Origin: Centroscyllium fabricii
Lineage: Eukaryota
Direction of reading: 5' to 3'
NCBI GenBank assembly: GCA_051313645.2
Contig: JBNRSN020000031.1
Span: 4,030,001-4,094,000 of the forward strand
Length of the DNA: 64,000 nucleotides
In this document: positions 1-64,000 of the stretch, piece after piece
Layout: every line of letters starts with the position of its first letter
Position numbering within the stretch: position 1 is the stretch's first letter
The notes under the pieces: model-generated
Database searches by the model: none
Told to the model about the DNA's origin: nothing
Seen by the model: the letters and a program-made list of their open reading frames with translations, nothing else
Made by a program: the position numbers and the translations under genes

Positions 1-99
1 ATTGCAGGCACCTCCTGAACACCAAGGAACAACACTGTCATTCTGACGAGAGGATCAGGTCAACAGAGTGTGATGAACAGAGCAATACACAAAACACAT

Positions 100-910
100 C
101 ACACCAACACGATCATCAAGTTCGCGGATGACACCATGGTGGTTGGCCAGATCACCAACAACGACGAGTCAGCCTACAGGGATGAGATCCAGCGCCTTGT
201 GGGTTGGTGAAGAGGGTTGGAAGCAGAAGACACACCTCCATCTTCATCCAAGGGGCTGAGGTGGAAAGGGTGTCCAGCTTCAAGTTCCTCGGGGTCCACA
301 TCTCATAAGATCTCTCCTGGTCACTAAACACCTCCTCTCTGGTCAAGAAGGCCCAACAGCGCCTGTACTTCCTAAGGAAGCTGAAGAAAGCCAGGCTGTC
401 ATCCGGCATCCTCTCCAACTTCTACCGCTGCACAATAGAAAGCATACTGACAAGCTGCATCACTGTCTGGTATGGTAATTGCACTATCTCAGACCGGAAA
501 ACCCTGCAGCGGGTAGTCAAAACTGCCCAACGAATTACCGGTACACAGCTACCGTCAATGGAAAGCATCTACCTCAAACGCTGCTTACGGAGGTCTCAGA
601 ACATTATTAAAGACCCCACACACCCCAGCCACAGTCTGTTCGCCCCCCTGCCCTCCGGGAGACGCTACAGAGCAATTTGCACCCGCACGACTAGATTTCA
701 GAACAGCTTCTTCCCCAGGGCTGTCAGCCTCCTGAACTCTAAAAAGAAACTCCGGTACCTGCACGCCTGATAATGTACTTTACTGTATGCAATTTGCATG
801 TCATTTATTTATTTGCACTACTCTCGGGAGAGTCAAGTCTTTGTCTCGTTGTATTGTACTAGTACTCTGCAATGACAATAAAACTTGAATTGAATTGAAT
901 TGAATTGAAC
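100..910 (+). mobile_element. 5'-truncated, degenerate non-LTR retrotransposon (LINE), Rex1/Babar-like: RT C-terminus, 3' UTR and simple-repeat tail
   Basis: Translation from 118 gives KFADDTMVVGQITNNDESAYRDEIQRL (RT FADD motif). After a deletion/frameshift it reads VERVSSFKFLGVHIS*DLSW...KKAQQRLYFLRKL...FYRCTIESILT..ITVWYG, continuing into ORF 558-770 (IIKDPTHPSHSLFAPLPSGRRYR...SFFPRAVSLLN), the C-terminus typical of Rex1/Babar LINEs. AATAAA at 877-882 precedes the tail. Confidence 0.85.
885..909 (+). repeat. (TTGAA)5 microsatellite forming the LINE 3' tail
   Basis: ttgaattgaattgaattgaattgaa directly follows AATAAA; degenerate CTGAAC-like units continue to ~940. Confidence 0.85.
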
Positions 911-1150
911 TTACCTGAACCTAAACCTGAACCTGAATTGTTCACCAATTCAGGAGCATGCTCAGTTTCATACCACACAAGGTCAGGATGAGAGGTCAAA
1001 CCTAGAATTTTCCTTGATTTGTGAACTGTCAAAGGGTGTAGGCGGATCGCTGCCCTAAAATAAACTGTACATCGTTAGTCAAACGTTGAGATAGTTTCAG
1101 TGCTAGTTAAATGCTGAGTTTACTTATATGTTTATCCTACTGAGAACATT

Positions 1151-1381
1151 GAGGGTGATTTCCCCGAAGGTGCAGGAACCTGGCGGGGATTGGTCAGGTT
1201 GAGTTTCTGTCCCGCCCACCCAAGGGCCTGGAAACCCGATGAAATTCTCCTGAAATTGATCAATTAAATCCCCGCCTGACTCAAGTCGGCAATCAAGGAG
1301 TTGCAGCGGGGAACGAGGAGTTTGACAGACAGTTCCAGGGACTGTCTCTTGACAGTTCCCATGGAAACGCAACATTGTGAA
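1151..1381. mobile_element. Left arm of a putative non-autonomous TIR element interrupted by the LTR retrotransposon
   Basis: gggtgatttccc (1153-1164) matches the reverse complement of ggaaaatccccc (6768-6779) at 10/12. The reconstructed empty insertion site is a palindrome. Weak support. Confidence 0.3.
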
Positions 1382-1663
1382 TGTGGTAATCATGATTACC
1401 AGTGTAAATAGTTGAGCACACTACAGACCAGCATGTATAGTGGCTGGGTGCATTGTACATAGTTTTGTATAACGACACTGTCGTGAGGTCAGGTCAGCCA
1501 CATCTCTAACTCCTCCCCTCAGGTGAGTGCCTTATAGGTGGGGTCTGACCTGCCCCCATTCATTCTGTACTCAATGTTCGACTGGAGAGTAGCTCCATTA
1601 TAAAGTGAATAAAAGCCTCTAGTTAAGGTAACTACTCGTCTTTGCTTCATTGACGATACGTCA
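1382..1663 (+). repeat. 5' LTR (282 bp)
   Basis: tgtggtaatc...gatacgtca; matches 6041-6322 apart from 6 substitutions; AATAAA at 1608-1613. Confidence 0.96.
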
Positions 1664-1664
1664 A

Positions 1665-1678
1665 TTTTATTCACTTTA
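1665..1678 (+). promoter_or_regulatory. Atypical primer-binding-site position, complementary to LTR 1601-1614
   Basis: ttttattcacttta is the exact reverse complement of taaagtgaataaaa (1601-1614). The TGG start expected for tRNA-CCA priming is absent. Confidence 0.65.
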
Positions 1679-1686
1679 AAATTAAA

Positions 1687-2877
1687 ATGGAGAGCGGTGC
1701 TGTGAAACCCGAAAAGCTGGATGTCAGTCCACAGGATCCAGACGCCGGCAATATGTTTGAACATAGGTTCAGCCTCATCGAGGCCTACATGGTGGCCGCC
1801 AAGAGGACGACCGACGGGAACAAACTCCACGTTCCCTCGTCCAGGATCTCCAGCCGGGTATACTCCTTCATCTACGATGCAAAAACGTACAAAGAGGCCG
1901 TGGAGAAACTGAAGGCATGCTACGTGCGCCTGGTCCACTCGGTCTACGCCAGACACGTGCTGGTGACCAGACAACAACGGATCGGTGAGTCCAATGAACA
2001 ATATCTGTTGCCGCTCTAAGCCCTCGCTTGGGCCTGTGACTGCCAGGCACGGACGGCGCAGGAGGAGATGAATCTTTTCGTTCGGGACGCCTACGTGACG
2101 GGTATCAGGTTCGGCCACGCCCTCCAGCGGTTGCTGGAGAAAAAGACCTTATCGCTGGAAGAGGCGATCTCCATCTCTAACGCGGTGGATGGAGCACGCC
2201 GCAGACTAGAGGCGTATAGCGGCCAAGGCCCACAAGCCACCCTCGATTCCTGGGTGGCCCCACGATAGGTCGAGACCCCCACAACGGCAGCGGCAGCTGC
2301 GAAGATGCCGGCGGATAAAAGATGTTACTTCTGCGGCCAGGGACTACATCCGCGAGCGAAATGCCCCGCGAGGACCGCGACCTGTGAGAAATGCAGTAAA
2401 AAGGGACATTACGCCAGGGCCTGCAAATCAGCCCCAGCGCCCAGCTCCAGACACAACAGCACGGCTTGTGAGAGCTCCAACGCCAACCCATGGCCTCAGG
2501 TAAGCTGCTGTTGCAGCGCGACCCAGCAGCGGTCCAGGGGTAGAGTACAAGCGCCCCCGTCTCCCACACTGATACGGCAGAGGCTGGGCACGCACACGGC
2601 ATGGGCACCGCCACGCCCAAGGTGGCCGCGGCCGGCCTGGGGTGACCCCCCAACGCCAGCATCTCGCCCAGCACGGCCCGCTGCGTGCGAATCATGTGCG
2701 CCGCCAACTCAGCCACCGCGGCCCACCGCGTGCGAACCACAGGCACCGGCACCGCGTCCACAGCAGCCCGCAGCATGCGAATCATGGGCGCCGCCATCTT
2801 GTCTTCAGCGGCCAGCCATGTGCGACTCCCCGGCGCCGCCATCTTGTCTTCAGCAGCCAGCCATGTGCGACCCCCCC
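1687..2877 (+). pseudogene. gag: gag-like region: capsid-like N-terminus, two CCHC zinc knuckles, Pro-rich repeat; two in-frame stops
   Basis: ORFs 1687-2019, 2068-2268 and 2305-3057 are all in the same frame, separated by TAA (2017-2019) and TAG (2266-2268). CYFCGQGLHPRAKC and CEKCSKKGHYARAC both fit CX2CX4HX4C. Confidence 0.88.
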
Positions 2878-2990
2878 GGCACCGCCATCTTGTCTTCAGC
2901 GGCCAACCATGTGCGACCCACCGGCGCCGCCATCTTGTCCACCGCGGTCGGCCGTGTGCGAATCATGGGCACCGCCATCTTGTGCACGGC
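2680..2990 (+). repeat. 45-bp tandem repeat within gag-pol (15-aa Pro/Cys-rich unit, e.g. CDSPAPPSCLQQPAM)
   Basis: ccgccatctt recurs at 2791, 2836, 2882, 2927 and 2972 (spacings 45, 46, 45, 45); degenerate tgcgaa-anchored units at 2686, 2731 and 2776. Confidence 0.9.
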
Positions 2991-4000
2991 CCCAGCTAGC
3001 AGAGAGCCCCCACACACGCACACACACTTTGACCTTAGCCACAGTCGACCAGGCTAGGCTGCACACACTATCAAATTCCATGATGGCGATTAAAGTTAAC
3101 GGCCATATCACCAACTGCCTGTTCGACACCGGAAGCACAGAGAGCTTCATTCACCCTGACACAGTACCGCGCTACAGACTGCAGACCCTGCCCTCGCACT
3201 ACCAAATCTCCCTCGCTTCAAAGTCCCACACGGCGGACGTCACCGGCTATTGCTCCGTCACGCTCACAGTCAGGGACTGCGTGTACCGTAATTTTAAACT
3301 GTACATATTCCAGCAGTTGTGTGCCCCAGTCTTACTGAGACTGGATTTCCAGTGCCACCTGAAGAGCGTGACAATGGAGTTCGGCGGGACCCTGCCCCCA
3401 CTCGCCGTCAGTAGACGGGAAAATCCCTTTCTAAAGCGGAGCCCGACTTGCGGCCTATCCACCCTGAAAGTCGACCCCCCCTCGCAGTTCGCCAACCTCG
3501 ACCCCAACTGCAAACCCATTGTTACCAAGAGTCGGCGTTACAGTGCAGGGGATCGGGCATTTATCAGGTCGGAGGTTGGGCGTATGCTGCAGGATGGGAT
3601 AATTGAAGCCAGCACCAGCCCCTGGCGGGCCCAGGTCGTAGTGGTTAAGACTGGTGAGAAACTGCGGATGGTGATCGACTACAGCCAGACCATTAACCGC
3701 TACACCGGGCTCGATGCCTATCCCCTTCCCCGCATCTCAGAAATTGTTAACCAGATCGCCCAGTATAAGGTGTTCTCCACAATCGACCTTAAGTCGGCGT
3801 ATCACCAACTCCCGATCCGGAAAGCCGACCGCCCATACACCGCCTTCGAGGCGAACGGTCGGCTCTACCACGTCCTCTGGGTCCCCTTCGACGTGACCAA
3901 CGGAGTGTCGGTATTCCAGAGGGAGATGGAACGTATAGTTGACCAGAACGGGTTGCAGGCTACTTTCCCCTACCTGGACAATGTGACCATCTGCCATCTG
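2878..4000 (+). pseudogene. pol: pol 5' part: aspartic protease and reverse transcriptase
   Basis: Protease CLFDTGSTESFI; RT motifs SPWRAQVVVV, RMVIDYSQTINRYT, DAYPLPRI, FSTIDLKSAYHQ, TAF and YLDN. The frame is broken by a 7-bp duplication (ccatctg twice, 3987-4000). Confidence 0.93.
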
Positions 4001-5927
4001 CGGCCATGACCAGCAGGACCACGATGCCAACCTGGCCAAATTACTCCACACGGCGAAACGGCTCGTTCTCACGTACAATAAAGACAAGTGCGTCTTTAGT
4101 ACAGATCGGCTCGCCATCCTCGGATACATAGTGGAAAATGGGGTCCTTGGCCCCGACCCACAGCGTATGCGCCCCTTACAGGAACTGCCCTTACCTCACA
4201 ACCCCAAAGCCCTAAAGAGATGTCTGGGATTATTTTCCTATTACGCGCAATGGGTTCCCCAGTTCGCGGATAAGGCCAGACCGCTCCTCAAGGCTGCCGT
4301 CTTTCCCCTCTCGGTAGAAGCCCACATGGCATTCGCCCGGATCAAGGAAGATATTATCAAGGCGACCATGGACGCCGTTGATGAGTCCATCCCTTTCCAG
4401 GTGGAGAGTGACGCTTCGGACTTTACCCTTGCCGCCACCCTGAATCAGGCAGGCAGACCCATAGCGTTTTTCTCCCGCAGCCTACAGGGACCCGAAACTC
4501 GCCACTCTGCAGTGGAAAAGGAGGCCCAGGCCATCGTGGAGGCCATGCGCTACTGGCGTCATTACCTGGCCGGTAAGCATTTTACCCTGCTCACCGACCA
4601 ACGGTCGGTCGCGTTTATGTTTAAAAATAAACAAAAGGGTAAAATCAAGAATGATAATATCCTGCAGTGGCGGATCGAGCTCTCGACTTACGAGTATGAC
4701 ATTCTTTATCGACGAGGCAAACTAAATGATCCCCCGGACACACTGTCCAGGAGAACGTGTGCCAGTGCCCAGCTAGACCGGCTGAAGGAACTCCACGATC
4801 GCCTCTGCCACCCGGGTATCACCAGACTTGCCCATTTCGTTAAATCTCGTATCCTCACCTACTCCATCACGGACATCAAGGCTATGACCCGAGAGTGCCC
4901 TGTTTGCGCCGAGTGCAAACCCCAATTTTACAGGCCAGACACAGCACACATCATTAAGGCCACCCGCCACTTTGAACGTCCAAGCGTGGACTTCAAAGGC
5001 ACCCTCACCTCCACCAACCGCAACTCGTACTTCCTCACGGTCGTAGACGAGTTATCCTGCTTCCCCTTTGCCTTCCCCTGCCCAGATATGATGAGCGCAA
5101 TGGTGATCAAACACTTCACCACGTTATTCGCCATTTTCGGTCTCCCCAGCTACATCCATAGCGACCGGGGGTCGTCGTTCATGAGCGACGAACTGCGTCA
5201 GTTTCTGCGTCAGAAAGGGGTTGCCTCAAGCAGAACGACCAGTTACAACCCCCGGGGGAATGGTCAGGTAGAAAGGGAGAACGGGATCATCTGTAAGGTG
5301 GTCAGCCTGGCTCTGAAGTCCAGAGGCCTTCCAGTGCCCCGTTGGCAGGCAGTCCTCCCAGATGCACTCCACTCCATCCACTCTCTGCTGTGTACGGCTA
5401 CCAACGCCACACCTCACGAATTGCTCTTTTCATTCCCCAGGAAGTCAACTTCGGGGACAGCACTCCCACCGTGGCTCACGATGCCGGGGCCGGTCTTGCT
5501 TAGAAAACATGTCAGCGGCCATAAGACTGACCCCCTGGTGGAAAAGGTGCAGCTGCTGTACGCCAACCCGCATTACACCTACGTGCAGTTCCCGGACGGG
5601 CGCAAGGACACAGTTTCCATCAGGGACCTAGCGCCCGCCGGGAGCACCACAGCAGAGCCTCTGGTCGAGCCTCAGCCCGACCAGCCACCACCTACCAACT
5701 ACTGGCCTACACACCAACCACAACCCATTGGATCTTGGCCTATGCACACGCACACACCGGGGCCCCTGACACTACCTGCCGAGAAACAAGAACCAGACGC
5801 CACACCACAGACACAGCTGCCGGAGGACCCGGCCCCGCCGCCACTACCGGCACCAGCAACACTACCAGAACCCCGGCAGTCCTCAAGGCAGACACAACCG
5901 AAAGAGAGACTTATTGTGAACTGTTGA
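4001..5927 (+). pseudogene. pol: pol 3' part: RT thumb, RNase H, integrase (HHCC and DDE), Pro-rich tail
   Basis: GHDQQDHDANL...DKCVF...LGYIV; CLGLFSYY; RNase H VESDASD...EKEAQAIV...TDQRSV; integrase HDRLCHPG...CPVC, VDFKG, HSDRGSSF, GQVERENG; stop at 5925-5927. Confidence 0.94.
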
Positions 5928-6026
5928 GCTGGACTCATACAATAATAACAATAATATGCAAAAAAATATATCTTCCTTCCCTGCATAAACAGGTTCTGTC
6001 CATTCTTCCCGCCGGACTCAATTTTC

Positions 6027-6040
6027 AAAGAAGGGGTGGA
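6027..6040 (+). promoter_or_regulatory. Polypurine tract (plus-strand primer)
   Basis: aaagaaggggtgga lies immediately 5' of the 3' LTR. Confidence 0.85.
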
Positions 6041-6322
6041 TGTGGTAATCATGTTTACCAGTGTAAATAGTTGAGCACACTGCAGACCAGCATGTATAGT
6101 GGCTGGGTGCATTGTACATAGTTTTGTATAACGACACTGTCGTGAGGTCAGGTCAGCCACACCTCTAACTTCTCCCCTCAGGTGCGTGCCTTATAGGTGG
6201 GGTCTGACCTGCCCCCATTCATTCTGTACTCAATGTTCGACTGGAGAGTAGCTCCATTGTAAAGTGAATAAAAGCCTCTAGTTAAGGTAACTACTCGTCT
6301 TTGCTTCATTGACGATACGTCA
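6041..6322 (+). repeat. 3' LTR (282 bp)
   Basis: Direct repeat of 1382-1663 with TG...CA ends. Confidence 0.96.
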
Positions 6323-6780
6323 GTGACATCACAATGGATTGCAACCAATCGCAAAGGCCAAGTACTTTGAGTGACAGTTGGATGGTCGGGCTGCAAATCT
6401 TTGACTGGTAGGGAGCGTCTCTCAATTGATTTGTCAAGGTAAGGTTTTTAAAATTTTTCTCCATAGCTGGTCTTCACCCAAGGGAGTCACTTACAACCTC
6501 CAGGGTGTTGAAGGCCTGGAAGGCATTCTGCTCTAGGTCCTTCAATGCCTTGAAGGTGAAAGTGAACAAGGCCACTGTGCTCCCGCTGGGTTTCACCAGC
6601 GGGGTTTCAGGATGGTGGGATTTGGTGGGAAGGGGTTTAAAATAGGTGAGGGCCCTTAAAATGGAATTATGCAGTCCAATTAAGGGCTCTCAATTACCTC
6701 AAAGAGCATCCCTGCCGGCTCCACGATTTAAGGGCCAGCCCGGCGGAAAGCCCCCGTCACGGAGCAAGGAAAATCCCCCC
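6323..6780. mobile_element. Right arm of the putative non-autonomous TIR element
   Basis: Ends in ggaaaatcccccc, a weak inverted match to 1153-1164; no credible coding potential. Confidence 0.3.
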
Positions 6781-7309
6781 ATGTACAAAAAAGGTTTAAA
6801 AGTAAAGCTTAACATTTTTCTTTTAAAAGAAATGGGATGTAACATTTGTACATTGAGTTATCATTGGCCCACAGGCATCTGTAAGGACTATCTATTATAT
6901 TCACGTAATCACATGCTGAGTTATCATTGTCCCAGAGGCATCTGTAAGGACGAACTATTATATTCACGTAATCACATGCTGAGTTATTATTGGCCCACAG
7001 GCATCTGTAAAGACTACCTATCATATTCACGTAATCACATGATGAGTTATCATTGTCCCACAGGCATCTGTAAGGACTACCTATTATATTCACGTAATCA
7101 CATGCTGAGTTATCATTGGTCCACACCAATCTGTAAGGACTACCTATTATATTCACGTAATCACATGCTGAGTTATCATTGGCCCACAGGCATCTGTAAG
7201 GACTACCTATTATATTCACGTAATCACATGCTGAGTTATCATTGGACCACACCAATCTGTAAGGACTACCTATTATATTCACGTAATCACATGCTGAGTT
7301 ATCATTGGC

Positions 7310-7940
7310 CCACAGGCATCTGTAAGGACTACCTATTATATTCACATAATCACATGCTGAATTATCATTGGCCCAAAGGCATCTGTAAGGACAACCTATT
7401 ATACTCACGTAATCACATGCGGAGATATCATTGGTCCACAGGCATCTGTAAGGACTACCTATTATATTCACGTAATCACATGCTGAGTTATCATTGGCCC
7501 ACAGGCATCTGTAAGGACTACCTATTATATTCACGTAATCACATGCTGAGTTATCATTGGCCCAGAGGCATCTGTAAGGACTACCTATTGTATTCACGTA
7601 ATCACACGCTGAGTTATCATTGGCCCACAGGCATCTGTAAGGACTACCTATTATATTCACATAATCACATGCTGAATTATCATTGGCCCACAGGCATCTG
7701 TAAGGACAACCTATTATACTCACGTAATCACATGCGGAGATATCATTGGTCCACAGGCATCTGTAAGGACTACCTATTATATTCACGTAATCACATGCTG
7801 ACTTATCATTGGCCCACAGGCATCTGTAAGGACTACCTATTATATTCACGTAATCACATGCTGAGTTATCATTGGCCCAGAGGCATCTGTAAGGACTACC
7901 TATTGTATTCACGTAATCACACGCTGAGTTATCATTGGCC
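7310..7940. repeat. 315-bp (5-monomer) higher-order repeat, 2 copies
   Basis: Diagnostic ggagatatcattggtcc at 7421 and 7736; cccagagg...tattgtattcacgtaatcacacgct at 7561 and 7876. Confidence 0.85.
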
Positions 7941-8184
7941 CACAGGCATCTGTAAGGACTACCTATTATATTCACGTAATCACATGCTGAGTTATCATTG
8001 GCCCACAGGCATCTGTAAGGACTGCTATTGTATACACGTAATCACATGCTGAATTATCATTGGCCCACAGGCTTCTGTAAGGACTACCTATTATATTCAC
8101 GTAATCACATGCTGAATTATCATTGGCCCACAGGCATATGTAAGGACTACCTATTATATTCACGTAATCACATGCTGAGTTATC

Positions 8185-8432
8185 CAAAGATGTGCGGGTT
8201 ACGTTGATTGGCCAGGATAAATTGATCCTTAGTGTTAGGGGGATTAAATATGTGGGGTTACAGGGATAGGGTGGGATATGTGTTGATGCAGGCTCAATAG
8301 GGATCGAGCGATATGGGGAGAGGGCATTGGTGGGGTACTGGGTTTGGATGATCAGCCATGATCTCATTGAATGGCGGAGCAGGCTCGAAGGGCCGAATGG
8401 CCTACTCCTGCTTCTAGTTTCTATGTTTCTAT
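8185..8432 (+). mobile_element. 5'-truncated HE1-like V-SINE with CR1-derived 3' tail, inserted in the satellite
   Basis: Starts caaagatgtgcgggttacgttgattggcc (end of the V-domain) and ends ...gaatggcctactcctgcttctagtttctatgtttctatg. 6-bp target-site duplication gttatc at 8179-8184 and 8433-8438. Confidence 0.88.
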
Positions 8433-8704
8433 GTTATCATTGGCCCACAGGCATCTGTAAGGACTACTATTGTACTCACGTAATCACATGCTGAGTTATC
8501 ATTGGCCCACAGGCATCTGTAAGGACTACCTATTATATTCATGTAATCACATGCTGAGTTATCATTGGCCCACAGGCATCTGTAAGGACTACTATTATAT
8601 TCACATAATCACATGCTGAGTTTTCATTGGCCCACAGGCATCTGTAAGGACTACCTATTATATTCACGTAATCACATGCTGAGTTATCATTGACCAACAG
8701 GCAT

Positions 8705-9108
8705 AGTAACATAGAAACATAGAAACTAGGAGCAGGAGTAGGCCATTTGGCCCTTCGAGCCTGCTCCGCCATTCAATGAGATCATGGCTGATCATCGAAA
8801 CCCAGCACCCTGTCCCTGCACTCCCCCATATCCCTCGATCCCTATCGAGCCTGCATTGACACATATCCCACTCTATCCCCGTAACCCCATATATTCAATC
8901 CCCCGAACAATAAGGTTCAATTTACCATGGCCAATCAACCTAACCCGCATATGTTTGGACTGTGGGAGGAAACCGGAGCACCCGGAGGAAACCCACGCAG
9001 ACACGGGGAGAATGTGCAAACTCCACACAGATAGTACCCGAGGCTAGATTTGAACCCGGGTCTCCAGTGCTGCGAGACAACAGTGCTAAGCACTGTGCTA
9101 TGGTGCCA
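8705..9108 (-). mobile_element. Full-length tRNA-derived V-SINE (HE1-like) with CR1-derived 3' tail, inserted in the satellite
   Basis: Minus strand shows a tRNA-like head with A-box-like tagcacagtgc and B-box ggttcaaatct (9046-9056); V-domain gtggagtttgcacattctccccgtgtctgcgtgggtttcctccgggtgctccggtttcctcccacagtccaaa; (TTTCTATG)n tail. The satellite is interrupted at ggcat/catctg. Confidence 0.92.
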
Positions 9109-9829
9109 CATCTGTAAGGACAACCTATTATATTCACGTAATAAAATGCTGAGTTATCATTGGCCCACAGGCATCTGTAAGGACTACCTATTATATTTAC
9201 GTAATAACATGCTGAGTTATCATTGGCCCACAGGCATCTGAAGGGACTACCTATTATATACTCGTAATCACATGCTGAGTTATCATTGGTCCACAGGCAT
9301 CTGTAAGGACTACCTATTATATTCACGTAATCACATGCTGAGTTATAATTGGCCCACAGGCATTTGTAAGGACTACGTATTATATTCACGTAATCACATG
9401 CTGAGTTATCATTGGCCCACAGGCATCTGTAAGGACTACCTATTATATTCACGTAATCACATGCTGAGTTATTATTGGCCCACAGGCATCTGTAGGGACT
9501 ACCTATTATATTCACGTATTCACATGCTGAGATATCATTGGCCCACAGGCATCTGTAAGGACTAACTATTATATTCACGTAATAACATGCTGAGTTATCA
9601 TTGGCCCACAGGCAACTGTAGGGACGACCTATTATATTCACGTAATCACATGCTGAGTATTCATTGGCCCACAGGCATCTGTAAGGACTACCTATTATAT
9701 TCACGTAATCACAGGCTGAGTTATAATTGGCTTGCAGGCATCTGTATGGACTACCTAATATATTCACGTAATCACATGCTGAGTTATCATTGGCCCACAG
9801 GCATCTGTAAGGACTACCTATTATATTCA

Positions 9830-12800
9830 CGTAATCACATGCTGAGTTATCATTGGCCCACAGGCATCTGTAAGGACTACCTATTATATTCACGTAATCA
9901 CATGCTGAGTTATCATTGGTCCAAAGGCATCTGTAAGGAGACCTATTGTATTTACGTAATCACATGCTGAGTTATCATTGGCCCACAGGCATCTGTAAGG
10001 ACTACCTATTATATTCATGTAATCACATGCTGAGTTATTATTGGCCCACAGGCATCTGTAAGGACTACATATTATATTCATGTAATCACATGCTGAATTA
10101 TCATTGGACTGCAGGCATCTGTAAGGACTACCTATTATATTCACGTAATCACATGCTGAGTATCATTGGCACACAGGCATTTGTAAGGACTACCTATTAT
10201 ATTCACGTAATCACATGCTGGTTTATAATTGGCACACAGGCATTTGTAAGGACTACCTATCATATTCACGTAATCACAAACTGAGTTATTATTGGCCCAC
10301 AGGCATCTGTAAGGACTACATATTATATTCATGTAATGACATGCTGAGTTATCATTGGCCCACCAGCATCTGTAAGGACTACCAATTATATTCAAGTAAT
10401 CACATGCTGAGTTATCATTGGCCCACAGGCATCTGTAAGGACTATATATTATATTCACGTAATCACATGCTGAGTTATCATTGGCCCACAGGCATCTGTA
10501 AGGACTACCTATTATATTCACGTAATCACATGCTAAGTTATCATTGGCCCACAGGCATCTGTAGGGACTATCTATTATATTCACGTAATCACATGCTGAG
10601 TATTCATTGGCCCACAGGCATCTGTAAGGAGTACATATTATATTCACGTAATCACAGGCTGAGTTATCATTGGCCTGCAGGCATCTGTATTCACTACCTA
10701 TTATATTCACGTAATCACATGCTGAGTTATCATTGGCCCGCAGGCATCTGTAAGGACTACCTATTATATTCACGTAATCACATGCTGAGTTATCATTGGC
10801 CCACAGGCATCTGTAGGGACTACCTATTATATTCACGTAATCACATGCTGAGTATTCATTGGCCCACAGGCATCTGTAAGGACTACCTATTATATTCACG
10901 TAATCACATGCTGAGTTATCATTGGCCCACAGGCATCTGTAAGGACTATATATTATATTCACGTAATCACATGCTGAGTTATCATTGGCCCACAGGCATC
11001 TGTAAGGACTATATAATATATTCACGTAATCACATGCTGAGATATCATTGGCCCACAGGCATCTGTAAGGACTAACTAAAATATTCACGTAATCACATGA
11101 TGAGTTATCATTGGCCCACAGGAATCTGTAAGGACTACCTATTATACTCCCGTAATAATATGCTGAGTTATCATTGGCACACAGGCATTTATAAGCACTA
11201 CCTATTATATTCACGTAATCACATGCTGAGTTATCATTGGCCCACTGGCATCTGTAAGGACTACTATTATATTCACGTAATCATATGCTGAGTTACCATT
11301 GGCCCACAGGCATTTGTAAGGTCTACCTATTATATTCACGTAATCACATGCTGAGATATCATTGGCCCACAGGCATCTGTAAGGACTACCTATTATATTC
11401 ACGTAATCACATGATGAGTTATCATTGGCCCACAGGAATCTGTAAGGACTACCTATTATATTCCCGTAATAATATGCTGAGTTATCATTGGCCCACAGGC
11501 AGCTGTAAGCACTACCTATTATATTCACGTAATCAAATGCTGAGTTATCATTGGCCCACAGGCATCTGTAAGGACTACCTATTATATTTAGGTAATCACA
11601 TGCTGAATTATCATTGGCCCACAGGCATCTGTAAGGACTACCTATTATATTCACGTAATCACATGCTGAGTTATCATTGGCCAACAGGCATCTGTAAGGC
11701 CTACCTGTTATATTCACGTAATCACATGCTGAGTTATCATTGGCCCACAGGCATCTGTAAGGACTACCTATTATATTCACGTAATCACATGCTGAGTTAT
11801 CATTGGTCCAAAGGCATCTGTAAGGAGACCTATTGTATTTACGTAATCACATGCTGAGTTATCATTGGCCCACAGGCATCTGTAAGGACTACCTATTATA
11901 TTCATGTAATCACATGCTGAGTTATTATTGGCCCACAGGCATCTGTAAGGACTACATATTATATTCATGTAATCACATGCTGAATTATCATTGGACTGCA
12001 GGCATCTGTAAGGACTACCTATTATATTCACGTAATCACATGCTGAGTATCATTGGCACACAGGCATTTGTAAGGACTACCTATTATATTCACGTAATCA
12101 CATGCTGGTTTATAATTGGCACACAGGCATTTGTAAGGACTACCTATCATATTCACGTAATCACAAACTGAGTTATTATTGGCCCACAGGCATCTGTAAG
12201 GACTACATATTATATTCATGTAATGACATGCTGAGTTATCATTGGCCCACCAGCATCTGTAAGGACTACCAATTATATTCAAGTAATCACATGCTGAGTT
12301 ATCATTGGCCCACAGGCATCTGTAAGGACTATATATTATATTCACGTAATCACATGCTGAGTTATCATTGGCCCACAGGCATCTGTAAGGACTACCTATT
12401 ATATTCACGTAATCACATGCTAAGTTATCATTGGCCCACAGGCATCTGTAGGGACTACCTATTATATTCACGTAATCACATGCTGAGTATTCATTGGCCC
12501 ACAGGCATCTGTAAGGAGTACATATTATATTCACGTAATCACAGGCTGAGTTATCATTGGCCTGCAGGCATCTGTATTCACTACCTATTATATTCACGTA
12601 ATCACATGCTGAGTTATCATTGGCCCGCAGGCATCTGTAAGGACTACCTATTATATTCACGTAATCACATGCTGAGTTATCATTGGCCCACAGGCATCTG
12701 TAGGGACTACCTATTATATTCACGTAATCACATGCTGAGTATTCATTGGCCCACAGGCATCTGTAAGGACTACCTATTATATTCACGTAATCACATGCTG

Positions 12801-15490
12801 AGTTATCATTGGCCCACAGGCATCTGTAAGGACTATATATTATATTCACGTAATCACATGCTGAGTTATCATTGGCCCACAGGCATCTGTAAGGACTATA
12901 TAATATATTCACGTAATCACATGCTGAGATATCATTGGCCCACAGGCATCTGTAAGGACTAACTAAAATATTCACGTAATCACATGATGAGTTATCATTG
13001 GCCCACAGGAATCTGTAAGGACTACCTATTATACTCCCGTAATAATATGCTGAGTTATCATTGGCACACAGGCATTTATAAGCACTACCTATTATATTCA
13101 CGTAATCACATGCTGAGTTATCATTGGCCCACTGGCATCTGTAAGGACTACTATTATATTCACGTAATCATATGCTGAGTTACCATTGGCCCACAGGCAT
13201 TTGTAAGGTCTACCTATTATATTCACGTAATCACATGCTGAGATATCATTGGCCCACAGGCATCTGTAAGGACTACCTATTATATTCACGTAATCACATG
13301 ATGAGTTATCATTGGCCCACAGGAATCTGTAAGGACTACCTATTATATTCCCGTAATAATATGCTGAGTTATCATTGGCCCACAGGCAGCTGTAAGCACT
13401 ACCTATTATATTCACGTAATCAAATGCTGAGTTATCATTGGCCCACAGGCATCTGTAAGGACTACCTATTATATTCAGGTAATCACATGCTGAATTATCA
13501 TTGGCCCACAGGCATCTGTAAGGACTACCTATTATATTCACGTAATCACATGCTGAGTTATCATTGGCCAACAGGCATCTGTAAGGCCTACCTGTTATAT
13601 TCACGTAATCACATGCTGAGTTATCATTGGCCCACAGGCATCTGTAAGGACTACCTATTATATTCACGTAATCACATGCTGAGTTATCATTGGTCCAAAG
13701 GCATCTGTAAGGAGACCTATTGTATTTACGTAATCACATGCTGAGTTATCATTGGCCCACAGGCATCTGTAAGGACTACCTATTATATTCATGTAATCAC
13801 ATGCTGAGTTATTATTGGCCCACAGGCATCTGTAAGGACTACATATTATATTCATGTAATCACATGCTGAATTATCATTGGCCTGCAGGCATCTGTAAGG
13901 ACTACCTATTATATTCACGTAATCACATGCTGAGTATCATTGGCACACAGGCATTTGTAAGGACTACCTATTATATTCACGTAATCACATGCTGGTTTAT
14001 AATTGGCACACAGGCATTTGTAAGGACTACCTATCATATTCACGTAATCACAAACTGAGTTATTATTGGCCCACAGGCATCTGTAAGGACTACATATTAT
14101 ATTCATGTAATGACATGCTGAGTTATCATTGGCCCACCAGCATCTGTAAGGACTACCAATTATATTCAAGTAATCACATGCTGAGTTATCATTGGCCCAC
14201 AGGCATCTGTAAGGACTATATATTATATTCACGTAATCACATGCTGAGTTATCATTGGCCCACAGGCATCTGTAAGGACTACCTATTATATTCACGTAAT
14301 CACATGCTAAGTTATCATTGGCCCACAGGCATCTGTAGGGACTACCTATTATATTCACGTAATCACATGCTGAGTATTCATTGGCCCACAGGCATCTGTA
14401 AGGAGTACATATTATATTCACGTAATCACAGGCTGAGTTATCATTGGCCTGCAGGCATCTGTATGCACTACCTATTATATTCACGTAATCACATGCTGAG
14501 TTATCATTGGCCCGCAGGCATCTGTAAGGACTTCCTATTATATTCACGTAATCACATGCTGAGTTATCATTGGCCCACAGGCATCTGTAGGGACTACCTA
14601 TTATATTCACGTAATCACATGCTGAGTATTCATTGGCCCACAGGCATCTGTAAGGACTACCTATTATATTCACGTAATCACATGCTGAGTTATCATTGGC
14701 CCACAGGCATCTGTAAGGACTATATATTATATTCACGTAATCACATGCTGAGTTATCATTGGCCCACAGGCATCTGTAAGGACTATATAATATATTCACG
14801 TAATCACATGCTGAGATATCATTGGCCCACAGGCATCTGTAAGGACTAACTAAAATATTCACGTAATCACATGATGAGTTATCATTGGCCCACAGGAATC
14901 TGTAAGGACTACCTATTATACTCCCGTAATAATATGCTGAGTTATCATTGGCACACAGGCATTTATAAGCACTACCTATTATATTCACGTAATCACATGC
15001 TGAGTTATCATTGGCCCACTGGCATCTGTAAGGACTACTATTATATTCACGTAATCATATGCTGAGTTACCATTGGCCCACAGGCATTTGTAAGGTCTAC
15101 CTATTATATTCACGTAATCACATGCTGAGATATCATTGGCCCACAGGCATCTGTAAGGACTACCTATTATATTCACGTAATCACATGATGAGTTATCATT
15201 GGCCCACAGGAATCTGTAAGGATTACCTATTATATTCCCGTAATAATATGCTGAGTTATCATTGGCCCACAGGCAGCTGTAAGCACTACCTATTATATTC
15301 ACGTAATCAAATGCTGAGTTATCATTGGCCCACAGGCATCTGTAAGGACTACCTATTATATTCAGGTAAACACATGCTGAATTATCATTGGCCCACAGGC
15401 ATCTGTAAGGACTACCTATTATATTCACGTAATCACATGCTGAGTTATCATTGGCCAACAGGCATCTGTAAGGCCTACCTGTTATATTCA
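9830..15490. repeat. 1887-bp (30-monomer) higher-order repeat, 3 near-identical tandem copies
   Basis: The ORF track repeats at exactly +1887 (9890/11777/13664; 10215/12102/13989; 11097/12984/14871). 1887 = 30x63 - 3. Confidence 0.95.
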
Positions 15491-16829
15491 CGTAATCACA
15501 TGCTGAGTTATCATTGGCCCACAGGCATTTGTAAGGACTACCTATTATATTCAAGTAATCACATGGTGAGTTATCATTGGCCCACAGGCATCTGTAAGGA
15601 CTACCTTTTATATTCACGTAATCACATGCTGAATTATCATTGGCCCACAGCAATCTGTAAGGACTTCCTATTATATTCACGTAATCACATGCTGAGTTAT
15701 CATTGGCCCACAGGCATCTGTAAGGACTACCTATTATATTCACGTAATCACATGCTGAGATATCATTGGCCCACAGGCATCTGTAAGGACTACCTATTAT
15801 ATTCACGTAATCACATGCTAAGTTATCATTGGCCCACAGGCTTCTGTAAGGACTACCTTATATATTCACGTAATCACATGCTGAATTATCATTGGGCCAC
15901 AGGCATCTGTAAGGTCTACCTATTATATTCACGTAATCACATGCTGAGTTATCATTGGCCCGCAGGCATCTGTAAGGACAACCAATTATATTCACGTGAT
16001 CACATGCTGAGTTATCATTGGCCCACAGGCATCTGTAAGGACTACTATTGTAATCACGTAACCAAATGCTGAGTTATCATTGGCCCACAGGCATCTGTAA
16101 GGACTACTATTGTATTCAAGTAATCACATGCTGAGTTATCATTGGCCCGCAGGCATCTGTAAGGACTACCTATTATATTAACGTAATCACACGCTGAGTT
16201 ATCATTGGCCCACAGGCATCTGTAAGGACTACTATTATATTCACGTAATCACATGCTGAGTTATCATTGGCCCACTGGCATCTGTAAGGACGACTATTGT
16301 ATTCACGTAATCAAATGCTGAGTTATCATTGGCCCCCAGGCATCTGTACGGTCTACTATTGTATTCACGTAATCACATGCTGAGTTATCATTGGCCCACA
16401 GGCATCTGTAAGTTCTACCTATTATATTCACATAATCACATGCTGAGTTATCATTGGCCCACAGGCATCTGTATGGACTACTAATATATTCACGTAATCA
16501 TATGCCGAGTTATCATTGGCCAACAGGCATCTGTAAGGACTACCTATTATATTCACGTAATCAGATGCTGAGTTATCATTGGCCCACAAGCATTTGTAAG
16601 GACTACCTATTATAATCACGTAATCACATGCTGAGTTATCATTGGCCCACAGGCATCTGTAAGGACTACCTATTATATTCACGTAATCACATGCTGAGTT
16701 ATAATTGGCCAACAGGCATCTGTAAGGACTACCAATTATATTCACGTAATCATATGCTGAGTTATCATCGGCCAACAGACATCTGTAAGGACTACCTACT
16801 GTATTCAAGTAATCACATGCTGAGTTATC

Positions 16830-19800
16830 ATTGGCCCACAGGCATCTGGAAGGACAGCCTATTATATTCACGTAATCACATGTTGAGTTATCATTGGCCC
16901 ACAGGCATCTGTAAGTACTACCTATTATGTTAACGTAATCACATGTTGAGTTATCATTGGCCCACAGGCATCTGGAAGGACTACCTATTATATTCACGTA
17001 ATCACATGCTGAGTTATCATTGGCCCACAGGCATCTGTAAGGACTACCTATTATATTCAGGTAATCACATGCTGAATTATCATTGGCCCACAGGCATCTA
17101 TAAGGACTACCTATTATATTCACGTAATCACATGCTGAGTTATCATTGGCCCGCAGGCATCTGCAAGGCTACCTATTATATTCACGTAATCACATGCTGA
17201 GTTATCATTGGCCACAGGCATCTGTAAAGACTACATATTATATTCACGTAATCACATGCTGAGTTATCATTGGCCCACAGGCATCTGTAAGCACTACCTT
17301 TTATATTCACGTAATCACATGCTGAATTATCATTGGCCCACAGGCATCTGTAAGGACTACCTTTTATATTCACCTAATCACATGCTGAATTATCATTGGC
17401 CCACAGCAATCTGTAAGGACTTCCTATTATATTCACGTAATCACATGCTGAGTTATCATTGGCCCACAGACATCTGTAAGGACTACCTATTATATTCATG
17501 TAATCACATGCTGAGATATCATTGGCGAACAGGCATCTGTAAGGACTACCTATTATATTAACGTAATCACATGCTAAGTTATCATTGGCCCACAGGCATC
17601 TGTAAGGACTACCTTATATATTCACGTAATCACATGCTGAATTATCATTGGCCCACAGGCATCTGTAAGGGCTACCTATTATATTCACGTAATCACATGC
17701 TGAGTTATCATTCGCCCGCAGGCATCTGTAAGGACTACCAATTATATTCACGTGATCACATGCTGAGTTATCATTGGCCCACAGGCATCTGTAAGGACTA
17801 CTATTGTAATCACGTAACCAAATGCTGAGTTATCATTGGCCCACAGGCATCTGTAAGGACTACAATTGTATTCAAGTAATCACATGCTGAGTTATCATTG
17901 GCCCACTGGCATCTGTAAGGACGACTAATGTATTCACGTAATCAAATGCTGAGTTATCATTGGCCCCCAGGCATCTGTATGGTCTACTATTGTATTCACG
18001 TAATCACATGCTGAGTTATCATTGGCTCGCAGGCATCTGTAAGAACTACTATTATATTCACGTAATCATATGCTGAGTTATCATTGGCCCACAGGCATCT
18101 GTAAGAACTACTATTATATTCACGTAATCATATGCCGAGTTATCATTGGCCCACAGGCATCTGTAAGGACTACCTATTATATTCACGTAATCATATGCTG
18201 AGTTATCATTGGCCCACAAGCATCTATAAGGACTACCTATTATAATCACGTAATCACATGCTGAGTTATCATTGGCCCACAGGCATCTGTAAGGACTACC
18301 TATTATATTCACGTATTCACATGCTGAGTTATCATTGGCCAACAGGCATCTGTAAGGACTACCAATTATATTCACGTAATCATATGCTGAGTTATCATTG
18401 GCCAACAGACATCTGTAAGGATTACCTATTGTATTCAAGTAATCACATGCTGAGTTATCATTGGCCCACAGGCATCTGGAAGGACTACCTATTATATTCA
18501 CGTAATCACATGCTGAATTATCATTGGACCAAAGGCATCTGTAAGGACAGCCAATTATATTCACGTAATCACATGTTGAGTTATCATTGGCCCACAGGCA
18601 TCTGTAAGGACTACTATTATATTCACGTAATCATATGCCGAGTTATCATTGGCCCACAGGCATCTGTAAGGACTACCTATTATATTCACGTAATCACATG
18701 CTGAGTTATCATTGGCCCACAAGCATCTGTAAGGACTACCTATTATAATCACGTAATCACATGCTGAGTTATCATTGGCCCACAGGCATCTGTAAGGACT
18801 ACCTATTATATTCACGTAATCACATGCTGAGTTATCATTGGCCAACAGGCATCTGTAAGGACTACCAATTATATTCACGTAATCATATGCTGAGTTATCA
18901 TCGGCCAACAGACATCTGTAAGGACTACCTATTGTATTCAAGTAATCACATGCTGAGTTATCATTGGACCACAGGCATCTGGAAGGACTACCTATTATAT
19001 TCATGTAATCAAATGCTGAAATATCATTGGACCAAAGGCATCTGTAAGGACTACTTATTATATTCACGTAATCACATGCAGAGTTATCATTGGCCCACAG
19101 GCATCTGGAAGGACTACCTATTATATTCACGTAATCACATGCTGAGTTATCATTGGCCCACAGGCATCTGTAAGGACTACCTATTATATTCAGGTAATCA
19201 CATGCTGAATTATTATTGGCCCACAGGCATCTGTAAGGACTACCTATTATATTCACGTAATCACATGCTGAGTTATCATTGGCCCGCAGGCATCTGCAAG
19301 GATACCTATTATATTCACGTAATCACATGCTGAGTTATCATTCGCCACAGGCATCTGAAATAACTACCTTTTATATTCACGTAATCACATGCTGAATTAT
19401 CATTGGCCCAAAGCAACCTGTAAGGACTTCCTATTATATTCACGTAATCACATGCTGAGTTATCATTGGCCCACAGGCATCTGGAAGGACAGCCTATTAT
19501 ATTCACGTAATCACATGTTGAGTTATCATTGGCCCACAGGCATCTGTAAGTACTACCTATTATATTAACGTAATCACATGTTGAGTTATCATTGGCCCAC
19601 AGGCATCTGGAAGGACTACCTATTATATTCACGTAATCACATGCTGAGTTATCATTGGCCCACAGGCATCTGTAAGAACTACCTATTATATTCAGGTAAT
19701 CACATGCTGAATTATCATTGGCCCACAGGCATCTATAAGGACTACCTATTATATTCACGTAATCACATGCTGAGTTATCATTGGCCCGCAGGCATCTGCA

Positions 19801-21140
19801 AGGCTACCTATTATATTCACGTAATCACATGCTGAGTTATCATTGGCCACAGGCATCTGTAAAGACTACATATTATATTCACGTAATCACATGCTGATTT
19901 ATCATTGGCCCACAGGCATCTGTAAGGACTACCTTTTATATTCACGTAATCACATGCTGAATTATCATTGGCCCACAGGCATCTGTAAGGACTACCTTTT
20001 ATATTCACGTAATCACATGCTGAATTATCATTGGCCCACAGCAATCTGTAAGGACGTCCTATTATATTCACGTAATCACATGCTGAGTTATCATTGGCCC
20101 ACAGGCATCTGTAAGGACTACCTATTATATTCACGTAATCACATGCTGAGATATCATTGGCGAACAGGCATCTGTAAGGACTACCTATTATATTAATGTA
20201 ATCACATGCTAAGTTATCATTGGCCCACAGGCATCTGTAAGGACTACCTTATATATTCACGTAATCACATGCTGAATTATCATTGGCCCACAGGCATCTG
20301 TAAGGGCTACCTATTATATTCACGTAATCACATGCTGAGTTATCATTCGCCCGCAGGCATCTGTAAGGACTACCAATTATATTCACGTGATCACATGCTG
20401 AGTTATCATTGGCACACAGGCATCTGTAAGGACTAGTATTGTAATCACGTAACCAAATGCTGAGTTATCATTGGCCCACAGGCATCTGTAAGGACTACAA
20501 TTGTATTCAAGTAATCACATGCTGAGTTATCATTGGCCCACTGGCATCTGTAAGGACGACTAATGTATTCACGTAATCAAATGCTGAGTTATCATTGGCC
20601 CCCAGGCATCTGTATGGTCTACTATTGTATTCACGTAATCACATGCTGAGTTATCATTGGCTCGCAGGCATCTGTAAGAACTACTATTATATTCACGTAA
20701 TCATATGCTGAGTTATCATTGGCCCACAGGCATCTGTAAGAACTACTATTATATTCACGTAATCATATGCCGAGTTATCATTGGCCCACAGGCATCTGTA
20801 AGGACTACCTATTATATTCACGTAATCATATGCTGAGTTATCATTGGCCCACAAGCATCTGTAAAGACTACCTATTATAATCACGTAATCACATTCTGAG
20901 TTATCATTGGCCCACAGGCATCTGTAAGGACTACCTATTATATTCACGTAATCACATGCTGAGTTATCATTGGCCAACAGGCATCTGTAAGGACTACCAA
21001 TTATATTCACGTAATCATATGCTGAGTTATCATCGGCCAACAGACATCTGTAAGGACTACCTATTGTATTCAAGTAATCACATGCTGAGTTTTCATTGGA
21101 CCACAGGCATCTGGAAGGACTACCTATTATATTCACGTAA
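16830..21140. repeat. Segmental duplication within the satellite at 2635-bp offset (about 42 monomers)
   Basis: ORF pairs 16943/19578, 17208/19843, 17571/20206 and 18058/20693 share rare variants (ggcgaacagg, ttcgcccgca, ggctcgcagg). Confidence 0.8.
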
Positions 21141-24100
21141 TCACATGCTGAATTATCATTGGACCAAAGGCATCTGTAAGGACAGCCTATTATATTCACG
21201 TAATCACATGTTGTGTTATCATTGGCCCACAGGCATCTGTAAGGACTACTTATTATATTCACGTAATCACATGCAGAGTTATCATTGGCCCACAGGCATC
21301 TGGAAGGACTACCTATTATATTTACGTAATCACATGCTGAGTTATCATTGGCCCACAGGCATCTGTAAGGACTACCTATTATATTCAGGTAATCACATGC
21401 TGAATTATCATTGGCCCACAGGCATCTGTAAGGACTACCTATTATATTCACGTAATCACATGCTGAGTTATCATTGGCCCGCAGGCATCTGCAAGGATAC
21501 CTATTATATTCACGTAATCACATGCTGAGTTAGCATTCGCCAAAGGCATCTGAAAGGACTACCTTTTATATTCACGTAATCACATGCTGTGTTATCATTG
21601 GCCCACAGGAATCTGTAAGGACTACCTATTATATTCACGTAATCACATGCTGAGATATCATTGGCCCACAGGCATCTGTAAGGACTACCTGTTATATTCA
21701 AGTTAATCACATGCTAAGTTATCATTGGCCCACAGGCATCTGTAAGGACTACCTATTATATTCACGTAATCACATGCTGAATTATCATTGGCCCACAGGC
21801 ATCTGTAAGGACTACCAATTATATTCATGTGATCACATGCTGAGTTATCATTGGCCCACAGGCATCTGTAAGGACTACTATTGTAATCACGTAACCAAAT
21901 GCTGAGTTATCATTGGCCCACAGGCATCTGTAAGGACTACTATTGTATTCAAGTAATCACATGCTGAGTTATCATTGGCCCGCAGGCATCTGTAAGGACT
22001 ACCTATTATATTCACGGAATCACATGCTGAGTTATCATTGGCCCACAGGCATCTGTAAGGACTACTATTATATTCACGTAATCACATGATGAGTTATCAT
22101 TGGCCCACTGGCATCTGTAAGGACGACTATTGTATTCACGTAATCAAATGCTGAGTTATCATTGGCCCCCAAGCATCTGTATGCTCTACTATTGTATTCA
22201 CGTAATCACATGCTGAGTTATCATTGGCCCGCAGGCATCTGTAAGATCTACCAATTATATTCACATAATCACATGCTGAGTTATTATTGGCCCACAGGCA
22301 TCTGTATGAACTATTATTATATTCACGTAATCATATGCCGAGTTATCATTGGCCCACAGGCATCTGTAAGGACTACCTATTATATTCAAGTAATCACATG
22401 CTGAGTTATCATTGGCCCAAAAGCATCTGTAAGATCTACCTATTATAATCACGTAATCACATGCTGAGTTATCATTGGCCCACAGGCATCTGTAAGGACT
22501 ACCTATTATATTCACGTAATCGCATGCTGAGTTATCATTCGCCCGCAGGCATCTCTAATGACTACCAATTATATTCACGTGATCACATGCTGAGTTATCA
22601 TTGGCCCACAGGCATCTGTAAGGACTACAATTGTAATCACGTAACCAAATGCTGAGTTATGATTGGCCCACAGGCATCTGTAAGGACTACTATTGTATTC
22701 AAGTAATCACATGCTGAGTTATCATTGGCCCACTGGCATCTATAAGGACGACTATTGTATTCACGTAATCAAATGCTGAGTTATCATTGGCCCCCAGGCA
22801 TCTGTATGGTCTACTATTGTATTCACGTAATCACATGATGAGTTATCATTGGCTCGCAGGCATCTGTAAGAACTACTATTATATTCACGTAATCATATGC
22901 TGAGTTATCATTGGCCCACAGGCATCTGTAAGAACTACTATTATATTCACGTAATCATATGCCGAGTTAACATTGGCCCACAGGCATCTGTAAGGACTAC
23001 CTATTATATTCACGTAATCATATGCTGAGTTATCATTGGCCCACAAGCATCTGTAAGGACTACCTATTATAATCACGTAATCACATGCTGAGTTATCATT
23101 GGCCCAGAGGCATCTGTAAGGACTACCTATTATATTCACGCAATCACATGCTGAGTTATCATTGGCCAACAGGCATCTGTAAGGACTACTATTGTATTCA
23201 AGTAATCACATGCTGAGTTATCATTGGCCCACTGGCATCTGTAAGGACGACTATTGTATTCACGTAATCAAATGCTGAGTTATCATTGGCCCCCAGGCAT
23301 CTGTATGGTCTACTATTGTATTCACGTAATCACATGATGAGTTATCATTGGCTCGCAGGCATCTTTAAGAACTACTATTATATTCACGTAATCATATGCT
23401 GAGTTATCATTGGCCCACAGGCATCTGTAAGAACTACTATTATATTCACGTAATCATATGCCGAGTTATCATTGGCCCACAGGGATCTGTAAGGACTACC
23501 TATTATATTCACGTAATCATATGCTGAGTTATCATTGGCCCACAAGCATCTGTAAGGACTACCTATTATAATCACGTAATCACATGCTGAGTTATCATTG
23601 GCCCACAAGCATCTGTAAGGACTACCTATTATATTCACGTAATCACATGCTGAATTATCATTGGACCAAAGGCATCTGTAAGGACAGCCTATTATATTCA
23701 CGTAATCACATGTTGAGTTATCATAGGCCCACAGGCATCTGTAAGGGCTACTATTATATTCACGTAATCATATGCCGAGTTATCATTGGCCCACAGGCAT
23801 CTGTAAGGACTACCTATTATATTCACGTAATCACATGCTGAGTTATCATTGGCCCACAAGCATCTGTAAGGACTACCTATTATAATCACGTAATCACATG
23901 CTGAGTTATCATTGGCCCACAGGCATCCGTAAGGACTACCTATTATATTCACGTAATCACATGCTGAGTTATCATTGGCCAACAGGCATCTGTAAGGACT
24001 ACCAATTATATTCACTTAATCATATGCTGAGTTATCATCGGCCAACAGACATCTGTATGGACTACCTATTGTATTCAAGTAATCACATGCTGAGTTATCA

Positions 24101-27100
24101 TTGGCCCACAGGCATCTGGAAGGACTACCTATTATATTCAAGTAATCACATGCTGAATTATCATTGGACCAAAGGCATCTGTAAGGACAGCGTATTATAT
24201 TCAAGTAATCACATGTTGTGTTATCATTGGCCCACAGGCATCTGTAAGGACTACTTATTATATTCACGTAATCACATGCAGAGTTATCATTGGCCCACAG
24301 GCATCTGGAAGGACTACCTATTATATTCACGTAATCACATGCTGAGTTATCATTGGCCCACAGGCATCTGTAAGGACTACCTATTATATTCAGGTAATCA
24401 CATGCTGAATTATCATTGGCCCACAGGCATCTGTAAGGACTACCTATTATATTCACGTAATCTCATGCTGAGTTATCATTGGCCCGCAGGCATCTGCAAG
24501 GCTACCTATTATATTCACGTAATCACACGCTGAGTTTTCATTGGCCACATGCATCTATAAAGACTACCTATTATATTCATGTAATCACATGCTGAGTTAT
24601 CATTGGCCCACAGGCATCTGTAAGGACTACCTTTTATATTCACGTAATCACATGCTGAGTTATCATTGGCTCGCAGGCATCTGTAAGAACTACTATTATA
24701 TTCACGTAATCATATGCTGAGTTATCATTGGCCCACAGGCATCTGTAAGAACTACTATTATATTCACGTAATCATATGCCGAGTTATCATTGGCCCACAG
24801 GCATCTGTAAGGACTACCTATTATATCAACGTAATCATATGCTGAGTTATCATTGGCCCACAAGCATCTGTAAGGACAACCTATTATAATCACGTAATCA
24901 CATGCTGAGTTATCATTGGCCCACAGGCATCTGTAAGGACTACCTATTATATTCACGTAATCACATGCTGAGTTATCATTGGCCAACAGGCATCTGTAAG
25001 GACTACCAATTATATTCACGTAATCATATGCTGAGTTATCATCGGCCAACAGACATCTGTAAGGACTACCTATTGTATTCAAGTAATCACATGCTGAGTT
25101 ATCATTGGACCACAGGCATCTGGAAGGACTACCTATCATATTCACGTAATCACATGCTGAATTATCATTGGACCAAAGGCATCTGTAAGGACAGCCTATT
25201 ATATTCACGTAATCACATGTTGTGTTATCATTGGCCCACAGGCATCTGTAAGGACTACTTATTATATTCACGTAATCACATGCAGAGTTATCATTGGCCC
25301 ACAGGCATCTGGAAGGACTACCTATTATATTTACGTAATCACATGCTGAGTTCTCATTGGCCCACAGGCATCTGTAAGGACTACCTATTATATTCAGGTA
25401 ATCACATGCTGAATTATCATTGGCCCACAGGCATCTGTAAGGACTACCTATTATATTCACGTAATCACATGCTGAGTTATCATTGGCCCGCAGGCATCTG
25501 CAAGGATACCTATTATATTCACGTAATCACATGCTGAGTTAGCATTCGCCAAAGGCATCTGAAAGGACTACCTTTTATATTCACGTAATCACATGCTGTG
25601 TTATCATTGGCCCACAGGAATCTGTAAGGACTACCTATTATATTCACGTAATCACATGCTGAGATATCATTGGCCCACAGGCATCTGTAAGGACTACCTG
25701 TTATATTCAAGTTAATCACATGCTAAGTTATCATTGGCCCACAGGCATCTGTAAGGACTACCTATTATATTCACGTAATCACATGCTGAATTATCATTGG
25801 CCCACAGGCATCTGTAAGGACTACCAATTATATTCATGTGATCACATGCTGAGTTATCATTGGCCCACAGGCATCTGTAAGGACTACTATTGTAATCACG
25901 TAACCAAATGCTGAGTTATCATTGGCCCACAGGCATCTGTAAGGACTACTATTGTATTCAAGTAATCACATGCTGAGTTATCATTGGCCCGCAGGCATCT
26001 GTAAGGACTACCTATTATATTCACGTAATCACATGCTGAGTTATCATTGGCCCACAGGCATCTGTAAGGACTACTATTATATTCACGTAATCACATGATG
26101 AGTTATCATTGGCCCACTGGCATCTGTAAGGACGACTATTGTATTCACGTAATCAAATGCTGAGTTATCATTGGCCCCCAGGCATCTGTATGCTCTACTA
26201 TTGTATTCACGTAATCACATGCTGAGTTATCATTGGCCCGCAGGCATCTGTAAGATCTACCAATTATATTCACATAATCACATGCTGAGTTATTATTGGC
26301 CCACAGGCATCTGTATGAACTATTATTATATTCACGTAATCATATGCCGAGTTATCATTGGCCCACAGGCATCTGTAAGGACTACCTATTATATTCACGT
26401 AATCACATGCTGAGTTATCATTGGCCCAAAAGCATCTGTAAGATCTACCTATTATAATCACGTAATCACATGCTGAGTTATCATTGGCCCACAGGCATCT
26501 GTAAGGACTACCTATTATATTCACGTAATCGCATGCTGAGTTATCATTCGCCCGCAGGCATCTCTAAGGACTACCAATTATATTCACGTGATCACATGCT
26601 GAGTTATCATTGGCCCACAGGCATCTGTAAGGACTACTATTGTAATCACGTAACCAAATGCTGAGTTATCATTGGCCCACAGGCATCTGTAAGGACTACT
26701 ATTGTATTCAAGTAATCACATGCTGAGTTATCATTGGCCCACTGGCATCTGTAAGGACGACTATTGTATTCACGTAATCAAATGCTGAGTTATCATTGGC
26801 CCCCAGGCATCTGTATGGTCTACTATTGTATTCACGTAATCACATGATGAGTTATCATTGGCTCGCAGGCATCTGTAAGAACTACTATTATATTCACGTA
26901 ATCATATGCTGAGTTATCATTGGCCCACAGGCATCTGTAAGAACTACTATTATATTCACGTAATCATATGCCGAGTTATCATTGGCCCACAGGCATCTGT
27001 AAGGACTACCTATTATATTCACGTAATCATATGCTGAGTTATCATTGGCCCACAAGCATCTGTAAGGACTACCTATTATAATCACGTAATCACATGCTGA

Positions 27101-28650
27101 GTTATCATTGGCCCACAGGCATCTGTAAGGACTACCTATTATATTCACGTAATCACATGCTGAGTTATCATTGGCCAACAGGCATCTGTAAGGACTACTA
27201 TTGTATTCAAGTAATCACATGCTGAGTTATCATTGGCCCACTGGCATCTGTAAGGACGACTATTGTATTCACGTAATCAAATGCTGAGTTATCATTGGCC
27301 CCCAGGCATCTGTATGGTCTACTATTGTATTCACGTAATCACATGATGAGTTATCATTGGCTCGCAGGCATCTGTAAGAACTACTATTATATTCACGTAA
27401 TCATATGCTGAGTTATCATTGGCCCACAGGCATCTGTAAGAACTACTATTATATTCACGTAATCATATGCCGAGTTATCATTGGCCCACAGGGATCTGTA
27501 AGGACTACCTATTATATTCACGTAATCATATGCTGAGTTATCATTGGCCCACAAGCATCTGTAAGGTCTACCTATTATAATCACGTAATCACATGCTGAG
27601 TTATCATTGGCCCACAGGCATCTGTAAGGACTACCTATTATATTCACGTAATCACATGCTGAATTATCATTGGACCAAAGGCATCTGTAAGGACAGCCTA
27701 TTATACTCACGTAATCACATGTTGAGTTATCATTGGCCCACAGGCATCTGTAAGGGCTACTATTATATTCACGTAATCATATGCCGAGTTATCATTGGCC
27801 CACAGGCATCTGTAAGGACTACCTATTATATTCACGTAATCACATGCTGAGTTATCATTGGCCCACAAGCATCTGTAAGGACTACCTATTATAATCACGT
27901 AATCACATGCTGAGTTATCATTGGCCCACAGGCATCCGTAAGGACTACCTATTATATTCACGTAATCACATGCTGAGTTATCATTGGCCAACAGGCATCT
28001 GTAAGGACTACCAATTATATTCACGTAATCATATGCTGAGTTATCATCGGCCAACAGACATCTGTAAGGACTACCTATTGTATTCAAGTAATCACATGCT
28101 GAGTTATCATTGGCCCACAGGCATCTGGAAGGACTACCTATTATATTCAAGTAATCACATGCTGAATTATCATTGGACCAAAGGCATCTGTAAGGACAGC
28201 CTATTATATTCAAGTAATCACATGTTGTGTTATCATTGGCCCACAGGCATCTGTAAGGACTACTTATTATATTCACGTAATCACATGCAGAGTTATCATT
28301 GGCCCACAGGCATCTGGAAGGACTACCTATTATATTCACGTAATCACATGCTGAGTTATCATTGGCCCACAGGCATCTGTAAGGACTACCTATTATATTC
28401 AGGTAATCACATGCTGAATTATCATTGGCCCACAGGCATCTGTAAGGACTACCTATTATATTCACGTAATCTCATGCTGAGTTATCATTGGCCCGCAGGC
28501 ATCTGCAAGGCTACCTATTATATTCACGTAATCACACGCTGAGTTATCATTGGCCACAGGCATCTATAAAGACTACCTATTATATTCATGTAATCACATG
28601 CTGAGTTATCATTGGCCCACAGGCATCTGTAAGGACTACCTTTTATATTC
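20630..28650. repeat. 4009-bp (about 64-monomer) higher-order repeat, 2 tandem copies, each with a nested 499-bp duplication
   Basis: ORF pairs 20693/24702, 21510/25519, 22162/26171 and 23698/27707; nested offsets 22885/23384 and 26894/27393. Confidence 0.92.
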
Positions 28651-31600
28651 ACGTAACCACATGCTGAATTATCATTGGCCCACAGGCATCTGAAAGGACT
28701 ACCATTTATATTCACGTAATCACATGCTGAATTATCATTGGCCCAAAGCAATCTGTAAGGACTTCCTATTATATTCACGTAATCATATGCTGAGTTATCA
28801 TTGGCCCACAGGCATCTGTAAGAACTACTATTATATTCACGTAATCATATGCCGAGTTATCATTGGCCCACAGGCATCTGTAAGGACTACCTATTATATT
28901 CACGTAATCATATGCTGAGTTATCATTGGCCCACAAGCATCTGTAAGGACTACCCATTATAATCACGTAATCACTTGCTGAGTTATCATTGGCCCACAGG
29001 CATCTGTAAGGACTACCTATTATATTCACGTAATCACATGCTGAGTTATCATTGGCCAACAGGCATCTGTAAGGACTACCAATTATATTCACGTAATCAT
29101 ATGCTGAGTTATCATCGGCCAACAGACATCTGTAAGGACTACCTATTGTATTCAAGTAATCACATGCTGAGTTATCATTGGCCCACAGGCATCTGGAAGG
29201 ACTACCTATTATATTCACGTAATCACATGCTGAATTATCATTGGACCAAAGGCATCTGTAAGGACAGCCTATTATATTCACGTAATCACATGTTGAGTTA
29301 TCATTGGCCCACAGGCATCTGTAAGGACTACTATTATATTCACGTAATCATATGCCGAGTTATCATTGGCCCACAGGCATCTGTAAGGACTACCTATTAT
29401 ATTCACGTAATCACATGCTGAGTTATCATTGGCCCACAAGCATCTGTAAGGACTACCTATTATAATCACTTAATCACATGCTGAGTTATCATTGGCCCAC
29501 AGGCATCCGTAAGGACTACCTATTATATTCACGTAATCACATGCTGAGTTATCATTGGCCAACAGGCATCTGTAAGGACTACCAATTATATTCACGTAAT
29601 CATATGCTGAGTTATCATCGGCCAACAGACATCTGTAAGGACTACCTATTGTATTCAAGTAATCACATGCTGAGTTATCATTGGCCCACAGGCATCTGAA
29701 AGGACTACCTATTATATTAACGTAATCACATGCTGAATTATCATTGGACCAAAGGCATCTGTAAGGACAGCCTATTATATTCACGTAATCACATGTTGGT
29801 TTATCATTGGCCCACAGGCATCTGTAAGGACTACTTATTATATTCACGTAATCACATGCAGAGTTATCATTGGCCCACAGGCATCTGGAAGGACTACCTA
29901 TTATATTCACGTAATCACATGCTGAGTTATCATTGGCCCACAGGCATCTGTAAGGACTACCTATTATATTCAGGTAATCACATGCTGAATTATCCTTGGC
30001 CCACAGGCATCTGTAAGGACTACCTATTATATTCACGTAATCACATGCTGAGTTATCATTGGCCCGCAGGCATCTGCAAGGCTACCTATTATATTCACGT
30101 AATCACATGCTGAGTTATCATTGGCCACAGGCATCTGTAAAGACTACCTATTATATTCATGTAATCACATGCTGAGTTATCTTTGGCCCACAGGCATCTG
30201 TAAGGACTACCTTTTATATTCACGTAATCACATGCTGAATTATCATTGCCCCACAGGCATCTGAAAGGACTACATTTTATATTCACGTAATCACATGCTG
30301 AATTATCATTGGCCCAAAGCAATCTGTAAGGACTTCCTATTATATTCACGTAATCACATGCTGAGTTATCATTGGCCCACAGGCATCTGTAAGGACTACC
30401 TATTATATTCACGTAATCACATGCTGAGATATCATTGGCCCACAGGCATCTGTAAGGACTACCTATTATATACACGTAATCACATGCTAAGTTATCATTT
30501 GCCCACAGGCATCTGTAAGGACTACCTTTTATATTCACGTAATCCCATGCTGAATTATCATTGGCCCACAGGCATCTGTAAGGACTACCAATTATATTCA
30601 CGTGATCACATGCTGAGTTATCATTGGCCCACAGGCATCTGTAAGGACTACTATTGTAATCACGTAAACAAATGCTGAGTTATCATTGGCCCACAGGCAT
30701 CTGTAAGGACTACTATTGTATTCAAGTAATCACATGCTGAGTTATCATTGGTCCGCAGGCATCTGTAAGGACTACCTATTATATTCACGTAATCACACGC
30801 TGAGTTATCATTGGCCCACAGGCATCTGTAAGGACTACTATTATATTCACGTAATCACATGCTGAGTTATCATTGGCCCACTGGCATCTGTAAGGACGAC
30901 TATTGTATTCAAGTAATCAAATGCTGAGTTATCATTGGCCCCCAGGCATCTGTATGATCTACTATTGTATTCACGTAATCACATGCTGAGTTATCATTGG
31001 CCCGCAGGCATCTGTAAGGTCTACCTATTATATTCACATAATCACATGCTGAGTTATCATTGGCCCACAGGCATCTGTATGAACTATTATTATATTCACG
31101 TAATCGTATGCCGAGTTATCATTGGCCCACAGGCATCTGTAAGGACAACCTATTATATTCACGTAATCACATGCTGAGTTATCATTGGCCCACAAGCATC
31201 TGTAAGGACTACCTATTATAATCACGTCATCACATGCTGAGTTATCATTGGCCCACAGGCATCTGTAGGGACTACCTATTATATTCACGTAATCACATGC
31301 TGAGTTATCATTGGCCAACAGGCATCTGTAAGGACTACCAATTATATTCACGTAATCTTATGCCGAGTTATCATCGGCCAACAGACATCTGTAAGGACTA
31401 CCTATTGTATTCAAGTAATCACATGCTGAGTTATCATTGGCCCACAGGCATCTGGAAGGACTACCTATTATATTCACGTAATCACATGCTGAATTATCAT
31501 TGGACCAAAGGCATCTGTAAGGACAGCCTATTATATTCACGTAATCACATGTTGAGTTATCATTCTCCCACAGGCATCTGTAAGGACTACTTATTATATT

Positions 31601-31919
31601 CACGTAATCACATGCTGAGTTATCATTGGCACACAGGCATCTGGAAGGACTACCTATTATATTCACGTAATCACATGCTGAGTTATCATTGGCCCACAGG
31701 CATCTGTAAGGACTACCTATTATATTCAGGTAATCACATGCTGAATTATCATTGGCCCACAGGCATCTGTAAGGACTACCTGTTATATTCACGTAATCAC
31801 TTGCTGAGTTATCATTGTCCCGCAGGCATCTGCAAGGACTACCTATTATATTCACGTAATCACATGCTGAGTTATCATTGGCCACAGGCATCTGTAAAGA
31901 CTACCTATTATATTCACGT

Positions 31920-34900
31920 AATCACATGCTGAGTTATCATTGGCCCACAGGCATCTGTAAGGACTACCTTTTATATTCACGTAATCACATGCTGAATTAT
32001 CATTGGCCCACAGGCATCTGTAAGGACAACCTGTTATATTCACGTAATCACATGCTGAGTTATCATTGGCCCACAGGCATCTGTAAGGACTACTTATTAT
32101 ATTCACGTAATCACATGCTGAGATATCATTGGCGCACAGGCATCTGGAAGGACTACCTATTATATTCACGTAATCACATGCTGAATTATCATTGGACCAA
32201 AGGCATCTGTAAGGACTACATATTATATTCACGTAATCACATGTTGAGTTATCTTTGGCCCGCAGGCATCTGTAAGGACTACCAATTATATTCACGTGAT
32301 CACATGCTGAGTTATCATTGGCCCACAGGCATCTGTAAGGACTACTATTGTTTTCACGTAATCAAATGCTGAGTTATCATTGGCCCACAGGCATCTGTAA
32401 GGACTACCGATTATATTCACGTAATCACATGCTAAGTTATCATTGGCCCACAGGCATCTGGAAGGACTACCTATTATATTCACGTAATCACATGCTGAGT
32501 TATCATTGGCCCACAGGCATCTGTAAGGACTACCTATTATATTCAGGTATTTACATGCTGAATTATCATTGGCCCACAGGCATCTGTAAGGACTACCTAT
32601 TATATTCACCTAATCACATGCCGAGTTATCATTGGCCCGCAGGCATCTGCAAGGACTACCTATTATATTCACGTAATCACATGCTGAGTTATCATTCGCC
32701 ACAGGCGTCTGTAAAGACTACCTATTATATTCACGTAATCACATGCTGAGTTATCATTGGCCCACAGGCATCTGTAAGGACTACCTTTTATATTCACGTA
32801 ATCACATGCTGAATTATCATTGGCCCACAGGCATCTGTAAGGACAACCTGTTATATTCACGTAATCACATGCTGAATTATCATTGGCCCACAGGCATCTG
32901 TAATGACTACCTATTATATTTACGTAATCAAATGCTGAGTTATCATTGGCCCGCAGGCATCTGTAAAGACTACCAATTATATTCACGTGATCAAATACTG
33001 AGTTATCATTGGCCCACAGGCATCTGTAAGGACTACTATTGTACTCAATTAACCAAATGCTGAGTTTTCATTGGCCCACAGGCATCTGTAAGGACTACTA
33101 TTGTATTCACGTAATCACATGCTGAGTTATCATTGGCCCGTAGGCATCTGTAAGGACTACTTATTATATTCACGTAATCACATGCTGAATTACCATTGCC
33201 CACAGGTATCTGTAAGTGTTACCTATTATATTCACGTAATCACATGCTGAGTTATCATTGGCCCACAGGCACCTGTAAGGACTACCAATTATATTCACGT
33301 GATCACATGCTGAGTGATCATTGGCCCACAGGCATCTGTAAGGACTACTATTGTTTTCACGTAATCAAATGCTGAGTTATCATTGGCCCACAGGCATCTG
33401 TAAGGACTACCTATTATATTCAGGTAATCACATGCTGAATTATCATTGGCCCACAGGCATCTGTAAGGACTACTATTGTATTCACGTAATCACATGCTGA
33501 GTTATCATTGGCCCGCAGGCATCTGTAAGGGCTACCTATTATATTCACGTAATCACATGCTGAGTTATCATTGGCCCACAGGCATCTGTAAGGACTACTA
33601 TTATATTCACGTAATCATATGCTGAGTTATCATTGGCCCACAGGCATCTGTAAGGACTACCTATTATATTCACGTAATCACATGCTGAGTTATCATTGGC
33701 CCACAGGCATCTGTAAGGACTACCTATTATAATCACATAATCACATGCTGAGTTATCATTGGCCCACAGGCATCTGTAAGGACTACCTATTATATTCACG
33801 TAATCACATGCTGAATTACATTGGCCCACAGGCATTTGTAAGGACGACTATGGTATTCACGTAATCAAATGCTGAGTTATCATTGGCCCACAGGCATCTG
33901 TAAGGACTACCTATTATCTTCACGTAATCACATGCTGAGATATCATTGGCCCACAGGCATCTGTAAGGACTACCTATTATATTCATTTAATCACTTGCTA
34001 AGTTATCATTGGCCCACAGGCATCTGTAAGGACTACCTATTATATTCACGTAATCACATGCTGAATTATCATTGGCCCACAGGCATCTGTAAGGACTACC
34101 AATTATATTCACGTGATCACATGCTGAGTTATCATTGGCCCACAGGCATCTGTAAGGACTACTATTGTATTCACGTAACCAAATGCTGAGTTATTATTGG
34201 CACACAGGCATTTTTAAGGACTACTATTGTATTCACGTAATCACATGCTGAGTTATCATTGGCCCGCAGGCATCTGTAAGGACTACCTATTATATTCACG
34301 TAATCACACGCTGAGTTATCATTGGCCCACAGGCATCTGTAAGGACAACTATTATATTCACGTAATCACATGCTGAGTTATCATTGGCACACAGGCATCT
34401 GTAGGGATGACTATTGTATTCACGTAATCAAATGCTGAGTTATCATTGGCCCACAGGCATCTGTATGGTCTACTATTGTATTCACGTAATCACATGCTGA
34501 GTTATCATTGGCCCGCAGGCATCTGTAAGGACTACCTATTATATTCACATAATCACATGCTGAGTTATCATTCGCCCACAGGCATCTGTAAGGACTACTA
34601 TTATATTCACGTAATCATATGCTGAGTTATAATTAGCCCACAGGCATCTGTAAGGACTAACTATTATATTAACGTAATCACATGCTGAGTTATCATTGGC
34701 CCACAGGCATCTGTATGGACTACCTTTTATATTCACATAATCAAATCCTGAGTTATCATTGGACCACAGGCATCTGTAAAGACTACCTTTTATATTCACG
34801 TAATCACATGCTGAATTATCATTGGCCCACAGGCATCTGGAAGGACTACCTATTATATTCACGTAATCACATTCTGATTTATCATTGGCCCACAGGCATC

Positions 34901-37900
34901 TGGAAGGACTACCTATTATATTCAAGTAATCACATGTTGAGTTATCATTGGCCCACAGGCATCTGTAAGGACTACCTATTATATTCAGGTAATCACATGC
35001 TGAATTATCATTGCCCACAGGCATCTGTAAGGACTACCTATTATATTCACGTAATCACATGCTGAGTTATCATTGCCCCACTGGCATCTGTATGGACTAC
35101 CTATTATATTCACGTAATCACATGCTGAGTTATCATCGGCCCACAGGCATCTGTAAGGACTACCTATTATATTCACGTAATCACATGCTGAGTTATCATT
35201 GGCCCACAGGCATCTGGAAGGACTAACTATTATATTCACGTAATCACATGCTGAGTTATCATTGGCCCAATGGCATCTGTAAGGACTACTATTGTATTCA
35301 CTTAACCACATGCTGAGTTATCATTGGCCGCAGGCATCTGTAAGGACTACCCATTATATTCACGTAATCACATGCTGTGTTATCATTGGCCCATAGGCAT
35401 CTGTAAGGACTGCTATTGTATTTACGTAATCAAATGCTGAGTTATTATTGGCCTGCAGCCATCTGTAAGGACAACTATTATATTCACGTAATCACATGCT
35501 GAGTTATCATTGGCCCACAGGCATCTGTAAGGACTACCTATTATATTCACGTAATCACATGCTGAGTTATCATTGGCCCACAGGCATCTGTAAGGACTAC
35601 CCATTATATTCACGTAATCACATGCTGAGTTACCATTGGCCCACAGGCATCTGTAAGGACTACTATTGTATTCACATAATCAAATGCTGAGTTATTATTT
35701 CCCTGCAGGCATCTGTAAGGACTAATATTGTATTCACGTAATCAAATGCGGAGTTATCATTGGCCCACAGGCATCTGTAAGGTCTGCTATTGTATTCACG
35801 TAATCACATGCTGAGTTATCATTGGCACGCAGGCATCTGTAAGGACTACCTATTATATTCACGTAATCACACGCTGAGTTATCATTGGCCCACAGGTATC
35901 TGAAAGGACTACTATTATATTCACGTAATCACATGCTGAGTTATCATTGGCCCACTGTCATCTGTAAGGACTACTATTGTATTCACGTAATCAAATGCTG
36001 AGTTATCATTGGCCCACAGGCATCTGTAAGGACTACTATTGTATTCACTTAATCACATGCTGAGTTATCATTGACCCGCAGGCATCTGTAAGGAATACCT
36101 ATTATATTCACGTAATCACATGCTGAATTATCATTGGACCAAAGGCATCTGTAAGGACTACCTATTATATTCACGTAATCACATGTTGAGTTATCATTGG
36201 CCCACAGGCATCTGTAAGGACTTCCTATTATATTCACGTAATCACAAGCTGAATTATCATTGCCCACAGGCATCTGTAAGGACTACCTATTATATTCACG
36301 TAATCACATGCTGAGTTATCATTGGCCCACTGGCATCTGTAAGGACTACTATTGTATTAACTTAACCACATGCTGAGTTATCATTGGCCGGAGGCATCTG
36401 TAAGGACTACCTATTATATTCACGTAATCACATGCTGAGTTATCATTGGCCCACAGGCATCTGTAAGGACTACCTTTTATATTCACGTAATCACATGCTG
36501 AATTATCATTGGACCAAAGGCATCTGTAAGGACTACCTATTATATTCACGTAATCATTGTTGAGTTATCATTGGCCCACAGGCATCTGTAAGGACTACCT
36601 TTTATATTCACGTAATCACATGCTGAATTATCATTGGCCCACAGGCATCTGTAAGGACAACCTGTTATATTCACGTAATCACATGCTGAGTTATCATTGG
36701 CCCCCAGGCATCTGTAAGGACTACCTATTATATTCACGTAATCACATGCTGAGATATCATTGGCCCACAGGCATCTGGAAGGACTACCTATTATATTCAC
36801 GTAATCACATGCTGAATTATCATTGGACCAAAGGCATCTGTAAGGACTACATATTATATTCACGTAATCACATGTTGAGTTATCTTTGGCCCGCAGGCAT
36901 CTGTAAGGACTACCAATTATATTCACGTGATCACATGCTGAGTTATCATTGGCCCACAGGCATCTGTAAGGACTACTATTGTTTTCACGTAATCAAATGC
37001 TGAGTTATCATTGGCCCACAGGCATCTGTAAGGACTACCGATTATATTCACGTAATCACATGCTGAGTTATCATTGGCCCACAGGCATCTGGAAGGACTA
37101 CCTATTATATTCACGTAATCACATGCTGAGTTATCATTGGCCCACAGGCATCTGTAAGGACTAACTATTATATTCAGGTATTTACATGCTGAATTATCAT
37201 TGGCCCACAGGCATCTGTAAGGACTACCTATTATATTCACCTAATCACATGCCGAGTTATCATTGGCCCGCAGGCATCTGCAAGGACTACCTATTATATT
37301 CACGTAATCACATGCTGAGTTATCATTCGCCACAGGCGTCTGTAAAGACTACCTATTATATTCACGTAATCACATGCTGAGTTATCATTGGCCCACAGGC
37401 ATCTGTAAGGACTACCTTTTATATTCACGTAATCACATGCTGAATTATCATTGGCCCACACGCATCTGTAAGGACAACCTGTTATATTCACGTAATCACA
37501 TGCTGAATTATCATTGGCCCACAGGCATCTGTAATGACTACCTATTATATTTACGTAATCAAATGCTGAGTTATCATTGGCCCGCAGGCATCTGCAAAGA
37601 CTACCAATTATATTCACGTGATCAAATGCTGAGTTATCATTGGCCCACAGGCATCTGTAAGGACTACTATTGTACTCAATTAACCAAATGCTGAGTTTTC
37701 ATTGGCCCACAGGCATCTGTAAGGACTACTATTGTATTCACGTAATCACATGCTGAGTTATCATTGGCCCGTAGGCATCTGTAAGGACTACCTATTATAT
37801 TCACGTAATCACATGCTGAATTACCATTGCCCACAGGTATCTGTAAGTGTTACCTATTATATTCACGTAATCACATGCTGAGTTATCATTGGCCCACAGG

Positions 37901-40900
37901 CATCTGTAAGGACTACCTATTATATTCACGTAATCACATGCTGAATTATCATTGGCCCGCAGGCATCTGTAAGGACTACCAATTATATTCACGTGATCAC
38001 ATGCTGAGTGATCATTGGCCCACAGGCATCTGTAAGGACTACTATTGTTTTCACGTAATCAAATGCTGAGTTATCATTGGCCCACAGGCATCTGTAAGGA
38101 CTACCTATTATATTCAGGTAATCACATGCTGAATTATCATTGGCCCACAGGCATCTGTAAGGATTACTATTGTATTCACGTAATCACATGCTGAGTTATC
38201 ATTGGCCCGCAGGCATCTGTAAGGGCTACCTATTATATTCACGTAATCACATGCTGAGTTATCATTGGCCCACAGGCATCTGTAAGGACTACTATTATAT
38301 TCACGTAATCATATGCTGAGTTATCATTGGCCCACAGGCATCTGTAAGGACTACCTATTATATTCACGTAATCACATGCTGAGTTATCATTGGCCCACAG
38401 GCATCTGTAAGGACTACCTATTATAATCACATAATCACATGCTGAGTAATCATTGGCCCACAGGCATCTGTAAGGACTACCTATTATATTCACGTAATCA
38501 CATGCTGAATTACATTGGCCCACAGGCATTTGTAAGGACGACTATGGTATTCACGTAATCAAATGCTGAGTTATCATTGGCCCACAGGCATCTGTAAGGA
38601 CTACCTATTATCTTCACGTAATCACATGCTGAGATATCATTGGCCTACAGGCATCTGTAAGGACTACCTATTATATTCATTTAATCACTTGCTAAGTTAT
38701 CATTGGCCCACAGGCATCTGTAAGGACTACCAATTATATTCACGTGATCACATGCTGAGTTATCATTGGCCCACAGGCATCTGTAAGGACTACTATTGTA
38801 TTCACGTAACCAAATGCTGAGTTATTATTGGCACACAGGCATTTTTAAGGACTACTATTGTATTCACGTAATCACATGCTGAGTTATCATTGGCCCGCAG
38901 GCATCTGTAAGGACTACCTATTATATTCACGTAATCACACGCTGAGTTATCATTGGCCCACAGGCATCTGTAAGGACAACTATTATATTCACGTAATCAC
39001 ATGCTGAGTTATCATTGGCACACAGGCATCTGTAAGGACGACTATTGTATTCACGTAATCAAATGCTGAGTTATCATTGGCCCACAGGCATCTGTATGGT
39101 CTACTATTGTATTCACGTAATCACATGCTGAGTTATCATTGGCCCGCAGGCATCTGTAAGGACTACCTATTATATTCACATAATCACATGCTGAGTTATC
39201 ATTCGCCCACAGGCATCTGTAAGGACTACTATTATATTCACGTAATCATATGCTGAGTTATCATTGGCCCACAGGCATCTGTAAGGACTACCTATTATAT
39301 TCACGTAATCACATGCTGAGTTATCATTGGCCCACAGGCATCTGTATGGACTACCTTTTATATTCACATAATCAAATCCTGAGTTATCATTGGACCACAG
39401 GCATCTGTAAAGACTACCTTTTATATTCACGTAATCACATGCTGAATTATCATTGGCCCACAGGCATCTGGAAGGACTACCTATTATATTCACGTAATCA
39501 CATTCTGATTTATCATTGGCCCACAGGCATCTGGAAGGACTACCTATTATATTCAAGTAATCACATGTTGAGTTATCATTGGCCCACAGGCATCTGTAAG
39601 GACTACCTATTATATTCAGGTAATCACATGCTGAATTATCATTGCCCACAGGCATCTGTAAGGACTACATATTATATTCACGTAATCACATGCTGAGTTA
39701 TCATTGCCCCACTGGCATCTGTATGGACTACCTATTATATTCACGTAATCACATGCTGAGTTATCATCGGCCCACAGGCATCTGTAAGGACTACCTATTA
39801 TAGTCACGTAATCACATGCTGAGTTATCATTGGCCCACAGGCATCTGGAAGCACTACCTATAATATTCACCTAATCACATGCTGATTTATCATTGGACCA
39901 AAGGCATCTGTAAGGACTACTATTGTATTCACGTAATCACATGCTGAGATATCATTGGCCCACAGGCATCTGTAAGGACTACCTATTATATTTACGTAAT
40001 CACATGCTAAGTTATCATTGGCCCACAGGCATCTGGAAGGACTAACTATTATATTCACGTAATCACATGCTGAGTTATCATTGGCCCAATGGCATCTGTA
40101 AGGACTACTATTGTATTCACTTAACCACATGCTGAGTTATCATTGGCCGCAGGCATCTGTAAGGACTACCCATTATATTCACGTAATCACATGCTGTGTT
40201 ATCATTGGCCCATAGGCATCTGTAAGGACTGCTATTGTATTTACGTAATCAAATGCTGAGTTATTATTGGCCTGCAGCCATCTGTAAGGACAACTATTAT
40301 ATTCACGTAATCACATGCTGAGTTATCATTGGCCCACAGGCATCTGTAAGGACTACCTATTATATTCACGTAATCACATGCTGAGTTATCATTGGCCCAC
40401 AGGCATCTGTAAGGACTACCCATTATATTCACGTAATCACATGCTGAGTTACCATTGGCCCACAGGCATCTGTAAGGACTACTATTGTATTCACATAATC
40501 AAATGCTGAGTTAATATTGGCCTGCAGGCATCTGTAAGGACTAATATTATATTCACGTAATCAAATGCGGAGTTATCATTGGCCCACAGGCATCTGTAAG
40601 GTCTGCTATTGTATTCACGTAATCACATGCTGAGTTATCATTGGCACGCAGGCATCTGTAAGGACTACCTATTATATTCACGTAATCACACGCTGAGTTA
40701 TCATTGGCCCACAGGTATCTGAAAGGACTACTATTATATTCACGTAATCACATGCTGAGTTATCATTGGCCCACTGTCATCTGTAAGGACTACTATTGTA
40801 TTCACGTAATCAAATGCTGAGTTATCATTGGCCCACAGGCATCTGTAAGGACTACTATTGTATTCACTTAATCACATGCTGAGTTATCATTGACCCGCAG

Positions 40901-41250
40901 GCATCTGTAAGGAATACCTATTATATTCACGTAATCACATGCTGAATTATCATTGGACCAAAGGCATCTGTAAGGACTACCTATTATATTCACGTAATCA
41001 CATGTTGAGTTATCATTGGCCCACAGGCATCTGTAAGGACTACCTATTATATTCACGTAATCACAAGCTGAATTATCATTGCCCACATGCATCTGTAAGG
41101 ACTACCTATTATATTCACGTATTCACATGCTGAGTTATCATTGGCCCACTGGCATCTGTAAGGACTACTATTGTATTAACTTAACCACATGCTGAGTTAT
41201 CATTGGCCGGAGGCATCTGTAAGGACTACCTATTATATTCACGTAATCAC
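31920..41250. repeat. ~4.6-4.8-kb higher-order repeat, 2 tandem copies differing by whole-monomer indels
   Basis: Offsets 32292/36923 (4631), 33545/38239 (4694), 34545/39176 (4631) and 35422/40241 (4819). Confidence 0.88.
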
Positions 41251-43289
41251 ATGCTGAGTTATCATTGGCCCACAGGCATCTTTAAGGACTACCTATTATA
41301 TTCACGTAATCACATGTTGAGTTATCATTGGCCCACAGGCATCTGGAAGGACTACCTATTATATTCACGTAATCACATGCTGAATTATCATTGGACCAAA
41401 TGCATCTGTAAGGACTACCTATTATATTCACGTAATCACTTGTTGAGTTATCATTGGCCCACAGGCATCTGTAAGGACTACCTATTATATTCACGTAATC
41501 ACATGCTGAGTTATCATTGGCCCACGGGCATCTGTAAGGTCTACTTTTGTATTCACGTAATCAAATGCTGAGTTATCATTGGCCTGCAGGCATCTGTAAG
41601 GACAACAATTATATTCACGTAATCACATGCTGAGTTATCATTGGCCCACAGGCATCTGTAAGGACTACCTATTATATTCACGTAATCATATGCTGAGTTA
41701 TCATTGGCACACAGGCATCTGTAAGGACTACCTATTATATTCACGTAATCACATGCTGAATTATCATTGGCCCGCAGGCATCTGTAAGGACTACCAATTA
41801 TATTCACGTGCTCACATGCTGAGTTATCATTGGCCCACAGGCATCTGTAAGGTCTAATATTGTATTCACGTAATCAAAAGCTTAGTTATCATTGGCCCAC
41901 AGGCATCTGTAAGGAGTACCTATTATATTCAGGTAATCACATGCTGAATTATCATTGGCCCACAGGCATCTATAAGGACTACCTATTATATTCACGTAAT
42001 CACATGCTGAGTTATCATTGGCCCACAGGCATCTGTAAGGACTACATGTTATATTCATGTAATCTCACGCTGAGTTATCATTGGCCCACAGGCATTTGTA
42101 AGGACTATGTATTATATTCACGTAATCACATGCTGAGTTAACATTGGCCCACAGGCATCTGTAAGGACAACCTATTATATTCACGTAATCACATGCTGAG
42201 TTATCATTGGCCCACAGGCATCTGTAAGGACTACCTATTATATTCACGTAATCCCATGCTGAGATATCATTGGCTCACAGGCATCTGTAAGGACTACCTA
42301 TTATATTCACGTAATCACATGCTGTGTTATCATTGGCCCACAGGCATCTGGAAGGACTACCTATTATATTCACGTAATCACATGCTGAATTATCATTGGA
42401 ACAAAGGCATCTGTAAGTACTACTATTGTATTCACGTAATCAAATGCTGAGTTATCATTGGCCCACAGGCATCTGTAAGAACTAACTATAATATTTACGT
42501 AATCACATGCTGAGTTGTCATTGGCCCACAGGCATCTTGAAGGACTACCTATTATATTCACGTAATCACATCCTGAATTATCATTGGACCAAAGGCATCT
42601 GTAAGGACTACCTATTATTTTCACTTAATCACATGTTGAGTTATCATTGGCCCACAGGCATCTGTAAGGACTAACTATTATATTCAAGTAATCACATGCT
42701 GAGTTATCATTGGCCCACAGGCATCTGGAAGGACTACCTATTATATTAACGTATTCACATGCTGAGTTATCATTGGCCACAGGCATCTGTAAGGACAACC
42801 TATTATATTCACGTAATCACATGCTGACTTATCATTGGCCCAAAGGCATCTGTAAGGACTACCTATTATATTCACGTAATCAAATGCTGAGTTATCATTG
42901 GCCTGCAGGCATCTGTAAGGTCTGTCTATTATATTCACGTAATCACATGCTGAGTTATCATTGGCCACAGGCATCTGTAAAGACTATCTATTATATTCAC
43001 GTTATCACATGCTGAGTTATTATTGGCCCACAGGCATCTGTAAGGACTAATATTGTATTCACGTAATCACATGCTGAGTTATCATTGGCCCACAGGCATC
43101 TGTAAGGACTACCTGTTATATTCATGTAATCTCATGCTGAGTTATCATTGGCCCACAGGCATTTTTAAGGACTATGTATTATATTCACGTAATCACATGC
43201 TGAGTTAACATTGGCCCACAGGCATCTGTAAGGACTACCTATTATATTCACGTAATCACATGCTGAGTTATCATTGGCCCACAGGCATC

Positions 43290-46200
43290 TGTAAGGACTA
43301 CCTATTATGTTCACGTAATCCCATGCTGAGATATCATTGGCCCATAGGCATCGGTAAGGACTACCTATTATATTCACGTAATCACATGCTAAGTTATCAT
43401 TGGCCCACAGGCATCTGTAAGGACTTCCTATTATATTCACGTAAACACAAGCTGAATTATCGTTGGCCCACAGGCATCTGTAATGACTACCTATTATATT
43501 TACGTAATCACATGCTGAGTTATCATTGGCCCGCAGGCATCTGTAAGGACTACCAATTATATTCACGTGATCACATGCTGAGTTATCATTGGCCCACAGG
43601 CATCTGTAAGGACTACTATTTTATTCAATTAAACAAATGCTGAGTTATCATTGGCCCACAGGCATCTGTAAGGACTACTAATGTATTCACGTAATCACAT
43701 GCTGAGTTATCATTGGCCTGCAGGCATCTGTAAGGACTACCTATTATATTCACGTAATCAGACGCTGAGATATCATTGGCCCACAGGCATCTGTAAGGAT
43801 TACTATTATATTCACGTAATCACATGCTGAGTTATCATTGGCCCACTGGCTTCTGTAAGGACTACTATTGTATTCAAGTAATCAAATGCTGAGTTATCAT
43901 TGGTCAACAGGCATCTGTAAGGACTACTATTGTATTCACGTAATCACATGCTGAGTTATCATTGGCCCGCAGGCATCTGTAAGGGCTCCTATTATATTCA
44001 CGTAATCACATGCTGAGTTATCATTGGCCCACTGGCATCTGTAAGGACTACCTATTATATTCACGTAATCACATGCTGAATTATCATTGGCCCACTGGCA
44101 TTTGTAAGGGCTACCTATTATATTCACGTAATCACATGCTGAGTTATCATTGGCCCACAGACATCTGTAAGGACTACCTATTTTATTCACGTAATCACAT
44201 GATGTGTTATCATTGGCCCACAGGCATCTGTAAGGACTACCTATTATATTCCCGCAATAATATGCTGAGTTATCATTGGCCCATGGGCATCTGTAAGGTC
44301 TACCTATTATATTCACGTAATCAAATGCTGAGATATCATTGGCCCACAGGCTACTGTAAGGACTACCTATTATATTCATGTAATCACATGCTGAATTATC
44401 ATTGGCCCACAGGCATCTGTAAAAACTACCTATTATATTCACGTAATCACATGCTGAGTTATCATTGGCCCAAAGGCATCTGTAAGGACTACCTGTTATA
44501 TTCACGTAATCCCATGCTGAGTTTTCATTGGCCCACAGGCATTTGGAAGGACTACCTATTATATTCACGTATTCACATGCTGAGTTATCATTGGCCCACA
44601 GCCATCTGTAAGGACTACATTATATATTCACGTAATCACATGCTGAGTTATCATTGGCCAACAGGCATCTGTAAGGACTACCTATTATATTCATGTAATC
44701 ATATGCTGAGTTATCATCGGCCAACAGTCACCTGTAAGGACAACCTATTGTATTCAATGTATCACATGCTGAGTTATCATTGGCTCACAGGCATCTGTAA
44801 GGACTACCTATTATATTCACGTAATCCCATGCTGAGATATCATTGGCCCACAGGCATCAGTAAGGACTACCTATTATATTCACGTAATCACATGCTAAGT
44901 TATCATTGGCCCACAGGCATCTGTAAGGACTTCCTATTATATTCACGTAATCACATGCTGAATTATCGTTGGCCCACAGGCATCTGTAATGACTACCTAT
45001 TATATTTACGTAATCACATGCTGAGTTATCATTGGCCCGCAGGCATCTGTAAGGACTACCAATTATATTCACGTGATCACATGCTGAGTTATCATTGGCC
45101 CACAGGCATCTGTAAGGACAACTATTGTATTCAATTAACCAAATGCTGAGTTATCATTGGCCCACAGGCATCTGTAAGGACTACTAATGTATTCACGTAA
45201 TCACATGCTGAGTTAACATTGGCCCGCAGGCATCTGTAAGGACTACCTATTATATTCACGTAATCAGACGCTGAGATATCATTGGCCCACAGGCATCTGT
45301 AAGGATTATTATTATATTCACGTAATCACATGCTGAGTTATCATTGGCCCACTGGCATCTGTAAGGACTACTATTGTATTCAAGTAATCAAATGCTGAGT
45401 TATCATTGGCCCACAGGCATCTGTAAGGACTACTATTGTATTCACGTAATCACATGCTGAGTTATCATTGGCCCGCAGGCATCTGTAAGGGCTCCTATTA
45501 TATTCACGTAATCACATGCTGAGTTATCATTGGCCCACAGGCATCTGTAAGGACTACCTATTATATTCATGTAATCACATGCTGAATTATCATTGGCCCA
45601 CTGGCATTTGTAAGGGCTACCTATTATTTTCACGTAATCACATGCTGAGTTATCATTGGCCCACAGACATCTGTAAGGACTACCTATTTTATTCTCGTAA
45701 TCACATGATGTGTTATCATTGGCCCACAGGCATCTGTAAGGACTACCTATTATATTCCCGCAATAATATGCTGAGTTATCATTGGCCCATGGGCATCTGG
45801 ACGGTCTCCCTATTATATTCACGTAATCAAATGCTGAGATATCATTGGCCCACAGGCTACTGTAAGGACTACCTATTATATTCAGGTAATCACATGCTGA
45901 ATTATCATTGGCCCACAGGCATCTGTAAAAACTACCTATTATATTCACGTAATCACATGCTGAGTTATCATTGGCCCAAAGGCATCTGTAAGGACTACCT
46001 GTTATATTCACGTAATCCCATGCTGAGTTTTCATTGGCCCACAGGCATTTGGAAGGACTACCTATTATATTCATGTATTCACATGCTGAGTTATCATTGG
46101 CCCACAGCCATCTGTAAGGATTACATTATATATTCACGTAATCACATGCTGAGTTATCATTGGCCAACAGGCATCTGTAAGGACTACCTATTATATTCAT

Positions 46201-46320
46201 GTAATCATATGCTGAGTTATCATCGGCCAACAGTCACCTGTAAGGACAACCTATTGTTTTCAATGTATCACATGCTGAGTTATCATTGGCTCACAGGCAT
46301 CTGTAAGGACTACCTATTAT
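43290..46320. repeat. 1506-bp (24-monomer) higher-order repeat, 2 copies
   Basis: gggctcctatt at 43983 and 45489; ORF pairs 43936/45442 and 44010/45516. Confidence 0.87.
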
Positions 46321-49300
46321 ATTCACGTAAACACATGCTGAGTTATCATTGGCACACAGGCATCTGTAAGGATTACCTATTATATTCACGTAATCACATG
46401 TTGAGTTATCATTGGCCCACAGGCATCTGTAAGGACTACCTATTATATTCACGTAATCACATGCTGAGCTTTCATTGGCCCATAGGCATCTGGAAGGACT
46501 ACCTATTATATTCACGTAGTCAAATGCTGAATTATCATTGGAACAAAGGCATCTGTAAGTACTACTAATGTATTCACGTAATCAAATGCTGAGTTATCAT
46601 TGGCCCACAGGCATCTGTAAGAACTAACTATTATATTTACGTAATCACATGCTGAGTTGTCATTGGCCCACAGGCATCTTGAAGGACTACCTATTATATT
46701 CACGTAATCACATGCTGAATTATCATTGGACCAAAGGCATCTGTAAGGACTACCTATTATTTTCACTTAATCACATGTTGAGTTATCATTGGCCCACAGG
46801 CATCTGTAAGGACTAACTATTATATTCAAGTAATCAAATGCTGAGTTATCATTGGCCCACAGGCATCTGGAAGGACTACCTATTATATTCACGTATTCAC
46901 ATGCTGAGTTATCATTGGCCACAGGCATCTGTAAGGACAACCTATTATACTCACGTAATCACATGCTGAGTTATCATTGGCCCACAGGCATCTGTAAGGA
47001 CTACCTATTATATTCACGTAATCAAATGCTGAGTTATCATTGGCCTGCAGGCATCTGTAAGGTCTGTCTGTTATATTCACGTAATCACATGCTGAGTTAT
47101 CATTGGCCACAGGCATCTGTAAAGACTATCTATTATATTCACGTTATCACATGCTGAGATATTATTGGCCCACAGGCATCTGTAAGGACTACCTATTATA
47201 TTCTCGTAATCACATGCTGAGTTATCATTGGCCCACAGGCACCTGTAAGGACTACCTGTTATATTCACGTAATCACATGCTGAGTTATCATTGGCCCACA
47301 GACATTTGGAAGGACTACCTATTATATTCACGTATTCACATGCAGAGTTATCATCGGCCAACAGTCATCTGTAAGGACAACCTATTGTATTCAAGTAATC
47401 ACATGCTGAGTTATCATTGGCCCACAAGCATCTGTAAGGACTACAGATTATATTCACGTAAGCACATGCTGAGTTATCATTGGCCCACAGGCGTCTGTAA
47501 GGACTACCTATTATATTCACGTAATCACATGCTGAGTTATCATTGGCCCACAGGTATCTGTAAGGACTACCTATTATATTCACGTAATCACTTGCTGAGT
47601 TATCATTGGCCCACTGGCATCTGTAAGGACTACGTATTATATTCACGTAATCACATGCTGAGTTATCATTGGCCCACAGGTATCTGTAAGGACTACCTAT
47701 TATATTCACGTAATCACATGCTGAGTTATCATTGGCCCACAGGCTTCTGGAAGGACTACCTATTATATTAACGTAATCACATGCTGAATTATCATTGGAC
47801 CAAAGGCATCTGTAAGGACTACCTATTATATTCACGTAATCACATGTTGAGTTATCATTGGCCCACAGGCATCTGTAAGGACTACCTATTATATTCACGT
47901 AATCACATGCTGAGTTATCATTGGCCCACAGGCATCTGTAAGGACTACCTATTATATTCACGTAATCACATGCTGAATTATCATTGGACCAAAGGCATAT
48001 GTAAGGACTACCTATTATATTCACGTAATCACATGTTGAGTTATCATTGGCCCACAGGCATCTGTAAGGACTACCTATTATATTCACGTAATCACATGCT
48101 GAGTTATCATTGGCCACAGGCATCTGTAAGGACAACCTATTATATTCACGTAATCACATGCTGAGTTATCATTGGCCCACAGGCATCTTTAAGGTCTACT
48201 TATTATATTTACGTAAACAAATGCTGAGTTATCATTGGCCTGCAGGCATCTGTAAGGACTGCCTATTATATTCACGTAATCACATGCTGAGTTATCATTG
48301 GCCCACAGGCATCTGTAAGGTCTACCTATTATATTCCCGCAATAATATGCTGAGTTATCATTGGTCCATGGGCAGCTGTAAGGTCTACCTATTATATTCA
48401 CGTAATCAAATGCTGAGATATCATTGGCCCACAGTCTACTGTAAGGACTACCTATTATATTCAGGTAATCACATGCTGAATTATCATTGGCCCACAGGAA
48501 TCTGTAAAAACTACCTATTATATTCACGTAATCACATGCTGAGTTATCATTGGCCCAAAGGCATCTGTAAGGACTACCTGTTATATTCATGTAATCCCAT
48601 GCTGAGTTTTCATTGGCCCACAGGCATTTGGAAGGACTACCTATTATATTCACGTATTCACATGCTGAGTTATCATTGGCCCACAGCCATCTGTAAGGAC
48701 TACCTATTATATTCATGTAATCATATGCTGAGTTATCATCGGCCAACAGTCACCTGTAAGGACAACATATTGTATTCAATGAATCACATGCTGAGTTATC
48801 ATTGGCTCACAGGCATCTGTAAGGACTACCTATTATATTCACGTAATCACATGCTGAGTTATCATTGGCACACAGGCATCTGTAAGGACTACCTATTATA
48901 TTCACGTAATCACATGCTGAGTTATCATTGGCCCACAGGCATCTGTAAGGACTACCTATTATATTCACGTAATCACATGCTGAGTTATCATTGGCCCACA
49001 GGCATCTGGAAGGACTACCTATTATATTCACGTAATCACATGCTGAATTATCATTGGAACAAAGGCATCTGTAAGTACTAATATTGTATTCACGTAATCA
49101 AATGCTGAGTTATCATTGGCCCACAGACATCTGTAAGAACTAACTATTATATTTACGTAATCACATGCTGAGTTATCATTGGCCAACAGGCATCTGGAAG
49201 GACTACCTATTATATTCAGGTAATCACATGCTGAGTTATCATTGGCCCGCAGGCATCTGGAAGGACTACCGATTATATTCACGTAATCACATGCTGAATT

Positions 49301-52300
49301 ATCATTGGACCAAAGGCATCTGTAAGGACTACCTATTATTTTCACTTAATCACATGTTGAGTTATCATTGGCCCACAGGCATCTGTAAGGACTAACTATT
49401 ATATTCTAGTAATCACATGCTGAGTTATCATTGGCCCACAGGCATCTGGAAGGACTACCTATTATATTCACGTATTCACATGCTGAGTTATCATTGGCCA
49501 CAGGCATCTGTAAGGAAAACCTATTATATTCACGTAATCACATGCTGAGTTATCATTGGCCCACAGGCATCTGTAAGGACTACCTATTATATTCACGTAA
49601 TCAAATGCTGAGTTATCATTGGCCAGCTGGCATCTGAAAGGTCTGTCTATTATATTCACGTAATCACATGCTGACTTATCATTGGCCACAGGCATCTGTA
49701 AAGACTATCTATTATATTAACGTTATCACATGCTGAGTTATCATTGGCCCACAGGCATCTGTAAGGACTACGTTTTATATTCACGTAATCACATTCTGAA
49801 TTATCATTGGCCCACAGGCATCTGTAAGGACTACCTGTTATATTCACGTAATCACATGCTGAGTTATCATTGGCCCACAGACATTTGGAAGGACTACCTA
49901 TTATATTCACGTATTCACATGCAGAGTTATCATCGGCCAACAGTCATCTGTGAGGAAAACCTATTGTATTCAAGTAATCACATGCTGAGTTATCATTGGC
50001 CCACAGACATCTGTAAGGACTACCTATTATATTCACGTAATCACATGCTGAGTTATCATTGGCCCACAGGCATCTGTAAGGACTACCTATTATATTCACG
50101 TAATCACATGCAGAGTTATCATTGGCCCACAGGTATCTGTAAGGACTACCTATTATATTCACGTAATCACATGCTGAGTTATCATTGGCCCACTGGCATC
50201 TGTAAGGACTACGTATTATATTCACGTAATCACATGCTGAGTTATCATTGGCCCACAGGTATCTGTAAGGACTACCTATTATATTCACGTAATCACATGC
50301 TGAGTTATCATTGGCCCACAGGCATCTGTAAGGACTACCTATTATATTCACCTAATCACATGCTGAATTATGATTGGCCCACAGGCATCTGGAAGGACTA
50401 CCTATTATAATCACGTAATCACATGCTGAGTTATCATTGGCCACAGGCATCTGTAAGGACAACCTATTATATTCACGTAATCACATGCTGTGTTATCATT
50501 GGCCCACAGGCATCTTTAAGGACTACCTATTATATTCATGTAATCAAGTGCTGAGTTATCATTGGCCTGCAGGCATCTGTAAGGACTGCCTATTATATTC
50601 ACGTAATCACATGCTGAGTTATCATTGGCCCACAGGCATCTGTAAGGACTACCTATTATATTCACGTAATCACATGCTGAGTTATCATTGGCGACAGGCA
50701 TCTGTAAAGACTACCTATTATATTCACGTAATCACATGCTGAGTTATCATTGGCCCACAGGCATCTGTAAGGACTACCTTTTATATTCACGTAATCACAT
50801 GCTGAGTTATCATTGGCCCACAGGCATCTGTAAGGACTACCTTTTATATTCACGTAATCACATGCTGAGATATCATTGGCCCACAGGCATCTGTAAGGAC
50901 TACCTATTATATTCACGTAATCACATGCTGAGTTATCATTGGCCCACAGGCATCTGTAAGGACTACATATTATATTCACGTAATCACATGCAGAGTTATC
51001 ATTGGCCCACTGGCATCTGTAAGGACTACCTATTATATTCACGTAATCACATGCTGAGATATCATTGGCCCACAGGCATCTGTAAGGACTACCTATTATA
51101 TTCACGTAATCACATGCTAAGTTATCATTGGCCCACAGGCATCTGTAAGGACTACCTATTATATTCACGTAATCACATTCTGAATTATCATTGGCCCACA
51201 GGCATCTGTAAGGACTACATATTATATTCCCGTAATCATATGCTGAGTTATCATTGGCCCACAGGCATCTGTAAGGATTACCTTTTATATTCACGTAATC
51301 ACATGCTGAGTTATCATTGCGCACAGGCATCTGTAAGGACTACTTATTATATTCACGCAACAATATGCTGAGTTATCATTGGCCCATGGGCAACTGTATG
51401 GTCTACCTATTATATTCACGTAATCAAATGCTGAGATATCATTGGCCCACAGGCAACTGTAAGGACTACCTATTATATTCAGGTAATCACATGCTGAATT
51501 ATCATTGGCCCACAGGCATCTGTAAAAACTACCTATTATATTCACGTAATCACATGCTGAGTTATCATTGGCCCACAGGCATCTGTAAGGACTACCAGTT
51601 ATATTCACGTAATCCCATGCTGAGTTTTAATTGGCCCACAGGCATTTGGAAGGCTACCTATTATATTCACGTATTCACATGCTGAGTTATCATTGGCCCA
51701 CAGCCATCTGTAAGGATTACCTTTTATATTCACGTAATCACATGCTGAGTTATCATTGGCCAACAGGCATCTGTAAAGACTACCTATTATATTCACGTAA
51801 TCACATGCTGAGTTACCATTGGCCCACAGGCATCTGGAAGGACTACCTATTATATTCACGTATTCACATTCTGAGTTATCATTGGCCACAGGCATCTGTA
51901 AGGATAACCTATTATATTCACGTAATCACATGCTGAGTTATCATTGGCCCACAGGCATCTGTAAGGACTACCTATTATATTCACGTAATCAAATGCTGAG
52001 TTAGCATTGGCCTGCAGGCATCTGTAAGGTCTGTCTATTATATTCACGTAATCACATGCTGAGTTATCATTGGCCACAGGCATCTGTAAAGACTATCTAT
52101 TATATTCATGTTATCACATGCTGAGTTATCATTGGCCCACAGGCATCTGTAAGGACTACCTTTTATATTCACGTAATCAGATGCTGAATTATCATTGGAC
52201 CACAGGCATCTGTAAGGACTACCTATTATATTCTCGTAATCACATGCTGAGTTATCATTGGCCCACAGGCATCTGTAAGGACTACCTTTTATTTTCACGT

Positions 52301-55300
52301 AATCACATGCTGAATTATCATTGGCCCACAGGCATCTGTAAGGACTACCTATTATATTCTCGTAATCACATGCTGAGTTATCATTGGCCCACAGGCATCT
52401 GTAAGGACTACCTATTATATTCACGTATTCACATGCAGAGTTATCATCGGCCAACAGTCATCGGTAAGGACAACCTATTGTATTCAAGTAATCACATGCT
52501 GAATTATCATTGACCCACAGGCATCTGTAAGGACTACCTATTATATTCACGTAATCACATGCTGAGTTATCATTGGCCCACAGGCATCTGTAAGGACCAC
52601 CTATTATATTCACGTAATCACATGCTGAGTTATCATTGGCCCACAGGTATCTGTAAGGACTACCTATTATATTCACGTAATCACATGCTGAGTTATCTTT
52701 GGCCCACAGGCTTCTGGAAGGACTACCTATTATATTCACGTAATCACATGCTGTATTATCATTGCACCAAAGGCATCTGTAAGGACTACCTATTATATTC
52801 ACGTAATCACATGTTGAGTTATCATTGGCCCAAAGGCAGCTGTAAGGACTACCTATTATATTCACGTAATCACATGCTGAATTATGATTGGCCCACAGGC
52901 ATCTGGAAGAACTACATATTATATTCACGTAATCACATGCTGAGTTATCATTGGCCACAGGAATCTGTAAGGACAACCTATTATATTCACGTAATCACAT
53001 GCTGAGTTATCATTGGCCCACAGGCATCTTTAAGGACTACCTATTATATTCACGTAATCAAATGCTGAGTTATCATTGGCCTGCAGGCATCTGTAAGGGC
53101 TGCCTATTATATTCACATAATCACATGCTGAGTTATCATTGGCCCACAGGCATCTGTAAGGACTACATATTATATTCACGTAATCACTTGCTGAGTTATC
53201 ATTGGCGACAGGCATCTGTAAAGACTACCTATTATATTCACGTAATCACATACTGAGTTATCATTGGCCCACAGGCATCTGTAAGGACTACCTTTTATAT
53301 TCACGTAATCACATGCTGAATTATCATTGGCCCACAGGCATCTGTAAGGACAACCTATTATATTCACATAATCACATGCTGAGTTATCATTGGCCCACAG
53401 GCAACTGTAAGGACTACCTATTATATTCACGTAATCACATGCTGAGATATCATTGGGCCACAGGCATTTGTAAGGACTACCTATTATATTCACGTAATCA
53501 CATGCTGAGTTATCATTGGCCCACAGGCAGCTGTAAGGACTACCTATTATATTCACGTAATCACATGCTGAATTATCATTGGCCCACAGGCATCTTTAAG
53601 GACTACCTATTATATTCACGTAATCACATGCTGAGTTATCATTGGCCCACTGGCATCTGTAAGGTCTACCTATTAAATTCACGTAATCACATGCTGAGAT
53701 ATCATTGGCCCACAGGCATCTGTAAGGACTACCTATTATATTCACGTAATCACATGCTAAGTTATCATTGGCCCACAGGCATCTGTAAGGACTACCTATT
53801 ATATTCACGTAATCACATGCTTAATTATCATTGGCCCACAGTCATCTGTTAGGACTACCTATTATATTCCCGTAATCGTATGCTGAGTTATCATTGGCCC
53901 ACAGGCATCTGTAAGGATTACCTTTTATATTCACGTAATCACATGCTGAGTTATCATTGGCCCACAGGCATCTGGAAGGACTACCTATTATATTCACGTA
54001 ATCACATGCTGAGTTATCATTGGCCCACAGGGATCTGGAAGGACTACCTATTATATTCGCGTAATCACATGCTGAATTATCATTGGACCAAAGGCATCTG
54101 TAAGGACTACCTATTATATTCACGTAATCACATGTTGAGTTATCATTGGCCCACAGGCATCTGTAAGGACTACCTATTATATTCAGGTAATCACATGCTG
54201 AATTATCATTGCCCACAGGCATCTATAAGGACTACCTATTATATTCACGTAATCACATGCTGAGTTATCATTGGCCCACTGGCATCTGTAAGGACTACTA
54301 TTGTATTTACTTAACCTCATGCTGAGTTATCATTGGCCGCAGGCATCTGTAAGGACTACCTATTATATTCACGTAATCACATGCTGAGATATCATTGGCC
54401 CACAGGCATCTGTTTGGTCTACCTATTATATTTACGTAATCACATGCTGAGTTATCATCGGCCCACAGGCATCTGTTAGGACTACCAATTATATTCACGT
54501 GATCACATGCTGAGTTATCATTGGCCCACAGGCTTCTGGAAGGACTACCTATTATATTCATGTAATCACATGCTGAATTATCATTGGACCAAAGGCATCT
54601 GTAAGGACTACTATTGTATTCACGTAATCATTTGCTGAGATATCATTGGCCCACAGGCATCTGTAAGGACTACCTATTATATTTACGTAATCACATGCTG
54701 AGTTATCATTGGCCAACAGGCATCTGTAAGGACTACCTATTATATTCACGTAATCACATGCTGAGTTATCATTGCACACAGGCATCTGTAAGGACTGCCT
54801 ATTATATTCACGTAATCACATGCTGAGTTATCATTGGCCGCAGGCATCTGTAAGGACTACCCATTATATTCATGTTATCACATGCTGAGTTATCATTGGC
54901 CCACAGGCATCTGTAAGGACTACTATTGTATTCACGTAATCAAATGCTGAGTTATCATTGGCCCACAGGCATCTGTAATGACTACCTATTATATTTACGT
55001 AATCACATGCTGAGTTATCATTGGCCCGAATGCATCTGTAAGGACTACATATTATATTCACGAAATCACATGCTGAATTATCATTGGCCAACAGGCATTT
55101 GTAAGGGCTACCTATTATATTCACGTAATCACATGCTGAGTTATCATTGGCCCACAGGCATCTGTAAGGACTACCTATTTTATTCACGTAATCACATGAT
55201 GTGTTATCATTGGCCCACAGGCATCTGTAAGGACTAACTATTATATTCCCGCAATAATATGCAGAGTTATCATTGGCCCATGGGCATCTGTAAGGTCTAC

Positions 55301-57339
55301 CTATTATATTCACATAATCAAATGCTGAATTATCATTGGCCCACAGGCTACTGTAAGGACTACCTATTATATTCAGGTAATCACATGCTGAATTATCATT
55401 GGCCCACAGGCATCTGTAAAAACTACCTATTATATTCACGTAATCACATGCTGAGTTAGCATTGGCCCAAAGGCATCTGTAAGGACTACCTGTTATATTC
55501 ACGTAATCCCATGCTGAGTTTTCATTGGCCCACAGGCATTTGGAAGGACTACCTATTATATTCACATATTCACATGCTGAGTTATCATTGGCCCACAGCC
55601 ATCTGTAAGGACTACCTTTTATATTCACGTAATCACATGCTGAGTTATCATTGGCCAACAGGCATCTGTAAGGACTACCTATTATATTCATGTAATCATA
55701 TGCTGAGTTATCATCGGCCAACAGTCACCTGTAAGGACAACCTATTGTATTCAATGAATCACATGCTGAGTTATCATTGGCTCACAGGCATCTGTAAGGA
55801 CTACCTATTATATTCAGGTAATCACATGCTGAGTTATCATTGGCCCGCAGGCATCTGGAAGGACTACCTATTATATTCACGTAGTCACATGCTGAATTAT
55901 CATTGGACCAAAGGCATCTGTAAGGATTACCTATTATTTTCACTTAATCACATGTTTAGTTATCATTGGCCCACAGGCATCTGTAAGGACTAACTATTAT
56001 ATTCAAGTAATCACATGCTGAGTTATCATTGGCCCACAGGCATCTGGAAGGACTACCTATTATATTCACGTATTCACATGCTGAGTTATCATTGGCCACA
56101 GGCATCTGTAAGGACAACCTATTATATTCACGTAATCACATGCTGAGTTATCATTGGCCCACAGGCATCTGTAAGGACTACCTATTATATTCACGTAATC
56201 AAATGCTGAGTTATCATTGGCCTGCAGGCATCTGTAAGGTCTGTCTATTATATTCACGTAATCACATGCTGAGTTATCATTGGCCACAGACATTTGGAAG
56301 GACTACCTATTATATTCACGTATTCACATGCAGAGTTATCATCGGCCAACAGTCATCTGTAAGGACAACCTATTGTATTCAAGTAATCACATGCTGAGTT
56401 ATCATTGGCCCACAGGCATCTGTAAGGACTACCTATTATATTCACGTAATCACATGCTGAGTTATCATTGGCCCACAGGCATCTGTAAGGACTACCTATT
56501 ATATTCACGTAATCACATGCTGAGTTGTCATTGGCCCACAGGTATCTGTAAGGACTACCTATTATATTCACGTATTCACATGCAGAGTTATCATCGGCCA
56601 ACAGTCATCTGTAAGGACAACCTATTGTATTCAATTAATCACATGCTGAGTTATCATTGGCCCACAGGCATCTGTAAGGACTACCTATTATATTCACATA
56701 ATCACATGCTGAGTTATCATTGGCCCACAGGCATCTGTAAGGACTACCTATTATATTCACGTAATCACATGCTGAGTTATCATTGGCCCACAGGTATCTG
56801 TAAGGACTACCTATTATATTCACGTAATCACATGCTGAGTTATCATTGGCCCACTGGCATCTGTAAGGACTACGTATTATATTCACGTAACCACATGCTG
56901 AGTTATCATTGGCCCACAGGTATCTGTAAGGACTACCTATTATATTCACGTAATCACATGCTGAGTTATCATTGGCCCACAGGCTTCTGGAAGGTCCACC
57001 TATTATATTCACGTAATCACATGCTGAATTATCATTGGACCAAAGGCATCTGTAAGGACTACTATTGTATTCACGTAATCATTTGCTGAGATATCATTGG
57101 CGCACAGGCATCTGTAAGGACTACCTATTATATTTACGTAATCACATGCTGAGTTATCATTGGCCCACAGGCATCTGGAAGGACTACCTATTATATTCAC
57201 GTAATCACATGTTGAATTATCATTGGACAAATGTCATCTGTAAGGACTAAATATTATATTCACATAATCACATGCTGAGTTATCATTGTCCCACAGGCAT
57301 CTGTAAGGACTACCTATTATATTCACGTAATCACATGCT

Positions 57340-60300
57340 GAGTTATCATTGCGCACAGGCATCTGTAAGGACTACCTATTATATTCACGTAATCACATGC
57401 TGAGTTATCATTGGCCGCAGTCATCTGTAAGGCCTACACATTATATTCACGTTATCACATGCTGAGTTATCATTGGCCCACAGGCATCTGTAAGGACTAC
57501 TATTGTATTCACGTAATCAAATGCTGAGTTATCATTGGCCCACAGGCATCTGTAATGACTACCTATTATATTTACGTAATCACATGCTGAGTTATCATTG
57601 GCCCGCATGCATCTGTAAGGACTACCTATTATATTCACGTAATCACATGCTGAGTTATCAATGGCCCACAGGCATCTGTAAGGACTACCCATTATATTCA
57701 CGTAAACACATGCTGAGTTATCATTGGCCCACAGGCATCTGTAAGGACTACTATTCTATTCACGTAATCAAATGCTGAGTTATTATTGGCCTGCAGGCAT
57801 CTGTAAGGACTACTATTGTATTCACGTAATCAAATGCTGAGTTATCATTGGCACACAGGCATCTGTAAGGACTACTTTTGTATTCACGTAATCACATGCT
57901 GAGTTATCATTGGCCCGCAGGCATCTGTAAGGACTACCTATTATATTCACGTAATCACACGCTGAGTTATCATTTGCCCACAGGTATCTGTAAGGACTAC
58001 TATTATATTCACGTAATCACATGCTGAGTTATCATTGGCCCACTGGCATCTGTAAGGACTACTATTGTATTCACGTAATCAAATGCTGAGTTATCATTGG
58101 CCCACAGGCATCTGTAAGGACTACTATTTTATTCACGTAATCACATGCTGAGTTATCATTGCCCCGCAGGCATCTGTAAGGACTACCTATTAAATTCACG
58201 TAATCACATGCTGAGTTATCATTGGCCCACAGGCATCTGTATGGACTACCTATTATATACACGTAATCACATGCTGAGTTATCATTGCGCACAGGCATCT
58301 GTAAGGACTACCTATTATATTCACATAATCACATGCTGAGTTATCATTGGCCGCAGGCATCTGTAAGGACTACCCATTATATTCACGTTATCACATGCTG
58401 AATTATCATTGGCACACAGGCATCTGTAAGGACTACTATTGTATTCACGTAATCAAATGCTGAGTTATCATTGGCCCACAGGCATCTGTAATGACTACCT
58501 ATTATATTTAGGTAATCACATGCTGAGTTATCATTGGCCCGCATGCATCTGTAAGGACTACCTATTATATTCACGTAATCACATGCTGAGTTATCATTGG
58601 CCCCCAGGCATCTGTAAGGACTACCCATTATATTAACGTAAACACATGCTGAGTTATCATTGGCCCACAGGCATCTGTAAGGACTACTATTGTATTCATG
58701 TAATCAAATGCTGAGTTATTATTGGCCTGCAGGCATCAGTAAGGACTACTATTGTATTCACGTAATCAAATGCTGAGTTATCATTGGCACACAGGCATCT
58801 GTAAGGACTACATTTGTATTCACGTAATCACATGCTGAGTTATCATTGGCCCGCAGGCATCTGTAAGGACTACCTATTATATTCACGTAATCACACGCTG
58901 AGTTATCATTTGCCCACAGGTATCTGTAAGGACTACTATTATATTCACGTAATCACATGCTGAGTTATCATTGGACCACTGGCATCTGTAAGGTCTACTA
59001 TTGTATTCACGTAATCAAATGCTGAGTTATCATTGGCCCACAGGCATCTGTAAGGACTACTATTGTATTCACGTAATCACATGCTGAGTTATCATTGCCC
59101 CGCAGGCATCTGTAAGGACTACCTATTATATTCACGTAATCACATGCTGAGTTATCATTGGCCCACAAGCATCTGTAAGGACTACCTGTTATATTCATGT
59201 AATCACATGCTGAGTTATAATTGGCCCACAGGCATTTGCAAGGACTACCTATTATACTCACGTAATCACTTGCTGAGTTATCATTGGCCCACAGGCATCT
59301 GTAAGGACTACCTATTATATTCAGGTAATCACCTGCTGAATTATCATTGGCCCAAAGGCATCTGTAAGGACTACCTATTATATTCACGTAATCACATGCT
59401 GAGTTATCAATTTCCCGCAGGCATTTGTAAGGACTACCAATTATATTCACGTAAACACATGCTGAGTTATCATTGGCCCACAGGCATCTGTAAGGACTAC
59501 TATTGTATTCACGTAATCAAATGCTGAGTTATTATTGGCCTGCAGGCATCTGTAAGGACTACTATTGTATTCACGTAATCAAATGCTGAGTTATCATTGG
59601 CACACAGGCATCTGTAAGGACTACTTTTGTATTCACGTAATCACATGCTGAGTTATCATTGGCCCGCAGGCATCTGTAAGGACTACCTATTATATTCACG
59701 TAATCACACGCTGAGTTATCATTTGCCCACAGGTATCTGTAAGGACTACTATTATATTCACGTAATCACATGCTGAGTTATCATTGGCCCACTGGCATCT
59801 GTAAGGACTACTATTGTATTCACGTAATCAAATGCTGAGTTATCATTGGCCCACAGGCATCTGTAAGGACTACTATTTTATACACGTAATCACATGCTGA
59901 GTTATCATTGCCCCGCAGGCATCTGTAAGGACTACCTATTAAATTCACGTAATCACATGCTGAGTTATCATTGGCCCACAGGCATCTGTAAGGACTACCT
60001 ATTATATACACGTAATCACATGCTGAGTTATCATTGCGCACAGGCATCTGTAAGGACTACCTATTATATTCACATAATCACATGCTGAGTTATCATTGGC
60101 CGCAGGCATCTGTAAGGACTACCCATTATATTCACGTTATCACATGCTGAATTATCATTGGCACACAGGCATCTGTAAGGACTACTATTGTATTCACGTA
60201 ATCAAATGCTGAGTTATCATTGGCCCACAGGCATCTGTATTGACTACCTATTATATTTAGGTAATCACATGCTGAGTTATCATTGGCCCGCATGCATCTG

Positions 60301-61900
60301 TAAGGACTACCTATTATATTCACGTAATCACATGCTGAGTTATCATTGGCCCCCAGGCATCTGTAAGGACTACCCATTATATTAACGTAAACACATGCTG
60401 AGTTATCATTGGCCCACAGGCATCTGTAAGGACTACTAATGTATTCACGTAATCAAATGCTGAGTTATTATTGGCCTGCAGGCATCTGTAAGGACAACTA
60501 TTGTATTCACGTAATCAAATGCTGAGTTATCATTGGCACACAGGCATCTGTAAGGACTACTTTTGTATTCAGGTAATCACATGCTGAGTTATCATTGGCC
60601 CGCAGGCATCTGTAAGGACTACCTATTATATTCACGTAATCACACGCTGAGTTATCATTTGCCCACAGGTATCTGTAAGGACTACTATTATATTCACGTA
60701 ATCACATGCTGAGTTATCATTGGCCCACTGGCATCTGTAAGGACTACTATTGTATTCACGTAATCAAATGCTGAGTTATCATTGGCCCACAGGCATCTGT
60801 AAGGACTACGATTTTATTCACGTAATCACATGCTGAGTTATCATTGCCCCGCAGGCATCTGTAAGGACGACCTATTAAATTCACGTAATCACATGCTGAG
60901 TTATCATTGGCCCACAGGCATCTGTAAGGACTACCTATTATATTCACGTAATCACATGCTGAGTTATCATTGCGCACAGGCATCTGTAAGGACTACCTAT
61001 TATATTCACATAATCACATGCTGAGTTATCATTGGCCGCAGGCATCTGTAAGGATTACCCATTATATTCACGTTATCACATGCTGAATTATCATTGGCAC
61101 ACAGGCATCTGTAAGGACTACTATTGTATTCACGTAATCAAATGCTGAGTTATCATTGGCCCACAGGCATCTGTAATGACTACCTATTATATTTAGGTAA
61201 TCACATGCTGAGTTATCATTGGCCCGCATGCATCTGTAAGGACTACCTATTATATTCACGTAATCACATGCTGAGTTATCATTGGCCCCCAGGCATCTGT
61301 AAGGACTACCCATTATATTCACGTAAACACATGCTGAGTTATCATTGGCCCACAGGCATCTGTAAGGACTACTATTGTATTCACGTAATCAAATGCTGAG
61401 TTATTATTGGCCTGCAGGCATCAGTAAGGACTACTATTGTATTCACGTAATCAAATGCTGAGTTATCATTGGCCCCCAGGCATCTGTAAGGACTACCCAT
61501 TATATTCACGTAAACACATGCTGAGTTATCATTGGCCCACAGGCATCTGTAAGGACTACTATTGTATTCACGTAATCAAATGCTGAGTTATTATTGGCCT
61601 GCAGGCATCTGTAAGGACTACTATTGTATTCACGTAATCAAATGCTGAGTTATCATTGGCACACAGGCATCTGTAAGGACTACTTTTGTATTCACGTAAT
61701 CACATGCTGAGTTATCATTGGCCCGCAGCCATCTGTAAGGACTACCTATTATATTCACGTAATCACACGCTGAGTTATCATTTGCCCACAGGTATCTGTA
61801 AGGACTACTATTATATTCACGTAATCACATGCTGAGTTATCATTGGCCCACTGGCATCTGTAAGGACTACTATTGTATTCACGTAATCAAATGCTGAGTT
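57340..61900. repeat. 936-bp (15-monomer) higher-order repeat, about 4-5 copies with irregular units
   Basis: Marker tgcgcacagg at 57350, 58286, 60035 and 60971 (offsets 936, 1749, 936). 936 = 15x63 - 9. Confidence 0.85.
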
Positions 61901-64000
61901 ATCATTGGCCCACAGGCATCTGTAAGGACTACTATTGTATTCACGTAATCACATGCTGAGTTATCATTGGCCCGCAGCCATCTGGAAGGACTACCTATTG
62001 TATTCACGTAATCAGATGCTGAGTTATCATTGGCCCACAGGCATCTGGAAGGACTACCTATTATATTCACGTAATCACATGCTGAATTATCATTTGACCA
62101 AAGGCATCTGTAAGGACTAACTATTATATTCACGTAATCACATGTTGAGTTAACATTGGCCCACAGGCATCTGTAAGGACTACCTATTATATTCAGGTAA
62201 TCACATGCTGAATTATCATTGCCCACAGGCATCTATAAGGACTACCTATTATATTCACGTAATCACATGCTGAGTTATCATTGGCCCACTGGCATCTGTA
62301 AGGACTACTATTGTATTTATTTAACCACATGCTGAGTTATCATTGGCCGCAGCCATCTGTAAGGACTACCTATTATATTCACGTAATCACATGCTGAGTT
62401 ATCATTGGCCCACAGGCATCTGTATGGTCTACCTATTATATTCACGTAATCACATGCTGAGTTATCATCGGCCCACAGGCATCTGTAAGGACTACCAATT
62501 ATATTCACGTGATCACATGCTGAGTTATCATTGGCCCACAGGCATCTGGAAGGACTACCTATTATATTCACGTAATCACATGCTGAATTATCATTGGACC
62601 AAAGGCATCTGTAAGGACTACTATTGTATTCACGTAATTATTTGCTGAGATATCATTGGCCCACAGGCATCTGTAAGGACTGCCTATTATATTTACGTAA
62701 TCACATGCTGATTTATCATTGGCCCACAGGTATCTGGAAGGACTACATATTATATTCACGTAATCACATGTTGAATTATCATTGGACAAAAAGCATCTGT
62801 AAGGACTAAATATTATATTCACGTAATCACATGCTGAGTTATCATCGGCCCACAGGCATCTGTAAGGATTACCTTTTATATTCACGTAATCACATGCTGA
62901 GTTATCATTGGCCCACAGGCATCTGGAAGGACTACCTTTTAAATTAACGTAATCACATGCTGAATTATCATTGGACCAAAGGCATCTGTAAGGACTACTA
63001 TTGTATTCACGTAATCATATGCTGAGTTATCATTGGCCCATAGGCATCTGTAAGGACTACCTATTATATTTACGTAATCACATGCTGAGTTATCATTGGC
63101 CCACAGGCATCTGGAAGGACTACCTATTAAATTCACGTAATCACATGCTGAGTTATCGTTGGCCCACAGGGATCTGGAAGGACTACCTATTATATTCACG
63201 TAATCACATGCTGAATTATCATTGGACCAAAGGCATCTGTTAGGACTACCTATTATATTCACGTAATCACATGTTGAGTTATCATTGGCCCACAGGCATC
63301 TGTAAGGACTACCTATTATATTCAGGTAATCACATGCTGAATTATCATTGCCCACAAGCATCTATAAGGACTACCTATTATATTCACGTAATCACATGCT
63401 GAGTTATCATTGGCCCACTGGCATCTGTAAGGACTACTATTGTATTTACTTAACCTCATGCTGAGTTATCATTGGCCGCAGGCATCTGTAAGGACTACCT
63501 ATTATATTCACGTAATCACATGCTGAGATATCATTGGCCCACAGGCATCTGTATGGTCTACCTATTATATTCACGTAATCACATGCTGAGTTATCATCGG
63601 CCCACAGGCATCTGTTAGGACTACCAATTATTTTCACGTGATCACATGCTGAGTTATCATTGGCCCACAGGCTTCTGGAAGGACTACCTATTATATTCAC
63701 GTAATCACATGCTGAATTATCATTGGACCAAAGGCATCTGTAAGGACTACTATTGTATTCACGTAATCATTTGTTGAGATATCATTGGCTCACAGGCATC
63801 TGTAAGGACTACCTATTATATTTACGTAATCACATGCTGAGTTATCATTGGCCCACAAGAATCTGGAAGGACTACCTATTATATTCACGTAATCACATGT
63901 TGAATTATCATTGGACAAATGTCATCTGTAAGGACTAAATATTATATTCACGTAATCACATGCTGAGTTATCAATGTCCCACAGGCATCTGTAAGGACTA

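Follow-up and report, generated by a model that had tools for sequence, protein, structure and literature searches.

The element near the start of the window (the whole 64,000-nucleotide stretch of DNA analyzed here) raises the question of how an LTR retrotransposon starts reverse transcription when it carries no binding site for a tRNA primer. To our knowledge, yeast Tf1 is the one element for which self-primed reverse transcription has been proven, and among Ty3/Gypsy elements the trait is treated as a mark of the Tf1/sushi chromoviruses. A preliminary description of this DNA noted that the leader of the element pairs with its own 5' LTR, and proposed two roles for the pairing: self-priming outside the chromodomain-bearing Tf1/sushi group, and suppression of premature polyadenylation at the 5' LTR. 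Here we report that the fold at the primer site is real, clade-wide and strongly covarying. Members of the lineage pair a site two bases past the 5' LTR with an LTR segment over about 13 bases, and, as far as comparison of sequences can tell, this duplex is likely to be a self-primer that replaces the tRNA.

The element lies on the forward strand and has all the features of a Ty3/Gypsy LTR retrotransposon: TG...CA LTRs, a target duplication, a polypurine tract and the order gag, protease, reverse transcriptase (RT), RNase H and integrase. Its best solved relative is the Ty3 Gag-Pol (E 1e-105). The 5' LTR (1382-1663, 282 nt) differs from the 3' LTR (6041-6322) by 6 mismatches, and the target-site duplication GTGAA on the left (1377-1381) agrees with GTGAC on the right (6323-6327) at 4 of 5 bases; relatives have perfect 5-bp target duplications. 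gag (1687-3057) encodes two CX2CX4HX4C fingers and contains a 45-nt tandem repeat (2787-2939). It is followed by the protease and the first part of RT with a YLDN motif (3071-4006), just past which the frame is broken, by the remaining RT, RNase H and an integrase without a chromodomain (3987-5927), and by the polypurine tract (6027-6040), which is found at the same location in relatives. The window's copy is broken: gag has two in-frame stops (2017-2019 and 2266-2268), and the frame is interrupted in the gag-protease region and again in RT. Its RNase H keeps the DASD, EKEA, TDQ and DTLSR motifs, and the acidic residues of this domain, invariant in 46 relatives, are kept here as well. GC-rich tandem repeats of 45 and 92 nt (2628-2983) lengthen the spacer between gag and protease, which is long in P0003 and P0004, its closest relatives, as well.

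The LTR segment at 1601-1614 (TAAAGTGAATAAAA; hereafter the LTR arm, the predicted self-primer) is the exact reverse complement of 1665-1678 (14/14), the putative primer-binding site, and when the pairing is extended to 1597-1614/1665-1682, 17 of 18 positions pair. The preliminary description placed this complementarity one base past the 5' LTR, and its coordinates are right: a single unpaired A at 1664 is the sole spacer. It was also correct in that no TGG follows the LTR end, that 23 nt of leader separate the LTR from the gag ATG (at 1687), and that the arm contains a poly(A) signal; AATAAA at 1608-1613 is the only AATAAA/ATTAAA of the LTR and lies within the arm. The 3' LTR holds a copy of the arm at 6260-6273, with its AATAAA at 6267-6272. 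When the leader was shuffled, 14 bp were reached once in 3000 trials, and none of 1500 LTR shuffles exceeded 11 bp. Among 4353 internal 24-nt segments, at least 10 bp were obtained only in six, starting at 1664-1669. The pairing probabilities in the 14-bp stem are 0.81-1.0 for 13 pairs and 0.6 for the last. Two small structures are predicted to flank the arm: an inverted repeat TGGAG/CTCCA just 5' of it (1583-1597), whose arms recur with different loop letters in loose ends of related copies, and a 4-bp hairpin GCCT/AGGT with a 7-nt loop (1615-1629), which starts at the first base past the arm. An Rfam scan returned only SNORA58, a chance match (E 0.89), and ARAGORN detected no tRNA in the window or in the loci of relatives.

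Relatives were collected with a degenerate pattern of the gag start, which gave 70 loci, all confirmed by tblastn. Together with the window they make 71 sequences, and the 67 with at least 95 nt upstream of the ATG were counted (L022, L034, L046 and L055 have less and were left out). These 67 fall into 32 LTR-leader families, each represented by the member whose reading frame is longest, so that the stem played no part in the choice. With the pol region as a query we obtained 675 proteins; most are gag-pol polyproteins encoded in one frame, about 1200 aa long, which carry two CCHC fingers and either YLDN or YLDD. The gag query gave 4532 protein cluster representatives (50% clustering) with HMMER; a word-based homolog search using the gag start gave no match. 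Named matches come from a ray, a shrimp, a woodlouse, a sea anemone and whipworms, the best of them, at 72% identity, being that of an electric ray, which makes a cartilaginous fish the probable host. Contigs from 4 of 19 listed sequencing runs, none of RNA being on the list, point to a very high abundance of the family in two organisms and gave neither RNA ends nor usable phased covariation. No lineage member was found in the viral contigs that we scanned with the family alignment and the gag motif. In most members YLDN, YIDN, YMDN or YVDN replaces YxDD in intact frames, the others having YLDD, and the switch between YxDD and YxDN seems recurrent across the clade. Three copies (L068, L069 and L070) are animal retrotransposon sequences in records titled as bacterial MAGs, probably through host contamination.

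Whether the two arms covary in related elements, or lose their complementarity there, had been named in the preliminary description among the checks and possible refutations of its reading. The stem is kept in 28 of the 32 families, with strong compensatory change across them: it starts two bases past a CA and has 11 or 12 of 12 pairs, a result obtained in 1 of 640 shuffles and in 31 of 756 cross-family combinations. Counted by individual sequences, 59 of 67 have at least 12 of 14 pairs. In an alignment of the 28 families, 87% of the cells are paired over 18 positions, and sliding gives 31-48%. Changes on both sides occur at 16 of the 18 pairs, a level that none of 500 shuffles reached; because positions 1-12 served to select the families and the families are related, the shuffle counts here and above are not probabilities. 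RNAalifold, unaided, predicted a 13-bp helix with 11 compensatory pairs. Beyond the stretch by which the families were chosen, position 13 is paired in 26 of 28, where 14.0 would be expected, and at positions 14-16 pairing also exceeds chance (p about 0.01), a weak extension to position 16. In L007, compared with its siblings, pair 7 has undergone a double change of the G:T to T:A style that is present in both LTRs and in the primer site, and L026 and L053 have a G:C pair within an otherwise constant run of A.

The stem is incomplete or missing in four of the 32 families. In L008 and L023 no LTR can be recognised upstream; L032 forms 10 of 12 pairs, and its relative L051 has 16; L029 keeps the primer site and the hairpin, and no complementary arm was found in its locus. 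The L029 copy appears to start two bases 5' of the predicted cut site, at about 120 nt from the beginning of gag. Some mismatches persist, at pair 2 in L004 and L031 and, in one family, at pair 14 in 5 of its 10 copies. In the X1 contigs, arm variants occur at 1607 (27% of the depth) and 1609 (29%), and a partner change in the primer site is absent among the changes listed, in which short contigs clip diverged ends.

The stem has a fixed position relative to the LTR. In three families whose perfect 5-bp duplications fix the end of the LTR, the stem starts at LTR+2. The boundary on the LTR side is sharp: the flanking base, corresponding to A1664, is A in 27 of 28 families and is Watson-Crick paired in none of the 28. 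The distance from the stem to the ATG varies from 16 to 38 nt, and that between the arms from 33 to 76 nt. TGG is found at the site in none of the 28 families and their 13-mers are of 27 different kinds, which rules out one shared tRNA. A hairpin of at least 4 bp starts at the first base past the arm in 20 of 28 families, compared with about 8% when the loop is shuffled. Pairs 1 and 3 do not vary, and pair 10 (alignment A2, columns 11 and 106), whose neighbours vary freely, is a G:C in 26 of the 28; these constant positions point to recognition by a protein besides pairing. The G:C at pair 10 may reflect an enzyme contact or an initiator-like TTAGT.

Tf1-like self-priming is the best reading because the fold has the geometry that we would expect of a primer site. 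In Tf1, the first 11 bases anneal to the primer site, and the RNase H cut falls between bases 11 and 12, according to the available text of PMC7175516. In the present lineage, the LTR arm would pair with the site at LTR+2 and act as the primer for reverse transcription, with no tRNA. RNase H would then cut at the 3' end of the arm (here between 1614 and 1615), as in Tf1; we infer this and all other steps past the folding. Copying of the primer during plus-strand synthesis would write the primer site anew, by which the two arms would stay matched. In the 16 of 28 families whose arm contains AATAAA or ATTAAA, the copy of the arm in the 3' LTR, where it has no local partner, would double as the poly(A) signal and set the RNA end just past the hairpin, so that the short repeat required for the jump would remain; this dual use may explain the A-rich end of the arm. 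Judged against the TATA and initiator consensus motifs and their spacing, a candidate TATA-like box at 1533 and, 29 nt later, an initiator-like motif (TCATTCT, 1560-1566) suggest that the RNA of this copy starts at 1562, 39 nt before the arm; in relatives the distance is not fixed, and no promoter motif was found at a fixed distance. With a start at 1562, the primer may be a longer capped piece that is paired only at its 3' end.

The other role raised in the preliminary description, suppression of polyadenylation, has a precedent in HIV-1, whose polyA hairpin likewise holds AAUAAA in a duplex at the 5' end (PMC2645353, in its available part). We consider it improbable that the duplex mainly hides the poly(A) signal of the 5' LTR in this way and that priming is done by something not yet seen. 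The suggestion does suit the window's copy, in which the prediction has every base of the hexamer paired at the 5' end and leaves most of it free in the 3' LTR (unpaired probability 0.37-0.88), and the 16 families with a canonical hexamer in the duplex. The data do not support it as a general function, however: 12 of the 28 arms have no canonical hexamer, one of them in a mutated copy of a hexamer-bearing family, and 4 of the 12 have it in the loop, outside the duplex. In L026 and L053 the hexamer has become TGAAGA and the pair has been retained. Masking would not require a start fixed at CA+2, and it would leave the element with no primer site. In HIV a hairpin is formed at each of the two ends and the primer is a tRNA, whereas the partner strand here is the primer site and is present at the 5' end only. 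Since so many arms do without the hexamer, and L026 and L053 broke it and kept the pair, masking is likely to be a by-product.

The primer could also be the arm copy of the 3' LTR, that is, the 3' end of the same or a co-packaged RNA, and not a cut 5' piece. Most copies that were checked have the same arm in either LTR, the constant A-rich end of the arm looks like a 3' end, and no conserved promoter marks it as a 5' end. We nevertheless give this reading little chance of being right: in this LTR the stretch upstream of the arm contains no poly(A) hexamer, the templated G:C at position 2 cannot derive from a poly(A) tail, an RNA ending at the arm would lose the repeat for strand transfer, and the local fold at the 5' end is strongly favoured in the predictions. 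That the stem is a translation or packaging switch near the gag start, with a tRNA fragment or a protein priming elsewhere, would suit the very short leader, the stems of L041 and L059 that reach the ATG, and the weak extension of the pairing to position 16; it is very unlikely, since the stem is fixed at its LTR side and lies at a variable distance (16-38 nt) from the ATG, and 27 different sequences cannot fit one tRNA fragment. Chance pairing can practically be dismissed, for although the arms are AT-rich and the 181-nt region as a whole is not unusually stable (z -1.71), it is refuted by the covariation, and the shuffle controls and the pairing probabilities also speak against it.

Self-priming by the LTR arm, the reading that we prefer, would place the lineage beside several known systems. 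Tf1 and Tf2 of Schizosaccharomyces pombe, Tj1 and the Tf1/sushi elements likewise have no tRNA site, a primer site that abuts the 5' LTR and complements an LTR segment, and the Ty3/Gypsy order with RNase H (available parts of PMC7175516, PMC4600332 and bioRxiv 2022.12.06.519325). The present lineage differs from Tf1/sushi in having no chromodomain or Tf2-type SH3, a double CCHC gag, YLDN in most members, a leader of just 16-38 nt, an arm that often overlaps the poly(A) hexamer and a long separate RT branch. Its core duplex is 13 bp, compared with 11 in Tf1, and while the Tf1 primer is the first 11 bases, the start suggested for the present copy lies well upstream of the arm. In place of the three-duplex pretzel of Tf1, which was not seen here, the consensus fold is one helix and the per-family folds have a local hairpin right past the predicted cut, although poorly aligned loops could hide weak helices.

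Among plant elements, self-priming has been predicted from complementarity between LTR and PBS for Tcn1 (Gypsy) and for TAR, Houba and Osr-1 (Copia), TAR being a case of the trait outside chromoviruses, and the accessible text of this source names no self-primer among non-chromovirus Gypsy elements (PMC6317226). Tcn1 groups with Tf1/sushi and TAR is a Copia element, both from plants, in contrast to the present animal lineage. Skipper of Dictyostelium, also Gypsy, has a pyrimidine-rich stretch instead of TGG, but it carries a chromodomain and has no complementary LTR region (PMC5006619, available portion). The literature that we found ties self-priming to Tf1/sushi, plant Tcn1 and Copia TAR and holds nothing for the present lineage, although an earlier mention is possible. 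As a lead to its identity we take the Cigr-1 clade (Ciona, molluscs), in which Cigr-1 has short LTRs, a single ORF of about 1200 codons, a SURL-like gag and a non-Mag RT that presumably fit the relatives, or a MolGy clade. The motifs of the clade were not found in the accessible parts of the supplements of PMC6238403, PMC8556966 and PMC11673190, and it could be named in other supplements.

A Pfam scan of the window returned no chromodomain, as the preliminary description had said. Neither the window nor any of the 10 relatives scanned in full gave a match to a chromodomain or to a Tf2-type SH3, and no chromodomain is among the precomputed domains of 120 hits. Both domains were found in the control elements L073, L077 and L078, two of which have a 9-bp stem before gag and one of which has none, all lying on circular contigs in which the LTR ends are undefined. 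An RT-RNase H tree was built from 36 rows. Its 26 members of the lineage fall into one group (100/100), set off by a long stem from the remaining ten, which are other Gypsy elements, and the clade lies outside four chromovirus-type rows (99/95), three with a chromodomain and one, L079, grouped by sequence only. A 22-row tree, from which 14 rows including the window's were left out, rejects nesting with either chromovirus pair (p-AU 0.040 and 0.007) and is compatible with a sister position (0.12); the references are few and unnamed, and there is a long-branch risk. It seems that the clade is not nested among the four sampled chromovirus-type sequences, and that it may work like Tf1 without being filed as a Tf1/sushi member.

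The Mag lineage (Mag, SURL) has two CCHC fingers in gag. In calling the element Mag-like, the preliminary description was right about these fingers, but the RT motifs, compared by eye, differ from those of SURL as printed, as they do from those of Sushi-ichi and Maggy. Of the RT phylogeny that it envisaged, the side toward Tf1/sushi is represented in the tree by the four unnamed chromovirus-type rows, outside which the clade lies; the Mag/SURL side was compared by eye on motifs. Its main proposal, self-priming outside the chromodomain-bearing Tf1/sushi group, appears well supported by the covariation, the geometry and the RT-RNase H tree, all of which are drawn from sequence. Troyka/Kuafuorterviruses were considered and rejected; they have CG...CG ends, a 3-bp duplication and IADD, VADD or LADD, compared with TG...CA, 5 bp and YLDN or YLDD here (available text of PMC12440569 and PMC11673190).

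An independent origin of the mechanism in an animal lineage is a possibility that we put forward tentatively. A poly(A) signal would have been turned into a primer, the RNA would start well upstream of it, and the internal cut would be set by the junction of helix and hairpin, with a constant run of A and a G:C ten bases back, so that the same 14 bases would be the primer in the 5' LTR and the poly(A) signal in the 3' LTR. If the lineage self-primes, independence from tRNA would be far commoner in animals than thought and would probably have more than one origin, and these elements would be expected to escape silencing by tRNA fragments. The 28 natural variants define a compact RNA module of 70-110 nt that lends itself to direct assay in vitro, its cut site being predicted and some of its positions constant, and they offer an annotation rule for elements currently listed without a PBS.

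As for the surroundings, the element sits just beyond the edge of a 63-bp satellite array (6854-64000; about 21 + 4 + 875 copies, about 90% alike), whose higher-order repeats of about 1.9 kb are visible in the ORF list. Within the satellite, at 8183-8959, long stretches of 136 and 121 nt are paired with inverted counterparts (about 90%); these appear to be SINE-like pieces that run in opposite directions. The first 910 bases of the window (1-910) are the 3' end of a non-LTR retrotransposon (ALKBH8_N Pfam match, E 1e-19) that terminates in (TGAAT)n. Among the other loci, L071 carries on its reverse strand (329-7489) a Gypsy polyprotein of 2387 aa that combines, in one frame, two CCHC fingers with a baculovirus F-like domain.
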